Shown: positions 1 to 64,000 of the stretch, piece by piece
Layout: each line of letters begins with the position of its first letter
Numbering within the stretch: position 1 is the stretch's first letter
Source: a virus
Reading direction: 5' to 3' (one strand)
Length of the DNA stretch: 64,000 nucleotides
IMG/VR virus record: IMGVR_UViG_3300030497_000008
Coordinates: 64,001 to 128,000 of that record
The notes under the pieces: generated by a model
The model's database searches: none
Seen by the model: the letters and a program-made list of their open reading frames with translations, nothing else
What the model was told of the DNA's origin: nothing
Translations under genes and position numbers: made by a program

Positions 1-128
1 ACCCAGAAGACATCCAAGTTGTCATCGACGGTAATACTGCAATCATCAACATCGTAGTACAACCATCTCGTGGATTGGATTACATCAACGTATTCCTTTC
101 TTACAAAGATAACAAAATGTCTGCATAA
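1..128 (+). CDS. Tail sheath protein, C-terminal fragment (truncated by window edge)
   Basis: Frame from nt 3 reads PEDIQVVIDGNTAIINIVVQPSRGLDYINVFLSYKDNKMSA*, typical of a Herelleviridae sheath C-terminus; lies directly before the tube gene. Confidence 0.85.
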   Translation, partial: PEDIQVVIDGNTAIINIVVQPSRGLDYINVFLSYKDNKMSA

Positions 129-130
129 TC

Positions 131-150
131 AGAGAGGGTTCGCCCTCTCT
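131..150 (+). promoter_or_regulatory. UUCG-tetraloop hairpin between sheath and tube genes
   Basis: AGAGAGGG-TTCG-CCCTCTCT perfect 8-bp stem, no U-tract. Confidence 0.7.
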
Positions 151-178
151 ACCATAATAAAATAGGAGTGATTGATAT

Positions 179-607
179 ATGGCAAGTTTAGCTAACCAAA
201 CAGTCCAATCAGCAAATACCGTATATTTCATGATTAAAAACGTTCCGATTGCTCGTGCTCAGTCTATCAGTTCAGAGCGTTCATTCGGTACTCAAGGTGT
301 TTACGAGATTGGTTCTATCATGCCAAAAGAGCACGTTTACTTACGTTACGAAGGTACTGTTACGGTAGAACGTTTCCGTATGCGTAAAGAAAACTTAGCA
401 GCTTTAGGCTTCGCGGCTTTAGGTGAAGAAGTACTACAAATGGATATCATGGACATCGTACTATACGACAACATCACATCCGAAGTAGTTATCGCTTACC
501 GTGGATGCTCAATCGATACATACAGTGAATCTGTATCTGTTGGTGAAATCAGTTCAGAGTCTGCTCGATTCTACTTCTTGACATCAGCAAACGTTCGTTC
601 TGCATAA
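179..607 (+). CDS. Tail tube protein
   Basis: MASLANQTVQSANTVYFMIKNVPIARAQS..GVYEIGSIMPKEHVYLRYEG matches Twort/SPO1-like tube proteins; follows sheath. Confidence 0.9.
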   Translation: MASLANQTVQSANTVYFMIKNVPIARAQSISSERSFGTQGVYEIGSIMPKEHVYLRYEGTVTVERFRMRKENLAALGFAALGEEVLQMDIMDIVLYDNITSEVVIAYRGCSIDTYSESVSVGEISSESARFYFLTSANVRSA

Positions 608-611
608 TTAG

Positions 612-637
612 GAGACTATTAATTTAGTCTCTTTTTT
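612..637 (+). terminator. Rho-independent terminator after tube gene
   Basis: GAGACTA-ttaatt-TAGTCTC followed by T6. Confidence 0.85.
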
Positions 638-680
638 ATTTACAGAATGTTTTCACAATTCACTCTTCCATTTCGTTATA

Positions 681-708
681 TTTACACAACTATTACAATT
701 CCTTTACA
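681..708. promoter_or_regulatory. Three phased OmpR-family (WalR/PhoP-type) half-sites
   Basis: TTTACA-caact-ATTACA-attcc-TTTACA; reverse strand reads TGTAAA-N5-TGTAAT-N5-TGTAAA, matching the WalR consensus TGTWAH-N5-TGTWAH twice. Confidence 0.6.
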
Positions 709-783
709 AAAAGGAAAACTACTAGTATATGTGTTACATTAGAATAGAATACATAAAAAACTTGGAGAAGGAGTCATGATATT

Positions 784-1446
784 ATGAAAACATTAAGGAC
801 ATTAGCCGCTACATTGGTAGTCGGTGCAGGAGTACTATTAGCAGGAGGTCACGATGCAAAAGCTGAGGAAGTAAGTGTAGTAGATTATCTATACCAGAAG
901 GGTGAGAATCACTCGTTTGATAGTCGAGCACAGTTAGCAGCAGATTACGGTATTCAGAATTATGTAGGTTCTGAACAACAAAATATTAACCTATTAACGT
1001 TACTGAAAGGTGACATGGGTGAAGTATCTCCTAGAGCAGAGCAAGCAGCTAGAGATAATGTACAAGCTGCAAATAAGCAACCACAACCTAAGGCTCAAGC
1101 TGCACCTAAACAAGAGGTACAAAAAGCAAAACCACAAGGTAAAACAATTACAGTGGTCGCAACAGCTTATACAGCAGACCCAGCAGAGAATGGTGGTACA
1201 TACGGTGGAGTAGTTAAAACAGCAACAGGATTTAATTTAACAGCAAATCCTAGCGCAAAAGTAATCGCAGTTGACCCACGAGTAATTCCATTAGGTTCTA
1301 AAGTATATGTAGAAGGTTACGGAGAGGCAATGGCACTAGATACTGGTGGCGCAATCAAAGGTAACCGCATCGATGTATTAATGCCAAACAACAAAGTATC
1401 GAATGACTGGGGACGAAAAACAGTTAACGTTACAATCTTAAACTAG
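784..1446 (+). CDS. Secreted 3D-domain cell wall protein (YocH/Sps-like lytic transglycosylase family)
   Basis: N-terminal signal peptide (AKA-EE), SVVDYL..NHSFDSRAQLAADYGI..Y.GS..QNINLL module, Q/P/K linker, C-terminal 3D domain (ATAYT..IAVDPRVIPLGSKVYVEGYG.A.A.DTGGAIKGNRIDV). Confidence 0.9.
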   Translation: MKTLRTLAATLVVGAGVLLAGGHDAKAEEVSVVDYLYQKGENHSFDSRAQLAADYGIQNYVGSEQQNINLLTLLKGDMGEVSPRAEQAARDNVQAANKQPQPKAQAAPKQEVQKAKPQGKTITVVATAYTADPAENGGTYGGVVKTATGFNLTANPSAKVIAVDPRVIPLGSKVYVEGYGEAMALDTGGAIKGNRIDVLMPNNKVSNDWGRKTVNVTILN

Positions 1447-1452
1447 TACATA

Positions 1453-1483
1453 AAGGCTGCCCGAAAAATGGGTAGTCTTTTTT
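1453..1483 (+). terminator. Rho-independent terminator after 3D gene
   Basis: AGGCTGCCC-gaaaaat-GGGTAGTCT plus T-run. Confidence 0.85.
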
Positions 1484-1511
1484 CTATGTTATAATTAAAT
1501 TATGAGACAAG

Positions 1512-1521
1512 TGTTATATTA
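1512..1521 (+). promoter_or_regulatory. Putative phage late promoter TGTTATATTA
   Basis: Variants at 732 (TGTTACATTA), 18790 (TACTATATTA) and 44870 (TATTATATTA), all just upstream of genes. Confidence 0.55.
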
Positions 1522-1547
1522 TTAATAGAAAACTAGGAGGTAATAAA

Positions 1548-1979
1548 ATGAATTTAGACCCAAATACAGTGCAAAGTGAGATTGCTCATTTACAAGAGCA
1601 GCCGACAAGAGAGGAAAGAGAAGCGCAAGAACAGCAAGAAAAGCGTGATATCATTGATAGAATTATCCGTGGTAAGAACGATGTGTTTATCAAAACATAT
1701 GATTTACCAGACTATGACTTACACTTCACAATTAAAATTAAAGCACCTAACGCAATCGAAGTAGGTCGTATCCAAGCGATGACATCTGGTTACTTAGGAG
1801 GCATGAATACATATCAATCACAATATTTCTTAACAGTGTTCCAAACATTAGCTGCGATTCGCATATGCGGACAAGATATCCCAGACTACCTTAAAAATGA
1901 TGAAGAGATTTATAACCTAGAGGTACTTTACGAGATTGGGGTTGATTATGCTAAATGGCTAAATTCATTTCGCAGATAG
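1548..1979 (+). CDS. Tail assembly chaperone (gpG-like)
   Basis: Between tube and tape measure; IIDRIIRGKNDVF.K.Y motif of Herelleviridae chaperones. Confidence 0.8.
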   Translation: MNLDPNTVQSEIAHLQEQPTREEREAQEQQEKRDIIDRIIRGKNDVFIKTYDLPDYDLHFTIKIKAPNAIEVGRIQAMTSGYLGGMNTYQSQYFLTVFQTLAAIRICGQDIPDYLKNDEEIYNLEVLYEIGVDYAKWLNSFRR

Positions 1980-2607
1980 TATTCAGAAACACGGAGGGCT
2001 AAAACAATTAGCACGTGTTCCTTATATGCGAAATCTGTGGGCGCTGCTTACAAAGTTCGAGACACTACCAACTGATGAGAGCTTTAGGCAACTATCTGAT
2101 TTACAGGTAGATTTAATGCTTTACTCTATGACAGAAGATGCACGTGAAATCGAACGAGCAAGACGCGGAGTTACTGGTGAAGAAGACCATTACGATTCAT
2201 CATTCGAAGACGAAGTATGGAACAAACCTGTCGGTGAATGGGAAGTACTTAAAGACGGTCACGACCCTAACGAGATTGCTAGACAAGTTGAAGCTCTTAC
2301 TGCCGAGAAAGATAGAAAAGACCTTGCAGGTCGATTCGACGGACTTGAGGACTACAACGAGCATATCGAAAATGGCGGCATGACTAGTCGTGAGTCGGAA
2401 GTATCTGCACACATCGCTAGACAGCTTGCAAAAGCCGAAGAGCGAGCGAAAGAACTTACTGAGGGCAAACCATCTGGTAAACGATTTATCGATGATACGG
2501 AGCTTGCTGGTGAGTCTGACGAGGGATACAATCCACTTAATAAAGCTGCGATGGATAAAGCAATCGCAATGTTCGAAGATGAGGATGATGAGTTTACAAT
2601 GCTTTAG
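1972..2607 (+). CDS. Tail assembly chaperone extension (gpT-like), probably read via a +1 frameshift (ORF track start 2026)
   Basis: +1 frame is open from 1963 through the first ORF's stop; ATG 2026 has no properly spaced SD; directly precedes tape measure. Confidence 0.75.
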   Translation, partial: ADSIQKHGGLKQLARVPYMRNLWALLTKFETLPTDESFRQLSDLQVDLMLYSMTEDAREIERARRGVTGEEDHYDSSFEDEVWNKPVGEWEVLKDGHDPNEIARQVEALTAEKDRKDLAGRFDGLEDYNEHIENGGMTSRESEVSAHIARQLAKAEERAKELTEGKPSGKRFIDDTELAGESDEGYNPLNKAAMDKAIAMFEDEDDEFTML

Positions 2608-2638
2608 GGGTAGGGGCGCAAGCTTCCTGCCTTATTTT
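2607..2638 (+). terminator. GNRA-loop hairpin / weak terminator before tape measure
   Basis: GGGGTAGGGGC-GCAA-GCTTCCTGCCTT then ATTTT. Confidence 0.55.
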
Positions 2639-2661
2639 AAATAAAAGGAAGGTGAAAAAGT

Positions 2662-5600
2662 TTGGCTAATAGAGAATCGTTTATTTTTGATGTAAACGCC
2701 GATATATCGCAAGCCATGTCTGGTTTAGAAAAAGTTAAACGAGCTATGGACGATATTGATTCACTTCGTAAAAAAGGTGAAGGAAAAGGTCGTACCACTT
2801 CTAACAAAGACATGTTAGATGCAATGCGTATAGCAAAACAAGCAGCTCAAGAATATAGAAATCTTCAAAAGCAGCTAAAAGATTTAGATAGACAAATCAA
2901 GACATCCTCTAACAAGATGTTAAACAAAGACCAGTCTGCTGAGTTAAAGAAACGCACAGGTCTTAACATGAACACCAAGAAGGAATATCAAAACTTCATC
3001 AAGAACCAACAACGTGAAATGAAGCGTATGCAAGACAGTATCAGACGAGCTCAAAACGACATGGCGCGCTTTGGTCAAACATACTCTAAGAACTTCCAAA
3101 CGAACTACCAGCAAAAAGGTATCATGCACGTTGATACGAAGAATTTAGGTGAAGCGAAGAAAGTTGTTCAAGGTGTCTTAGATGAGACACGAAAAACATC
3201 TGGGGAATTAGACGATGTTATTAAAAAGATTAAAGAAGCGAAGAAGCTGGATAGACGTGCAGAGAGTTTATCTCGTAGAGCAAGTGCGTCTAACTATATG
3301 TCACATCAACAAGCATCTAACTTCACGAAAGACTTGAACACTTCACGTGTAGACTATCGTAACTATAAAGATGCTAACGTTACTAGGTTAACACAAATCT
3401 CAACAGATATCACGAAGTTTGCTCAACAAATTTCTGACATCGAGAGGAAACCTAATGCTACTCAAGATGATATCACTAAGCGTAGTAAATTGCAAGAGAA
3501 TATTGCAGCATTAGATAGAGAGTGGTCTGCTCGTTCTGAATTGAACAAAATTCTGGAAGAGACTACAGCTAACATGGAACGATACAATCAATCCTTACAA
3601 GGTGTAGAAAAGAAACCAGAACGTGGTACTTGGAGAGGTATGGCTTATGAACGTGCTCCAGCTATCGCACTAGCAGTAATGGGAGCAGTAACAGCCGCCG
3701 TAGGTAAGCTTTATAACCAAGGTGGTTCGTTAAGTAGAGAGATGCGCGGTAACGAAGTTTACATCGGACAACAAACTGGTGAAGCTGGTGGCTCTTGGAG
3801 AAGTAACGTCCGTAACAACGCTATGGAAGCAGGTCTTAAAAATAGACTAGGATTCACAGGCGTAGAGATGTTAGGATTCCAAGAAAGCTATTTAACAGCT
3901 AAAGGTTTCACAAACCGCAAAGACTTGACATCAGCGATGGAAGGACAAGCTACATTTAGTCGAGCAACAGGTATCGATGCATCAGAAACGAAAGACTTCT
4001 TCAACACCGCTTACCGTAGTGGTGGTTTATCTGGTCTTCAAACTAAATCATTCCAGAATGCGTTCTTAGGAGCGATAAAACAATCTGGTATGGAAGGTCG
4101 AGAAAAAGACCAGCTTAAAGCCTTAGACGGTATCTTGAATGGTATGTCACAGAACCGTTCTATCTCTTCTCAGGACATGATGAGAACAGTAGGACTACAA
4201 TCTGTTTTAGCAGGTTCTGGTGTAGGCGCACTCCAAGGTAGTAAGGGTGGAGCGTTAATGGCGAGTATGGATGAAGGTATCCGTAAAGGATTCGATGACC
4301 CATCTCTACGTGTACTATTCGGTCAAGGTACGAAGTTCCAAGGTATGGAAGGACGTCGTGCTCTGCGTAAGCAAATGGAGCAAGGAGTATCAAACGTTGA
4401 CAATGTTAACACCATGATTGATGCAGCTATGGCGCAAGGTGGAGGTAGTCGAGACGCACAAATTGAAGCTTTAACATCATTAGCTCACCGCATGGGTATC
4501 GATATGAGTGACCAGCAATCAGAAGGGTTATTCAAGCTTAAGGAACAAGGTAAGCTTACAAAAGGCAATATCGATAAAATCATGAAGGATAGCGCTAAGG
4601 AAGGTGCTAAAGAATCTAAGAAACGTCAAGAAAACTACGAGAAGTCAAGCGCAGCTACAGACAGTCAGAGTGAGTCAGTAACCGCTAAACAAGCTGTAGG
4701 TATCAACGATATGGGTGAAGCCGTTCGTAAAGCCAACGCAGCTCTAGGTGGATTACCAGCTCCGTTATATGCAGCAGTCGTAGCCGTAGGAGCATTCACA
4801 GCTTCTATGTTAGCCGCAGCAGTAGCCTTTAGAGGCGCTGGGATGATTCGTGGTGGTCTAGCCCAAACTTACGGTAACGGAGGCGGAGGCGCTGGTGGCG
4901 GTGTAGGTGGTGCTGGTCGTGGCGCTGGTACAGCCGCAGGTGCAGGAGCTGCCGCATCACAAGGTACATTTGCAGAAGGTGTAGTACCATCTACAGGCGG
5001 TGTATCTAACGGTGCAACCAGACAGTATCAAGGTGCTAACAACGGCGGTATCTTTAGCGGTATCAAGAACTTCTTCGACCCTAGCGCTAGAGCTGGTGGA
5101 TTACCTAACTTAGGTACTGGAGAAGCACTTGCAGCAGGAGCAACAGTGGCAGGTGGAGCGGCAGCAGCTAATAGTTTCCCTAACCTATTTAAAGGTGGGT
5201 TAAAAGATAGCGTAGCTCTTAAAGGTCTTAATAAGATTATGCTACCTCTTGCAGCACTATCCGCTTACAGTACAATTACTTCTGCACCAGATGAGAAGAA
5301 GGGAGAAGCAACAGGAAGCGCAGTAGGTGGTATCGGTGGTAGTATCCTTGGTGGAGCGGCAGCAGGTGCAGCAGCAGGTTCAATAATTCCGGGGGCTGGT
5401 ACACTAGTCGGAGGCGCTATTGGTATAGCTGGTGGGCTTCTAGGAGGTCTATTAGGTAGTTCTGTCGGCGGAGGTATCGGTAGTTGGTTCGATTCTGATG
5501 AACCTAAAGATACAGCTCCAGCAGAGATGACTAGCGAGCCTACAGTAGCACCTACGAACACATCTAACGTCACAGGAGCTCCATCCGTTTCAACCATGCC

Positions 5601-6543
5601 TAACGCTAATGGTGCAGTTGACGTAACTACAATGCCTAATATGGGAGGCACAGCCAACCAGATTACAAACATGGTAGATAAAGAAAACACGAACACGAAA
5701 AAGCAAACGGAAGGTAAGAAAACGGACAACCTTGCTTACGAACGCGAGAACTTATCCCTATATGAACGTATGTTGTTAAAGGCAGAGCAGATACTTGCTC
5801 AAGCTAGAGCGCAGAACGGTATCATGGGTATGGGTGGCGCTGGAGGTGCTAGTGGAGCTAACGGTATTAACGGCTTCACTGGTGGAGGTTCATTGAAGTT
5901 CTTACCAGATGGTCAGAAATGGTCAAATAGTAACTTGACACAACATGACTTAGGCACAACAGACCAGAAGCTAACAGCCGAAGACTTAGACAGTTGGATT
6001 AACTCTAAAGCGCCAGAAGGCTCAATGATGCGCGGTATGGGTGCGGTATTCTTAAAAGCTGGACAAGAAACTGGACTTGACCCACGTTACTTAATCGCAC
6101 ATGCGGCTGAGGAGTCTGCTTGGGGTACATCTAAAATCGCTAGAGACAAGGGTAACTTCTTCGGAATCGGTGCATTCGATGACAGCCCATATGCAAGTGC
6201 CTTCGAATTCAAAGACGGTTCGGGTTCTGCCGCCGAGAGAGGTATCATGGGTGGTGCGAAATGGATTGCCGATAAGTACTACGGAAAAGGTCGAACAACT
6301 CTTGACGCGATGCATAAAGCTGGGTACGCAACAAACTCTGATTGGGCTACAAACATTGCAAGCATCATGAAGGGCGCACCGTCAGGTTCGGGCTCTGGTA
6401 ATGTAACTGCCACAATCAACGTCAACGTTAAAGGAGATGAAAAAGTATCTGACAAAATAAAGAGCTCTAGTGACATGAAGAAAGTCGGTACAAACGTCGG
6501 AAACATGTTAGGGTTCTTCTCTAGAGAGATGGTAGTGGTGTAA
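2662..6543 (+). CDS. Tape measure protein with C-terminal glucosaminidase (GH73-like) domain
   Basis: 1293 aa, helical then Gly/Ala-rich; C-terminal GLDPRYLIAHAAEESAWGTS..NFFGIGAFD..YATNSDWA; TTG start with AAGGAAGG SD. Confidence 0.9.
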   Translation: MANRESFIFDVNADISQAMSGLEKVKRAMDDIDSLRKKGEGKGRTTSNKDMLDAMRIAKQAAQEYRNLQKQLKDLDRQIKTSSNKMLNKDQSAELKKRTGLNMNTKKEYQNFIKNQQREMKRMQDSIRRAQNDMARFGQTYSKNFQTNYQQKGIMHVDTKNLGEAKKVVQGVLDETRKTSGELDDVIKKIKEAKKLDRRAESLSRRASASNYMSHQQASNFTKDLNTSRVDYRNYKDANVTRLTQISTDITKFAQQISDIERKPNATQDDITKRSKLQENIAALDREWSARSELNKILEETTANMERYNQSLQGVEKKPERGTWRGMAYERAPAIALAVMGAVTAAVGKLYNQGGSLSREMRGNEVYIGQQTGEAGGSWRSNVRNNAMEAGLKNRLGFTGVEMLGFQESYLTAKGFTNRKDLTSAMEGQATFSRATGIDASETKDFFNTAYRSGGLSGLQTKSFQNAFLGAIKQSGMEGREKDQLKALDGILNGMSQNRSISSQDMMRTVGLQSVLAGSGVGALQGSKGGALMASMDEGIRKGFDDPSLRVLFGQGTKFQGMEGRRALRKQMEQGVSNVDNVNTMIDAAMAQGGGSRDAQIEALTSLAHRMGIDMSDQQSEGLFKLKEQGKLTKGNIDKIMKDSAKEGAKESKKRQENYEKSSAATDSQSESVTAKQAVGINDMGEAVRKANAALGGLPAPLYAAVVAVGAFTASMLAAAVAFRGAGMIRGGLAQTYGNGGGGAGGGVGGAGRGAGTAAGAGAAASQGTFAEGVVPSTGGVSNGATRQYQGANNGGIFSGIKNFFDPSARAGGLPNLGTGEALAAGATVAGGAAAANSFPNLFKGGLKDSVALKGLNKIMLPLAALSAYSTITSAPDEKKGEATGSAVGGIGGSILGGAAAGAAAGSIIPGAGTLVGGAIGIAGGLLGGLLGSSVGGGIGSWFDSDEPKDTAPAEMTSEPTVAPTNTSNVTGAPSVSTMPNANGAVDVTTMPNMGGTANQITNMVDKENTNTKKQTEGKKTDNLAYERENLSLYERMLLKAEQILAQARAQNGIMGMGGAGGASGANGINGFTGGGSLKFLPDGQKWSNSNLTQHDLGTTDQKLTAEDLDSWINSKAPEGSMMRGMGAVFLKAGQETGLDPRYLIAHAAEESAWGTSKIARDKGNFFGIGAFDDSPYASAFEFKDGSGSAAERGIMGGAKWIADKYYGKGRTTLDAMHKAGYATNSDWATNIASIMKGAPSGSGSGNVTATINVNVKGDEKVSDKIKSSSDMKKVGTNVGNMLGFFSREMVVV

Positions 6544-6562
6544 TTCCATCCATCTCTTTTTT
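6525..6562 (+). terminator. Terminator overlapping tape measure stop
   Basis: AGAGATGG...CCATCTCT followed by T5. Confidence 0.65.
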
Positions 6563-6583
6563 AAATTAAAAAGGAGGTAAAGC

Positions 6584-8824
6584 ATGGTACAAATACAGAA
6601 ACGGTATCCAACAATTGAGGTAAATCTAATTACAGAAAATACCTCATACGAAATTACATACGATACAAAGAAACAGTTATCTTCGGACAGCTTCGAAAAT
6701 GCAATCATTAGTTTAAGTACCAAGAATAGTATGGGTGATGATAGTCCCGCATTCTCTATGATTGTTACAGCCGTAGATAAATGGGATAAGATAATCGGAG
6801 CAAACGACCTTATCCGTATCAAAGCTATACCAGACGTTACAGACAAAGTACCTGATAATCCTTGGATAATGGTTGGTATGATATCAGATATCAAAAAAGA
6901 AGGGGAGTACTCAAACGGTACACTTGTATATCGTATTACTGGACAAGCAATGACAAAAGCATTAATCAATTTCCAAGTAGGTGTAATTCAACAGTTCGCT
7001 GCATTAGCCCCAGACCTTGGTTGGTTACCAGATGGTACAGAGCAAGGATTACATTTCTCTGGTAAATCTGCTGCTAGTATCGCTAACGAACTAATGGATA
7101 GATTCTTGTATAAATATGCCCAGTATGCATTCAACGACGGTAAAGGATTACAAGACTATTTCACACATGAATTCAAGAGCTGGGAAGACGCAGAGTCCTT
7201 ACAAGACCCATCACCATTCGTCAACTATCAAGGTAGTTTAAGACAGTTCTTAGAGGACATCGCAGCGAAACCATTTAATGAATTATACTTTGATTTCACT
7301 AAAGATGGTAGATGTATCGCATTGATGAGACCAACTCCATTCGACCCTGATAACTGGAATCAACTCCCATCGTATTCTATCACAAGTGATATCGTATTAC
7401 AGGAGTCAGTCGGTAAAAATGATGTGGAAGCATTCTCAGTGTACGTAGTAGAAGCTCCTAACATCGTAGAGTACACAAGCTTAGACTTAGGTGTATATCC
7501 TCGATTCCATCCAGAGCTTATCAAGAAATATGGATATAAGAGATTAGATGCTCAGAATAGATATTTAATGACCGCAGATAAAGCAAGACAAAACAATGGT
7601 CAAGCAGCAAACGGTACACCTGCTACAGGCGGGAGCACAGGCGGTATGCCAACACCTACCCCTATGACAATTACTCCAGCCACAACACCAGCTACAACAC
7701 CATCCGCACAACCATCGTTTTCTCAGGTCGATGATTTCTTGTCAAGTAATAACTTTAAAGACCCAGAGATAATACGTAAGAACAAATCTCAGTTGAGTGC
7801 GGCGATAAAGTCGGCATTCCCGACGATGACACAATCCATGACAAACAGCATTGTAGATGCTCTTCAAAGTAACACATGGAATTCTGATAGCTATACTCAG
7901 ATTGTTAAGGCTGCTACAGGTGACGTAAACGGTGCTACAACGAATGAGAAAAGTGCGGACAATGTAAAGTTAAAAGACTTCACAGATAGACTATTTAACT
8001 GGTACTGCGAGAACCCTAACTTCTACAGTGGCGATATCCGTGTTCTTGGTAACCCAATGTTCCGTGTAGGTACTAGATTACTATACGAAGATTTCGAACA
8101 AGAAACAACATGGGAATTCTACGTAGAATCCATTCAACACGAGTTCTCCTTTACAAGTGGTTATTCCACTATATTAGGAGTAACAAGAGGTTTACAGGAC
8201 TCTGGACAGAAACGTTTCAGTAACTTATGGGGTAAATCAGAAGACTTCAAAGGCGGATACTTAGGTGAAGATACTGTAGCAACTCTACTAGAGAAAGCAA
8301 AGAAAGCTAGAGAAGCTATGGGACAAGGAACTGGAAATACTGGAAGCGGCGGTATGGGTGGAGGCGCTGGTGGCGCTGTGGCAATGCAAGCCCTATCTAC
8401 TGCACGAGAGATGACATCTAAACCTTCCGTATACGTATTCGGTGGCGGACGTTCTGGTAACAATCCGTTCTTAGGTTCTCCGATTAAGATTGACTGTTCT
8501 TCATTCGTATGGTGGTGCTATAACCTACACGGAGTACAGCTTAACGGTGGGGCTACGGGAATGACAACAGATACCATCGCTAAGGATTCAAGGTTGCAAG
8601 TAGTTAGTCCGCGAGGAGGAGATAAGAAGGCGGCGATGTCTCAGTTAATGGAGGGAGACATAATCTATTTCGATACCTACAAATCGGATGGTCATATCGT
8701 TATCTATTCGGGTAATGGTAAGTTCATAGGCTCGCAGAGTAGTAACGGCATCAAGGAGGAAGACCTAAACAGCTCATATTGGCAAAAGGTGTTCAACGGA
8801 CACGTAAGACGGTTTGTAGGATAA
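6584..8824 (+). CDS. Baseplate hub / tail lysin with C-terminal NlpC/P60 peptidase
   Basis: Hub-like N-terminus; C-terminal YVFGG..IDCSSFVWWCY..GDIIYF..GHIVIYSGNGKFI catalytic Cys/His motifs. Confidence 0.88.
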   Translation: MVQIQKRYPTIEVNLITENTSYEITYDTKKQLSSDSFENAIISLSTKNSMGDDSPAFSMIVTAVDKWDKIIGANDLIRIKAIPDVTDKVPDNPWIMVGMISDIKKEGEYSNGTLVYRITGQAMTKALINFQVGVIQQFAALAPDLGWLPDGTEQGLHFSGKSAASIANELMDRFLYKYAQYAFNDGKGLQDYFTHEFKSWEDAESLQDPSPFVNYQGSLRQFLEDIAAKPFNELYFDFTKDGRCIALMRPTPFDPDNWNQLPSYSITSDIVLQESVGKNDVEAFSVYVVEAPNIVEYTSLDLGVYPRFHPELIKKYGYKRLDAQNRYLMTADKARQNNGQAANGTPATGGSTGGMPTPTPMTITPATTPATTPSAQPSFSQVDDFLSSNNFKDPEIIRKNKSQLSAAIKSAFPTMTQSMTNSIVDALQSNTWNSDSYTQIVKAATGDVNGATTNEKSADNVKLKDFTDRLFNWYCENPNFYSGDIRVLGNPMFRVGTRLLYEDFEQETTWEFYVESIQHEFSFTSGYSTILGVTRGLQDSGQKRFSNLWGKSEDFKGGYLGEDTVATLLEKAKKAREAMGQGTGNTGSGGMGGGAGGAVAMQALSTAREMTSKPSVYVFGGGRSGNNPFLGSPIKIDCSSFVWWCYNLHGVQLNGGATGMTTDTIAKDSRLQVVSPRGGDKKAAMSQLMEGDIIYFDTYKSDGHIVIYSGNGKFIGSQSSNGIKEEDLNSSYWQKVFNGHVRRFVG

Positions 8825-8859
8825 CAATGCTATAATTAAGAAAAAGGAGGAATAACTAC

Positions 8860-11800
8860 ATGAGCGAATTCGAAACACCATTAAGCCCATTACGTATACA
8901 AGCGCAATTGGGTAAAGATGTAAAAAGACTTTACAAAGAGGGTAGCAATATTGTTACTCTTTCTTTTGCTAAGGTCGTTAAAGTTAACTACAAATATAAT
9001 ACGGTTGATGTAATCACAACTCGCCACAAAAACTCAACAACTAAAAATCCTAATGACAATGGTAAGTTCTCTGCTAAACTACCTATAGCTTTCGGTGGAC
9101 GTACAGCAAATGGTAATGTCTACGGAACTAACACGCTAGTTACAGTTGGTTCTACAGTCCTTATAGGATTCTTAGAAGGTCAAGTAGACAACCCTATCGT
9201 AATCAACATCTACGGAGAGAACGATAACCAGTCAATGCTAACTCGTACAACAATGACAAGCGGAGACGATTCCGAAGAGATTGTACAACGTGAACTATGG
9301 CAGCTATTTAATCTATATCCTTCTATGACATATGAAAATATAGATGGACGTGGTAACCGTGAAGTCACTTTCTCAGGTAAAACATTCTTGTATATTACCG
9401 ATACAGACCAAGAGAACGCATATGTACAAGATGGTGCATTTGACTACATGGATTTACCGAGCTCAAGATACGCTAATGGTGAGCTAATTGAGCCAGAGTC
9501 TCCTAAAGCACCGACACTTCTATATGTACACCAAGGAATCTACGATGACCATAGATTCACTGTGTTCATCAAATCAGACGGTACATTCCGTGTAGGTAGT
9601 CGTCATACAAAAGGTGACCGTCATGGTATTACATATCAGCAAATGAATCCAGATGGTAGTTTCTCTATTGTGAAGAAGAACGATACGACTGACCCAGAAG
9701 AAGAGTCTTACGACCAGTCTTCTATGGAAATCCTTCCAAACGGTAACGTCCTATTACAGAATCCAAAACATAAGTTCGAGATTACCGAAGAAGGTGTCCT
9801 TGTCGATGGTAAAGAGATTGGCGCTGGAGGCGGTAACGGAGGCGGAGACTACGATGACGCTATTAAAGAAATAAATGACACGTTGAGTAAAATTTCTATC
9901 ACAGTTAAAGCCGTGGAAGGTGGTTTGGAGACAAAAGTTGAGAAGGACACATACGAGATTGACCTTGACGAAGTAAAAGGCGCACAAGAGAGATTACTAG
10001 CGGAAATCAAGACTCACATCGCTGACCTTAAAAACGCATTAGAAGATTTACGTACATTCATTGGCTCTGGATTCCCAGATGGTCAAGTAACAGATGCACG
10101 TAAAGTAGAACTAAATAAAAAGCTCCAAAACATTGATGTACTTAAATCTGTAGTTGATGGTAAGTACGATGAGGTTATGGCTGACCCGTTCATCGGTGAC
10201 ACATCTAAAGTTCCTTTACAGAACGCTAAGAACAAAATAGATGGATATCACCAAGCTCTACATAACGTTATCGATGCATCTATTACAGACGGAGTGTTAA
10301 CAGCTCAAGAGAAGTCCGATATCAACAAAGCTATTACAAACTACGTGACTTCTCTAGCGGATATCGAAATTGTGTTCGCTTCATCTATCCAAGAGTCTAT
10401 TAAAGCACGATTAAAAGAAGCGGTAGACAATCCAGTTAATTACACAAGTAAAGAGATGCTTCGACAAAGTTCTGTGCTGACACAACTGTTTAATTCTTTA
10501 ACTCTTAAAGTTAGTTCTGAACAGCTAACATCTCAGGTACAAAACCTAGAATCAAAAATGGCTACAAAGGAAGAACAAAAAGAGATTAAGAATGAGCTAG
10601 AGAAAGTAAACGAGAAGGTTGATGGTACGCTATCAAATCTTCCATACCGTGTAGAAGTATCATCTACGAATGGTACAATCTTCGTAAACGATTATATCGA
10701 TACAAGAATCTACGCTAAGATTTATAAAGGTGCGGAAGACGTCACAGCTCAAGCAGCATTGAAGGATATTATCTGGACTCGTGTATCGGATGATACTGCT
10801 GCGGATGCTGCGTGGAATAGTAGCCATGTAAATATTGGTGATTCGTTCCAAGCATCTGTAAACGATGTGAAAGATAGAGCTACGTTCTTCTGTGCATATA
10901 AAACTCCAGCAGTTGCTACAGGAAGCATCACAGTAGCTAACTTACGAGACATCACTGTATCAGACAAAGAGCCAGCAAACCCTAGAAACGGTACGATGTG
11001 GTTCGACACAAAAGAAGGTAAACTTAAAATCTTCTTAAATAACAAGTGGGAAGTGTCTTCTAAAGACCTAGACTTCAACATCCGTAACTTGTTCTTAAAC
11101 TCTCGTGACTGTACAGGTGGAGGTTGGTCGTTCGATAGAGCAGCCCGAACAAATAACCAGTACCAAGGTACATACATCATCGAGACGGGTAATAACTGGG
11201 GGAGTGTCGATTACGCTTGCCAAAACCTATTCACACGTGGAGTAGTTAAAAAAGGAGATAAAGTTACATATTGTGTACTTGCTAGACTAACAGGCGCTAC
11301 AGGAGTATCAAAAGATTTACGATTCTACTGTGAAAATGCAGCAGTAAACGGAAGTATCATAGGTCAAGTTACAACGGAGTGGAAGCAGTTCTATGTAACA
11401 ATAGATATTGTAGATGCCATGAATACTGCTGGTAGTAAAATGCGTGTCGAGGTTGCAGACTTAGAAGCAGCTAGCCTTAAGTTACAGACTACGAGCCCTA
11501 TCCTAGTACAAGGTGAAGTAGCAGTAAACTGGATTCCTGCTCCAGAGGATACTCAACGTGACATCGACGACCTTAACACAAATGTAAACTCTTTAGGTGA
11601 CGATTCTAAATTAACTCGTTTCGAGAGAAGTTTAGTACGTACATCATTAGCAGATATCACAGGCGTTTACTACAACCCAACAGACACTCCAGCAACTATC
11701 GCACAGATTGATACAGCAGGATACGGTAAGGGTAAATTATACGCATTACGTCAACAAGCTCGAAACTTAGGGTTAGATACAACGAAGAGCCCTAACTATA

Positions 11801-14800
11801 AGAAGCTAGGAGACGCGTACACAGCTCTTGTAACATACTTGAGTGGTTTTACACCTAAAGCGTGGGATACGACGTCTGGAGCGATTGTAGCTATCCCAGA
11901 CAGGGCGGTATGGAATAAGATATGGAATGACTACAATAACTTCTACGCATTATTCGAAATCGAAGTGCAGGATAGACAAAAGGAGTTTACAGAGCAAGAG
12001 ACATTGAAGATGCAGAAGGAAACTATCGGAGCAATTAGTCAAGTAGGTAACTACGATACTGCAACTCTTATAAATCCTACTACAACTGTAACACCACCTA
12101 TCGCTACATTAGGTTTACCAGAGTTTAACGGTCGAACAGCAGATGCGCGTACAATCGGTGGCATCAATATCCTTAAGGGTACAAAGACTGCACAGACAGT
12201 AGTAGGAGAAAACAGACCAAACCAAACAAAGAACATCTACGATTTCGCTGATGGTAACTCTGCAAGCATGATAGGGAAGGTACATACGGTAATGTTCTCA
12301 TGGGAGATAACTCCTGATGCAAACGGAGAGATTGCAGGTACGATGTATATGCAAGGTAGTAACCCATACCCAGCCATCGCATCAACAACGACATTCTCTA
12401 CAAATAACACTAGAGGTGTCTACACAGATTTATGTACAGTCCCATCAGGTACAGCATCATTCATCTCAGTTAACATGCGCTGCGATAACATGAAGGGTAC
12501 ACTAACGATTAGCAACATGAAAATAGCTGATGGAGACATCAGACGTACAATTCAATACTCACCTTCTCCAAATGAAGGGTATTTCGACATTGGAAACCGT
12601 ATTAGACCTGTAACAAACCCTACATTCTACAACGGTACACAGCTTACTATTTTTGGTAAGTTTCATGGGATGTACGGATATGTCGATAGATTCTACTGGA
12701 ACGAGAACGGGGTAGCTACTAAAGAAAAGTACTGGGAAGACCTTCCATTAGATGATAAGCAAAATTGGAGTTTACTCGACAGCCGAGCAGGTACTAGTAC
12801 ACAGAATAAGGTCGTATACTCTAGCGGTAATGGGGTATATCCTAGATTATTTGACGACAACTCGTTACCATCTAACCAAACTAACAGGAATGGTGGTTCT
12901 ACCGCATCCCTCGTTAGTAACTATGTAAACCTTGTTTGCACAAATCCTAGCGATTCATTCTTCCAGATTGGAGGTTACGACCAAGGACTTCATAACTTTA
13001 CAAATGGCGAACAGCTAACTATATCCGTCGATGTCAACTGCGATGTAACTGACGCTTATGTTGCGTTCTGGTTTGATGATGGTAATGGGTGGTATGAGAG
13101 CCAGAGGTCTGTAGCAACAACAGCAGGTTCTTGGAACAGAATTGTAAACACAATGACTGTACCTGCAAAAGCGCAGAAATGTATGTGGCGAGTTTACTTC
13201 CCACGCGTAGAAGGCTCTAGAGGAAAAACACTTAGACTAAAAAACGTTATGGTAGTTGCGGGTACTAACTCATCATGGCATGAAGGTAATCTAAGTTTCT
13301 ATAGACGGTTCAAATCAACAGCAGTAATGCCTTATCAACCTAGTTCACAGAACCTAGCGCAGATGGCAGACTTGAACGGATTTTACATGGCATCTAGACA
13401 AGATACTAACGCACCTAACCAATTCACATTTGACGCTAATAAGAACGAGTTAATCGTTTCCGTCAACGACTTAGATACAGGTTTCGATAGAGCTTACGCA
13501 AGCCCTACAGCAGACGAGATTAAGTCTTATTTCTTGGGCTGGAAGTTATGTGATGGTACATCTGTGAATAGTCCATATAAAGGCTCTGGAGTCAAGGTGT
13601 GGTTTCCTATTGGTGACACAAACTTAGATAGAAAATATCAGTCAAACGATGGTAAACCTCCTAAGGATATCTCTCCATCATTCCAAGAGAGAGTCAAGTG
13701 TCAACCATATCAGTTCGTAGGACTACTAGACACTCCAGTTGCGCTTGAAGTAGAGTTTGAAGGTATCTTAGAATTACTACCAAAAGCCAATGCAGTAACC
13801 GTAGCCTACCCGAACTGGACACCAGAGATTTCGACAGGTAAGTACAAGTACGGTATAAACCTAGCAACAGTCAACCAAGATACACGATTCCTTGTACCTG
13901 CTATGCAAAAACGAATCTCTAATGCGGAGCAAAAGATTACAGATAAAGCTATTACAAGTACTGTAATCAATTCTATCGAATACCAGTTAGGTCTTAAAGA
14001 AAAAGCCAATGCATCGGATTTATCTGGACTAGCATCAAAAAATGAGCTTGACAAGTTATCTCATGACGTAGACGACAGAATCCAGAAAAACATAGACAAG
14101 CTAGATTTCACCCCATATGTAACAAAGTCTGATTTAGAGCAAACATCTCTAGCGTGGGCTGCACGATTCTTAGCTACTGGTGGTATGAACATTGTTAATA
14201 ACTCTATCGGTTTTGCTGGTATGGACTTCTGGTTTGTAGACATGCCAAACACGTATAACATCCCTACAGTGGTCGCAACAGCGTTATTAGACAGTTTAGG
14301 GTTCGGTAAAGGATTCCAGTTCAAAGCAGATAACACGAAACCGAAGTCTATGAGTCAGGACTTATCGACTATACCTAACCAACCTTACGCGATTAGTTGG
14401 TATTTAGATAAGTTCACGGGCGGAGCAAACCTAGTAGACCATCGATTCAATATCGAGATACTAGAGCAGAACGATGCAGGAACATGGGTTGTTGTTACGC
14501 AGTTAAATAATAACAACGCCAAAGTAACCGACGGTTTCGAAGCTTCTTACATGACATTCACTCCGACGAAGGGTAAGGTTAGACTTCGTATAACGGCTGG
14601 TAAGTCATGTGAGGCAATTATCTCTGGTATAATGGTTAATATAGGGGACGTACCGATTCCTTGGACTTTATCAACTGGAGAATTGTATAACACGAACATC
14701 CAATTAAACATCAACGGTATCCGTGTTTCTCAGTTAGACGCGAATAAAAACGAAATTGGTTACACGATGATTTCGCCGACAGAGTTCGCAGGTTACTACT

Positions 14801-14955
14801 CTAATAATGGTCAATACGAGAAAGTCTTCTGGTTAAACGGAGACGAGACAGTTACTAAGAAACTTCGTGCAACACAGGAGATAAACTTAGGTAACGTTAA
14901 AGTTCTCGATGTTAACGGAGTAAATACAGGGTGGGCGTTCATTTCAAACTACTAA
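8860..14955 (+). CDS. Central spike / large tail fibre with coiled-coil and several carbohydrate-binding-like modules
   Basis: 2031 aa; N-terminal spike-type domain (AKVVKVNYKYNTVDV..VGSTVLIGFLEG), coiled coil, RNL..W.PAPED beta-sandwich modules. Confidence 0.8.
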   Translation: MSEFETPLSPLRIQAQLGKDVKRLYKEGSNIVTLSFAKVVKVNYKYNTVDVITTRHKNSTTKNPNDNGKFSAKLPIAFGGRTANGNVYGTNTLVTVGSTVLIGFLEGQVDNPIVINIYGENDNQSMLTRTTMTSGDDSEEIVQRELWQLFNLYPSMTYENIDGRGNREVTFSGKTFLYITDTDQENAYVQDGAFDYMDLPSSRYANGELIEPESPKAPTLLYVHQGIYDDHRFTVFIKSDGTFRVGSRHTKGDRHGITYQQMNPDGSFSIVKKNDTTDPEEESYDQSSMEILPNGNVLLQNPKHKFEITEEGVLVDGKEIGAGGGNGGGDYDDAIKEINDTLSKISITVKAVEGGLETKVEKDTYEIDLDEVKGAQERLLAEIKTHIADLKNALEDLRTFIGSGFPDGQVTDARKVELNKKLQNIDVLKSVVDGKYDEVMADPFIGDTSKVPLQNAKNKIDGYHQALHNVIDASITDGVLTAQEKSDINKAITNYVTSLADIEIVFASSIQESIKARLKEAVDNPVNYTSKEMLRQSSVLTQLFNSLTLKVSSEQLTSQVQNLESKMATKEEQKEIKNELEKVNEKVDGTLSNLPYRVEVSSTNGTIFVNDYIDTRIYAKIYKGAEDVTAQAALKDIIWTRVSDDTAADAAWNSSHVNIGDSFQASVNDVKDRATFFCAYKTPAVATGSITVANLRDITVSDKEPANPRNGTMWFDTKEGKLKIFLNNKWEVSSKDLDFNIRNLFLNSRDCTGGGWSFDRAARTNNQYQGTYIIETGNNWGSVDYACQNLFTRGVVKKGDKVTYCVLARLTGATGVSKDLRFYCENAAVNGSIIGQVTTEWKQFYVTIDIVDAMNTAGSKMRVEVADLEAASLKLQTTSPILVQGEVAVNWIPAPEDTQRDIDDLNTNVNSLGDDSKLTRFERSLVRTSLADITGVYYNPTDTPATIAQIDTAGYGKGKLYALRQQARNLGLDTTKSPNYKKLGDAYTALVTYLSGFTPKAWDTTSGAIVAIPDRAVWNKIWNDYNNFYALFEIEVQDRQKEFTEQETLKMQKETIGAISQVGNYDTATLINPTTTVTPPIATLGLPEFNGRTADARTIGGINILKGTKTAQTVVGENRPNQTKNIYDFADGNSASMIGKVHTVMFSWEITPDANGEIAGTMYMQGSNPYPAIASTTTFSTNNTRGVYTDLCTVPSGTASFISVNMRCDNMKGTLTISNMKIADGDIRRTIQYSPSPNEGYFDIGNRIRPVTNPTFYNGTQLTIFGKFHGMYGYVDRFYWNENGVATKEKYWEDLPLDDKQNWSLLDSRAGTSTQNKVVYSSGNGVYPRLFDDNSLPSNQTNRNGGSTASLVSNYVNLVCTNPSDSFFQIGGYDQGLHNFTNGEQLTISVDVNCDVTDAYVAFWFDDGNGWYESQRSVATTAGSWNRIVNTMTVPAKAQKCMWRVYFPRVEGSRGKTLRLKNVMVVAGTNSSWHEGNLSFYRRFKSTAVMPYQPSSQNLAQMADLNGFYMASRQDTNAPNQFTFDANKNELIVSVNDLDTGFDRAYASPTADEIKSYFLGWKLCDGTSVNSPYKGSGVKVWFPIGDTNLDRKYQSNDGKPPKDISPSFQERVKCQPYQFVGLLDTPVALEVEFEGILELLPKANAVTVAYPNWTPEISTGKYKYGINLATVNQDTRFLVPAMQKRISNAEQKITDKAITSTVINSIEYQLGLKEKANASDLSGLASKNELDKLSHDVDDRIQKNIDKLDFTPYVTKSDLEQTSLAWAARFLATGGMNIVNNSIGFAGMDFWFVDMPNTYNIPTVVATALLDSLGFGKGFQFKADNTKPKSMSQDLSTIPNQPYAISWYLDKFTGGANLVDHRFNIEILEQNDAGTWVVVTQLNNNNAKVTDGFEASYMTFTPTKGKVRLRITAGKSCEAIISGIMVNIGDVPIPWTLSTGELYNTNIQLNINGIRVSQLDANKNEIGYTMISPTEFAGYYSNNGQYEKVFWLNGDETVTKKLRATQEINLGNVKVLDVNGVNTGWAFISNY

Positions 14956-14967
14956 GGAGGTCATTCA

Positions 14968-17577
14968 ATGGCAAACGGTTCATTCACAGTCCCTACTACT
15001 AACCAATACGTAGTAGGGTGGTGTTACTGGGAGAGTTACCCTAATTACGAGGGTAACTATAGCCTAGTACAGGTTTCACTATTTTTCTCAAGAACAAACT
15101 CTGGATACGAAACAAAAGGTAGCGGAACATTTAGTGTCCAAACAAATCTAGGGCAATCCATAGTAAGGAGCACATCGTTCAGTATTACCCAAAACTCAAA
15201 TACACAGGTATTAACAGGTTCATTTACTGTAGCTCATAATGCTGATGGACGATTATCATTCCGTATGAGTGCTGGAGCTAGTACAAACGTATTCTCTAAC
15301 TTAGCAAATGGTATGGATTGTACGATGGATGCAATCCCTAGAGCAAGTACATTATCATCTAATATTGATTGGACGTTAGGTTTGACAGACCTTCCTATTA
15401 CGATAAATAGGTCTTCTTCTAACTTTGACCATATCATTCGTATTGGTATGACAAAACCAAATGGAGAGAAAGTTTTCTTAGCATGGCGAAGTGGAATTGG
15501 AGATAGTACAAACGTCCAGTTTACTATGGACGAGTTAACGCAATTCTATATTGGTATGGGGCAATTCGAAGAACGACCCGCTCACGTTATCGTACAAACA
15601 TGGAACAATGGTAACATAATCGGAGAGACAGAAAAGACAGGTGTTGTACGAGGAATCACTCCAGCTACCATGATATGTCCCGACTTCGATATCGGAGCTA
15701 CAAGCGTAGATACTACAACAGATTACTGGTATTCTAATTTTCAATATGACTTGACATTTACTTTTGGTAGCTTCTCTAAATTTTTTGGGGACATAAAGAA
15801 ATTCCCGAAAATGACGTTTACGCAAGATGACATCAATAAGATGTATAACCAAATTCCTAATGATAATTCTGGTAAAGCTACCTTAAAGGTTGTAACAAAG
15901 TACAACGGTGTTCTCGTCAATGATGGAATTCCTAAACCAGATACAACAACCATTACTGTTTATGCACGTAATAGCGCACCGACTTACAACGGCGGGATGA
16001 CGTATGCAGACATCAATACAGTAACTACCAATCTAACAAAGAATAACCAGTACATCGTACAGAACAACTCCAAGATTAGGGTTACACTTCCTGTAGCGAA
16101 TAAAGCACAAGCGAACAATGGAGCTACTATGAAGAGCTATGATGTTACCATTAACGGTGTTACGAAGTCTGTAAATTATTCTGATACAACAAATTTAACT
16201 GTTGATTTCGACCCAATAAATGTAAGTTCGAATACAGTGCTGCGCGTTGAGGCAGTAGATAGTAGGGGAAACAGGACGGCGGCAACTTCTGCTATATTAG
16301 TAGTAGCATATCAGCCACCTAAGGTATTCGGTGAAGCGAAAAGGAAAAATAATTTCGAAGAAGACACAGAGCTATACATGTATGGTTCTTATTCTCCTTT
16401 GATTATAGATTCTTTAGAGAGGAACACGCTTAAAACACCTGTGTATCGTTATAAACTGCTAACTAGTCCGAGTTACGGAGACCCAGTAACCATGATAGTT
16501 TCGAGAGAAGGTACAAACCAGTTCAAATCTAATAAGCCTATTCAGAAACTTGGGAATACTCAGTCATGGCAGGTAGAGTTCTCTATTACTGACCAGCTAA
16601 ACAATACGGATACGACTACCGTATATGTTCCTGTTGGTACGCCTCTCTTATTCCTAGATACTAAGATGAAGACTGTTGGTATTGGTAGATTACCGAAGTA
16701 CAGTGACTATACTCTTGAAGTTGGCGGTAGAACTTTAATAAACGGTACACTTCATACAAGCGCCGTCAACTTCCCTCGAACAGCTACAGGGGATAACCCT
16801 AATGGTTCATGGGATACATTTTATATGTTAGATAGCAAGCAGTACTTCAACAACCAGCCAGTACTAGAGCATATACTAGCCACACCGAACTTGAGATTGG
16901 GCGGTAACTTCTACGCCAGAAATACGGGAGGCGTTTATCTAGATTACTACGGAAATCTCATTGGGCAACCGACAGCAGGTAGTGGTAACTCGTTTAGTAT
17001 TATCGACGCCGACAACAAAGTGCGGTTCACCGCAGGTATCGGTAAAGGGAATACACTATCTACCGAAGTATCTAGTTATGGAGGGTATCTAAACCTAAAA
17101 CATGATAACTTTACTGTAGCTTCGTTCCGACAAAATAACAACGGCGGGAACTGCTTCATGCATTTAGGTAGAGGTATTGTAGCATATGAGGGTGGCGGTG
17201 ATGGTGGTAGAGGTTCTGTCGCATTCGCCAACAGTGCTTTTGACGCGTTGCTTATGATTCGTGCTAAAGGTGTTGATACGGGTTCTTCTCTTAAATTTAA
17301 AAAGAATGTTAAGCCGTTCCTCGATGATGTGCTAAGTATCATAAAGTCCACTAGCGCTTATAGCTACCATTACAAAGATGAAAGGGATGATTCAAAAAGA
17401 AGTCTAGGTCTTGTTACAGAGTATTCTCCTAGCATCATCAAAGGTAAAGATGGTGACACTATATCTCAATATTCTATGTCCACATATATGTGGCGTGGAA
17501 TACAGCAACTAATTGCTAGAATAGAAAAAATAGAAACTAAACTAGAAGAGAAGGAGCAAGAAAATGAGCGAAAATAA
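14968..17577 (+). CDS. Tail fibre / minor structural protein (DUF859-like N-terminus) with C-terminal S74 intramolecular chaperone
   Basis: AIPRAST motif; C-terminal SSLKFKKNVK..Y.YHYK..LGLVTE..WRGIQQLIARIEKIE coiled coil. Confidence 0.75.
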   Translation: MANGSFTVPTTNQYVVGWCYWESYPNYEGNYSLVQVSLFFSRTNSGYETKGSGTFSVQTNLGQSIVRSTSFSITQNSNTQVLTGSFTVAHNADGRLSFRMSAGASTNVFSNLANGMDCTMDAIPRASTLSSNIDWTLGLTDLPITINRSSSNFDHIIRIGMTKPNGEKVFLAWRSGIGDSTNVQFTMDELTQFYIGMGQFEERPAHVIVQTWNNGNIIGETEKTGVVRGITPATMICPDFDIGATSVDTTTDYWYSNFQYDLTFTFGSFSKFFGDIKKFPKMTFTQDDINKMYNQIPNDNSGKATLKVVTKYNGVLVNDGIPKPDTTTITVYARNSAPTYNGGMTYADINTVTTNLTKNNQYIVQNNSKIRVTLPVANKAQANNGATMKSYDVTINGVTKSVNYSDTTNLTVDFDPINVSSNTVLRVEAVDSRGNRTAATSAILVVAYQPPKVFGEAKRKNNFEEDTELYMYGSYSPLIIDSLERNTLKTPVYRYKLLTSPSYGDPVTMIVSREGTNQFKSNKPIQKLGNTQSWQVEFSITDQLNNTDTTTVYVPVGTPLLFLDTKMKTVGIGRLPKYSDYTLEVGGRTLINGTLHTSAVNFPRTATGDNPNGSWDTFYMLDSKQYFNNQPVLEHILATPNLRLGGNFYARNTGGVYLDYYGNLIGQPTAGSGNSFSIIDADNKVRFTAGIGKGNTLSTEVSSYGGYLNLKHDNFTVASFRQNNNGGNCFMHLGRGIVAYEGGGDGGRGSVAFANSAFDALLMIRAKGVDTGSSLKFKKNVKPFLDDVLSIIKSTSAYSYHYKDERDDSKRSLGLVTEYSPSIIKGKDGDTISQYSMSTYMWRGIQQLIARIEKIETKLEEKEQENERK

Positions 17578-17983
17578 CTTAATTAACCCAGAAAGCAGTC
17601 CAATAATTATTGAATCACCAGAGTACCCAAAATACTTTAAAGAAATAACATGGCAGTATAATTGGCAGAAATCTGATACATACGCAGTACTACAAGATGT
17701 CCATGATTATGTATATTGGAACGGTGCAGGTCAAGAGATTACATCTAAGAGAATATATTTTGCTGATGCAGGTTTCCATCAAGGCGGAGATAAGGACGGT
17801 CAACCTTACGTAGATAACAAGACTTTCCCTGACTTCGCTAAGACAACTTGTGATGCACTAGTATTTGATACAATCAAGAGAAAACTAGGTAAGGTTAAAC
17901 TAGGCGCTATGCGATTCTTTGTAGCAACATACCCATTAACAGTAGATGATGTATTTCCAAAAGAGACGGGGGAAACTAAATGA
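17564..17983 (+). CDS. Hypothetical protein, tail fibre module
   Basis: ORF with AAGGAG SD overlapping the upstream stop. Confidence 0.7.
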   Translation: MSENNLINPESSPIIIESPEYPKYFKEITWQYNWQKSDTYAVLQDVHDYVYWNGAGQEITSKRIYFADAGFHQGGDKDGQPYVDNKTFPDFAKTTCDALVFDTIKRKLGKVKLGAMRFFVATYPLTVDDVFPKETGETK

Positions 17984-18477
17984 TTATAGATAACATGAAA
18001 CCTTATGAGCACGAGTTAGTAACTAAAGGCTTCGATGGCATGAGTGTAATCAACCAAAACGAGTTGATTGCTAAATTAGCGAATAACTTTGGCGTTTCTT
18101 ATTTCAACGTAGAGCATAGTATGATTCTAGATGTTCACAAAACGTTAAAACTTAAAATGCTTGAGGAAGATTATAACATGACTATCGATAGCGGTTACTT
18201 TGACATGGCTAATAACCACTTGTATGACATGAGTACAAGCAGCCAAGCGGACTTTAACAGCGTTCGTATTTTACTTGAAAGCAAACCACAAGAGCATATT
18301 AACTGGATGACCGAGGATTCTGGAGAGGTTTCACATACTTCCGCAGAATGGTTAGCTGTGTTTGAAGGTTTCACTCTTTACAAACAAGAACTTAAACACA
18401 AGTATATTAGTCTATGTAAAAAGACTACAGATGCAACATCACATCAAGAGATTCTAGACATTAAGTGGGACGCGTAA
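17980..18477 (+). CDS. Putative tail fibre assembly protein (DUF4376-like)
   Basis: INWMTED..L..I.W C-terminal pattern; follows fibre genes. Confidence 0.55.
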   Translation: MIIDNMKPYEHELVTKGFDGMSVINQNELIAKLANNFGVSYFNVEHSMILDVHKTLKLKMLEEDYNMTIDSGYFDMANNHLYDMSTSSQADFNSVRILLESKPQEHINWMTEDSGEVSHTSAEWLAVFEGFTLYKQELKHKYISLCKKTTDATSHQEILDIKWDA

Positions 18478-18533
18478 TCAATCGCATCCCGCTTCGTGGT
18501 ATAATTAAGGTATAACCAATTAGGAGGAATTAT

Positions 18534-18740
18534 ATGAATTTACCAGAACAACAAGGACAACCTATTGACCCGAATTTTTTGCTTGAAGAGCAAGGAGAGT
18601 TAATCAATAGATTAACACATGAGAATCTATCACTACGAGCTTACATTAAACAGGTTCTTGCAGATAACCAATTGATGATGGAAAAGTTGAACGAAGCAGT
18701 AAAACAACTTGAGCCAGAGGATGAACCAGAAGAATCCTAA
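18534..18740 (+). CDS. Small coiled-coil protein
   Basis: GGAGG SD, heptad pattern, own TGGTATAAT element at 18497. Confidence 0.7.
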   Translation: MNLPEQQGQPIDPNFLLEEQGELINRLTHENLSLRAYIKQVLADNQLMMEKLNEAVKQLEPEDEPEES

Positions 18741-18753
18741 TAAATACTTCACT

Positions 18754-18781
18754 AAGGACAGGATAATTTCTGTCCTTTTTT
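18754..18781 (+). terminator. Rho-independent terminator
   Basis: AAGGACAG-gataattt-CTGTCCTT plus T-run. Confidence 0.85.
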
Positions 18782-18825
18782 GTTCTATGTACTATATTAA
18801 AAATAGAAAGATAGGAGGTAACTAA

Positions 18826-19626
18826 ATGACAATTTCAGATGGACGTACTAGACTACAACGTATCGCCTTCTCTGTAGGTGGTAGAACGTTCCGATTCGCA
18901 CTAAACCCAGAATCCATGAACCACGTAGCACCTCATAGAACAACAGCTTTAAAGACTAAGAGTCGTATCATCATTGAGGATTTCCAAGCTGATATCCCAA
19001 CTATCACCATCTCTGGTACAACTGGATACAATCCTACTGGACGAGCAGAAGACCGTGGTGTAGCTAAGATTAAAGAAATGAAGAAGTTCATAGAGGATTA
19101 TGCAGGAACAGGTGGTAATGGTAAGACAGGTAAGGCAGAGTTTTATTTCCATAACTTTACCAATGACGAGAGCTTCGTTGTTCACTTAGCTCCAGAGGGT
19201 ATATCGGTCAGTCAATCTGCGGATGCCCCGCTACTTTACAAATATGAGATTAAGTTAATTATCATTCGTAAAGCTTCTGAACCTGCGGACGCTGATGTAA
19301 TTAACCCAGAAATAGGTAATAGATTCCCTTCACTACCGAACGGAGGTAATTACAAGCCATCCCCTACTTATCCGATTTTACCAACACCTATGCCAAATAG
19401 ACCAAATACAGGTACTCCTACACCTACGCCTATGCCAAATAGACCAAACTCTAATAACGGTAGTGGTAACGTAGGTGACGATGTGTATAACAAAGGTAAT
19501 GGAGGCGGATACGTACCGAACAAAGATGGTACAGTCGTGAATCCTCAAGTACCTTCCCAAATGACATATCAGTACGGGATGTCTAGTTTAGGATTTAACA
19601 TAGGATATTACGGAAGGTGGGCTTAA
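18826..19626 (+). CDS. Baseplate / tube initiator protein with Pro-rich tail
   Basis: MTISDGRTRLQRIAF..FRFALNPE..ITISGTTG Herelleviridae pattern; PTPMPNRPN occurs twice. Confidence 0.75.
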   Translation: MTISDGRTRLQRIAFSVGGRTFRFALNPESMNHVAPHRTTALKTKSRIIIEDFQADIPTITISGTTGYNPTGRAEDRGVAKIKEMKKFIEDYAGTGGNGKTGKAEFYFHNFTNDESFVVHLAPEGISVSQSADAPLLYKYEIKLIIIRKASEPADADVINPEIGNRFPSLPNGGNYKPSPTYPILPTPMPNRPNTGTPTPTPMPNRPNSNNGSGNVGDDVYNKGNGGGYVPNKDGTVVNPQVPSQMTYQYGMSSLGFNIGYYGRWA

Positions 19627-19627
19627 G

Positions 19628-20164
19628 ATGACTAGAAGTGTAACAGCAAAGCCAAATGTACTTGTTCGATTCGTATCAGGTATTAGTCCAATGCCAGACG
19701 GGACAATCCCTTTCAACCTATTGAACGATGCACCACTATTTCAATCCAGAATATACAAACCTGTATTTAGCCTATCGTCAGTAGCAATGATTGTACTAGG
19801 TAAGATTAATCAAGGACTTGTAGAGACGGTTGACATAGATATAGACGACAATACGATTGTCAAGAAAGTAATGAATTCCGATTTAGCAACAACAAACCCT
19901 CGAATCTATACATTGATTGTTTCAACGATTCTAGAGTCATTTGCTATATTGTATACGATAGAGTCAGAAAGTTCTGACTTGCAATACCTGACAAAGAAAG
20001 ATTTCAAAAGAATTCGAGAGAATATCAACTACATAGCAGACTTCTTAAGTACGAATCGTAAGTACCGAGGAATGATTGAAGAGTTTCGTATTTCAAACAT
20101 ATCTTTAGGATATCTAGAGAATCAAGTCGAGTACATATTAACAGAAAGGGCGGAGACATTGTAA
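19628..20164 (+). CDS. Virion structural protein (baseplate module)
   Basis: Conserved position in Herelleviridae baseplate cluster. Confidence 0.7.
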   Translation: MTRSVTAKPNVLVRFVSGISPMPDGTIPFNLLNDAPLFQSRIYKPVFSLSSVAMIVLGKINQGLVETVDIDIDDNTIVKKVMNSDLATTNPRIYTLIVSTILESFAILYTIESESSDLQYLTKKDFKRIRENINYIADFLSTNRKYRGMIEEFRISNISLGYLENQVEYILTERAETL

Positions 20165-20883
20165 TGGTTCAATTCTTAAGAAAGATTATATCTTCGGGTG
20201 ATACCTTACAGTCTATCGCCCAACACCATTTAGGGGATGTGTCGAGATGGAGAGAGTTAGCAACTTTAAATAACTTAAGATATCCGTACATCGTAGAAAC
20301 AAATCAAGAGAAGCTTAAAAATCCTGACCACCTAATAACAGTAGGTGACACAATCATGTACCAAGTAGAAGATGGAAATCGAGACCAGATTGTAACAGCA
20401 CTTAAGAATGGTGCGGTCTATGATAAAGAGGAAATCTATGCTATGGCTCTAGGTAAAGATTTATACGTATTACCGAAGCCAGATGAGACTAAAGCCTCTG
20501 GATGGAATTCAGAGATACTAGGGCTTACTGCAAGTCCTAGAAAAGATTTACAGACAATCCAAGGTATCAATAACTTAAAGCAATCTCTACTAATGCGATT
20601 ACTCACACCACGCGGCAGCTACTTAAATCATCCGAACTACGGTTCATTCTTAGATGACTATCTAGGTCGTAAGAGTACAGAGGAGAATATCACTATTATT
20701 CTAGCAGAGATAGAAAGAACAATCCGAACAGACGGACGAGTTAAATCTGTTGAGCGTGTCAACTATTATTTAGATGGCAATACCTTAGTAGTATCTCTAC
20801 AGATAACTGCTATCTCCATCGATGAAGCTTTCGACATGGTATTGTCTGCTAAAGAGAGCGGAGAAATTACACTACTAAACTAA
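20164..20883 (+). CDS. Baseplate wedge protein (LysM-like + gp25/GPW-like)
   Basis: GDTLQSIA..LGD..RW.ELA.LN.L LysM motif; NLKQSLLMRLLTPRGSY..HPNYGS gp25 motif. Confidence 0.85.
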   Translation: MVQFLRKIISSGDTLQSIAQHHLGDVSRWRELATLNNLRYPYIVETNQEKLKNPDHLITVGDTIMYQVEDGNRDQIVTALKNGAVYDKEEIYAMALGKDLYVLPKPDETKASGWNSEILGLTASPRKDLQTIQGINNLKQSLLMRLLTPRGSYLNHPNYGSFLDDYLGRKSTEENITIILAEIERTIRTDGRVKSVERVNYYLDGNTLVVSLQITAISIDEAFDMVLSAKESGEITLLN

Positions 20884-20894
20884 GGAGGATACAT

Positions 20895-21941
20895 ATGAAG
20901 TTTAAAAGTATGACAGACATATATGCAAGGTTGGTTGACAATACAATCACCAACACAAATAAAATCAGTGACTTCTCTGTAGGTAGTGCAATCCGTGCTA
21001 TCTACGAAGCTATCTCGATGGAGGTCGAACAGTTCTACGTATTGACAGAGGAGAACCTTTCAGAAGCAATCCAATCGGGTGTCTATGAATCTTTTGGATT
21101 TAAACGAAAGCAACCGCAAAGAGCTTACACAACGATGCGGATTACCTTCCACAACCCAGTACAAGTTAACATGCCTTTACCTCGTGGTACAAGATTCACA
21201 TCTAGTTATCCTGAGTATGCAAATGTTTATGAAGTCATTGAGGACTACTACATCCCCGCGGGAGCAGTTACCGCAGAATTCCAAGTGTATTGTTTAATCG
21301 CTGGAGAGATTGGTAACGTACCAGCAAATGCGATTGATATCATGATGACACCTTTATCAAACGTAAAAGATGTAACAAATCCAAATGCAGTTCAAACAGG
21401 TCAAGATGAAGAGCCACTAGACGAATTAAAATCCCGTTTCCGCTCTTATATCGAATCCCTAAGTAAAGGTACTGTTCCAGCAATTGAATACGGTACACGG
21501 TTAGTTCCTGAGGTCTCAGGGGTATACATACAAGAGATGATTGGTAAGATTATTGTTTATGCTCATGACAAGAACGGAGATTTACCAGACAATGTAAAAC
21601 TTGCTATCGAAGCATCACTAAAGAACTACAAAGCAGCAGGTATCGCATTAGAAGTAAAACCAGTAGCACGTAAAGCAGTTGATGTCGAGGTAACTGTTAC
21701 AGTATCTATAAAAACAGCTATTACAAAAGCGCTGGAAGATAGAATCAGATTCTCTATTGAAAGCTATCTAAATAACATGCAGACGTCCCAGAATCTAATT
21801 CTTAGTGATTTGTCCTGTATAATTAAAGGAGTAGACAAGCAATTAGTTTACGATATCCAATACAAAAAACCTACAGCTAACATCGTAGTAAAAGGTAATG
21901 AAATTATCAGAAGTGGGAACATAAAAGTTAATTTAGTTTAG
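20895..21941 (+). CDS. Baseplate J-like protein
   Basis: DFSVGSAIRAIYEA..GEIGNV..GQDEEPLDELKSRF..LSKGT. Confidence 0.9.
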   Translation: MKFKSMTDIYARLVDNTITNTNKISDFSVGSAIRAIYEAISMEVEQFYVLTEENLSEAIQSGVYESFGFKRKQPQRAYTTMRITFHNPVQVNMPLPRGTRFTSSYPEYANVYEVIEDYYIPAGAVTAEFQVYCLIAGEIGNVPANAIDIMMTPLSNVKDVTNPNAVQTGQDEEPLDELKSRFRSYIESLSKGTVPAIEYGTRLVPEVSGVYIQEMIGKIIVYAHDKNGDLPDNVKLAIEASLKNYKAAGIALEVKPVARKAVDVEVTVTVSIKTAITKALEDRIRFSIESYLNNMQTSQNLILSDLSCIIKGVDKQLVYDIQYKKPTANIVVKGNEIIRSGNIKVNLV

Positions 21942-21951
21942 GAGGGCTTAT

Positions 21952-24456
21952 ATGAGCTTTACAAAGTATTTACACCCTCTATGGCGAACACTACTAACGA
22001 AGGACGGAGACACTCACAACGCCGTCCTAGCATCGTTAGAAGATGCATTTAAAACCGTTGAAAGTGACGCTATAGACAGTCGATTAGAAGCGAGCTTACC
22101 TACCGCTACTGGAGAGTGGTTAGATGAATTCGGAGATATCTTCGGAGTATTCCGTAAAGATGGTGAGAAAGATGATGACTATAGACGACGAATTGTCAAC
22201 TATATTTTAATAGAGCGTGGAACAACAGTATCAATAGAGGATGCAATCCAGAAATTCTTAGACGACCCAACAGCTAAGATTGAAATCTATGAACCATACA
22301 AGAATGTATTCATCCTTAATAAATCAAAGTTGAACGGTGAAGACCATATATTAGGTCGATACTATACATCCGCAGTAATTGATGTACGGTTAATGAAGCA
22401 CGTACCCTTAGAGCTGCTAGATGAGATTGAGAAGTACAAGCCAGCAGGTGTTAAGGCAATGGTCACACGTAATCCAAATAGACTAAGAGATGATGCTGTT
22501 ATCGCTAACAAGCGCATTATCAATCTTAGAAACTTATTAGTAAAGACTAAAAACTATTCTGGTAACGATGACCCGTGGAGTTACAATCCTACTACCGTAA
22601 CAATCTTACCTAAAATACAGTCAGGAACAAAGGTTGCACAAACTTCCGTTAACTGGGGAAGTATCAGGTATAACGTTCCTAGTATCATAAACCGAGGAGC
22701 TGCTAAAGTAGGTGATACCGTAACGTACGCGCAAGATGTTCGAGTTACGAATAATTTCTTCGTTAACGGTAACTTCTTAAATGGCATCGAACCTTCATCA
22801 ACTACCTATCCGCAAGGATTAACATTAGGTACAGACCCGACTTACGGTAACATCGCTACCATGACTTCTTTAAACGCAACAATAGATTCTTGGAGAGGTA
22901 TTAGGCAGCCGCTTAGTAGCAGTAATATTACCTCACTAAAGAAAGGTGAACTAATCCGTGTCTCATTTAAATATAGAATCAATGCAACTACTGTGGAGCA
23001 ATCTGGTGTAGGGGTTGAGATAAAGGGTAAGGACTCTACAGGTAAAGACAAAAACGTTTGGTTAGGGCAGCAGCTACCACCTAGCGCAACTGTAGGCGTA
23101 TGGACACAATACGAAAATACAGTAGCTATAGCAGATGATGTAACAGAGCCCTACTTCTTCACTTGGTTACGTCAGAATGGAAGCTTCTCCATTACAGATA
23201 TCGAGATAACAAAGATGGATTTAATCAAAACCATGCCAGTTAAGTTCTTCTGTGATGGCAGCTCTAAAGGTGGTACAGTTGTCGGTACTGCTACAGCAGA
23301 TTGGCAACGATTCAGTATAACTATCCCGTTAGAACAGGGCATCATCTCGAACAACGGTAAACTGAGATACGAGGTAGACATACTTGGAGGAACAGGTAAC
23401 GTGTTTCAAACAGCAGCACAAACACTAGTTGTCGGAACTACTCCGTTAAACTACACAGCAGCTCCAGAAGATTTCGGAGCTAAAATAGAAGACTACGATA
23501 TCCAAGAGAAAATAGCATCGTTAATATCTAAAAAGGACTCTACTTATTTAAGACTTCTTGACAATGGTATAATAGGTTATAAGAGGATAGATAAGATGAT
23601 TCCTCTGATTCCCGTTGAAGGTAATGAGCAAAAGAAATACCCTAAGCTCAAATATAAGAATAAAGATTTCTTTATGATTCCTTTAGCTAAGATGAAGAGC
23701 GAAAATGTAAATCTCTTATATTACCAAGCTACAGTGAAAGGTGGAGCGCTGGGTAACAAAGGGTATTTAGAAAGACACATCGAAGAGCAGCCAATATCAA
23801 AGGTAGGTCACAAGGACATCCTACTACCGAACGATGTAACAAAATCTGGTAGTATCTCTCATGTTGAATATTTACCTTCGTATACAAAGAACATCGTATT
23901 GAATGGTTCATGTAACAACGTATATCCGTTCGTCTACTCAGATGATGTCAGAAGCGATAGACCAGATGACATGAAAACATTGAGATTCCAAAGATGCGAT
24001 ACAGCGTTTAAAGAGGACTACATAGAGATGACTTGCAAAGACTCTAATGATTCATTTTTACAGTTAGGTCAGTATTGGCAAGAACTAGTAAACTTCTCTA
24101 AAGACGATAAGGTATCTGTATCTTTCGACCTTTACTCAGATGTACCTAACGCAAACGTAGTGTTCTTCTATCACAATGGGACACTATGGCAAGAGTCACC
24201 ACATATCGTCACAGCGAAAACAGGTGAATGGAGTAGAATAACTTTCACTGAACCGATGCGCTCAACAGCTCAACATATTATGTGGCGTATCCGATTCCCT
24301 CGTGTAGCATCCTCTACTGGTGCGAAGATGCGAATAAAAAATATCTGCATCAACAAGGGAGACCCAATACCATATGAAGAAGGTAAAGCAACACAACTTC
24401 GAGCAGATAACCTAAACATGGTCGAAGAGTTCGTAATTAAAATTTCTAATAAGTAG
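21952..24456 (+). CDS. Baseplate wedge subunit with appended carbohydrate-binding modules
   Basis: ATGEWLDEFGDIFGVFR..E.DDDYRRRI..KPAGV wedge domain, followed by three beta-sandwich modules. Confidence 0.8.
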   Translation: MSFTKYLHPLWRTLLTKDGDTHNAVLASLEDAFKTVESDAIDSRLEASLPTATGEWLDEFGDIFGVFRKDGEKDDDYRRRIVNYILIERGTTVSIEDAIQKFLDDPTAKIEIYEPYKNVFILNKSKLNGEDHILGRYYTSAVIDVRLMKHVPLELLDEIEKYKPAGVKAMVTRNPNRLRDDAVIANKRIINLRNLLVKTKNYSGNDDPWSYNPTTVTILPKIQSGTKVAQTSVNWGSIRYNVPSIINRGAAKVGDTVTYAQDVRVTNNFFVNGNFLNGIEPSSTTYPQGLTLGTDPTYGNIATMTSLNATIDSWRGIRQPLSSSNITSLKKGELIRVSFKYRINATTVEQSGVGVEIKGKDSTGKDKNVWLGQQLPPSATVGVWTQYENTVAIADDVTEPYFFTWLRQNGSFSITDIEITKMDLIKTMPVKFFCDGSSKGGTVVGTATADWQRFSITIPLEQGIISNNGKLRYEVDILGGTGNVFQTAAQTLVVGTTPLNYTAAPEDFGAKIEDYDIQEKIASLISKKDSTYLRLLDNGIIGYKRIDKMIPLIPVEGNEQKKYPKLKYKNKDFFMIPLAKMKSENVNLLYYQATVKGGALGNKGYLERHIEEQPISKVGHKDILLPNDVTKSGSISHVEYLPSYTKNIVLNGSCNNVYPFVYSDDVRSDRPDDMKTLRFQRCDTAFKEDYIEMTCKDSNDSFLQLGQYWQELVNFSKDDKVSVSFDLYSDVPNANVVFFYHNGTLWQESPHIVTAKTGEWSRITFTEPMRSTAQHIMWRIRFPRVASSTGAKMRIKNICINKGDPIPYEEGKATQLRADNLNMVEEFVIKISNK

Positions 24457-24467
24457 GAGTGAAGTAC

Positions 24468-27400
24468 ATGGCAAATGTTAATTTAAATGAAGCACCATAC
24501 TACGATAGATTTGCACCAAACAGCAACAGAGAAAGAGTCTTGTTCCATTCGGACAGGGCTCTACAACAATCTGAGTTGAACGAGATGCAATCCATCTTTG
24601 ACTTTAACGTTAAAAGAATGGGTGACAGTATCTTTAAAGACGGTGCAATCCAATCAGGTATGGCATTCAATTTTACATACGTAGACCCAAAAGACAAAAC
24701 AAAAGGCGTTACCGCTATCACCGTTGAAGATGGTTTTATTTATTTAGCTGGTAAGATTCGTTCATTCACAGCACAAACCATTCCATTCACAGGCAAAGGT
24801 AAAGAGATTATCGGTGTCGAACTTTCACAGAAAGTAATCACATCAGCAGACGACCCTACATTACTTGACCCAACTCAAGATGTAGCTAACTATCTATCAG
24901 AAGGTGCAGATAGATTAGAAGAGCGAGTAGTGATTACTTACAATAAAGATGCAGCAACATCTATCTATGAATTTAATGATGGCGATTTATTCATCGAGCC
25001 AGACCGACCAGAGTTCTCTCTAATCAACGATGTGTTAGCACTCCGCGATAAAGAGACATTAGGCTCATACCAAATCGAAGGATTCCAGATGTGGGTGGAT
25101 AAAGGATTAGATGCAAATCATATTACAGTAGGTGTAGATAGCGGTGTTGCTTACGTAAATGGTTACCGAATTTCTAAACCATCATCTACTAGAATACAAG
25201 TTCCAAAAGAGAAGACAACTAGTACCGTTAACCAAGAAGGTTACACATATGACTCTGCTAAACAACGAGTAGTATTAAGTAGCCAGTTCGTTAATAAAGT
25301 GAGCGTAGTTGTTGGTCGTACTGATAGTCCTTCTGAGGCTTCTGGTGGCGTCCGTATCAATAAAGGAGTTAAAGGTGGTAGAGATACAATCCCTGCACAG
25401 TACACAAACATCGACGACAACTCATTGAAAGTGTACGTAGGCTCAACAGTATACATAAAAAACACAGACTATCGTTTAGTAATGGATGGTGGTATTCAGT
25501 ACATCCAGTGGGGTATTAACCTAAATGGTAAAGAGCCAGATACAGGTACTGCCTATAACTTAACATTCGAATACGATAGAGTCATGGTAGAGAATACAGA
25601 CTACAAGGTTGTTCGTACAGATAACGAGAACGGTATCGGATGGCTTACAGAGGTATTATTCAACGTAGCTGGTGGTACAAGACCTAAAGCAAACGGTAGA
25701 ATTTCTGTTACATATGACTACACACTATCTCGTGAAGATATCGTAACACTAGATATGAAAGGTAACTTCACATTAATCCAAGGTCAACCAGCTCGTGAAG
25801 GTGACGCTCGTATCCCAGATAACGTAGACCCATTAACATTCAAGATTGGTAATATCCATTTATTCCCTAACTCTGATGAGGCTATCGTTAAGAACACAGC
25901 CGTTATGCGACTACGTATGGAAGACTTGCAGGTTATGAAAGCTAGACTTGAAAACGTCGAGTACAACCAAGCTATCCTTATGCTAGAGAAACAAGCAACA
26001 AAATCTCAAGACCCGTTAACGATGCGTGGCGTATTCGCAGATGCTTTCACTGACTTCTCTCGAATCGATAAAGCAGAGACAACAGTTGCATTCTCTTTCG
26101 ACGATGCTCATATTACATTGTCAACGAATACACCAGACAACCAGAAGGTTCGTCCTAAATTTATGGAGAACGAGTCAGTAGCGAAGTCATGGGGACGATT
26201 AGTAACAGCCCCGTTCACAGAGACAGCAGAGATTGTACAACCGTTAGCAACATCTCCTATGAACGTTAACCCGTACCAAGTATTCAACAAGCAAGGTTTA
26301 CTTAAGTTAGAACCTTCTGCTGATAACTGGATTGACGAACAGAGAATTACGTTATACAATGAAGAGTTTGCAACTACGAACATTAACCGTTGGTGGGCTC
26401 ACCAAGGTGACGGTGATGCTGGTAAGTTAAATGACTACAACCAATGGCTAGTAGATAATACAAACTTATTAGGTGGAGCACAATGGAACGAAGCATCATT
26501 AGGTTGGTTGAAAACAGATAAAGCAGAGGGTGTTATGTGGAGCTCCGCTCAGACAACTCGTAATGAGATGGTCGAGTACATGAGACCTATTGACGTTAGC
26601 TTTAGCGTTTCTAACTTAAGTCCATTCGCAAATAACTTGACACTGACATTCGATGGAGTTCGAGTAGATGTAAAACCGACTGGAAGTACAGTAGCAGGTT
26701 CTCAGACAGGTACAGTACGTGCGGATGCAAACGGGGTGGCAACAGGTACATTTAAAATCCCACCAAACATCCGAACAGGAACACGAGAAGTTACAATCCG
26801 TGGTGGTACAGCAACAAACGTTACCGACCAAGCGACAACAACTTTCTCAGCTCAAGGTACTGCAAAGATTACAACGGATACAATTACACGTACACACGTT
26901 ACGTTCAACTTGTATGACCCGTTAGCACAATCTTTCGCATTCCCACAAGCACGTGTCGTATCATCTGTAGGTGTTTATTTCGCATCTAAGCCAGCTTCAA
27001 CAGCAACATCAGAGAATATCATCATGCAGATTCGTGGACTATCTGACGGAGGTTTACCAAACCGTACAGTGTACGCAGAACGTGTATTAACTCCTAAAGA
27101 CATCAATGTATCTAGTGACGCAACATTAGAAACTAAGATTGCACTTGATGACCCGTTAATGGTTGAAGCAGGACAAAGTTACTGTGTGGTATTCATCACA
27201 GACAGTGCTAACTATACGATGTGGACTGCTACACTAGGAGAGGATACAGTAGGGGTAGAAAAGCAAACTGTAACATCTCAGCCTTACGTGAACGGTGTTT
27301 TATTCAGTTCTTCTAACGCAGTATCATGGACGGTTCACCAAACAACTGACATGAAGTTCAAAATCTATACTGCTACCTTTGCAGAAGAAGGTATTATCGA

Positions 27401-28007
27401 ATTTGATACGATGCGTAATATCGATTCAAACGGCATCCTACTAATGGCTTCGTACTTAACACCAGACAACACAGGTTGTAGCTGGGAAGTTAAAATCGTT
27501 CCACAGTCTAGCATGGGAACTGTATCCATCGATAACGTACCGTGGCTGCCACTATCAAACTACTCAAGTCAACAGACACCATTCGTTGTTGGGTTAGCGA
27601 AGTTACGAGCCAAGTTCAAATCGAATCGTTATATCTCACCGATGTTAGCCCTAGATGATTTACTATTCGTAAACTTCGTAAGCGCGACGGAAGGTAAGTA
27701 CACAACAAGAACGATTGACCAGAAGGATGCACCTTTCAATACAATCATCATCGAGTACAGCGAAGCAGCTCCAGCAGGTACAAGCGTAACACCTCAGTAC
27801 TCGTTAAATGGTGGTACGAACTGGAACGACTTTAAAGGAGCTAAGAAGACTGCACCAGACACAGCAGAGTTCACACGTATCTCTATTACTGAGACTGTCG
27901 GAAACAACCAGACATCAGTTAAGTATCGTTTACTGCTTAAAGGTGATAATCGATTCTTACGTCCACGTGTTAAGAAACTTACAGCGTTAAATAGAACGAG
28001 CATTTAA
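24468..28007 (+). CDS. Large baseplate / adsorption protein (DUF4815-like)
   Basis: APYYDRF..VLF..RALQQSELNEMQS, GVFADAFTD, VNPYQVF, DPLAQSF motifs; ATG 24468 preferred over GTG 24459 on SD spacing. Confidence 0.85.
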   Translation: MANVNLNEAPYYDRFAPNSNRERVLFHSDRALQQSELNEMQSIFDFNVKRMGDSIFKDGAIQSGMAFNFTYVDPKDKTKGVTAITVEDGFIYLAGKIRSFTAQTIPFTGKGKEIIGVELSQKVITSADDPTLLDPTQDVANYLSEGADRLEERVVITYNKDAATSIYEFNDGDLFIEPDRPEFSLINDVLALRDKETLGSYQIEGFQMWVDKGLDANHITVGVDSGVAYVNGYRISKPSSTRIQVPKEKTTSTVNQEGYTYDSAKQRVVLSSQFVNKVSVVVGRTDSPSEASGGVRINKGVKGGRDTIPAQYTNIDDNSLKVYVGSTVYIKNTDYRLVMDGGIQYIQWGINLNGKEPDTGTAYNLTFEYDRVMVENTDYKVVRTDNENGIGWLTEVLFNVAGGTRPKANGRISVTYDYTLSREDIVTLDMKGNFTLIQGQPAREGDARIPDNVDPLTFKIGNIHLFPNSDEAIVKNTAVMRLRMEDLQVMKARLENVEYNQAILMLEKQATKSQDPLTMRGVFADAFTDFSRIDKAETTVAFSFDDAHITLSTNTPDNQKVRPKFMENESVAKSWGRLVTAPFTETAEIVQPLATSPMNVNPYQVFNKQGLLKLEPSADNWIDEQRITLYNEEFATTNINRWWAHQGDGDAGKLNDYNQWLVDNTNLLGGAQWNEASLGWLKTDKAEGVMWSSAQTTRNEMVEYMRPIDVSFSVSNLSPFANNLTLTFDGVRVDVKPTGSTVAGSQTGTVRADANGVATGTFKIPPNIRTGTREVTIRGGTATNVTDQATTTFSAQGTAKITTDTITRTHVTFNLYDPLAQSFAFPQARVVSSVGVYFASKPASTATSENIIMQIRGLSDGGLPNRTVYAERVLTPKDINVSSDATLETKIALDDPLMVEAGQSYCVVFITDSANYTMWTATLGEDTVGVEKQTVTSQPYVNGVLFSSSNAVSWTVHQTTDMKFKIYTATFAEEGIIEFDTMRNIDSNGILLMASYLTPDNTGCSWEVKIVPQSSMGTVSIDNVPWLPLSNYSSQQTPFVVGLAKLRAKFKSNRYISPMLALDDLLFVNFVSATEGKYTTRTIDQKDAPFNTIIIEYSEAAPAGTSVTPQYSLNGGTNWNDFKGAKKTAPDTAEFTRISITETVGNNQTSVKYRLLLKGDNRFLRPRVKKLTALNRTSI

Positions 28008-28020
28008 CAGGAGGGATTAT

Positions 28021-28215
28021 ATGCCATTAGAACGAAGAGATAAGTCGGGAGCGTTAGTATTCGCTCCTACTGATTCTGAAATAAAGCATTTAGCAACGTT
28101 AAGAAACATCCAAGATAAGTCAGAAGAGCTTGATACAAAGCTTGCAGAAGTAGATAAAATGAAAGAAGATTTAACAGCATTAATAGCACAAATGAAAGAA
28201 AAGGTCACTATGTAG
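28021..28215 (+). CDS. Small baseplate-associated coiled-coil protein
   Basis: RRDKSGALVF.PT motif; usual last gene of this tail cluster. Confidence 0.7.
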   Translation: MPLERRDKSGALVFAPTDSEIKHLATLRNIQDKSEELDTKLAEVDKMKEDLTALIAQMKEKVTM

Positions 28216-28228
28216 TGACCTCTTTTTT
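28202..28228 (+). terminator. Terminator closing the structural operon
   Basis: AGGTCACT-atgt-AGTGACCT followed by CT6. Confidence 0.85.
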
Positions 28229-28289
28229 ATGGATTATTCTGAACATTGTTATAATTAATATATAAGCAAAAATAAGAGGAGATGAATGA

Positions 28290-30062
28290 ATGAAGATAAC
28301 AGTTGGAATCATCTATACACACGTAGATTTCGATGGAGATACATTAAAAGAGGAAAAGGTAAAAGACCATATGCATCATAAGTTAGGAGTAAAAGACCCT
28401 AACGCTATACATTCAAGAGCATATAAGAGCGGAGCATGGGATGGTATTACAGATTACTACGATATGAAAGAGAACTCGTTCCCTACAGGACTAGTAAATT
28501 TATTCTTAGAAGGTATCCGTGAAATGCAAGAGTACCTTCCAAACCTTACATATGAATTAATAGATAATAGACCATCACCATTATTACACCCTGATAATCT
28601 AGATAAAGAGATTGAGCTTATCAAGGATGGACAAACTATCACATTACGTGACTATCAATATCGTGCAGTAGAAGCAATCATTCGTGACCAAATCGGAATT
28701 GTCAACTTAGCAACAAACGCGGGTAAAACGATGTCTGCTGCTGGAATCATTAAAATTCTCATGCCATTGATTGGACGCAATGAACGTATTGTATTCATGG
28801 TACACTCAAAGGATATCTTAAGTCAAGCTAAAAAAAGTATTACAGAGGCATTAGGTATGAAAGAGAAAGATGTCGGACTAGTTGGAGAAGGCAAGTTCGA
28901 TATTAAGAATAAGAAGCTAGTATTCGTTATGAGTCCAACTCTATCAAGTGCATTATCAGACCCGAAGAAAGGTGTGACACTAACACAAAAGGATAGACTT
29001 GTCAAGAAGATGGCAGAAGAGATAGCTCCTAAGTTCCTTGATACAGTAAACACTCGAACATTGATTAAGAATTTCCTAAAGAACTGGAAGCCAAAAACAA
29101 AGAACGATGTCGAGATTGAACAAATCTTAACAGCTCTTGCTTACGATAATGCATATACTGACAAGAAAGTACAAATGGTTCTACGAAGCTACAATGCAGA
29201 GTTCGAGAAAATCCTTCTTAAGAAGAATAAAAAGAATTTCGAAAAATGGAAAACTGCTAAAGATTTTGTCGAATCGGTTCGAGTATTTATTGGGGATGAG
29301 GCTCATAGAATTAAAGGTGATACATGGTACACGAATGCATTGCAATTTTCAAATGCACAATACCGAGTAGCCCTAACAGGTACAGTTGACAAAAAAGATG
29401 TTCATCTATATCAACGTATCCGCGCACTATTCAATGACATCATCGTTAAAGTATCTAATGACGAACTTATCAGTCGAGGCGTTTCTTCCAAACCAAAAAT
29501 CAGAATGTTAGAAATAAAAGAACCTCGCGGTATCGAATTAGCAGATAACTACATGGAAGCTTATAAAGTAGGAATCTCTCAAAATGATTACCGAAATGAT
29601 ATGGCAGTACAAGTAGCCGTTGCATTCTATGAAAAGAAAAAAGCTGGAGTACTATTCTCTGTCAATCATATCGAACACGGTGAAAGTATTCAAGAGAAAC
29701 TTAGAGCCAAAGGTTACGAGTGTTCATTCTTAAAAGGTGAACTAGAATTGGACGAGCGTAAAGAAGTACTTGACAAGTTCTCATCTGGTGAGATACCATT
29801 TATGATTGGTACGACTATTATCGATGAAGGTCTCGATTTAAGTTGTATCGGTTGTCTTGTATTAGCTGGTGCAGGGAAAAGTCTTCGACAAATTCTGCAA
29901 CGTATCGGTCGTGGATTGCGCTTAAATGGTATCGATGGAAACCAAACGTTAGTAATTGATTTTATCGACAAAACACATAAGATTTTACTTAAGCATTCGA
30001 AAGAAAGACTTAGAATCTACCAAGACGAAAAGTTCGATGTCCGATATTTAGGGGCGAAGTAG
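28290..30062 (+). CDS. SF2 DNA helicase (UvsW-like)
   Basis: LRDYQ Q-motif, ATNAGKT Walker A, DEAH, ALTGT, QRIGRGLR. Confidence 0.92.
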   Translation: MKITVGIIYTHVDFDGDTLKEEKVKDHMHHKLGVKDPNAIHSRAYKSGAWDGITDYYDMKENSFPTGLVNLFLEGIREMQEYLPNLTYELIDNRPSPLLHPDNLDKEIELIKDGQTITLRDYQYRAVEAIIRDQIGIVNLATNAGKTMSAAGIIKILMPLIGRNERIVFMVHSKDILSQAKKSITEALGMKEKDVGLVGEGKFDIKNKKLVFVMSPTLSSALSDPKKGVTLTQKDRLVKKMAEEIAPKFLDTVNTRTLIKNFLKNWKPKTKNDVEIEQILTALAYDNAYTDKKVQMVLRSYNAEFEKILLKKNKKNFEKWKTAKDFVESVRVFIGDEAHRIKGDTWYTNALQFSNAQYRVALTGTVDKKDVHLYQRIRALFNDIIVKVSNDELISRGVSSKPKIRMLEIKEPRGIELADNYMEAYKVGISQNDYRNDMAVQVAVAFYEKKKAGVLFSVNHIEHGESIQEKLRAKGYECSFLKGELELDERKEVLDKFSSGEIPFMIGTTIIDEGLDLSCIGCLVLAGAGKSLRQILQRIGRGLRLNGIDGNQTLVIDFIDKTHKILLKHSKERLRIYQDEKFDVRYLGAK

Positions 30063-30840
30063 TATGGGTGTCAAAATATGTACTAAATGTCATATAGAGA
30101 AAGAGCTTACCGATACTAATTTTCGAATAAGAAAAGGTAAATATATTTCTCAATGTCGTGAATGTGAGAGAGCATATACTCGAAGAAACCAAAAAGAACG
30201 TTATGCTGCTGATAAAGACAAGATTTTATCTAAGAATAAAAAGTGGCGTGATAAGAATAAAGACTACATAAAAGAGTACAACCACGCCTATCATAAAGAG
30301 TACACCGAGAAGAATAAAGAACTGCTGTTAGAAAAGCAACGTGAGTATAGACGAGACAACGAATCAAACGTTAAAGCAAATCAACAACGCTACTATCAGG
30401 AAAACAAAGAGAATTATAAAGAGAATGGAAGACGTTGGCGTGAGGAGAATAGAGAAAAATATAACGAGATACAGCGGACATGGAGACAAAATAACCAAGA
30501 GAAAGTTCGTATTTACAGGCAGCGACGACGAACATTAGAGGAGTCTACTATTGCAGACCTTACAGAAGAAGATTGGGAGTTTACTAAAGACTATTTTAAT
30601 AATACTTGCGCGTATTGCGGCGATGTTGATTCAAAACTATGTCAAGACCATTTTATACCCCTTACTAGCGGAGGCGGATACACTATTAGTAATATAATAC
30701 CTGCTTGTACGTCTTGTAATAGCAGTAAACATAACAACTCTTTCTTTGATTGGTATCCAAATCATAAGAGTTATAATCAAGAAAGAGAGGAGAAAATACT
30801 ATGTTTTTTAGAAGATGTGAAAATGCTCGGAGCAAAATAA
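30036..30840 (+). mobile_element. HNH insertion bounded by a recoded duplication of the helicase terminus
   Basis: 30036-30062 encodes DVRYLGAK* and 30814-30840 encodes DVKMLGAK*. Confidence 0.7.
30064..30840 (+). CDS. Free-standing HNH homing endonuclease
   Basis: N-terminal CTKC..CREC zinc finger, charged helical repeats, CAYCG..DHFIP...GG..ISNIIPACTSCNSSK HNH domain. Confidence 0.92.
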   Translation: MGVKICTKCHIEKELTDTNFRIRKGKYISQCRECERAYTRRNQKERYAADKDKILSKNKKWRDKNKDYIKEYNHAYHKEYTEKNKELLLEKQREYRRDNESNVKANQQRYYQENKENYKENGRRWREENREKYNEIQRTWRQNNQEKVRIYRQRRRTLEESTIADLTEEDWEFTKDYFNNTCAYCGDVDSKLCQDHFIPLTSGGGYTISNIIPACTSCNSSKHNNSFFDWYPNHKSYNQEREEKILCFLEDVKMLGAK

Positions 30841-30864
30841 TTGTCCTACCATGAAGATAATCTA

Positions 30865-30893
30865 TTGATTGTCTTCTTTTTTTATGCTAATAT
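30865..30893 (+). promoter_or_regulatory. Sigma-A-like promoter
   Basis: TTGATT-N17-TAATAT with TG extension. Confidence 0.5.
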
Positions 30894-30926
30894 ACTTTTT
30901 GTAAAATAATTTAAGGAGTTGTACAT

Positions 30927-31763
30927 ATGGCAAGAGAACGAATTGACCTGCTTGCAGGTGAGAATACATATAAAGAGTTATCCACATTTACAGACTTGGA
31001 GGAAATGAACAAGACAGTTCGTACATACCGTGACAAGATTAAAGAACTTAAAGTTCGTGAAGATGTGAAGGACAAGCTCTCCAAGTTGATTATGATACTT
31101 AAGAAACATAGCTGCAAACACTTAGGAGTAAGCTTCCTGACGAAACGCTCCATATCAGTAATCATGGGAGTAAGTTATAAGACGGTGCAGCGACTGGTTA
31201 AAAGATTGGTAGACTTACATATGATTCAAGAACATGCAATGAAGCGACCGACAGACATGAGACAGACATCAAATGCAATTACAATTGAGCCATACATAAA
31301 CGAAGAGGAGTCCTACAAGACACCTCAAAAAAATGTACATAACTGTCCGAGCAAGAAAACAACAGCTATAAACCTTAAAACAAAACATAAAACATATAAA
31401 AGATTAAAAGAACGTAATGATTTACATAATAAGAGTAATACTAGAGATAATATAAAAGACGCAGAATTTGTGGCACACTGGGTATCGCCACGTTTCGCTA
31501 ACTTAGCATCTTCTTATTTTGATAAAGCTAAAGACATAGAAGAGTTCTGGAAAGTAGTTAAACAGAATAATAGACCTGTTAACGGTGAGAAACTATTCAC
31601 AAAGTCACAGGAGGAAAAAATTGGCATAGCAGCACTACAAAGTCTTGTTATGAAATACAAAAAAGGCGTTAGAATCAAGAAATCTTTATTCTCATATTTC
31701 CACGGAATTGTGGACAAATTGATGACTAAGTTCTACTTCGATGAAGAATTTATGGCTTGCTAA
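30927..31763 (+). CDS. Helix-turn-helix protein, replication-initiator-like
   Basis: GVSFLTKRSISVIMGVSYKTVQRLVKRLVDLHMI winged HTH, K/T/N-rich linker, C-terminal helical domain; resembles Bacillus phage/plasmid Rep-like HTH proteins. Confidence 0.7.
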   Translation: MARERIDLLAGENTYKELSTFTDLEEMNKTVRTYRDKIKELKVREDVKDKLSKLIMILKKHSCKHLGVSFLTKRSISVIMGVSYKTVQRLVKRLVDLHMIQEHAMKRPTDMRQTSNAITIEPYINEEESYKTPQKNVHNCPSKKTTAINLKTKHKTYKRLKERNDLHNKSNTRDNIKDAEFVAHWVSPRFANLASSYFDKAKDIEEFWKVVKQNNRPVNGEKLFTKSQEEKIGIAALQSLVMKYKKGVRIKKSLFSYFHGIVDKLMTKFYFDEEFMAC

Positions 31764-31792
31764 TGTGGATAACTTTCTGATTTTGGTATAAT
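31764..31792 (+). promoter_or_regulatory. Perfect DnaA box at the -35 position of an extended -10 promoter
   Basis: TGTGGATAA (31764-31772); TGGTATAAT (31784-31792). Confidence 0.5.
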
Positions 31793-31841
31793 AGAGTTAT
31801 AGACCTCTAAGGTGTATCAAAACTTACGGAAGGATGATTAC

Positions 31842-33626
31842 ATGAGCACAGCAACAATAGCTCCAAACGGAGTACTTATCGATGCACAAGTATTGACAGT
31901 AAACAATAAACTTGTAGACGTTCTACAAACGCTTTTACAAAGAGCTAAAAACTCTATTAACAACGTGGCTATATTTAAAAAGACGGAGTTAGCAAAGGAA
32001 CTTGGGAAAGACCCGAAGACTGTATACAGACATATCAAAGAGCTGGAACAAAATGGTATTTTCGAAGTTCACGGAGAGAAAGGTAGAGGGAAAGGTTCTG
32101 TTGTCAAGTTCAATGACCAACTAGTTAAATTTACTACATCGGACGAAGCAGTAGTGAATAGTGGTGTGAACATTAAAGAACTTGCTCAACAAAAGTTCCC
32201 TAAAAAGCCTAAGAAAGAAAACCAGAATAAACGCCCACGTAGAACGAAACACGAGATGTTAGATGCGCTGCTCAAAAGAAATAAGGAACAGGATTCTATT
32301 ACTGCTCTGAATGAGGAGTTAGAGCAGATTCACTATCCTACATGGAGTATTTTCCAACGAACAGATAACCCAGAATTAAACTACAAAGCGTACATTGCGG
32401 CGTCATTATACAGTCGTTATGCATATTTATTTACAAAAAGACAAAATGAAGTGTATGCAGAGAAAGAGAAAGCAGGATTAGCATATAGCATTCGTAAATT
32501 GACAGCGGTATCTCCTGACTATCATGTACTTGAAGAACAGTTCTTTGGTACAACTGTATTCAAACACTTTGTTAAGTATGTGCAATTCTGTGAGGAAAAC
32601 AGCATTGACTTGCCCGAACATATGGCATCTCAATTCAAGCTGTCCACATTTATTGCAGAACAAAAGAATGCAAAGAAATCCACAACTGCAAAGCCCTATG
32701 TAAACACGTTATACAGTGAAAAATCACTAGAAGCATATAACCGTGACAAGCGATATGGTAAGCGTGGAGTATTACATAACATCCGTACAATTGAGAACAT
32801 CCAACCATTCTCTGGAGATATCGTTGTTACACAACTTACAGACGAGTTATCAGAGAACGGAATTAAATTATCCACAGCTCCACTAGAGAAACGTTACGGC
32901 GCTTTCTTCTTCCCTGATGGAACAAATGCGGATGAACTTATTATGCTTGAATATTACAACAGCGTAGTAAAACAGATGCAGGAACAAAATATTTCCCAAG
33001 AGTCTCAGGATGCGATTAAAGACTTCATCGTTCGACATACTTACATGCATTTTGAAGGTGCTCTTCGAGGTGTTAAAAAAGAATTACTAGTATCTGAGCT
33101 ATTACGTATGACATTGGCATCTATCCCTAGAACACGTAAACAAGACGAGCTATCTTACAAACGTGAAGCTTGTTACGCGCTAGGCAAATTCTATAAACCT
33201 CATGAGAAGGACAACGAGAAAGTTATTTATGCTGCACTAAAAGATTATGTATCATTAACTGATAGTATGCATACTAGCTTCCTGTTTGAGTTAATTGAGC
33301 AGAAGAATGGAGTTCACATCTCTTACGAAACATACCAAAACGCTTTCAAAGAAGTAGGAAAAGACGTAGTACCTGTAACGAAATACTGTGTGCTTGACAT
33401 TGAACAGATTGTAGAGAAGTTAAGAGACGTAGTAGAAGTCGAATTACTTGACACATCTGTAGATGTTGCAGACGTATCGAAAGACAAGTATGCTCCTAAA
33501 AAAGCAAAGCGTAATGTAGATGAAGACTTAGTAGCGATGCAACAGAGTCATGTAGCTGCTAACTACGAAAAACGTAACTCTATTAATAATCTAATCAATA
33601 ACTTCAACTTGACAGGTGAGCTGTAA
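31842..33626 (+). CDS. Conserved Herelleviridae HTH protein (Rep / helicase-loader / regulator)
   Basis: KKTELAKELGKDPKTVYRHIKELEQNG..GRGKG winged HTH; precedes DnaB; ATG 31842 preferred. Confidence 0.8.
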   Translation: MSTATIAPNGVLIDAQVLTVNNKLVDVLQTLLQRAKNSINNVAIFKKTELAKELGKDPKTVYRHIKELEQNGIFEVHGEKGRGKGSVVKFNDQLVKFTTSDEAVVNSGVNIKELAQQKFPKKPKKENQNKRPRRTKHEMLDALLKRNKEQDSITALNEELEQIHYPTWSIFQRTDNPELNYKAYIAASLYSRYAYLFTKRQNEVYAEKEKAGLAYSIRKLTAVSPDYHVLEEQFFGTTVFKHFVKYVQFCEENSIDLPEHMASQFKLSTFIAEQKNAKKSTTAKPYVNTLYSEKSLEAYNRDKRYGKRGVLHNIRTIENIQPFSGDIVVTQLTDELSENGIKLSTAPLEKRYGAFFFPDGTNADELIMLEYYNSVVKQMQEQNISQESQDAIKDFIVRHTYMHFEGALRGVKKELLVSELLRMTLASIPRTRKQDELSYKREACYALGKFYKPHEKDNEKVIYAALKDYVSLTDSMHTSFLFELIEQKNGVHISYETYQNAFKEVGKDVVPVTKYCVLDIEQIVEKLRDVVEVELLDTSVDVADVSKDKYAPKKAKRNVDEDLVAMQQSHVAANYEKRNSINNLINNFNLTGEL

Positions 33627-33660
33627 TCTAGTATAATTTAACAGAGGAGGAATTTAATAT

Positions 33661-35151
33661 ATGGTAAAACCTATGGTTAAAGAGATTTTAAGAAAGGCGA
33701 TTATGCACCCCGCATTTGCTAAGGAGATTTTGCCTATCATACCTAAGTCTGCGCTTGACAACGACAACATGAGTATTGAGCTGGCACAGGTATTACGGCT
33801 ATTCTATCAAACTAACTCCGCTTCCATTACAGAGGCGGCGCTTACTACTTTAGTAGAAGCTAAGTTAGATAGACAGAAGGCAGATGCAGAGAAACAACAA
33901 GAGTACTTCGATACCATCAGCGAGCTATATGATATTCGAGATAGCAGCGATGACGAGGTAATCGATGAAGCCTTATCCAAACATATTAAGCGCTATATGC
34001 GTATTGAATTACTTAAGAAAGCAGCTATGAAGCTGGACGACGAAGTTTTCCAAGATAAACTAGCGGATGAACTTCGATACATATTATCTTTAGACATTAC
34101 AGGCGGTAACGATAAGATTATCAACGTTATCGACGATAAAGAATACAAGCGACGATTACTGGAAACAGTACAGTCGAATACGATTCCTACTGGATTCAAA
34201 GAGCTAGATAGATTGAATGGTGGCGGTTTAGCTAAAGGTGAACTAGGGCTTGTATCAGCATTATCAGGTTCTGGTAAAACTTTATTCTTGACAAACTTAG
34301 CTACTTCATATGTTAAACAAGGTTATAATGTGTTATTCATTGCTTTAGAGGAGCTAGAAAATCGAATGGTACTTCGATTCGAACAAGCTATGTTAAGCCA
34401 ATCTAGAGCAGACATTATTACGAACGGAGTATTGAACGAAGACGCATTTGAACGAAGACAGCGTTTCTATGAGAAGTATAGAGACAACTTCGGTAACTTG
34501 TTCTTTGCTCGCTACTCTCCACGAACAGTTACACCATTTACGATTGAACAACTTATCTCAGATGTTCTATTACGTAAAGGTGTACAGCTAGATATCGTAA
34601 TCATTGACTACCCTGAGTTACTACGAAACCCTAATGCTACAGGTAATGAAGCAGAAGATGGTGGACGATTATTCGAAGAGGTTCGACGTATTGCACAAGA
34701 CTACAATGTTTTAATGTGGACAGCCTCTCAGTTAAACCGTTCAGCGTACAACGCAGTTACGCGTACATCAGAACATATGGAAGGTTCTATTCGTAAGAAG
34801 AACGCGACGGAATTAGTTCTAGTAGTCAACCAAACTCCAGAAGAGTATGAAGCAGGATTCGTGCGGCTATATGCAGATAAGGTTCGTAACCCGCCTGACG
34901 GAGTTTATGATAAGATGCTAGGATTCGTAGTAGACGGTAAGCGGCAATTGATTCGTGATTATGAACCTGACCCGTACGACCCAAATAAAATATCTCCTGA
35001 GAAGTTGGAACATCAACGGATTCTAAAAGAAGTAGAAGACCAGAGGAACTCTCTAGGTATCAATAAGGGTGGCGGAGATAAAGGTAATAAACCTCCTATG
35101 CCAAATTTAAGTGACGAAATAAATAAAGCACTTGCAGGTGGCGCGAAATAG
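33661..35151 (+). CDS. DnaB-like replicative helicase
   Basis: IPTGFKELD..GGLAKGEL..SGSGKT, ALEE, IIDY, ASQLNR. Confidence 0.92.
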   Translation: MVKPMVKEILRKAIMHPAFAKEILPIIPKSALDNDNMSIELAQVLRLFYQTNSASITEAALTTLVEAKLDRQKADAEKQQEYFDTISELYDIRDSSDDEVIDEALSKHIKRYMRIELLKKAAMKLDDEVFQDKLADELRYILSLDITGGNDKIINVIDDKEYKRRLLETVQSNTIPTGFKELDRLNGGGLAKGELGLVSALSGSGKTLFLTNLATSYVKQGYNVLFIALEELENRMVLRFEQAMLSQSRADIITNGVLNEDAFERRQRFYEKYRDNFGNLFFARYSPRTVTPFTIEQLISDVLLRKGVQLDIVIIDYPELLRNPNATGNEAEDGGRLFEEVRRIAQDYNVLMWTASQLNRSAYNAVTRTSEHMEGSIRKKNATELVLVVNQTPEEYEAGFVRLYADKVRNPPDGVYDKMLGFVVDGKRQLIRDYEPDPYDPNKISPEKLEHQRILKEVEDQRNSLGINKGGGDKGNKPPMPNLSDEINKALAGGAK

Positions 35152-35169
35152 TGTTATACTTAAAGTAAA
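35132..35169 (+). promoter_or_regulatory. Sigma-A promoter with palindromic operator over -10/+1
   Basis: TTGCAG-N17-TATACT (TG extended); TATACTTAAAGTAAA at 35155-35169. Confidence 0.65.
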
Positions 35170-35189
35170 TTAAGAGGAGGAGGGATAAC

Positions 35190-35504
35190 ATGATTCGATT
35201 AAGTGAGACGGATACTGTCGATAACATGGGTATAATTAGAGAAGCGGGAACAATTTACGACTTCCGAAACCATTTGAATCTATGCTTTGAGGTAGATTTA
35301 TCAGAAGTTCCAGAGGACGAGCAGTTCGAAGAGTCAGGTATTTTAAGTGTAGCTGTCAATGTACAAGGAGCTAGAGAACTAATCGAAGAGTTGCAAGCCT
35401 TTGTAAATCAGATGGAGGAGGAAGAACGTGAAAAAGATATTATTAAGCGCGCTAACTACTGGGCTGCTATTGGCAGGGTGTACGACAAAAAAGGAAGAGC
35501 CTAA
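35190..35504 (+). CDS. Small acidic hypothetical protein
   Basis: Strong GGAGGAGG SD. Confidence 0.75.
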   Translation: MIRLSETDTVDNMGIIREAGTIYDFRNHLNLCFEVDLSEVPEDEQFEESGILSVAVNVQGARELIEELQAFVNQMEEEEREKDIIKRANYWAAIGRVYDKKGRA

Positions 35505-35685
35505 GAAACCTAAAGAGCCTTATCAGCTTGTTATAAAGGTGACTGATGGTTTAGGAGTTAGTACATATACACAACACGAAGTTGAATACTACGCTATAAG
35601 TAATGGAAAAATCTTAATCCAGTTGAATAATGGTGAAAAAATTCAAACCACTATGTACACACTAAAAGAAAAGGGAGAGAAATAA
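35428..35685 (+). CDS. Putative lipoprotein
   Basis: MKKILLSALTTGLLLAG-C lipobox; GGAGGAGG SD before GTG. Confidence 0.75.
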   Translation: MKKILLSALTTGLLLAGCTTKKEEPKKPKEPYQLVIKVTDGLGVSTYTQHEVEYYAISNGKILIQLNNGEKIQTTMYTLKEKGEK

Positions 35686-35687
35686 CA

Positions 35688-35900
35688 ATGACAGTTTTAT
35701 CTATTAAAGAGGAATTAATTACATTATTGGAAGAGGTTCTTGACGCTGAGGAGCGTATTGAAACGATTGACGATGCAAACGAAGCATACATCGTTGGTCA
35801 ACAATACGCATACGCTAAACTATTATTCTTTATGGTAGATGGCGTTACTAGAGAAGAGTTTGATGGTGATGATGTACAAGAATTACTAGAAAGAGCTTAA
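35688..35900 (+). CDS. Small acidic protein (paralog of next gene)
   Basis: YIVGQQYAY..FDGDDVQELLE. Confidence 0.75.
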   Translation: MTVLSIKEELITLLEEVLDAEERIETIDDANEAYIVGQQYAYAKLLFFMVDGVTREEFDGDDVQELLERA

Positions 35901-35919
35901 AAGAAAGGGGGAGATACAA

Positions 35920-36147
35920 ATGATTAGAGACATTAAAAAGATTGAAGAAGAATTCAAGTACACGGTAAGCGTTTTACGGGAAGAGCTCGTACCAGATGGT
36001 TATGACCCGAAAGATGTAGAGCAAATTCAATATGTATCTGGACAAGTATATGCATTCTTCCAAGTTTTACACCTATTCTATCATGGTGAAATGTTATATA
36101 GTTTTGATGACGACGATATTAACCGATTACTGGAGGAAATTGAATGA
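35920..36147 (+). CDS. Small acidic protein (paralog of previous gene)
   Basis: YVSGQVYAF..FDDDDINRLLE. Confidence 0.75.
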   Translation: MIRDIKKIEEEFKYTVSVLREELVPDGYDPKDVEQIQYVSGQVYAFFQVLHLFYHGEMLYSFDDDDINRLLEEIE

Positions 36148-37241
36148 GAAAAAACTTCATCGTATTCGGGGATTTTCACTGGCATAACTTCACAAATTTC
36201 GCCCGACCGATGATTTTTGATTACAAAGGAAAGCAGATTGAAGTTACTGATAGATTACTAGCACAATGGAACACTATGGAGAAGGTATTCGAGTTAGCGG
36301 ACAAGCATAATGCGAATATCATCTTCACTGGTGATTACTTCCATGCACGTAAACGAGTAGAATCAGTAGTGTTCAATATGGGTTTCAATGTAATTAAAGA
36401 TAACATGGAGAAACGTGAAGACTTGCATATGTACATGATTGTAGGTAATCATGACCAACAGGATTCTAGTGACTTCCCAGAACATAGTTTAGAAACATTT
36501 AAAGCGATTCCGCGAGTACATATTATGGATGACTTCGAACCAGTACATACAGAGAATGCAGTACTCTACCCGATTTCATATTCTGATAACGTAGACTTCA
36601 TCAAGAGCAAGATTGATGAGTTTGCTGCACATGCAGAGACTATTGATAAGGATAAAACACCTATTCTAGTAGCTCACCTCGGAGTAGACGGTAGTGAAAC
36701 AGGTCGTCACTCTCACAGACTAGGTGGAGCGTTTAGCTTAGGAGATTTACATCCCCTAGTGTTTGGTTACATAGCTTTAGGACATTATCACAAGTGGCAG
36801 TTCTTAGAGGATACAGGTACTGCGTTCTATGCAGGTAACACAATCCAAGAGAGCTTCTCAGATGAGGGGCAGGATAAAGGCGTATTCCTTATCGATATGG
36901 AGAAGTTAGGACATCCTGAGTTTATTCCTATCGAAAATAAGAAGTTTATCACGCTTACAGAGATTGATGAGAATACACAAGAGATTGTGGATAATAACTA
37001 TGTACGAATGATTATTCCACAAGAACTAGCTACAGAGGTAGAGATATTCAAAGAGTCGTCAGATAATCTACGCGTGGAAGTTCAAAAAGAGTATAAAGCA
37101 GACTTACGTATCGATATCAAGGTAGGCTCTGATGAAGCTGATATCGTAAAAGCTTACACAGATATGTTTTTTACAGGTGTACAAGATAAAGCATTAGCTG
37201 TCCTAAAAATGGCGCAGCAACAAAAAGTTGAGGAGGACTAA
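36144..37241 (+). CDS. SbcD/Mre11-like recombination nuclease
   Basis: GDFHW, GDYFH, GNHD, AHL, ALGHYH metallophosphoesterase motifs. Confidence 0.92.
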   Translation: MRKNFIVFGDFHWHNFTNFARPMIFDYKGKQIEVTDRLLAQWNTMEKVFELADKHNANIIFTGDYFHARKRVESVVFNMGFNVIKDNMEKREDLHMYMIVGNHDQQDSSDFPEHSLETFKAIPRVHIMDDFEPVHTENAVLYPISYSDNVDFIKSKIDEFAAHAETIDKDKTPILVAHLGVDGSETGRHSHRLGGAFSLGDLHPLVFGYIALGHYHKWQFLEDTGTAFYAGNTIQESFSDEGQDKGVFLIDMEKLGHPEFIPIENKKFITLTEIDENTQEIVDNNYVRMIIPQELATEVEIFKESSDNLRVEVQKEYKADLRIDIKVGSDEADIVKAYTDMFFTGVQDKALAVLKMAQQQKVEED

Positions 37242-37242
37242 C

Positions 37243-37458
37243 GTGGAGTTTAAAATTGGAGATAAATTTGAAGAGTATATATGGGACAACAAGTCTGGTG
37301 ACGAAACACCTTATATTTACACCATTTTATTTAGAGCACCTACAGTAGACACTTGGGACGAGCAAGAGTTATTCGTTCGTGTAGACATGGGGGAAGAGTT
37401 CTGGTACACAGCAGTAACAGAAGCGTATTTAGAAGAGAACACGGAGGAGATTAAATAA
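37243..37458 (+). CDS. Small acidic hypothetical protein
   Basis: GTG start after GGAGGA; FKIGDKF pattern. Confidence 0.7.
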   Translation: MEFKIGDKFEEYIWDNKSGDETPYIYTILFRAPTVDTWDEQELFVRVDMGEEFWYTAVTEAYLEENTEEIK

Positions 37459-38042
37459 TGGATAAAAAACGATTAGACGTAATGGTAGATATTGAGACTT
37501 TAGGGGTAAAAGCAGATTCAACAATCTTTCAAATTAGTGCAGCAGCATTTGATATCGAAACAGGTAATGTAACGTCAGAATGTAATTTTGTTGCTGATAT
37601 CGAGGAAGCTGATAACTTAGTTTTAGATGGTAGCACACTTAAGTGGTGGCTTAACACGGATGCAGAGTTATTTAAACGTCTGTTAAACGGCGGGACACGC
37701 TCTCCAGAGATGTTAATCAAAGCATTCCATATGTGGCTAGAACGATTGACATTAAAATACGATGTTCGACTATGGGGTAACGGTATGTTATTCGACAACA
37801 ACATGCTTAAAACGCAAATCGAAGCGGCTGGGTTGAAGTACCCTATCGCGTATAACCGCGACCGTGATGTCCGTACTATCGTAGAGTTAGCTGCGAAAGT
37901 ATCGGGAATCTCCGAGAGACAAATTAAAACTATGCATAAAAAGCCTACTGCGATTAAGCATGATGCATACGATGATGTTCATACTCAAATCAGATACGTT
38001 ACTTGGTGCTATCAAATTCTAACAAGAACACCAGCACATTAA
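37458..38042 (+). CDS. DEDDh 3'-5' exonuclease (DUF5051/Rv2179c-like)
   Basis: MVDIETLG, TLKWW, WGNG..FD, RDVRT, HDAYDD. Confidence 0.88.
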   Translation: MDKKRLDVMVDIETLGVKADSTIFQISAAAFDIETGNVTSECNFVADIEEADNLVLDGSTLKWWLNTDAELFKRLLNGGTRSPEMLIKAFHMWLERLTLKYDVRLWGNGMLFDNNMLKTQIEAAGLKYPIAYNRDRDVRTIVELAAKVSGISERQIKTMHKKPTAIKHDAYDDVHTQIRYVTWCYQILTRTPAH

Positions 38043-38100
38043 GAGACTATTTTAAATAGTCTCTTTTTTTATTGACAAATATATGATACTATAGTATAAT
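38043..38100 (+). promoter_or_regulatory. Terminator followed by perfect sigma-A promoter
   Basis: GAGACTATT-tta-AATAGTCTC-T7; TTGACA(38072)-N17-TATAAT(38095). Confidence 0.9.
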
Positions 38101-38129
38101 TTAACCATAACGAGAAAAGGAGGAATTTA

Positions 38130-40028
38130 ATGAAGTGGATTAAACTAACCGTACAAAACTTCTTAGCGATTAACGAAGCTACGGTTGATTTAGATAATCA
38201 AGGATTAATCCTTATTGAGGGGGACAACCAGAGCGATGATAAATACGGCAGTAATGGTTCGGGTAAGAGTACATTAATACCTGAGTCAGTTGCATGGTGT
38301 TTATTTAATAAGATTTCTAAAGGGGCTAAAGCAGATGAAGTAGTCAACAATAAGATTGGCAAAGATACTATGGTCTCTTTAGAAGGTGAACTAGACGGTG
38401 ATACATACATAATTACAAGGTACAGAAAACATAGTAAGTTTGGTAATAAAGTAAAGGTGTCTCGTAACGGGACAGACATAACAGCAAAGACAGACCCAGA
38501 TACAAATAAACTTATCGAAAAGCTAGTAGGTGTTTCTCATCTAACATTCTTGAATAGTATTCTATTTGCTCAAGGCGGCGGTCTTGGTGCTTTTGCATCT
38601 TTAACAGACTCTAGCAAGAAAGAAATTCTAGATAGCATTCTAAAACTAGATGTCTACTCGAAGGCGCAAGAGATTGCTAAAGATATAGTAAAAGAGAGTC
38701 AAAAGAAGATTGACGAGAAAAACAAAGAGCTTGAGAAGTTAGACTGGGAGCTGCAACAAGTGGACAGGCTCGAACAGGAAGATATTAATCGATATGAGAG
38801 TACAAAACAATCACTTGCAGCAGAACGAGTAAATCTAGGAGAAGTCATCAAGCAACAGAATGATTATCCTGCACAGTACTTCGGTTTTGTAGAGCAGCAT
38901 CGAGACGAGATAATCAAGTTGAAAGAAAGTTTAGAAGAGATTGCTAACATCGATGTGTCTGTAGAAGAAGAGGCATATTTAGAAGCGTACGATAAATTGA
39001 ACAGTATGTCTAATAAAGAGAAAGAACTTACATATCAGAAGAACCAGCTTGTGAAAAACTACAAGCAATTAGACAGCTCGGATACGTGTCCGATGTGTGG
39101 TAACCCGATTGATACAACACATATCATAACAGAGCAGCAAGGTATTAGAAAGCAGCTTGAGCCAATCGTGTTAGAGTTACGAGAACTCGCTCAATTAAGA
39201 GACCAGTTGATAGCAGACTGTGATACGAAGAAAGCAGCTTATGAAGCTAAGAAAGTAGAGCAAAGTAAAGTTGTTATCAAGCAAAGTAGCATACATACAG
39301 AAATTCAAAATAAAGAATCATACATACGTACATACGAAAATAATCTACAGAAGCTTAAGCATAATGTAGAGATTGTGAAATCAAATATTGAAAAGTTAAG
39401 CACAGTCACAGAGCCGAAGAAACGTGATGATGAACGTGCAATAATCGAAGAGAAAATTAAAGTAGCTAAAAAAGAACTTGTTGCTCTGGAACTCGATAAG
39501 AAAGAGAACGAGGACGTTGTTAAAGTATACTCCAATGAGGGAGTTAAGTCTCATGTATTAGACCTGATTACACCAGTATTAAATGAAAAAGGTAACAAGT
39601 ACCTAAAACAATTGGCTGGGGAGAACATGGAGCTTGAGTTTAGTACGCGAACACTGAAAAAGGACAAGACATATTCAGATAAGTTCGATGTTAAACTGAT
39701 GAACCATGTGGGCGGAGACAATTATAAATTAAATTCAGGCGGCGAACGCAAGCGCGCGGACTTGGCTATCTCTCTAGCATTACAAGATTTAATAGCATCA
39801 CATACAAACTTTATTGTATACGATGAAGTGTTCGATGCGCTAGACGACGTAGGTATCGAATCAGTATTAGAGTTATTAAAAGAACGTGCGAAGGTTATTG
39901 GTACAGTATTTGTTATTACACAAAGCAGCCACTTTAAAGCGTTATTTGAAAAGGTTATTACAATTACGAAGGATAAACACGGAATTTCAAGAATAAACAA
40001 AGGAGATAAAATGGATGAAGGTAATTAA
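38130..40028 (+). CDS. SbcC/Rad50-like ATPase
   Basis: GSNGSGKS Walker A, CPMC zinc hook, SGGE signature, VYDEVFDALD. Confidence 0.93.
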   Translation: MKWIKLTVQNFLAINEATVDLDNQGLILIEGDNQSDDKYGSNGSGKSTLIPESVAWCLFNKISKGAKADEVVNNKIGKDTMVSLEGELDGDTYIITRYRKHSKFGNKVKVSRNGTDITAKTDPDTNKLIEKLVGVSHLTFLNSILFAQGGGLGAFASLTDSSKKEILDSILKLDVYSKAQEIAKDIVKESQKKIDEKNKELEKLDWELQQVDRLEQEDINRYESTKQSLAAERVNLGEVIKQQNDYPAQYFGFVEQHRDEIIKLKESLEEIANIDVSVEEEAYLEAYDKLNSMSNKEKELTYQKNQLVKNYKQLDSSDTCPMCGNPIDTTHIITEQQGIRKQLEPIVLELRELAQLRDQLIADCDTKKAAYEAKKVEQSKVVIKQSSIHTEIQNKESYIRTYENNLQKLKHNVEIVKSNIEKLSTVTEPKKRDDERAIIEEKIKVAKKELVALELDKKENEDVVKVYSNEGVKSHVLDLITPVLNEKGNKYLKQLAGENMELEFSTRTLKKDKTYSDKFDVKLMNHVGGDNYKLNSGGERKRADLAISLALQDLIASHTNFIVYDEVFDALDDVGIESVLELLKERAKVIGTVFVITQSSHFKALFEKVITITKDKHGISRINKGDKMDEGN

Positions 40029-40626
40029 TTATAGTGAAGAGGAGATTCTATTACTACTAGAAAGCACAGCTAAAGTGGATGACGGGGAGGCTAAAGAAGA
40101 GGTTGAAATCATTCTACCTAAAGATAATATCATCTACTGGTATCCACTGAACATGAACTATGAATACAAGTTCTCAGATGCGAAACAAATCATGTATCTA
40201 ACATTAGATTCAATGAGCGAGGACGACAGCTACTCAGTTAAGAAAGCGAAACGAGCAAAACCATTACCAATTAAAGATGGAGTTCCGTACAAAGACGATG
40301 TGTTCTTAAGCAACAGAGCGACATTAAAGTGGGGTAGACGACAAGGATTTATCGATTACGATAAGAACTACAACTTCATTGGAGATAACGTAGAATCTAC
40401 GAAATTAGTATTATCTGCTGTAACAGCATTAAGAGAGAAGCTTACCACTCGTTATATCGAGAAGGAAGGTAATAAATCAGGTCTTGATGTGGAAGATGGT
40501 ATCGGTTTAAGTCTATTTACAGACGAACAGGTATATCAGCTTGCTAATAAAAAAGAACGAGCAGAAATCAAATTACTAGGAGAAGTTTATACATACTTAC
40601 GTGTCATGTACAGAGCTAACGCATAA
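40015..40626 (+). CDS. Conserved Herelleviridae protein between SbcC and primase
   Basis: Synteny; IIYWYP motif. Confidence 0.7.
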   Translation: MKVINYSEEEILLLLESTAKVDDGEAKEEVEIILPKDNIIYWYPLNMNYEYKFSDAKQIMYLTLDSMSEDDSYSVKKAKRAKPLPIKDGVPYKDDVFLSNRATLKWGRRQGFIDYDKNYNFIGDNVESTKLVLSAVTALREKLTTRYIEKEGNKSGLDVEDGIGLSLFTDEQVYQLANKKERAEIKLLGEVYTYLRVMYRANA

Positions 40627-40637
40627 GAGGTGAGATA

Positions 40638-41720
40638 ATGTTTATTGATTTACTTGAACAAGAATTAGGAGATAGTAAGCCCGCTTCTGGTGGCGAGATA
40701 CGATTCAATTGTCCGTTCTGCGGTAATGAGAAATATAAATTCTATGTAGATGAGAGTCCTAAAGGTGGATGGCAATGTAAAAGATGTGGAGAGTCTGGAT
40801 ATCCGATTGCATTTGTTATGAAACTATATGGAGTAGACTACAAAGAAGCAAAAGATATCTTAGAAGTTTATGATTATCATGTAGGAGATTATAACGGAGA
40901 AAACATGTCTCACTCTAAGTACGGAGCACACTTAACCGAAGAAGAGCAAGTACTTCTGTTTATAGCGAATCAAGGAGACGTTATTCATGAGGAGCAAGAC
41001 CAGCGTGTAAAGTTAACTTGCCCTCGACCACCTACGAATTGCAAGTCATTATTAGAGAACTTCAATAATCCAGAGGCTTTCCCATTCCTTACATACTTAC
41101 ATGGACGTGGAGTTACATTAGAGCAAATTAAACATCACAACATCTGTTACGTGACGGATGGGGTTTCGACATTAACAAATGGGAAAGAACTTCGATTAAT
41201 CAATCATTTAGTATTCTTTGCGTTTGACAACAATGGTAAGGCGATATACTGGAATACACGCTCTATAGAACCTAAACCATTCCTTAAGAGTTTGAACGCC
41301 CCAGCGAAGCCTACAGAGTATTCTAAGGCAACAGTGGTTATGAACTTGAATAGAGCTAGGCACAAAGATAAGATTGTGATTGTGGAAGGTTTCTTTAATA
41401 TGATTACGATAGGTAACGAAGCGGTCGTAACGTACGGGAAACAAGTATCTAAATCTCAGATTGAGAAGATATTAAAAGATACGAAAACAAAGCAGCCGCC
41501 GATTTACATTTACCTAGATAGAGACGGATGGGAAGAAGCTATTAAAGTAGCAACTAAAATCCATGAAGTGGATTCTAACAGAGCGGTCTACTATGTGTAC
41601 AACGAAGATGATAGAGACCCGAATGAACTAGGTTATACAGAAGCTTGGAATCGTATTAACAATGCCATACCTGCTGATACAGAGGGTGAGACGATATGGC
41701 GAACACTACATTTACTTTAG
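40638..41720 (+). CDS. DNA primase
   Basis: CPFC..CKRC zinc finger, YLHGRG, IVIVEGFF..YLDRDG..DPNE TOPRIM. Confidence 0.92.
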   Translation: MFIDLLEQELGDSKPASGGEIRFNCPFCGNEKYKFYVDESPKGGWQCKRCGESGYPIAFVMKLYGVDYKEAKDILEVYDYHVGDYNGENMSHSKYGAHLTEEEQVLLFIANQGDVIHEEQDQRVKLTCPRPPTNCKSLLENFNNPEAFPFLTYLHGRGVTLEQIKHHNICYVTDGVSTLTNGKELRLINHLVFFAFDNNGKAIYWNTRSIEPKPFLKSLNAPAKPTEYSKATVVMNLNRARHKDKIVIVEGFFNMITIGNEAVVTYGKQVSKSQIEKILKDTKTKQPPIYIYLDRDGWEEAIKVATKIHEVDSNRAVYYVYNEDDRDPNELGYTEAWNRINNAIPADTEGETIWRTLHLL

Positions 41721-41972
41721 GAGGTTAGTATGAAAGAGGGGTACTTATTTAAAAGAAGTATGGCTTTATCGTGCGAAGAATATCCACAAAATGATGTGGT
41801 ATTCGCAGAGTATAGAGATGGGGATTTAATAATAGAGATTAGAGTGTACGACGATGAAGATAGATACGTAGGCGCTACGGAAGGTACGGTGCGTATAGAC
41901 GATTTAGTTGAGTGGCTGTATAAAGGTGGTCATTTCGATAAAATTATAGAAACTTACTAGGAGGTTAGTATG
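41718..41972 (+). repeat. 15-bp direct repeat TAGGAGGTTAGTATG (41718-41732 and 41958-41972)
   Basis: Exact repeats, 240 bp apart, each forming stop + SD + start. Confidence 0.85.
41730..41960 (+). CDS. Small acidic hypothetical protein
   Basis: GGAGG SD. Confidence 0.75.
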   Translation: MKEGYLFKRSMALSCEEYPQNDVVFAEYRDGDLIIEIRVYDDEDRYVGATEGTVRIDDLVEWLYKGGHFDKIIETY

Positions 41973-42095
41973 GACAGACGATTATGGTTAGCAATGGCTG
42001 AGAGGTTACGAGAGATAGCGGATAATACTGCTGATGTAGTAACAGGCGAAGAACTAGACGAAATAATTGACAAAATATACGAACAATTTCTATAA
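41970..42095 (+). CDS. 41-aa hypothetical protein (not in ORF track)
   Basis: MDRRLWLAMAERLREIADNTADVVTGEELDEIIDKIYEQFL*, GGAGG SD. Confidence 0.7.
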   Translation: MDRRLWLAMAERLREIADNTADVVTGEELDEIIDKIYEQFL

Positions 42096-42101
42096 AACTC
42101 G

Positions 42102-42130
42102 TTGACAATCTATCAAATAAGTGATATACT
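42102..42130 (+). promoter_or_regulatory. Sigma-A promoter of dUTPase operon
   Basis: TTGACA-N17-TATACT with TG extension. Confidence 0.85.
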
Positions 42131-42165
42131 TATAGATGTAAATAAATAAGAGGAGGAAATACATA

Positions 42166-43068
42166 ATGACTGATGAATTGAAAGTATCAAAAGAACCACT
42201 TACACTTACGGTTGGTAATATCATGCCAAAGGAGTTATCTGAGTTAATCGGAGAGAAATCAGACGAAGGTGAATTAAAACGTTATCCAGATAGCGTAAAA
42301 GTAGATATCGTTATTGGTGACGGTTACTTACCTGAGAACGCTCATGGTAATGACTTCTGTGATGATATCCGTGCAGCAGAAGGACGCTTAGTTCCACCTA
42401 GTACATTTGGTTCTGTTCTAGTTCCTACGGGATTGAAAACAGCTTTCTCAGATAGATACGGAATGAAAGCAAATACCCGAAGCGGTTCTGCATATCATAC
42501 ACCGATTATGTTATCGAATTGCACAGGTATTATTGAAGGTACATATCGAGGATACTTAGGTATTCTATTACGCAACGTCTTTATTGATTCTACGTTAGTA
42601 GACTTTGTTATGGACTCTAAAGGTAAACGAATCCCATTATCAGAAGTTCCATCAGAGGTTCTTGAGAACGCTCGTGAATTCTATGAAAAAGATTCCGAGA
42701 CATTAGGTTATGACAAACCTAGCACTATGGAAGACTTCAATAAAGAGCTAGAATCTTGGAAGAAACGTAAAGCTGCTGGGGAGTTTGCTATCTCTCGACT
42801 TACAGAAATTCGTAAGAAACTTGACGCTGGAAAACAATTAACAATGCGCGAGAAGGATGCATTGCTAGACCAAAAAGCTCCACAACCAACATCGCAGCAA
42901 CGCCTATTTGTAGACTTAGTACCTCGTGGGACTATCTACATCGAAAAAGGAGAGCGTATCGCTCAAATTCATTATCAACCAAGAATCCACGCGATTTACA
43001 ACGAAGTGGACGAGCTAGATGAGACTAAACGCGGAGACAGCTCATATGGTGGTACAGGTCGCCTATGA
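42166..43068 (+). CDS. dut: Trimeric dUTPase with large internal insertion
   Basis: VPTGL, RSG, GIIEGTYRG, GERIAQ, RGDSSYGGTG motifs. Confidence 0.85.
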   Translation: MTDELKVSKEPLTLTVGNIMPKELSELIGEKSDEGELKRYPDSVKVDIVIGDGYLPENAHGNDFCDDIRAAEGRLVPPSTFGSVLVPTGLKTAFSDRYGMKANTRSGSAYHTPIMLSNCTGIIEGTYRGYLGILLRNVFIDSTLVDFVMDSKGKRIPLSEVPSEVLENAREFYEKDSETLGYDKPSTMEDFNKELESWKKRKAAGEFAISRLTEIRKKLDAGKQLTMREKDALLDQKAPQPTSQQRLFVDLVPRGTIYIEKGERIAQIHYQPRIHAIYNEVDELDETKRGDSSYGGTGRL

Positions 43069-43334
43069 TTACACTATGCGTAATTGGTTACGTGCTATTA
43101 TCTCTAGTTATCTACTACAACTATTGGAAAGAAAACTATGATAGAGACCGCAAGGAGTGGATTATGAAAGAGTCCGCAAAGAAAGGTATATGGATTTCTT
43201 TCTCTGTAATCCCAATACTATTGTTGGGTATGGGAGTTGTTTGCGGGATTTTAATTTTAGGGTTCTTGCTAGTAGGGCTAGTAGTAGGTTGGGTTGTAGA
43301 TTTAGTTATGTGGATTTTAACAACTATGCCATAG
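43065..43334 (+). CDS. Small membrane protein
   Basis: N-terminal and long C-terminal hydrophobic stretches. Confidence 0.7.
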   Translation: MITLCVIGYVLLSLVIYYNYWKENYDRDRKEWIMKESAKKGIWISFSVIPILLLGMGVVCGILILGFLLVGLVVGWVVDLVMWILTTMP

Positions 43335-43346
43335 AGGAGGATACAC

Positions 43347-43634
43347 ATGCAGACTAAAGTTACTGATTACATAGAGGCGATTATCGCAGCGAAATTAGCT
43401 AATGATGGTAAAACTCTCATGCATCTTCGTGAGGGCGCGAAAGGTGAAGTGGTAGACCTGTACGATGTAGCAGAAGCTATCTTTGACGTAACAAACGACA
43501 TCATTATACATATTGATACATCACAAGCTATTAACGAAGCTAGACTTAGATTGATAGTAGATAAACTATCAGAAGATATAAAACTCAACATCTACGACGC
43601 CTTCGATGAGCGCGGAGATGAACTATTTAAATAA
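43347..43634 (+). CDS. Hypothetical protein
   Basis: GAGGAGG SD; conserved position before resolvase. Confidence 0.75.
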   Translation: MQTKVTDYIEAIIAAKLANDGKTLMHLREGAKGEVVDLYDVAEAIFDVTNDIIIHIDTSQAINEARLRLIVDKLSEDIKLNIYDAFDERGDELFK

Positions 43635-43652
43635 AAGGAGACTAATACACAC

Positions 43653-44075
43653 ATGGGTAAAACATTAACAAATTCACAATTAACAAAAGCGGTAGATACG
43701 CTGCAAGAAGAAATCGCGATTATGCAAGGTTCATTATCTCTAGAGGACATGAAAACATATATTGAATACTTACACTCAGGTGTCGTAACATCGGAAGAGC
43801 ATGCAGCAGTTATCCGACGCCTTTCACAAGAACCAGCATCTATTGAGGATGCTACACTAATCGCTCGATTCTCTTTAACTCAAATCTTGGACGAGCTAGA
43901 AAACAAACTTACAGAAGTTATGAAAACAGTTCAAATCCAAGGTAAAGTACTTAAGAAACTAGGTGCTACAGAAGAAATGATTGACGAAGCAGCAGCAGAA
44001 CACGCGCAGCAAGTAGCAGAGATGTTAAAGTTAGTAGATGCTAAAGCAGAAGAACAAAAACCTGAGGAGAACTAA
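43653..44075 (+). CDS. Hypothetical helical protein
   Basis: AAGGAG SD; conserved position before resolvase. Confidence 0.75.
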   Translation: MGKTLTNSQLTKAVDTLQEEIAIMQGSLSLEDMKTYIEYLHSGVVTSEEHAAVIRRLSQEPASIEDATLIARFSLTQILDELENKLTEVMKTVQIQGKVLKKLGATEEMIDEAAAEHAQQVAEMLKLVDAKAEEQKPEEN

Positions 44076-44101
44076 TCTCCTCTCCTTTAAGGAGGTTCAC
44101 C

Positions 44102-44299
44102 ATGCATAGGTATAACAAATTAATACTAGAAGTGTTAGTTATTGGTGATGAATTAGGATTGGTTAAGGGTGAACGATATCCTGTATGCGAGATTAGCCCT
44201 ATATGGGACGGATGGATATCGATTCAAGAAATAGATTATAGAAAACATATGCATATCAGCAATAAAAATATTATAGTATACGGGAAAGGAGTTCGTTGA
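44102..44299 (+). CDS. Hypothetical protein
   Basis: AAGGAGG SD. Confidence 0.65.
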   Translation: MHRYNKLILEVLVIGDELGLVKGERYPVCEISPIWDGWISIQEIDYRKHMHISNKNIIVYGKGVR

Positions 44300-44863
44300 T
44301 TGGCTAGTCAAGGTCGTGGCGCTAAACAGAAAGGCGCATCAGCAGAATTAAAAATCGCTAAGATTCTTGGTGAATGGAGTGGCGAGAACGTACATAGAGT
44401 ACCTCAGTCAGGTGCAGGAGGTACACGATTCGGAACAGACACACGAATGGTAGGAGACATCACATTCCCTGTAAATAGTCAGAACTGTTTCGTATATGAA
44501 TCGAAGAAACAAGAAGGTTGGGAATTAGCTAACTTGTTCAAAGGTACAGGTAAGATTAAGGAATGGTTTAATCAGGTAGTAGACGATGCTAGACGTATGA
44601 AATCGCTAGGCATGTCACCTTGTCTGATGTTCTCTAAAAATAGAGATATAATCTATGTACTTATCCCCTACACAGATGAGTTTTACGAAGTGTTAGATAA
44701 GAGTTTCCCAGTGTCTAGACAGACAGTTTCCTATAAAGACTTCCGTGATGAGGAGCAATCGTTCGATACTCTTCTAACAACAATTGAAGGATTCACATCG
44801 GTAGACAAATATTGGTTGTTTGACTTATATCGCAACCTAGAGTGGGATATTCGAAATAACTAG
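44300..44863 (+). CDS. Holliday junction resolvase (PD-(D/E)xK)
   Basis: KQKGASAELKIAK..RVPQSGA..GDI..YESKKQE..WFNQ. Confidence 0.88.
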   Translation: MASQGRGAKQKGASAELKIAKILGEWSGENVHRVPQSGAGGTRFGTDTRMVGDITFPVNSQNCFVYESKKQEGWELANLFKGTGKIKEWFNQVVDDARRMKSLGMSPCLMFSKNRDIIYVLIPYTDEFYEVLDKSFPVSRQTVSYKDFRDEEQSFDTLLTTIEGFTSVDKYWLFDLYRNLEWDIRNN

Positions 44864-44913
44864 TCGAAGTATTATATTATGTATCATGAAAAAAGAAAGA
44901 GGGGATTTATTGA

Positions 44914-47235
44914 ATGACGGTTATTACCAAAAATAGAGAGTCTTATGTCCAAGAGAAAGAATTTGATGCAACACGTTTTGTGGACTTCGTTGATAGTATT
45001 ATCGATGAGACAAAAGACAAAGAGAAATTGAATTCAGAAGAGCTGCAAGAAATTACGGATACAGTACTTTCGTTTGTATCTGCTAAAAAACAAGTAGACG
45101 CATCATCATTATTTACATATCTAATTCGTGAAGCACAAGCACGAGTTACAACAGACAATCTAGAATTACTTAACTTTACAGCAGCAGTATTTTTACGTTC
45201 CATGTACAAGGAAGCTAGTAAACTACGAGGCTTCAACTATAAGGATGGTTATGGAGACTACGCTTCACACGTAGTAGCGATGGTAGAGCGAGGCAAATAC
45301 TCTCAAGTTCTATTAGACGCATATACTCGTGAAGAACTAGAAGAAGCTGGCAAGCTTATCAAGATGGAAAAAGATAAGATGTTCAGTCACAGTGGACTTC
45401 AAACACTTAAGAAAACATTCTTAATACATAATGATAAAGGTAAGTTAGTAGAACTTCCTCAAGAGCGTTTCCTAACAGTAGCGCTATACTTAATGCATAA
45501 AGAAGATAAAGAAAAACGTATGGACTTCGTACGCGAAGCTTACTACGTACTATCAGAACACTATGTTGGGTTAGCAACACCGACACTTAAAAATGCTGGT
45601 GCGCCACATGGCTCATTATCATCTTGTCACATTTTAACAATGGACGATACATTAGAAAGTATCTTCGATGTTATTAAACAGATTGCTAAGTTCTCTCGTG
45701 AAGGTTCGGGTATCGGTATCTTCGGAGGATTCTTACGTGCTCGTGGTTCTCGTATCCGTGGAGTGAAAGTTACAAACAATGGTATTTTACACCCTGCTCG
45801 TCTATTATCAGTACTAGCAGAGTATGTAGACCAGACAGGAACGCGTAAAGCTGGAGTAGCATTATACCTTCCTGTGTGGCATGCAGATATCATGGACTTC
45901 CTAGAGTTACGATTGAAGACAGGTACGCAAGAGAAACGCGCTCACTCTATTACAACAGGAGTTACATTGCCTGATGAATTTATGAGACGTTTACGTGATG
46001 GCGGAGTATTCACAGTGTTTGACCCTTATGAAGTTAAACAAAAGCTTGGTATCGACTTGAATAAGCAATACGACAAGAAGATTCTTAAGAAAGGTGAAAC
46101 ACCAAACCCTATCGACCATGCATTTACATACTGGTATCGTGAAGCTGAGAAATTAGATTTAGAGATTAAAACAGTATTGAGTGTAAAAGATATCTACAAG
46201 AAAATCTTCATAGCTCGTAGAACTGGTGGAACACCGTACTTATACTTCTCAGATACAAGCGCTCGTTTGAATCCGAACGAACATGAAGGTATGCCTTACG
46301 GTTCTAACTTATGTACGGAAATCATCATGAACATGTCTTACGATGATGTTATCAATGATGGTGAAGATGAAGAAGGATTCGTAGTATACAAAGTAAAACA
46401 CGGTGACCTTGTAACATGTAACTTAAGCTCTACAGCAGCTCATCGTACACACTACTTATCTGACGAAGAATTCCAGCGAGTAGTTAACATTCAAATGCGT
46501 ATGCTCGATAATGTTATCACAATGGGGCGTTTAGTAGTTGGTCAAGCAGTTAAGACAAATAACAAATATCGTGCTGTTGGTGCGGGCGTACTAGGTATGG
46601 CTACATTGCTTACAGACTTAGGTATTAGTTGGGAGTCTAACGAAGCAACAGAGTTCGTAGGGGAGTTCTATAAGCGCTATCTAAAAGCGAAATTGATTGC
46701 TTCTCACGAGTTAGCAGTAGAGAAAGGTTCATATCCACTGTTTGAGGGCTCTGATTGGCAGACAGGAGCGTTCTTCGATAAACGAGGGTTTACGGGCTCT
46801 GAATGGGATGAATACCGTGAGATGGCTTCTAAGGGTATCCGTTTCGGGTATCACTCTGCGACAGCTCCTACAGCAACAAACAGTATTGTTGTAAATGGCT
46901 CTCCTTCGATTGACCCACTCTATAATGTAGTGTACAACGAAGCGAAAGCTGGAGTGCAAGTTCTTATTGCTCCACCTAACTACAACAATAAAACAAAATG
47001 GTTCTACAAGTCAGGGTTTGAGATGGACGAGATGTGGTCTATTAATCACGTAGCGGCTGCTCAATTATATACTGACCAAGGAATCTCTCATAACATGCAC
47101 GTGTCTAGTAAAATCAAAGGCTCTGAAATGCTTCGATTAGACTTAGCTGCATGGGAGAAAGGTTTAAAAACAATCTACTATACTCATACAGAGGATAGAG
47201 AGAAACCAGCAGATTGCATTATGTGTGCAGGTTAA
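44914..47235 (+). CDS. nrdA: Class I ribonucleotide reductase alpha subunit
   Basis: ATPTLKNAG..LSSC, GTRKAG, GSNLCTEI, TCNL, APTAT, DQGIS, KTIYY, C-terminal CIMC; degenerate ATP-cone-like N-terminus. Confidence 0.95.
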   Translation: MTVITKNRESYVQEKEFDATRFVDFVDSIIDETKDKEKLNSEELQEITDTVLSFVSAKKQVDASSLFTYLIREAQARVTTDNLELLNFTAAVFLRSMYKEASKLRGFNYKDGYGDYASHVVAMVERGKYSQVLLDAYTREELEEAGKLIKMEKDKMFSHSGLQTLKKTFLIHNDKGKLVELPQERFLTVALYLMHKEDKEKRMDFVREAYYVLSEHYVGLATPTLKNAGAPHGSLSSCHILTMDDTLESIFDVIKQIAKFSREGSGIGIFGGFLRARGSRIRGVKVTNNGILHPARLLSVLAEYVDQTGTRKAGVALYLPVWHADIMDFLELRLKTGTQEKRAHSITTGVTLPDEFMRRLRDGGVFTVFDPYEVKQKLGIDLNKQYDKKILKKGETPNPIDHAFTYWYREAEKLDLEIKTVLSVKDIYKKIFIARRTGGTPYLYFSDTSARLNPNEHEGMPYGSNLCTEIIMNMSYDDVINDGEDEEGFVVYKVKHGDLVTCNLSSTAAHRTHYLSDEEFQRVVNIQMRMLDNVITMGRLVVGQAVKTNNKYRAVGAGVLGMATLLTDLGISWESNEATEFVGEFYKRYLKAKLIASHELAVEKGSYPLFEGSDWQTGAFFDKRGFTGSEWDEYREMASKGIRFGYHSATAPTATNSIVVNGSPSIDPLYNVVYNEAKAGVQVLIAPPNYNNKTKWFYKSGFEMDEMWSINHVAAAQLYTDQGISHNMHVSSKIKGSEMLRLDLAAWEKGLKTIYYTHTEDREKPADCIMCAG

Positions 47236-47236
47236 C

Positions 47237-47428
47237 ATGAGATTTAAGCTAAAGAACCATTCTGATAACATTGGGACAGGGGAACGAAAAGTAACACAGT
47301 TCCTCTGGTTGCCTAAGCTTATCGGTAAGGAGTGGAGATGGTTGGAGACAACCTCTTATATTCAAATCTATCAGTTCGGTGTGTGGGAAAATCTTAGCTG
47401 GGCGGATGATAAATCTAGTAAAAAGTAA
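47237..47428 (+). CDS. Small Trp-rich hypothetical protein
   Basis: FLWLPK.IG.EWRWLE pattern. Confidence 0.65.
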   Translation: MRFKLKNHSDNIGTGERKVTQFLWLPKLIGKEWRWLETTSYIQIYQFGVWENLSWADDKSSKK

Positions 47429-47457
47429 TTGACAAAAAAGACAGAATAGTGTAAAAT
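47429..47457 (+). promoter_or_regulatory. Sigma-A promoter inside the nrdA-nrdB interval
   Basis: TTGACA-N17-TAAAAT. Confidence 0.8.
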
Positions 47458-47524
47458 ATTACTTGTAAGAGTGAGTACTTATAGTAATATCTTACGCTAT
47501 TTTTATTTATAAGGAGGAGAAGAG

Positions 47525-47797
47525 ATGGAGTACGCTAAAGTTAGTGGAAAGAATGTAGTTATTACGTTACCTATCGATTTACTTCAAGTAGCTTTCGATA
47601 ATAATCCTAATAACTATGACGAAGAGCTTAAGGTGAAATTTAAACGTAAGTTTGCACAAGGGTTTGTAGATTTAGTTAACAATGGTTATGAAGATAGCGA
47701 GACGGGGTTAACCGTGTTCCAAGAGTGGATTGATTCTATCTTCAACGAAATGGTTGACAGTGACGCTGGTTATATTAAATATCCTAAGGAGGACTAA
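47525..47797 (+). CDS. Hypothetical protein
   Basis: AAGGAGG SD. Confidence 0.75.
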   Translation: MEYAKVSGKNVVITLPIDLLQVAFDNNPNNYDEELKVKFKRKFAQGFVDLVNNGYEDSETGLTVFQEWIDSIFNEMVDSDAGYIKYPKED

Positions 47798-47798
47798 A

Positions 47799-48077
47799 AT
47801 GAGAGAGATTAGTTTAGAACAAGGCAAGTATACTATTGTAGTAGACTTTGATAACGGTGTGTTTAAAGCTTTACGTTATGGTGAAGAGTGGCAAAACTTA
47901 ATGGGGGACAAGCTTACGTTAGCTTTAATTCATGAGTTGGAACACACGAAAGAACGCTTAAGTGAGGCGGAGGATTTATTGGGTGACGCTCATAGTTTGA
48001 TGGGTAATGTGCATTGCTATGATACAGAAGAGGCGCATGCGATTAACGCATTCCTGTATGGTGACTCTAATGAGTGA
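47799..48077 (+). CDS. Hypothetical protein
   Basis: AAGGAGG SD at ATG 47799; GKYT..ALRYGEEW..GD motif. Confidence 0.75.
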   Translation: MREISLEQGKYTIVVDFDNGVFKALRYGEEWQNLMGDKLTLALIHELEHTKERLSEAEDLLGDAHSLMGNVHCYDTEEAHAINAFLYGDSNE

Positions 48078-48324
48078 TGCGATTACTTTATGGGGAGAAT
48101 TCGTTGTAAGAAGAATCACAAAACGAACAGGTGCAGCAGCTTTCAAGCATATAAAAGTAAATGATGTTATCAAGTTTGTGTGGGATTTAAATGGTTCTTA
48201 TGCATCAACAGCTCCTAAAGTCAAGGTATTTGTAAATGATAAATACGTAGATGAGAAGAGTGCAACAAATCTTAAGAACATTTTATATAATTTCGAACTG
48301 GAGGGTATTGATGATGTCATCTAA
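48070..48324 (+). CDS. Hypothetical protein
   Basis: Coupled ORF (track 48007..48324), ATG 48070 preferred. Confidence 0.65.
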   Translation: MSDAITLWGEFVVRRITKRTGAAAFKHIKVNDVIKFVWDLNGSYASTAPKVKVFVNDKYVDEKSATNLKNILYNFELEGIDDVI

Positions 48325-48529
48325 AGAGCTACCTGTATTAGATAAAGAGATTGCTAAAGCTGTTATTGATTTTGATGGAGCTGTAGTGAGAAGTGTACAT
48401 AATGTGTGGTCTAACGGAACAGTAGTCCGTAGATATCAAGGGCAAGATAAAATGTGGACAAACAAGGATGCTAGTAAAGGTTATAAAAAAATGAGAGTAA
48501 TCATAGTAGATTGCTTAGAGGAGGAGTAA
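48311..48529 (+). CDS. Hypothetical protein
   Basis: GGAGGG SD (track 48251..48529). Confidence 0.65.
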   Translation: MMSSKELPVLDKEIAKAVIDFDGAVVRSVHNVWSNGTVVRRYQGQDKMWTNKDASKGYKKMRVIIVDCLEEE

Positions 48530-48530
48530 T

Positions 48531-48965
48531 ATGTATTATTGGAACAATGAATCATTCGAGTTCGAAGGATTGGTAGGGAAGACATTAACAAGGATTGATG
48601 ATAGCCGCGCAGATGAATTGGTATTTTATGATACCGAAGGGGAAATCTACGTGATGTACCATCAGCAGGATTGCTGCGAGTCGGTTTATATCGAAGATAT
48701 CAATGGCGACCTAGAAGACTTACTACATAGCCCGATTTTAATGGCAGAAGAATCAACGAACCATGACAGTTTAGACGCCAAAGCGGAAAAGGATGACTGG
48801 TACGACGATAGTTCGCATACATGGACATTCTATAAAATTGCTACAATTAAAGGTACAGTAACATTGCGCTGGTTAGGTACATCTAATGGCTACTATTCAG
48901 AGTCTGTAAGCTTTGTTCACGTAACAGACGCGGAGGATAAGCGTAGTTACCAAGAAAACAATTAA
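48531..48965 (+). CDS. Conserved phage protein (QDCCE..SNGYYSE family)
   Basis: HQQDCCESVYIEDI..WTFYKIAT.KG.V.LRW.G.SNGYYSE. Confidence 0.8.
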   Translation: MYYWNNESFEFEGLVGKTLTRIDDSRADELVFYDTEGEIYVMYHQQDCCESVYIEDINGDLEDLLHSPILMAEESTNHDSLDAKAEKDDWYDDSSHTWTFYKIATIKGTVTLRWLGTSNGYYSESVSFVHVTDAEDKRSYQENN

Positions 48966-48983
48966 AAAGGAGACAAGCTATAT

Positions 48984-50108
48984 ATGTTCAATAAAACAAC
49001 ACAAGAAAAGCCATTTCGTTTATACAATGAAATGCATCCTAATAGAGCAACACGTTTATTCGGAGGACGAGCTAGTGGTATCCGCAACTGGGATGACCAA
49101 TTAGTAGATATCTGGCTCGATTTCCAGAAAGCTTTATTCGCCGAGTATTGGATTCCAGAGGAAGTTAGAATGGGTAAAGACATCGAGCAATACGCATTAG
49201 AGATGTCCCGTGAAGAACGCATTACGTATGAGCGTGTTTCTGGGGCGCTGAACTGGCTTGATTCTATGGCTAGTGATGTTGTAACCCTATTGTTCATGAC
49301 AACCTCTGACCCCGCTCTACGCTCTGTTTTAACGTTAATAGCCTCATTCGAGACGACACATAACGTATCGTACGAGCATATGACATCATCTGTAATCGGA
49401 TTTGAGGAAAAACAAAAACACTTTGCTAAGGTGCGAGAGCTGTCGCTATTAGCAAAACGTAACAAGCATATCCTAGTAGACTTGGAGAATATGACAGACG
49501 TACTAGTGAAATATCTGAAACGTAAAATCGAGTTAGGTGTGTCTGATTTAGAGATGACACAAGAGGAAATTCAAACCATCTTTAAAGGCTTAGTAGCTTA
49601 TCAGATTTTAGAAGGGTTATATTTCTCTGGAGGATTCGTATACTTCCATTCTCTAGCACGTGACAACAAAATGATTGAGTCGAATAGTATGATTAATCTT
49701 ATTAAAGCGGATGAGAATCAACACTCTGAAATCTTTGGTATGATTATCAAAGTACTAGTTACAGAGAATCCATTCTTAAATACCAAAGAGAATATGGATT
49801 GGGTAATGGGGTACATTCGTGAGGCGGTACAACTAGAAAAAGAGTGGACAGCTTGGTTGTATGAGGATATCGATACATTATCAGTACCAGAGTATCACGA
49901 GTACGTCGAGTATCTAGCAAACTTAATCTGCCGCAACGCAGGTTTCCAAGAGCCGTACCCAGATAACCATGAACTAAAAGCGAAATGGATTGTTACATAC
50001 GGAAGTAAATCATCAGGAAACAACGCTATTGGAGTTAAAGCGGACTTCTTACAAACGAACGTAATCAACTACCAACATACGGATGGTAACGATGACTTCG
50101 ACTTATAA
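48984..50108 (+). CDS. nrdB: Class I ribonucleotide reductase beta subunit
   Basis: WIPEEV, LDS, ETTHNVSY (ExxH + radical Tyr), LEGLYF.GGF, DENQH. Confidence 0.93.
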   Translation: MFNKTTQEKPFRLYNEMHPNRATRLFGGRASGIRNWDDQLVDIWLDFQKALFAEYWIPEEVRMGKDIEQYALEMSREERITYERVSGALNWLDSMASDVVTLLFMTTSDPALRSVLTLIASFETTHNVSYEHMTSSVIGFEEKQKHFAKVRELSLLAKRNKHILVDLENMTDVLVKYLKRKIELGVSDLEMTQEEIQTIFKGLVAYQILEGLYFSGGFVYFHSLARDNKMIESNSMINLIKADENQHSEIFGMIIKVLVTENPFLNTKENMDWVMGYIREAVQLEKEWTAWLYEDIDTLSVPEYHEYVEYLANLICRNAGFQEPYPDNHELKAKWIVTYGSKSSGNNAIGVKADFLQTNVINYQHTDGNDDFDL

Positions 50109-50544
50109 GAGTGCAGCGTTGTTTGTATATTCTAGGAAGGGGAATACCGTTGGTATTCTCAATAACCTAGATGAGACGGATGTTACGTACATACATAGAT
50201 GGACAAAAGACTTAACTCCAGAAGAAGTGAAGAAGTCGTTCGATAATAGTGAAGTGATTCTATTAGGGTTACCTACATACTATCCCACTTATCAGACAGA
50301 ACCAGAGTTTCCTAAATATTTAAAAGATTTTGAAGAAACTATCTTGACACTTAAAGGAAAAACTATTATACTATTTGGTAGTGGTAGAAGTGAATACGCG
50401 TTGTTCTGCGGGGTACTCGACTATATGTATGAAAAGTTATCTTATCAAAATACAGTTCATATGTTTAAATTCGAAGGATACCCTAAACAAGAGCAAATCG
50501 ACTCATTTGAACTACTAGTAAGAGATGTTTTAGAAGGGAGATAG
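50083..50544 (+). CDS. Flavodoxin (NrdI-like RNR activator)
   Basis: VYSRKGNT, LGLPTY, FGSG...Y..FCG flavodoxin motifs; follows nrdB. Confidence 0.85.
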   Translation: MVTMTSTYKSAALFVYSRKGNTVGILNNLDETDVTYIHRWTKDLTPEEVKKSFDNSEVILLGLPTYYPTYQTEPEFPKYLKDFEETILTLKGKTIILFGSGRSEYALFCGVLDYMYEKLSYQNTVHMFKFEGYPKQEQIDSFELLVRDVLEGR

Positions 50545-50548
50545 ATAA

Positions 50549-51013
50549 GTGGACGGGCTATCACTTGTTAGAGATGCTGTGGCGGAAGAAATGGCTAAAA
50601 GGCTAGACGAGGACATACTTAGACACATGGATGGTATTGACCTAATAACAGAAATGGAGGAAAATAGTTTGGTAGAATTATCAGGAGATGAAGCGTTACA
50701 TATTAATGGGATGTTATCAGAAGTTTATGATATTTTATCTAAAGACTATGCTGATATGAATTGGGATGACGCTGTTATCGAAGAAGTACATAATCGCATG
50801 TTGGTCATGCTGCAAGAATTAGCTAGTAAACGTCGTTCTAAACGAGTTTCTATGAACTTGAAACAAGCCTTAGATATCATTCACGGTAAAGGTAACTATG
50901 AGCTAGAATGTAGACGTGATGGGGACAAGCTTACATACGCATTAGCAGTCAAGAACAAAGTTAGCAAATTTGATGTAACTTTAGACCAAGAAAAGTTTAA
51001 AATCGGAGGATAA
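50549..51013 (+). CDS. Hypothetical protein
   Basis: GTG start with AAGGGAG SD. Confidence 0.7.
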   Translation: MDGLSLVRDAVAEEMAKRLDEDILRHMDGIDLITEMEENSLVELSGDEALHINGMLSEVYDILSKDYADMNWDDAVIEEVHNRMLVMLQELASKRRSKRVSMNLKQALDIIHGKGNYELECRRDGDKLTYALAVKNKVSKFDVTLDQEKFKIGG

Positions 51014-51018
51014 TACAT

Positions 51019-51288
51019 ATGAAAAAGTTAATTAAAGTAGAACAAACAGGATGCGCTCCGTGTATCGCTGTAGGTAATTATTTAAAGGATGAACTAGATG
51101 TACCGCACACAGTAGTAAACGTAGGAGACCGTCCAGATGTAGCTGCATTCTATGAACTAGCATCAGTGCCTACAACTCTATTAATCGAGGTAGAAGACCC
51201 AGAAGAGTTAAAAGGTAAAGAGCTTGCTCGTTCAATTAAATTCAACCCAGCGGAGCTAGATGAATTAGCTGCGGCATTAGCTGAGTAG
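51019..51288 (+). CDS. Thioredoxin / NrdH-like redoxin
   Basis: CAPC and SVPT motifs. Confidence 0.88.
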   Translation: MKKLIKVEQTGCAPCIAVGNYLKDELDVPHTVVNVGDRPDVAAFYELASVPTTLLIEVEDPEELKGKELARSIKFNPAELDELAAALAE

Positions 51289-51488
51289 TGAAGGCTCTAC
51301 GTAAAGAAGATTTACTCCGCCTCATTGAACACAACTTTGAGGACGGAGAGCTAATCTTTGAAGATAACTGGAAGTTAGCAGAGCTGTGGAAGCAGCTCGC
51401 CGATGAATGGTTTATCGTGGATGGGGGATGGCAGCTAGTAGAAGAGAATAAACGAATGAAGAAAGCAAGGGAGGCGTGGAGTGAGTGA
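51288..51488 (+). CDS. Hypothetical protein
   Basis: Translationally coupled ORF. Confidence 0.6.
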   Translation: MKALRKEDLLRLIEHNFEDGELIFEDNWKLAELWKQLADEWFIVDGGWQLVEENKRMKKAREAWSE

Positions 51489-51916
51489 GTTCTGAAATTT
51501 ACGGAGTTCGGATACCTTTAGAAGAACGTGCACCTTGGACAGAATTCGAATTAGAGCCTATGGTAAAATTTACACTACATAACATCACAGAAGCAGCAAA
51601 AAAGGTTTTCGGTACAGGCGATATAGGGATTATCGATAATATGAGCGAAATCAGAATACAGTTACCAGCAGAAGCGTATAACCAACTGTCGTTTGAGAAG
51701 ATTAATAGGTTCGAGTATTTGTGCAGACCTGCTGGTTATTTCTTCTCATATACGGAAAAGGTTACTCTAGAACCTATCGAGGTACTAGCGGAGTTAAAAA
51801 GTGTGAAGAGGGGCTTAGAAAGTAATGAAGAATACGATGGGTTCATCCGAGGACAGTTATCAGCATACTCTCACGCAATTGAGCTAGTAAGACAATTAGT
51901 AAAGGAGACGATGTAA
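51485..51916 (+). CDS. Hypothetical protein
   Basis: GGAGG SD; C-terminal FIRGQLSAY resembles the 35688/35920 pair. Confidence 0.7.
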   Translation: MSSEIYGVRIPLEERAPWTEFELEPMVKFTLHNITEAAKKVFGTGDIGIIDNMSEIRIQLPAEAYNQLSFEKINRFEYLCRPAGYFFSYTEKVTLEPIEVLAELKSVKRGLESNEEYDGFIRGQLSAYSHAIELVRQLVKETM

Positions 51917-52371
51917 TGGAATGTAATAATACGCATTGTTTATGGAACATGTTCGACCAATGTTGTCACGAGTCGGAAGAAGGTTTTGATATGGCGACCC
52001 CAAACGCCTTAGATTGCCCATCTTCTCTACGTACTGACTTTCAATATGGAGTCTCTTATACATTTCATTATGTATGCGATAAGTTCGAAGAGCTAAATAC
52101 AATTGAGCAGCGTAAAGTTCTTAACTTCGTTCTCGACCAAAGACAAGAGATGGATAACTATACTTGGTATAGATACATAGGAATGACAGCAGCTATGATT
52201 GATGCTTGTTCTCGACGTAAACTACTAGAGCTTTTAGAGATTAGAAAGTTCATTGATGAAGGTGGGTATAAGAACCCTTGGTCTACGGAACTTGCTGACC
52301 ATCCAATTCAAGCACCAGCGCTAGTACTTAATGTGTTAAAGGAGAGAAAAAATGGCGAAGCTAAAGTATGA
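51916..52371 (+). CDS. Hypothetical protein with Cys-rich N-terminus
   Basis: CNNTHCLWN..CC..CPS. Confidence 0.7.
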   Translation: MECNNTHCLWNMFDQCCHESEEGFDMATPNALDCPSSLRTDFQYGVSYTFHYVCDKFEELNTIEQRKVLNFVLDQRQEMDNYTWYRYIGMTAAMIDACSRRKLLELLEIRKFIDEGGYKNPWSTELADHPIQAPALVLNVLKERKNGEAKV

Positions 52372-52576
52372 AACACATGTGAATGCTGATATCTTTACAT
52401 TGATTTGTACAGAGTATAACGCAGAAGCAGAAATCTCCTTCGATTTAACGACCGTAGAGGTATGTAGCCTTGAAGTTGGTAAATGTTCAATCGGTAACCT
52501 AGAAAAGTTAGTTAAACTGGCTAAGAAGGAGTTTACAGGAGTTTTAATTGAACAACGTGTCGGAGGTATGATGTAA
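52352..52576 (+). CDS. Hypothetical protein
   Basis: AAGGAG SD. Confidence 0.65.
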   Translation: MAKLKYETHVNADIFTLICTEYNAEAEISFDLTTVEVCSLEVGKCSIGNLEKLVKLAKKEFTGVLIEQRVGGMM

Positions 52577-52746
52577 TGTATAGTTATGCTGTTACTTACT
52601 ACGATGAAGATTTTAAGGAATTCAACGTAACGTTAGATGCGAAAAACTTAACAATGCTAGAACAGATTGTACATAGAATTCAATACAGTAAAGCCAAGAA
52701 AATTATCATCACTAAAATTAAGTGGCTTGGCTTAAAAGAACACTAA
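52576..52746 (+). CDS. 56-aa hypothetical protein (not in ORF track)
   Basis: MYSYAVTYYDEDFKEFNVTLDAKNLTMLEQIVHRIQYSKAKKIIITKIKWLGLKEH*, GGAGG SD, TAATG coupling. Confidence 0.65.
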   Translation: MYSYAVTYYDEDFKEFNVTLDAKNLTMLEQIVHRIQYSKAKKIIITKIKWLGLKEH

Positions 52747-52775
52747 GTAGAGGCTCTTTTCGTCTCTACTTTTTT
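52746..52775 (+). terminator. Rho-independent terminator
   Basis: AGTAGAG...CTCTACT plus T-run. Confidence 0.75.
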
Positions 52776-52823
52776 CTATATGATATAATTAAAGTAGAGA
52801 TAAATAAAGAAAAGAGGTATATA

Positions 52824-53594
52824 ATGGTTAAAAAAATGGCACGAAAACGATTATGTAATATTTATAATAGTGATAGAAGCATTAATGCAAACTTCACACT
52901 TGTGAAAGATGAGAATGCAGCTATTAAAGTAACCCGTCTTAATGAGGGGGAAGTTGAACAGGCGATGGATAAATTATCTGAACAATCAGAACTCTTTCCT
53001 ATTAGAGACGATAAGAGATATATGATTTTCAAACAGAAGTACGGCAATGACACATTGAATAATAAGATATTTAAGCATGGAGGATACGTCCAGTACTACA
53101 GTGAAGGGAAAGCTCCGATACCTGTAATTAATGCTCTCGCTAAAGTCCCTACATCAGAGATTATCTATGCACCTCAGAAAGAATATCCTCGTGATGTAGT
53201 AGAGAATGTTCATCTAGCATCAATGGCTACTAGTGTCGTAGTAGACGTACCTATCGTATTACCTGATATCAACGTGTATGACTATTTATTTGCCTTATAC
53301 CCGCTACGATATCATGTCGATAAAGTTCGAGTATCTTTCCCTCCATTAGAACCAGAAGAAATGACAAAGGAACGTAAGAAGTACTACACGAAACGGAAGG
53401 GAAAATACTACATGAAGCCACAGTATAAATATGAGTGCTTCTGTCACCTTCAAGAGCCTCTGTCTACATGGAAAATGAACATCTGGTTAGTATGTGATAC
53501 CGAAAAGGATAAAGAAACCGTGAAAGAGCTTGTAGACACGAATAACAGGAAGTTCAAGTATACGCATCATGTATCTCTTATGGAGGATGAGTGA
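52824..53594 (+). CDS. Conserved Herelleviridae protein preceding HU/IHF and polymerase (often annotated DNA-binding)
   Basis: Synteny; ATG 52824 with GAGG SD after TGATATAAT. Confidence 0.7.
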   Translation: MVKKMARKRLCNIYNSDRSINANFTLVKDENAAIKVTRLNEGEVEQAMDKLSEQSELFPIRDDKRYMIFKQKYGNDTLNNKIFKHGGYVQYYSEGKAPIPVINALAKVPTSEIIYAPQKEYPRDVVENVHLASMATSVVVDVPIVLPDINVYDYLFALYPLRYHVDKVRVSFPPLEPEEMTKERKKYYTKRKGKYYMKPQYKYECFCHLQEPLSTWKMNIWLVCDTEKDKETVKELVDTNNRKFKYTHHVSLMEDE

Positions 53595-53595
53595 T

Positions 53596-53940
53596 ATGCT
53601 AAGTGAAGTGTTAGTTAATCGTACGGAGATGGCGAGAAGGATTGCTATTAACGGTGGATATACACAGAAGGAGATAGAGAAGATACTTAAGCTGCAAGAG
53701 GATGTTATTGAAGAGGCGATGTATCGCGGAGAGACTGTAAAGCATGGGAAGTTATATAAACTATCTTTACATGAGCTTCCTGAGAAAGAATGTTGGGATA
53801 ACTTTAATGACCGATATGTGACAAGAAAGGCTGTCTACACACCTAAATTCCAGCCGCTTATTCGATTAGAACAAATACGTATACCTGTGAAGGAGGAAGA
53901 GAAGGATGTTCAAGAAGCTACTAGCGAAGATAAAGGATAA
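53596..53940 (+). CDS. HU/IHF-like DNA-bending protein
   Basis: NRTEMARRIA..YTQKEIEKIL..I.EAM.RGETV..PKFQP HU-fold pattern. Confidence 0.8.
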   Translation: MLSEVLVNRTEMARRIAINGGYTQKEIEKILKLQEDVIEEAMYRGETVKHGKLYKLSLHELPEKECWDNFNDRYVTRKAVYTPKFQPLIRLEQIRIPVKEEEKDVQEATSEDKG

Positions 53941-54145
53941 GTTAAAGCCTAAGACTAAGGTGAAGAAGCGACAGACTTGTGAAGTGTTTTGTCCGAAATG
54001 TGGAATAGGTTTAATAGAATCGATGAGCCACTTTACATATATTGAGGATGATAGATTAGTTAAATACACTTGTGTAGTATGTGGAACGCGGTCTCACTGG
54101 GATTTTGACCCACCTGTACCTATCTTTATTAGAGAGGAGAAATAA
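53906..54145 (+). CDS. Zn-ribbon protein
   Basis: CPKC and CVVC pairs. Confidence 0.7.
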   Translation: MFKKLLAKIKDKLKPKTKVKKRQTCEVFCPKCGIGLIESMSHFTYIEDDRLVKYTCVVCGTRSHWDFDPPVPIFIREEK

Positions 54146-54199
54146 TTCTTCTCTTTTTTTATTTTAATAGTTGACTTAAAGTAAAACGGATGATAAGAT
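54131..54199 (+). promoter_or_regulatory. Terminator plus sigma-A promoter with palindromic operator over -35
   Basis: Hairpin and T-run at 54131-54160; TTGACT(54171)-N17-TAAGAT, TG extended; TTGACTTAAAGTAAA. Confidence 0.75.
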
Positions 54200-54229
54200 T
54201 AAGACAAGTTAAAGAAAGGGGAGAGAAAA

Positions 54230-54436
54230 ATGGAAATCTATGAGTACAAATCAATACCATCATCTATTAAACTATTTCAAGATGAGTCAGAGCTAAATAA
54301 GTTAGGTGCAGAGGGTTGGGAATTAGTCATGATGGTGGCTGCTAGAGTTATCTTCAAAAGAAAAATTGAAGTGAAAGTAAGCATTAAGATTGATTTATCT
54401 GACGCTGAGGTGAGTAAAGATGAGCTCTTACGCTAG
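54230..54436 (+). CDS. DUF4177-like protein
   Basis: YEYK..LNKLGAEGWELV..IFKR. Confidence 0.8.
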   Translation: MEIYEYKSIPSSIKLFQDESELNKLGAEGWELVMMVAARVIFKRKIEVKVSIKIDLSDAEVSKDELLR

Positions 54437-54602
54437 AGATATGGTAGAAGGATATGAGGACATTGCTAGGGGTATAGAAGAGTTTCTGGAAAATGAAGAC
54501 CTTAGTAAAGCGGATTTAATAAAGAAATTAGAATCTATTAAAAGAGGCTGCTGGTCTAAATATAATGACGGAGCTTATTCATTAGGATGGAGGGATAACT
54601 AA
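54420..54602 (+). CDS. Hypothetical protein
   Basis: GAGGTG SD, coupled. Confidence 0.65.
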   Translation: MSSYARDMVEGYEDIARGIEEFLENEDLSKADLIKKLESIKRGCWSKYNDGAYSLGWRDN

Positions 54603-54877
54603 TGAGAAATGCAGGAAGTAGACTATATGATTATGTAACACTTGAAAAGGTTTGGAAGGAAGAAGAGCAAGAAGGATTCATGATTATCGGATGCTCTGGA
54701 GATATCGATTATAAAGGTATCAGAAAAGTGATTGGGATGTACATCGGTAAAAACCTAAACATCTATAAAAACAAAGAAAAACTAGATAGAAACTATGATA
54801 AATCAGTAGAAATCCTAAAAGAGCATTACGAGAACGTTGTGATTGGTAGAGACGGATTTGACTACATTGTAGCTTAG
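54602..54877 (+). CDS. Hypothetical protein
   Basis: GGAGG SD, coupled. Confidence 0.7.
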   Translation: MRNAGSRLYDYVTLEKVWKEEEQEGFMIIGCSGDIDYKGIRKVIGMYIGKNLNIYKNKEKLDRNYDKSVEILKEHYENVVIGRDGFDYIVA

Positions 54878-54888
54878 GAGATGATTAA

Positions 54889-55086
54889 ATGTTTACATTG
54901 TACACATTTACGTACGGCGCACTTTGCAAGCATGATTTTGATGATGCGAGTTCTGCACTTGCATTTATGATAGCTGGTGTAGACGCTGGGGACTTCACAC
55001 CTGCATCACTATGGGAGAGAACTCCAGAAGGTGCTAAAGTTATGTTTAATAGACAGGAATTAAGAGACATTTATATTGAAAGCTAA
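54889..55086 (+). CDS. Hypothetical protein
   Basis: AGGAG SD. Confidence 0.7.
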   Translation: MFTLYTFTYGALCKHDFDDASSALAFMIAGVDAGDFTPASLWERTPEGAKVMFNRQELRDIYIES

Positions 55087-55100
55087 GGAGGAGAATTAAT

Positions 55101-55544
55101 ATGACATATGAAGAGATGCAAGCAGAGATTAAGTTTCAAGAGCAGCAGTTATTACAAATGAAACAAGCAGCAGAGGTTCAACGATTAAAAGAAAAAGGTA
55201 TGAACTTCGAGAGTAAAGGTATATGGAAAGTTACTACAGAAGGTGATGAGGAAGGTAGAAGTACTAGAGATTTAGGCATTCATAAAGGAGATATCATTTA
55301 CATAGCTCAAAAACTAGCGCAACATGAGTTTTACAAATTAACATTTACTCGTGTAAATCCGAAAGAAGAGGATGTTGTGTTACCTCAAAAAGGTGAAGTA
55401 CACATAACTGTGTATGGTGACGATAACATTGAAGATGAGCACGATTTATTAGCAGCATTGTCAGGTAAAGCTCTTGACGGAGAGAAAGTATCGTTAGGTC
55501 AGTACTATAAGTCTGTAAAATTTACATGGGGGTTGGATAAATAA
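55101..55544 (+). CDS. Hypothetical protein
   Basis: AAGGAGG SD; GIWKVTTEGDEEGRSTRDLG. Confidence 0.75.
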   Translation: MTYEEMQAEIKFQEQQLLQMKQAAEVQRLKEKGMNFESKGIWKVTTEGDEEGRSTRDLGIHKGDIIYIAQKLAQHEFYKLTFTRVNPKEEDVVLPQKGEVHITVYGDDNIEDEHDLLAALSGKALDGEKVSLGQYYKSVKFTWGLDK

Positions 55545-55545
55545 T

Positions 55546-55905
55546 ATGGCTATTAAAAGAGAATTGTTAGAAGTGGAAGTTACGTTTAACGAGACGGAGA
55601 TTTATGCTCAAAGCGCGAAGGATGCAGTAGAGCATCGATTGTACAATGTCGATGGCGTATTAGAATGGGACACGTATATGCTTACATCATTAGATAACGA
55701 CGACGACGATACTACAACAGAGCAGTTCTTATTATGTGTAGTATATAATACATACGATTTATCAGGAAGTAGTTTGGAGGATGTAATCGATACAGAGTTA
55801 TACACAGAGGATGGGGTTATTAGTTACGCTACGCAGCCGTTAAAAGAAAGAACATTAGATGCTACAATTGCACTGGAGGAAATTATCTATGGTTATAGTA
55901 ATTAA
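55546..55905 (+). CDS. Highly acidic protein with internal duplication
   Basis: Two similar halves, each ending LY..DGV. Confidence 0.75.
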   Translation: MAIKRELLEVEVTFNETEIYAQSAKDAVEHRLYNVDGVLEWDTYMLTSLDNDDDDTTTEQFLLCVVYNTYDLSGSSLEDVIDTELYTEDGVISYATQPLKERTLDATIALEEIIYGYSN

Positions 55906-56074
55906 TTTCGGTGAGTATGAGTTCACGAGATTTAGAGACGCAGTACATACATTAGAGATGGAATATGGGTATGAAGGTGAAGCTTGGGAAATGGTAGTAG
56001 CAAGTGAAGACCTAGAAATATTGGGAGACTTCTTAGACATGGAAGGTTTCCACGTAGAAATGGAGGCACAATAA
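55889..56074 (+). CDS. Small acidic hypothetical protein
   Basis: GGAGG SD at ATG 55889. Confidence 0.7.
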   Translation: MVIVINFGEYEFTRFRDAVHTLEMEYGYEGEAWEMVVASEDLEILGDFLDMEGFHVEMEAQ

Positions 56075-56075
56075 A

Positions 56076-56552
56076 ATGATTAAAACATATAGCGGAGTAC
56101 ACGTACTGGAAGAATTGAACAACCACTGGTTGGTGAAAGAGGATGCTGATGGTGACATCACGTATAATTATAGGATTTTGAATGGCACTCTATATAAGGC
56201 GTTTTATCGACAGAATAAGTGGCATATAGAAAAGTCTAATGTAAACTTAAACTACTTCCTATCGGGAGAATTTGAAGTATCAGATGACCGTGTTAAGATT
56301 TCTGACAGATTCGTGGAGTACGATGGCAGAACTATTAGACTAAAAGAAGTGCCGCTAACAGAGATGTTGTCTACTTCGGGTTTGGTGTATGGGGAAGGTG
56401 AAAAGATAGATGTTATTAAAAAGCACTATAGTTTTTTACAAAACGGTTTATTCTACTTTGATGACCTATTAAAAGCACTGGGAGAGAATTATACATCCGC
56501 CGCATGTAAGAAAACGCTGCTAGAAACAAAATGGTTTGTGGAGGTAAACTAA
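56076..56552 (+). CDS. Hypothetical protein (paralog of next gene)
   Basis: 158 aa; ends L.ALG..L.ETKWFV. Confidence 0.75.
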   Translation: MIKTYSGVHVLEELNNHWLVKEDADGDITYNYRILNGTLYKAFYRQNKWHIEKSNVNLNYFLSGEFEVSDDRVKISDRFVEYDGRTIRLKEVPLTEMLSTSGLVYGEGEKIDVIKKHYSFLQNGLFYFDDLLKALGENYTSAACKKTLLETKWFVEVN

Positions 56553-56553
56553 A

Positions 56554-57030
56554 ATGAGTGAATTTAAAGGAAAAGTATTACAAGGTGTAGAAACAATTAA
56601 AGAGATGGCAAATGGTACATGGGTGTATGATATTAACTACCCGAACGCGGTGTTTACGATTTTGGATGACGAATTAACTAGACTATGGATTCCATCGTTA
56701 GATATTCGCGCATATACAGGTGAAAATGGTTCGAGTCTCGTATTCCCTCAATTCCTAGAGAACGAGTACGCTATTTTTGCAGAAGCTGACGGATTTAGAA
56801 TCAAAGGTGGTAACTTATATGTACGTACGAACTGGGAAGGGGTTTTAAAATCGGAAGGGCAACTTATGATTTCTCATCCTAAGTTATCTATGACTAGTAT
56901 ATATGAGGATAGTTTATACACGTTTGCATCTATCCTTGAAGTGTTAGGTGATGAGCTAGCATCTCCAACAATTAAAGAGATTTTATCAGAAGCTAAGTGG
57001 TATGTACGAAAGAAAGAGGAGGCGAAATAA
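56554..57030 (+). CDS. Hypothetical protein (paralog of previous gene)
   Basis: 158 aa; ends L.VLG..LSEAKWYV. Confidence 0.75.
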   Translation: MSEFKGKVLQGVETIKEMANGTWVYDINYPNAVFTILDDELTRLWIPSLDIRAYTGENGSSLVFPQFLENEYAIFAEADGFRIKGGNLYVRTNWEGVLKSEGQLMISHPKLSMTSIYEDSLYTFASILEVLGDELASPTIKEILSEAKWYVRKKEEAK

Positions 57031-57031
57031 T

Positions 57032-57247
57032 ATGAATACTATGAGCATTGTATTTGTATTTAAGGATGGGCGAAACTTCCGAGTAGACAATATTCAAGAT
57101 GAATTCCAACAATTTTCAAGTAATAACTGTGCTAGTCACTGGGCTGTGTTTAGAGACGTCACGATTAATATGCAGGATGTATCATATTTTTATGTAAATA
57201 AAGAGAAAGTAACACCATCGCAGGTAGCTGCTAGTTTCGAAAAGTAG
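57032..57247 (+). CDS. Hypothetical protein
   Basis: GGAGG SD at ATG 57032. Confidence 0.7.
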   Translation: MNTMSIVFVFKDGRNFRVDNIQDEFQQFSSNNCASHWAVFRDVTINMQDVSYFYVNKEKVTPSQVAASFEK

Positions 57248-57300
57248 GAGAGGGGATACCCTCTCTTTTTGTTGTAGTTTCTAGTAAAATATGATATAAT
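57248..57300 (+). promoter_or_regulatory. Terminator and polymerase promoter
   Basis: GAGAGGG-gata-CCCTCTC-T5; TGATATAAT at 57292-57300. Confidence 0.75.
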
Positions 57301-57318
57301 TGAGGAGAAGGAGGAGAT

Positions 57319-60300
57319 ATGTTGAAAATATTGTTCGCGCAAGAATTCATCAGAGAAGACCACATGAAGATACAGAAGGATAAAACGTTAAAAAACGTCT
57401 TTCTATCTACCGATGCAGGTGGTATGCTAAAGTCCTTAATAACAACAGGGCTTGGCTTAAAGAGGGACGAATTTTACATTGACTACGCATTCCATAAAGT
57501 ACCTAGAGTAACAAAACGAGGAAGAAACAACAGAGCGACGCAATATGCACAGCCTAAGACAAAAGAGCTGAACCCAGAGTTCGACGAGTTCCGAGCCAGA
57601 ATTATTCGGGACAAACCAGACATCGTAGTTCCCTCAGGTAACTTAGGATGTAAAGCCCTTATCAACAAGGCTTCTATCTCTACTGTACGTGGTGTACCTA
57701 GAAAAGAGATTATCACTTCTACTCTTACAGAAGAGACGCATGAGTGTTGGATTCTTCCGATGTACTCGATGGAGTATATGCTAGTAAGTCCGAAGATTCA
57801 AAACTTAGTAGAAGCAGACTTAGGGATTTTAAAGAAATACATAACAGAAGGCGAAGTAGCATTCCTACCAAAAGAGGTAACCTATGAGGATGCTACAACA
57901 ATTGAACGAGTTAGGGAGATATTCCAAAAAGAAGTTAAAAACGCTCCTGTAATCGCATGGGATTTAGAGACTAATACATTACATCCAGAACGGATAGGAG
58001 CAAAGCCTCTTGTAATCTCCTTATCTTGGAGAGAAGGTCAAGGCGTAACCATACCATTAGAACATAAAGACTTCACATGGCATATGGGGTACTTGGCGGA
58101 GATTTATAAAATGATTGAAGAGTTTGTTGGCGACCCAAACATTATAAAGGTCGCGCATAACGGTAAGTTCGATATGAGATTCCTACGTCTTACTAGAAAC
58201 ATCACCGTATTCAACAATGTACGAGATACGAAAACGATGTACTATTTACTAGTTAACCAAGACGTAAAAGGTTCATTAAAATTATCGGATTTAACATATG
58301 AATTTACCGATATGGGTGGGTATGATAGAGCTCTAGAGGACTTCAAGAAGAAGTACCTTGAAGATGCTAAGAAACAAGATGATATCCGTATCAAGAAGTT
58401 AAAAGAAGAGTGGAAAGCTCAATGTGATAGAGACCGTGCGGAGGCTAATGCGAAGATAAAAGAATATAAAGCAGAGCTTCGAGAGCTTAACAAGCAGATA
58501 AAAAGCGATGAAAGGGTTAATCAATCCTCAACGAAAGAGCGTTACATGCGCCGACAAGACCTTACAACGCTCATTGCAACTACGAAGTATGTGAAACCTA
58601 AGATGCCTGACTTCGGTACAGCTAAAGCTCCTAGAAATGAGATTGACGGGGAAGACTTCAATTACGAATGGATTCCATTATTCGAAATGCTTTCTCCGTA
58701 CGCTAGTGGCGACGTAGACGTGTGTTTACGTATTTATAATTCGTTAGCTGCTCGATGTACAAACAAAGGTCTAGCGAAGATTGAAGCCCTTTATACGGGG
58801 CATTATCCTGAGCTTGTTAATGTGCTTGCTAAAATTGAAGCAACAGGAATCAAACTAGATATTCCGTACGTTAAGCATCTAGCTAAAGTATATACGGAAG
58901 AAGAGAACAGATTACTAGGTCTGATTCGTGAATTTGACTTGATTAAGCAAGTAGAGGAAGAGAAGGACGCTTTATACGCTCTAGCTGTAGAGGAGATGTT
59001 AAAAGCTCCGAAAGACCGTGATAAAGAAATCCTTAAGCTTCGTAATAAGCTTAAAAACGAAGAAGACAGATTCTTTAATCCTAACTCATCGGAAGATAAG
59101 CAAAAAGCGATGTACAAGCTAGGTGGCATTGTCCTACCGTTTAACCGTGAGTATCTAGTAGACTCTGCGGTAGAGAATAACCTAGAAGAACATGAGATTG
59201 AATGGTATCATTATAAGGCAGATAAACACGCGTTCGAATACATATCAGCGAATTACCCAGAACATAAAGAACTAGCAGATTTATTCTTAGAGTTCTCATT
59301 AGTTAAAACGCGTAAACAAAGTTTTACATACAAGTTCCTTACAATGGTAGACCATCATGATATCCTGCATGGTTCATTCAACTCAGAGGGTACAGAAACA
59401 AGTCGTCTATCATCAGCAGCTCCTAACTTACAGAACTTACCTCGTAAGACAGGGGACGTGTTCCGATTCGATTATCAGCATCCTATTAAACGCGCATTCG
59501 TTACTAGATTCGAAGGCGGAGCGTTAATCCAGCTCGATTATAGCTCCCTAGAGTCCCGTGTAATGGCATTAGACGCATACGATGTCGATATGATTCGAGC
59601 ATTCTTTAACGGCGAGGACGTACATAAGCAAACTGCATCATTCGTATTCCGTAAACCGCAAGAAGAAGTAACAGATGATGAGCGTTCAGCAGCTAAGTCT
59701 ACTTCGTTCGGTCTTGCATACGGTGAAACACCACAGTCTTACTACAGTAAGCATGGTATGACATTAGAGCAAGCTACAAAACTATTCGATGACTTCTTCG
59801 CAGGGAAACCACGACTTAAAGAGTATATCGATGAGAACAAAGAACTTGCATTACAACAAGGTAATATTTCTTGTATGCAAGGGTTCACTCGTAACTTACG
59901 AGATGTGTACTCAAAAGATAAACAGAAACGCAATGCTGCACTTCGTCAGGCTACAAATACTCGTATTCAAGGTTCTGGTGCATTCTTAACGAATAACTCA
60001 TTAATCTACATCAACAACATGATTGAGAAACTGAACCTACGCTCTCGTATCGTATTAACAGTACACGATAGTATCGTAATCGACTGTCCACCAGATGAGA
60101 TTGAATTAATGGCTCATATTGGTAAGAGAGTCATGGAGAACTTACCTATCGATTGGTTGTGGATTGACTGGGAAGGTGAGAGACGTCGTTTCCCTATCAC
60201 AGCAGACGTAGAGATTGGTATAACTTACAACGATATGGTAGATTACAAGCCAGAAGACTTAAAAACATTCAAATCTGTAAAAGGTTACTGTGAATTCTAC

Positions 60301-60417
60301 GGTAAGAAAAAGCATATCAAGAACTGTAAGGGTTCTAAGGTTATTACAGAAGAGAAAATGGAAGAGTTATTCGAAGTGTTAGAAAAGAGCAAAGACTTAT
60401 ACCGACAAATCGCATAG
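57319..60417 (+). CDS. polA: Family A DNA polymerase with N-terminal UDG-like domain and 3'-5' exonuclease
   Basis: DLETN, AHNGKFD, YASGD exo motifs; TETSRLSS..PNLQN, DYSSLESR, RSAAKSTSFGLAYG, NTRIQG, VHDS polymerase motifs. Confidence 0.95.
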   Translation: MLKILFAQEFIREDHMKIQKDKTLKNVFLSTDAGGMLKSLITTGLGLKRDEFYIDYAFHKVPRVTKRGRNNRATQYAQPKTKELNPEFDEFRARIIRDKPDIVVPSGNLGCKALINKASISTVRGVPRKEIITSTLTEETHECWILPMYSMEYMLVSPKIQNLVEADLGILKKYITEGEVAFLPKEVTYEDATTIERVREIFQKEVKNAPVIAWDLETNTLHPERIGAKPLVISLSWREGQGVTIPLEHKDFTWHMGYLAEIYKMIEEFVGDPNIIKVAHNGKFDMRFLRLTRNITVFNNVRDTKTMYYLLVNQDVKGSLKLSDLTYEFTDMGGYDRALEDFKKKYLEDAKKQDDIRIKKLKEEWKAQCDRDRAEANAKIKEYKAELRELNKQIKSDERVNQSSTKERYMRRQDLTTLIATTKYVKPKMPDFGTAKAPRNEIDGEDFNYEWIPLFEMLSPYASGDVDVCLRIYNSLAARCTNKGLAKIEALYTGHYPELVNVLAKIEATGIKLDIPYVKHLAKVYTEEENRLLGLIREFDLIKQVEEEKDALYALAVEEMLKAPKDRDKEILKLRNKLKNEEDRFFNPNSSEDKQKAMYKLGGIVLPFNREYLVDSAVENNLEEHEIEWYHYKADKHAFEYISANYPEHKELADLFLEFSLVKTRKQSFTYKFLTMVDHHDILHGSFNSEGTETSRLSSAAPNLQNLPRKTGDVFRFDYQHPIKRAFVTRFEGGALIQLDYSSLESRVMALDAYDVDMIRAFFNGEDVHKQTASFVFRKPQEEVTDDERSAAKSTSFGLAYGETPQSYYSKHGMTLEQATKLFDDFFAGKPRLKEYIDENKELALQQGNISCMQGFTRNLRDVYSKDKQKRNAALRQATNTRIQGSGAFLTNNSLIYINNMIEKLNLRSRIVLTVHDSIVIDCPPDEIELMAHIGKRVMENLPIDWLWIDWEGERRRFPITADVEIGITYNDMVDYKPEDLKTFKSVKGYCEFYGKKKHIKNCKGSKVITEEKMEELFEVLEKSKDLYRQIA

Positions 60418-60426
60418 GAGGTACAC

Positions 60427-60624
60427 ATGGGTTTACTAAAACAATTATTCTGTATGCACACGAAGGTTTCTGATTCCTTCGGTGTTTACAGTAAAAAAGA
60501 AGGTAACGACAATCTGGTTATCCAATGGGAAGGTAAAAGGTGCGTAGACTGCTACAAATATTGGCATAAAGAGCGAGTTGAAAAAATTGAAAGAAATTAT
60601 TACGACCTGCTTGACTTTAAGTAA
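60427..60624 (+). CDS. Small Zn-binding protein
   Basis: LFCMH..CVDC. Confidence 0.7.
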   Translation: MGLLKQLFCMHTKVSDSFGVYSKKEGNDNLVIQWEGKRCVDCYKYWHKERVEKIERNYYDLLDFK

Positions 60625-60648
60625 AACTAGTATTATACTAAAAGTAAC
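60611..60648 (+). promoter_or_regulatory. Sigma-A promoter with two operator-like palindromes
   Basis: TTGACT-N17-TATACT; TTGACTTTAAGTAAA and TATACTAAAAGTAAC. Confidence 0.75.
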
Positions 60649-60669
60649 AAATGAAAGGGAGAGATTAAT

Positions 60670-60933
60670 ATGAATGGTATGGCAGACTTAAGTAAATTAA
60701 AAGGATACGATGAACTTCACCAATCGGTGACTGTTGCGACATTTAGAGATACATCAGAGCCTGTTAGGATGGAAGTGGCACTATTCGAGGTTGTCGATGG
60801 TGAAGCACTCGTAGAGTTATTCAGTAAAGACGAAAAGGATGGGGATGTCGTATCTATCGTTCTAGATGAGGAAAAAGTGGATGAACTAATCGAAGCACTC
60901 CAAAAAGCTAAGAAACTTAAGGAGGAGCTATAG
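60670..60933 (+). CDS. Small acidic protein
   Basis: GGGAG SD. Confidence 0.75.
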   Translation: MNGMADLSKLKGYDELHQSVTVATFRDTSEPVRMEVALFEVVDGEALVELFSKDEKDGDVVSIVLDEEKVDELIEALQKAKKLKEEL

Positions 60934-60934
60934 T

Positions 60935-61204
60935 ATGTTCGTTGAAAGTGTAGGTACTAGAATACTCCGAGATGTAGATAATACTAAAGAAATGATGAGT
61001 ATGTCGGGTTACATCGCACACGGTAAGGACGTTAGAGTAGACTTCACAACGTTCAAAGAAACAGGAGAAACAATAACTATCTCGGCTGATGAGGCTACAG
61101 TAGAACTAGCAATCAAAAATCTACAAATGTTATTAGCAAGAGCTCGCGCAAAAGTAGAGTTAAGAGAGGATGGAGACCATTGGCAGGAAATCGACAAAGT
61201 TTAA
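60935..61204 (+). CDS. Small hypothetical protein
   Basis: GGAGGAG SD. Confidence 0.75.
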   Translation: MFVESVGTRILRDVDNTKEMMSMSGYIAHGKDVRVDFTTFKETGETITISADEATVELAIKNLQMLLARARAKVELREDGDHWQEIDKV

Positions 61205-61455
61205 CAATATACTTCAACACAGAGGACGAAGGTACAGAATTCGAATACACGAATTGGTTTATCGAGGACGAGCTAGGACATCAAATTGATAGCGGCAGCG
61301 GCAAGAAGTATTTCTATGTCGGAGAAGTTTATACATATGATGAAGTTGAATATATCGTGCAGAACGTGTACGACATAGGAGGTTACACGGCAGTTGATGT
61401 CTCCACTCTAAAATTCGCAGATAATAAAGGCGGGTTGCTAGATGGACTTAGATAG
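61180..61455 (+). CDS. Small acidic protein
   Basis: TTG start with GGAG SD. Confidence 0.65.
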   Translation: MAGNRQSLTIYFNTEDEGTEFEYTNWFIEDELGHQIDSGSGKKYFYVGEVYTYDEVEYIVQNVYDIGGYTAVDVSTLKFADNKGGLLDGLR

Positions 61456-61786
61456 CTGGAAAGTAGAATTAATAGAAGATACCTTATTAACAGATGAACA
61501 AATGGGCTTCGAGCCTTGGCAAACAAGAATGATTATGGAAATGGAGTGTAATGAAGAGATGGAACTTAAAAAATATACAGGTGGTACATATTTTTGCAAG
61601 TCAGGTTTAGGGGATTCACTACGAATTGACCACGAGATTGATGAAAGTAATTTAATGGATAGTACTGTCGCTCTAACTATTCGCGATAACGACGAGAATG
61701 ATGCTTTCGATGTTATCTTAGATGTAGAAGATGTGATTCGAGTTCGAGATGAACTGGATGAATTTTTAGAAAAGGTGGTAAAATAA
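61442..61786 (+). CDS. Small acidic protein
   Basis: Coupled ORF, D/E-rich. Confidence 0.7.
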   Translation: MDLDSWKVELIEDTLLTDEQMGFEPWQTRMIMEMECNEEMELKKYTGGTYFCKSGLGDSLRIDHEIDESNLMDSTVALTIRDNDENDAFDVILDVEDVIRVRDELDEFLEKVVK

Positions 61787-61789
61787 CAT

Positions 61790-62047
61790 ATGTTAGAGTC
61801 GAAACATAAATGGTCTTTTATTGGCGATAATGATAGTGAATTTACAAAAGGACATACATATCATACAGTAGAACGACATCATACAAAATGGGCTAATATG
61901 TCAGAAGAGGAGTTCCGAAAGGAAATGAATGACGCATATCCTAATTACGATGCGTTAGAGGATGGTTACTTAATTTTTATTGGTGATTCTGGAGATGAAG
62001 TTTTAGTAGACCGCAGCTACTGGTTAGTAAACTTCTATAAACTTTAA
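61790..62047 (+). CDS. Hypothetical protein
   Basis: AAGGTGG SD. Confidence 0.7.
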   Translation: MLESKHKWSFIGDNDSEFTKGHTYHTVERHHTKWANMSEEEFRKEMNDAYPNYDALEDGYLIFIGDSGDEVLVDRSYWLVNFYKL

Positions 62048-62101
62048 TAGAAAGGGGTTGACGCCCCTTCTACTTTTGTGATAGACTTTACTTAAAGTAA
62101 A
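62048..62101 (+). promoter_or_regulatory. Terminator hairpin containing a -35, followed by a -10 and a perfect palindromic operator
   Basis: AGAAAGGGG-ttgacg-CCCCTTCT; TTGACG-N18-TAGACT (TG extended); TTTACTT-A-AAGTAAA at 62087-62101. Confidence 0.7.
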
Positions 62102-62119
62102 ATAAGAGGAGGAGTTATA

Positions 62120-62482
62120 ATGACTTGGGATATTTATACCAAAGAAGGTAAGTGGCTAGGGCACTGTGATAACTTGGAGACGAAAGAACATATGGAAATG
62201 TTTCGAGATTGTGAGTGCCGTGAACGTACTGTGGAAGACGAGATTGTAAACATGATGTCACCGTGGGACATGTCTGGTAATGAAGGAGCTATATCTTGGT
62301 CAGTTGTCTACGTAGGAGACTTTAAAGAAGATTGGAAGTTTACTATCACAGCAACGAATGAGAACGGGAATAAAAAAGAAGGTAACTATGAGCTGCAACG
62401 AAAACCTGTATTCGGGTTAGCCATGAGAGACACTTACGAGATTAATAAAATTTTGGACAAGCTAATTGAGGAGGTCAAATAA
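62120..62482 (+). CDS. Hypothetical protein
   Basis: GAGGAGGAG SD. Confidence 0.75.
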   Translation: MTWDIYTKEGKWLGHCDNLETKEHMEMFRDCECRERTVEDEIVNMMSPWDMSGNEGAISWSVVYVGDFKEDWKFTITATNENGNKKEGNYELQRKPVFGLAMRDTYEINKILDKLIEEVK

Positions 62483-62754
62483 TGTTACATGTTGTAAGGT
62501 TCTATAGTGACTTAGATGAGTGCTACCGTTTTAGGGTGTTTAGTTCAGATGACATGGTTGAGATTACGGGTAAAGGGTTCGCTGATTTTCATAAAGATGT
62601 TGTGTACAATTTTTACGGTAAGAGTTACATATTAGAAAAAGAAGTGAACTGGTACTCGCATCATGAGTTTATTTTCACAGAAGTGGGTTCAACACCGACT
62701 AGTTTACTAGGTGATTGGGTAGTTACTACAGATAAAGAGGAGGCGCTAGTATGA
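62482..62754 (+). CDS. Hypothetical protein
   Basis: GGAGG SD, coupled. Confidence 0.7.
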   Translation: MLHVVRFYSDLDECYRFRVFSSDDMVEITGKGFADFHKDVVYNFYGKSYILEKEVNWYSHHEFIFTEVGSTPTSLLGDWVVTTDKEEALV

Positions 62755-63062
62755 CGGGAACAGAAGCTTTAAGAGATAATATCACTTTTTATCTAAATGC
62801 AGAGAGACAGGCTACACAGCAGCTTGTACGATACATGAACATGCTAGATGATAAATACGATATTGAAATGCCTTTAAAAAATATATCATTTATAGACGAC
62901 GGTAACGAAACACCAGTACCAGTCGAAGTTGCGTATATAGATTACGACAATTACCTAATGGAGGTATCGTATACTCATCCGTACTCTGGTATTAAAACTA
63001 TGACATGGGTAACGCTAGAGACTATTGCTAAATTCGCAACACTTACGGAGGTGCAAAAGTAA
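62751..63062 (+). CDS. Hypothetical protein
   Basis: GGAGG SD, ATGA overlap. Confidence 0.7.
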   Translation: MTGTEALRDNITFYLNAERQATQQLVRYMNMLDDKYDIEMPLKNISFIDDGNETPVPVEVAYIDYDNYLMEVSYTHPYSGIKTMTWVTLETIAKFATLTEVQK

Positions 63063-63226
63063 TGGAATCTGGAATTGAGTACGAGGTTAATGGGTTTAAG
63101 TATATGTTTGCTTTGCTTTGTTATATGTACTCTCCTGTAGGAGAAGAAAACTGGTCATTTGTACCTACGGATTCATACCACATGGAAGTTATCAAAGAAT
63201 TGGAGGGAATGAACATTGAGAATTGA
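63062..63226 (+). CDS. 54-aa hypothetical protein (not in ORF track)
   Basis: MESGIEYEVNGFKYMFALLCYMYSPVGEENWSFVPTDSYHMEVIKELEGMNIEN*, GGAGG SD, TAATG coupling. Confidence 0.6.
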   Translation: MESGIEYEVNGFKYMFALLCYMYSPVGEENWSFVPTDSYHMEVIKELEGMNIEN

Positions 63227-63503
63227 TGTTAGTAAGGTTGTAAATAAACAAAAAACGTACGAAATAGGAGATATTATCTGTATCGACAATTACATATACA
63301 CCATTGTACATATACCTTTATCAGATTTAGGCTCTAAACAATACATGTTACTTGGAGCTGACAGCTACACTTTAGCCAATGGTCAATGGGAGTCTATCGA
63401 TGAGATGATTCGTAGTTTAGAGAAGAGACTTAACACTTCTTTGCAGCACTTTCCTAAGAACGAATATAAACTTGTTTTACAAAAAGTAGTTGACAGACTA
63501 TAA
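63216..63503 (+). CDS. Hypothetical protein
   Basis: TTG start with GGAGG SD; YEIGDII motif. Confidence 0.7.
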   Translation: MRIDVSKVVNKQKTYEIGDIICIDNYIYTIVHIPLSDLGSKQYMLLGADSYTLANGQWESIDEMIRSLEKRLNTSLQHFPKNEYKLVLQKVVDRL

Positions 63504-63518
63504 CAAATATAGTAGAAT
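63490..63518 (+). promoter_or_regulatory. Sigma-A promoter
   Basis: TTGACA-N17-TAGAAT; 5' hairpin GGGAAGA-GAAA-TCTTCTC follows. Confidence 0.8.
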
Positions 63519-63563
63519 TATAGGGAAGAGAAATCTTCTCTATTTCTATTAAGGAGGGAAAAC

Positions 63564-63785
63564 ATGAATTTACGAGAGTTTGAAGAATTTATTGCGAATA
63601 TACGTGCGGCAGGTGCTACAGATGAGACGAGAATCATTTCGTACTCGTCAACTCCCTACGAGGAGATTGCAGACGTCGTGATGTTCGATAGAGACGATGA
63701 TAGCATTATCATCCAAGATACATATCCTACAGCAGAAGAATTTAATATACGTGAGGTGTTTATTTCGGGGGAGGCTTACCTATGA
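63564..63785 (+). CDS. Small acidic protein (GATD family, paralog of next gene)
   Basis: MNL.E....I...R..GATD. Confidence 0.75.
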   Translation: MNLREFEEFIANIRAAGATDETRIISYSSTPYEEIADVVMFDRDDDSIIIQDTYPTAEEFNIREVFISGEAYL

Positions 63786-64000
63786 GACTTGATGACTTAG
63801 AAGTTTTATTGAAAGAAGCTAGGAAACGCGGGGCTACAGATAGCTCAGAAATACATTTAGGTACAGACCATCCTTGGAATTTAACTGTCGAAACTGTATT
63901 TATCGATGGGGATAATGACGTCGTATTAGGTGACGCTGATGCTTTTTGGAATTTCCTTGCGTATGATTTAGAAGAGGTAACAGAGCCAGAGGTAGAATAG
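63782..64000 (+). CDS. Small acidic protein (GATD family)
   Basis: MRL.D....L...R..GATD; stop at window end. Confidence 0.75.
   Translation: MRLDDLEVLLKEARKRGATDSSEIHLGTDHPWNLTVETVFIDGDNDVVLGDADAFWNFLAYDLEEVTEPEVE

Follow-up and report, generated by a model that had tools for sequence, protein, structure and literature searches.

The window analysed here, a stretch of 64,000 nucleotides of viral DNA, comes from a virulent Bacillus phage of the Herelleviridae, and comparison with phage Maceta bears out the guess of an earlier note on this sequence that it belongs to the Bastillevirinae. On the plus strand, positions 28290–30062 encode a UvsW-like SF2 DNA helicase of 590 residues, in which profile searches detected the Pfam domains ResIII and Helicase_C and PHROG 16 ('DNA helicase'), and to which T4 uvsW is 26% identical in tblastn. 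It is the host gene of the element described below. One base past its stop codon (TAG-T-ATG), in a different frame of the same strand, starts an HNH endonuclease ORF of 258 codons (30064–30840). Consensus scans of the plus strand downstream of it yielded a terminator-like hairpin with a T-run (30853–30876) and a promoter-like site for the next gene (30869–30896), a plus-strand HTH gene (30927–31763, 278 residues, weak Pfam HTH_36/DnaD_N matches) that is annotated in Maceta as 'helix-turn-helix DNA binding domain protein' and that forms the right-hand homology flank, which HNH-less relatives have as well.

By direct reading, the helicase gene ends GAT GTC CGA TAT TTA GGG GCG AAG TAG (30036–30062, plus strand, DVRYLGAK) and the HNH ORF ends GAT GTG AAA ATG CTC GGA GCA AAA TAA (30814–30840, plus strand, DVKMLGAK, read as HNH residues 251–258 plus stop). 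The similarity of the two termini, to which the earlier note drew attention, is real: six of the eight residues and the position of the stop agree, and after GAT all six degenerate codons common to both, stop included, are different. In a six-frame scan of the whole window (127,954 eight-residue windows) the only match to DVRYLGAK at a level of at least 6/8, besides itself, was the HNH C-terminus, and the match is not due to chance. The repeat is just eight residues long, and coincidence or an artefact of assembly or annotation might be invoked to explain it; this explanation, the probability of which is negligible, is refuted by the unique match in the scan, by the agreement to the base of the alleles that do not contain the HNH gene, and by the recurrence of the arrangement in seven independently assembled lineages, both described below.

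The earlier note predicted that HNH-less relatives would contain an empty allele, in which 30036–30813 is absent, the helicase ends in DVKMLGAK and the sequence continues as from 30841 onward. Two such relatives are available, namely phage Maceta (MH538296, 97% DNA identity), the sole match when the window locus was compared with GenBank phages by megablast (the locus of phage f2b1 matched only itself), and the IMG/VR contig L019 (98%). In both of them the helicase gene ends ...AAGTTC GATGTGAAAATGCT(T/C)GGAGCAAAATAA and the DNA beyond it is the same as that from position 30841 of the window on, as predicted; a DVRYLGAK end with unrelated downstream DNA is found in neither. Relative to these empty alleles, the insert spans 778 bp of the plus strand (30036–30813, from the alignment with Maceta and the comparison with L019), with a junction that is ambiguous by 5 bases because GATGT occurs at both 30036–30040 and 30814–18. 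Its non-coding bases amount to one on the 5' side of the HNH ORF and zero on the 3' side. The sequences of the hairpin and of the promoter-like site are identical in the empty alleles, the native intergenic signals (30853..30896) being left intact.

The sequence at 30814–30840 agrees with the end of the helicase gene in L019 at 27/27 positions and in Maceta at 26/27, whereas 30036–30062, which is not found as such in HNH-less relatives, differs from the native end at 12/27 bases, to be compared with 36/1700 (2.1%) for the helicase body (Fisher 6e-13). These values indicate that the distal copy (copy 3) is the original, resident helicase terminus, and the proximal one (copy 1) a replacement supplied by the inserted cassette. 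Thus, the earlier proposal that the cassette provides a new helicase end, and takes the original one as its own C-terminus, is largely supported by the empty alleles. Of the Bastillevirinae helicase loci surveyed, nearly all conserve an F-D-V/M-K motif in the tail. A tail motif in common with a DnaB-like helicase was also seen, in three cases only, and was set aside as probable chance. The description of the replacement terminus as 'recoded' needs to be corrected in part: its codons do differ synonymously, but it is better defined as diverged to saturation. Across the seven lineages, 29/46 synonymous codons differ between the copies, where codons picked at random would give 30.1, so that an excess of synonymous recoding is rejected, and no selection for recoding beyond old divergence is apparent.

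The presence of an endonuclease gene in a helicase gene of a Bastillevirinae phage brings to mind a group I intron, since this subfamily is rich in HNH-bearing introns of this group (PMC11878797), or an intein, with the helicase being restored by RNA or protein splicing. This reading is, however, very improbable. The helicase frame closes at 30062 with its own full-length terminus, before the start of the HNH ORF, which lies in another frame one base later, and the lone non-coding base on the 5' side is matched by none on the 3' side. Between 29500 and 31300 no Rfam family was matched even at E = 1, which leads to rejection of the intron reading and agrees with the earlier statement that there is no room for a group I intron core. 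An intein, which would be an in-frame insertion with Hint splicing blocks, does not fit either: the HNH ORF follows a stop codon and is read in another frame, and Pfam detected no Hint domain.

The HNH domain (Pfam HNH/HNH_5, PF01844 and PF14279) covers residues 182–225 with an E value of 2.4e-9, which passes the cut-off. The beta-beta-alpha-metal motif of HNH/His-Me finger nucleases is present, with the catalytic His, the structural Asn and the two CxxC zinc pairs, and C182, C185, H196, N210, C215, C218 and N219 are invariant across 52 homologues. The AlphaFold model (pLDDT 94.4, dropping to 65 in the tail) predicts an N-terminal zinc ribbon, a repeat array of eight helices, an HNH domain of the McrA/Cas9 type and a last helix (239–256) that runs on into the captured tail. 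Foldseek matched the model with the HNH domain of Cas9, the Gme HNH nickase and McrA. The fold and motifs of the catalytic domain are those of the Gme HNH nicking endonuclease (4H9D, McrA/Cas9-type), but the zinc ribbon and the eight-helix array (residues 32–159), which distinguish this protein from Gme HNH, McrA and Cas9, had no solved counterpart among the Foldseek matches, which named the catalytic domain only. With motif and zinc ligands intact, a confident model and these fold matches, the enzyme looks active. It is probably expressed at a low level, through coupling to translation of the helicase, as suggested by the TAG-T-ATG arrangement and a weak Shine-Dalgarno sequence. The TTAGGGG of the helicase end, which had been taken as the Shine-Dalgarno sequence for the start at 30064, does not stand out: the calculated duplex with the anti-Shine-Dalgarno sequence is worth −5.6 kcal/mol, compared with −8 to −12 for neighbouring genes, and 20% of random 18-mers are as good. 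The native end gives an equal value (−5.8), and the idea that recoding created the site is rejected as unsupported.

The same architecture was found in six further lineages (f2b1, L012, L016, L017, L042/L060 and L065), where an HNH gene of the same clade, with 49–65% identity, occupies the same site and in each case encodes a protein that ends in a copy of the tail of its own helicase. The seven lineages were assembled independently from data in GenBank, IMG/VR, ENA, JGI and Logan, and the clade members were retrieved from protein databases and by a helicase-based scan; scanning IMG/VR with the HNH protein alone returned only distant matches in unrelated contexts. For L012, copy 3 agrees at 24/24 bases with the native helicase end seen in L025 and L022. 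Approximately 250 more distant HNH homologues have no helicase-like tail, and most of them cease to align at about residue 250. Homologues at other loci typically end in ..ILxYLGYxxxxQQLSIL, and the helicase-like tail is confined to the seven helicase-linked proteins; an LGAK-type ending is thus not a general property of the family, an alternative that the earlier note had considered. The helicase-linked HNH clade is monophyletic (support 100/99), and its deep split agrees with that of the helicase tree; from this, capture of the helicase end looks old, single and common to the whole clade. The notion that an element landed eight codons before the helicase stop is therefore correct as to position, but not as a recent capture in this genome. 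By the same agreement between trees, jumping of the HNH gene across lineages is unsupported. No donor of the window HNH gene above 57% identity was found in any collection searched.

Within lineages the picture is one of precise presence or absence at one site. HNH-bearing and HNH-less alleles occur in genomes with 97–98% DNA identity (the window versus Maceta and L019; L012 versus L025 and L020), and in f2b1 versus L045 at about 90% identity; for four HNH-bearing lineages the nearest HNH-less helicase found is 96–100% identical in protein sequence. Overall, about 40/46 helicase loci surveyed have no HNH gene. Precise presence/absence of this kind and a well-conserved region of an important gene as the target, both seen at this locus, are features of free-standing homing endonuclease genes.

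With a probability that we would set at roughly 85%, the locus contains a free-standing, intron-less HNH homing cassette, which lies between helicase codons F582 and D583 and brings along a substitute terminus. The cassette has two parts: a diverged version of the last eight helicase codons plus stop (30036–30062), which keeps the helicase full-length, and the HNH ORF, which borrows the displaced helicase terminus (30814–30840) as its ending. Lacking a stop codon, the ORF reads in frame across this terminus and uses the stop found there. During mixed infection, genomes without the HNH gene may be nicked or cut by the enzyme where F|DVK is uninterrupted, or close by. A point against this placing of the cut is that many HNH homing enzymes of phages nick some way off their insertion site. 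Repair from an HNH-bearing genome would then copy the cassette in, with homology provided by the helicase body on the left, and by the original terminus plus intergenic DNA on the right. The carrier genome would be immune, since neither junction rebuilds the target: in it, diverged sequence adjoins the left half-site (the most conspicuous change being that of K AAA to R CGA), and HNH sequence comes before the right half-site. On this scheme, the helicase end would have been captured once, early in the HNH clade, which would have stayed at this site across the Bastillevirinae, and within each phage lineage some genomes have the cassette and others that are almost identical do not. What the sequences show directly is the anatomy of the locus, its empty alleles, the recurrence across the clade and a catalytic domain that is intact; the cleavage site, the resistance to cleavage that would underlie self-immunity and the current mobility of the cassette are inferred.

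The presence/absence pattern also lends itself to the opposite reading, according to which the cassette is ancestral in this lineage and has ceased to move, and its absence from Maceta, L019, L025 and other HNH-less relatives is the result of exact deletions between direct repeats of 5–6 bp. Microhomologies are found exactly at both junctions (GATGT; GATATG in L012), the HNH tree broadly tracks that of the helicase, as expected of vertical descent, and deletion would by itself account for copy 3 being always identical to the helicase end that occurs natively in close relatives without the HNH gene. Moreover, L020, where CGC is kept, resembles a scar of deletion or conversion. However, many independent and exact losses would be needed in every lineage, because the HNH-less genomes are the large majority. 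Furthermore, the HNH ORF and its catalytic residues are intact in the seven lineages despite 35–50% divergence, which suggests continued selection for activity, and loss and homing can both belong to the normal history of an element of this type. We regard loss from an immobile ancestral state as unlikely, if worth keeping in mind. With reference to the window alone, the difference from Maceta and L019 would fit gain in the window as well as deletion across GATGT in the relatives, and empty alleles could also arise by deletion across GATGT or GATATG, so that recent mobility is possible rather than certain. The flanks offer weak signs of co-conversion. In comparison with L019 and Maceta, five SNPs fall within the last 82 bases on the 5' side of the junction, after 415 bases without any, and a possible short tract (30026–30035, plus strand, GAC GAA versus GAA GAG) includes window-specific changes at 30026 and 30029. 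On the 3' side, no SNP was found in 196 bases of the window lineage, and L012 matches L025 throughout the 60 bases that precede the junction.

It may also be asked whether the HNH protein has been domesticated as a partner of the helicase or as a weapon against competitors, with the tail acting as a functional peptide that docks, for example, on a component of the replisome. The tail is in frame in all seven deeply diverged lineages and continues the last predicted helix, and an intron HNH enzyme that acts against a competitor, that of PhiPA3 against PhiKZ, is cited in PMC11878797. However, the gene is missing from most near-identical phages and is thus dispensable, the tail copies follow the local native DNA exactly, as a relic at the DNA level would, the confidence of the model in the tail is low, and an ORF with no stop of its own must read into the resident one anyway. 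Domestication therefore appears improbable when compared with the homing cassette.

The closest parallel to this cassette is provided by the mobile ORFs (mORFs) of fungal mitochondria, which generate 'gene hybrids' in atp6 of Allomyces macrogynus and in atp6, atp9, cox2 and nad3 of Glomus sp. (PMC3630166). The analogy, already made in the earlier note, holds well, the anatomy being the same: a foreign C-terminus continues the reading frame of the host gene, whose native C-terminus is displaced 3' of the endonuclease ORF (PMC3630166). In both systems relatives that lack the element have a terminus nearly identical to the native copy (here 27/27), and the inserted copy is far from it in DNA (here 15/27) and close in protein (here 6/8). 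The fungal elements, however, encode LAGLIDADG or GIY-YIG enzymes in an organelle and replace tens of codons, as opposed to an HNH enzyme, a virulent Bacillus phage and eight codons. In addition, the endonuclease of the window is a separate ORF past the helicase stop, and it is its C-terminus, rather than the host gene, that is fused to the native relic. Being an HNH enzyme of a Herelleviridae phage, it works like the mORF class without belonging to it.

Among phages, Bonocora et al. (2011, PNAS) are reported to have found that T4 mobA and the 50-nt bypass element of gene 60 form one mobile cassette. That system would share with the present one a travelling sequence in an essential target gene that preserves its function and destroys the target of the enzyme; the protective piece of T4 gene 60 is an untranslated bypass insert, whereas that of the window is a terminus copy that has diverged and is translated. 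For SegF and SegG, sequence differences in the target give immunity to the carrier. These two and MobE are free-standing endonucleases of T-even phages that perform intron-less homing and, like the HNH gene of the window, lie beside conserved DNA-metabolism genes and vary among close relatives (PMC2988022). Among the T-even genes, many lack a promoter and show translational coupling, or overlap with the preceding ORF and have a poor ribosome-binding site (PMC2988022). The T4 Seg/Mob genes are intergenic or split genes (mobE in Aeh1 nrdA, mobA in T4 gene 39/60), and no cassette with a duplicate gene end that reads into the old one is described in that review (PMC2988022). No published description of terminus replacement in a phage was found in the open literature, and the paper on Bastillevirinae introns makes no mention of the helicase (PMC11878797).

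As a tentative and rather speculative extension, the helicase tail may be a long-running natural site of 'home-and-rescue' gene drive, in which the HNH clade would have occupied this one site since before the deep split of the subfamily, always with a rescue copy of the tail. The whole-codon flips from K to R (AAR to CGN) seen in HNH-less phages might be immunity alleles with which the host population answers, and rounds of attack and repair might stack old termini as relics, such as the third copy in spaced cassettes; the eight captured residues would perhaps be a working part of the nuclease. More generally, the cassette represents a route by which a homing endonuclease can do without introns and inteins when it enters the coding part of an important phage gene, namely by carrying a spare copy, not itself a target, of the piece that it severs, with the same logic as engineered 'home-and-rescue' drives and fungal mitochondrial mobile ORFs. 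It also explains endonuclease genes that end in a peptide of their neighbour, and gene ends that look locally foreign. The seven lineages, with their matched empty alleles, form a natural test set for the target of the HNH enzyme, for immunity changes at the K codon and for the long-term survival of a selfish element across deeply diverged lineages.

In the 161,391-bp phage record of which the window represents bases 64001-128000, an SF2 helicase of 590 residues (28290-30062; Pfam ResIII and Helicase_C, PHROG 16), of which T4 UvsW is a distant relative, ends in ...EKF DVRYLGAK TAG. The 258-residue HNH endonuclease (30064-30840; Pfam PF01844/PF14279 at residues 182-225), which starts one base past the helicase stop in a different frame, ends in ...FLE DVKMLGAK TAA. 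The two tails, as described previously, have six of eight residues and the stop position in common, all six shared degenerate codons differ, and when all 64 kb were translated in six frames, DVRYLGAK had a single match of at least 6/8 besides itself, the HNH tail. The earlier note ascribed this arrangement to an HNH homing element that landed in the helicase 3' end, supplied a recoded terminus and took the original end as its own; what the note saw is confirmed and its reading supported, with refinements on the SD sequence, the recoding, co-conversion and whether the latest change was a gain or a loss.

Helicase ends of relatives lacking the HNH gene have the predicted form. In Maceta (MH538296, Bastillevirus), with a locus 97% identical to the window, the helicase ends ...AAGTTC GATGTGAAAATGCTTGGAGCAAAATAA, followed by DNA identical to the window from 30841 onward. 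The same empty allele is found in L019, a 159.8 kb IMG/VR contig about 98% identical to the window in this region, where the last 27 bases of the helicase match 30814-30840 exactly. Because both helicases run straight into 30841 onward, the insert measures 778 bp relative to the empty alleles, with a junction ambiguous over the pentamer GATGT found at either end. Between the helicase-side copy (30036-30062) and the native end 12 of 27 bases are different, against 36 of 1700 in the helicase body (Fisher 6e-13); the downstream copy (30814-30840) is thus the resident end, displaced as proposed, and the upstream copy was brought by the insert. A deletion across GATGT (GATATG in L012, another Bastillevirinae lineage) would also give the empty alleles, and the latest change may have been either a gain or a loss. 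Co-conversion of the flanks is only hinted at. At the 3' end of the tail-fibre/adsorption gene (1182 residues, 24459-28007), about 110 bases (27736-27851) are almost wholly unlike L019 and Maceta between flanks 97-99% identical to them, and this stretch looks like a small swapped module.

With respect to the 'synonymously recoded' terminus, the codons do differ, but selection for recoding is not indicated: of 46 shared degenerate codons compared across seven lineages, 29 differ, where random codon choice expects 30.1. By this count synonymous divergence is saturated, which agrees with a copy that is foreign or has long been separate and is not by itself a sign of selection.

The closed, full-length helicase ORF speaks against an intron or intein, and an Rfam search over 29500-31300 returned no match at E <= 1, in line with the previous exclusion of a group I intron. 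The analogy drawn with fungal mitochondrial mobile ORFs (Allomyces atp6; Glomus atp6, atp9, cox2 and nad3), which supply a C-terminus from outside and leave the native one stranded (PMC3630166), is borne out by the same anatomy, the cassette working like that class but with an HNH enzyme and in a phage. T4 endonuclease genes, in contrast, overlap or split their neighbours, and replacement of a gene terminus is not described for them (PMC2988022). The helicase is not mentioned in a 2025 survey of Bastillevirinae introns (PMC11878797), and no phage report of such terminus replacement was found in the open literature.

The AlphaFold model of the HNH protein is confident (pLDDT 94.4, down to 65 over the captured tail) and comprises a zinc ribbon (residues 1-31), a repeat array (32-159; window 30157-30540) of eight helices in tandem, each about 15 residues long, with a recurring Y-x3-N-K-E motif, the HNH domain, with all zinc and catalytic residues retained, and a last helix (239-256). 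Foldseek matched the catalytic domain only, to Cas9 HNH, the Gme HNH nickase and McrA; the array, without a solved counterpart among these matches, may be the sequence-reading part of the family, which counts 15,576 representatives at E <= 1e-10.

The closest HNH homologues, 49-65% identical to one another, come from other Bastillevirinae lineages, where every one of them immediately follows the same helicase gene and closes with a copy of the helicase tail of its own lineage. Helicase and HNH ends, respectively, read FDVKILGS and FDVKTLGS in f2b1 (L002, MN940411), DMRLLGGDKK and DMKLLGK in L012, DVKVVGK and DVKVIGK in L016, DCKIIGR and DVKVLGK in L017, DVKVLGK for both in L042/L060, and DVKVLGQ and DVKRLGQ in L065, all followed by a stop. 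The L012 HNH-side copy matches at 24 of 24 bases the native end found in L025 and L022, two relatives of L012 without the HNH gene. A helicase-like tail is never present in about 250 more distant family members, about half of which carry a QQL-type terminal motif (commonest form ..ILxYLGYxxxxQQLSIL), and most of the alignments to the window HNH that an exhaustive search gave break off at the junction, residue 249-251.

The layout is compact in the window and L012, with 1-2 bases from helicase stop to HNH start and no promoter. In f2b1, L016, L017, L042 and L065 a spacer of 37-70 bases instead separates the two genes and contains both a strong SD (-9 to -11 kcal/mol) and the conserved box TGnTATATTAT. 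In four of these five spacers (L002:3432-3500, L016:1989-2058, L017:66-134 and L042:2348-2412) a third helicase-tail copy, untranslated and decaying (e.g. TTTGACTTGAAGACACTTGGA in f2b1), stands just 5' of the box; the L065 spacer has the box and no third copy. The third copy may be the relic of a second terminus replacement stacked upon an earlier one, or it may be an operator. TTAGGGG in the helicase-side copy, previously proposed as the SD of the HNH gene, pairs weakly (-5.6 kcal/mol), and is equalled by the native end and by a fifth of random 18-mers. Translation of the window HNH is more likely low and coupled, a feature of many T4 free-standing endonuclease genes (PMC2988022).

A second, unrelated HNH gene, with a product of 309 residues (PF01844; PHROG 559/144), occupies the same helicase end in L043 and L047 (2320-3300 in both). 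The altered helicase there finishes in ..GGA GGT AAx and a stop, which yields a strong SD, and in L047 the final eight bases of the native end (GTAGCTAA) persist immediately downstream of the HNH stop codon. At least two endonuclease families thus share this terminus as a hot spot. About 200 extra bases between the helicase stop and the next gene's conserved promoter in HNH-less L041 (2348-2560) are another small insertion there. Outside the window, this phage genome has another HNH-domain ORF (177-residue open frame; G000:C1:51161-51331). The DnaB-like helicase tails of the window (35128-35151, ..AGGAK) and f2b1 (L002:7580-7604, ..GEGS) bear a loose resemblance to the UvsW-like tails of these two phages (..LGAK, ..LGS), probably by chance, since only three cases were checked. 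The metadata of two records look doubtful: f2b1 is filed with Staphylococcus aureus as host, yet its genome is of Bastillevirinae, and Maceta as a 45-kb 'complete genome', its relatives having about 160 kb.

In the F-D-V-K tail, the lysine codon of the helicase-side copy has all three bases changed, from AAR (Lys) to CGN (Arg; CGA in the window, CGC in L012). The same change is found in HNH-less phages, namely L020 (2329-2334) compared with K-bearing L025, and L057 (2239-2241), L059 and L062 (2334-2337) compared with K-bearing L058, all four being otherwise 91-96% identical to these relatives over the 900 bases compared; CGT is also found in HNH-less L046 and L049 (2329-2331), the comparison with K-bearing near relatives covering L020, L057, L059 and L062. 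Drift is unlikely to flip a whole codon at the same position in several lineages, and the CGN codons of HNH-less phages would be compatible with immunity alleles of the target site or with scars that a lost cassette left behind.

In a maximum-likelihood tree the seven helicase-linked HNHs form one clade (support 100/99), inside which those of the window and L012 are sisters (86/95). The helicase tree has the same deep split and nests every HNH-bearing genome among near-relatives without the gene. Tails and trees together are read as a sign that the helicase end was captured once, long ago, the HNH gene having then long resided at the same site, and its patchy presence as the result of homing, loss or both.
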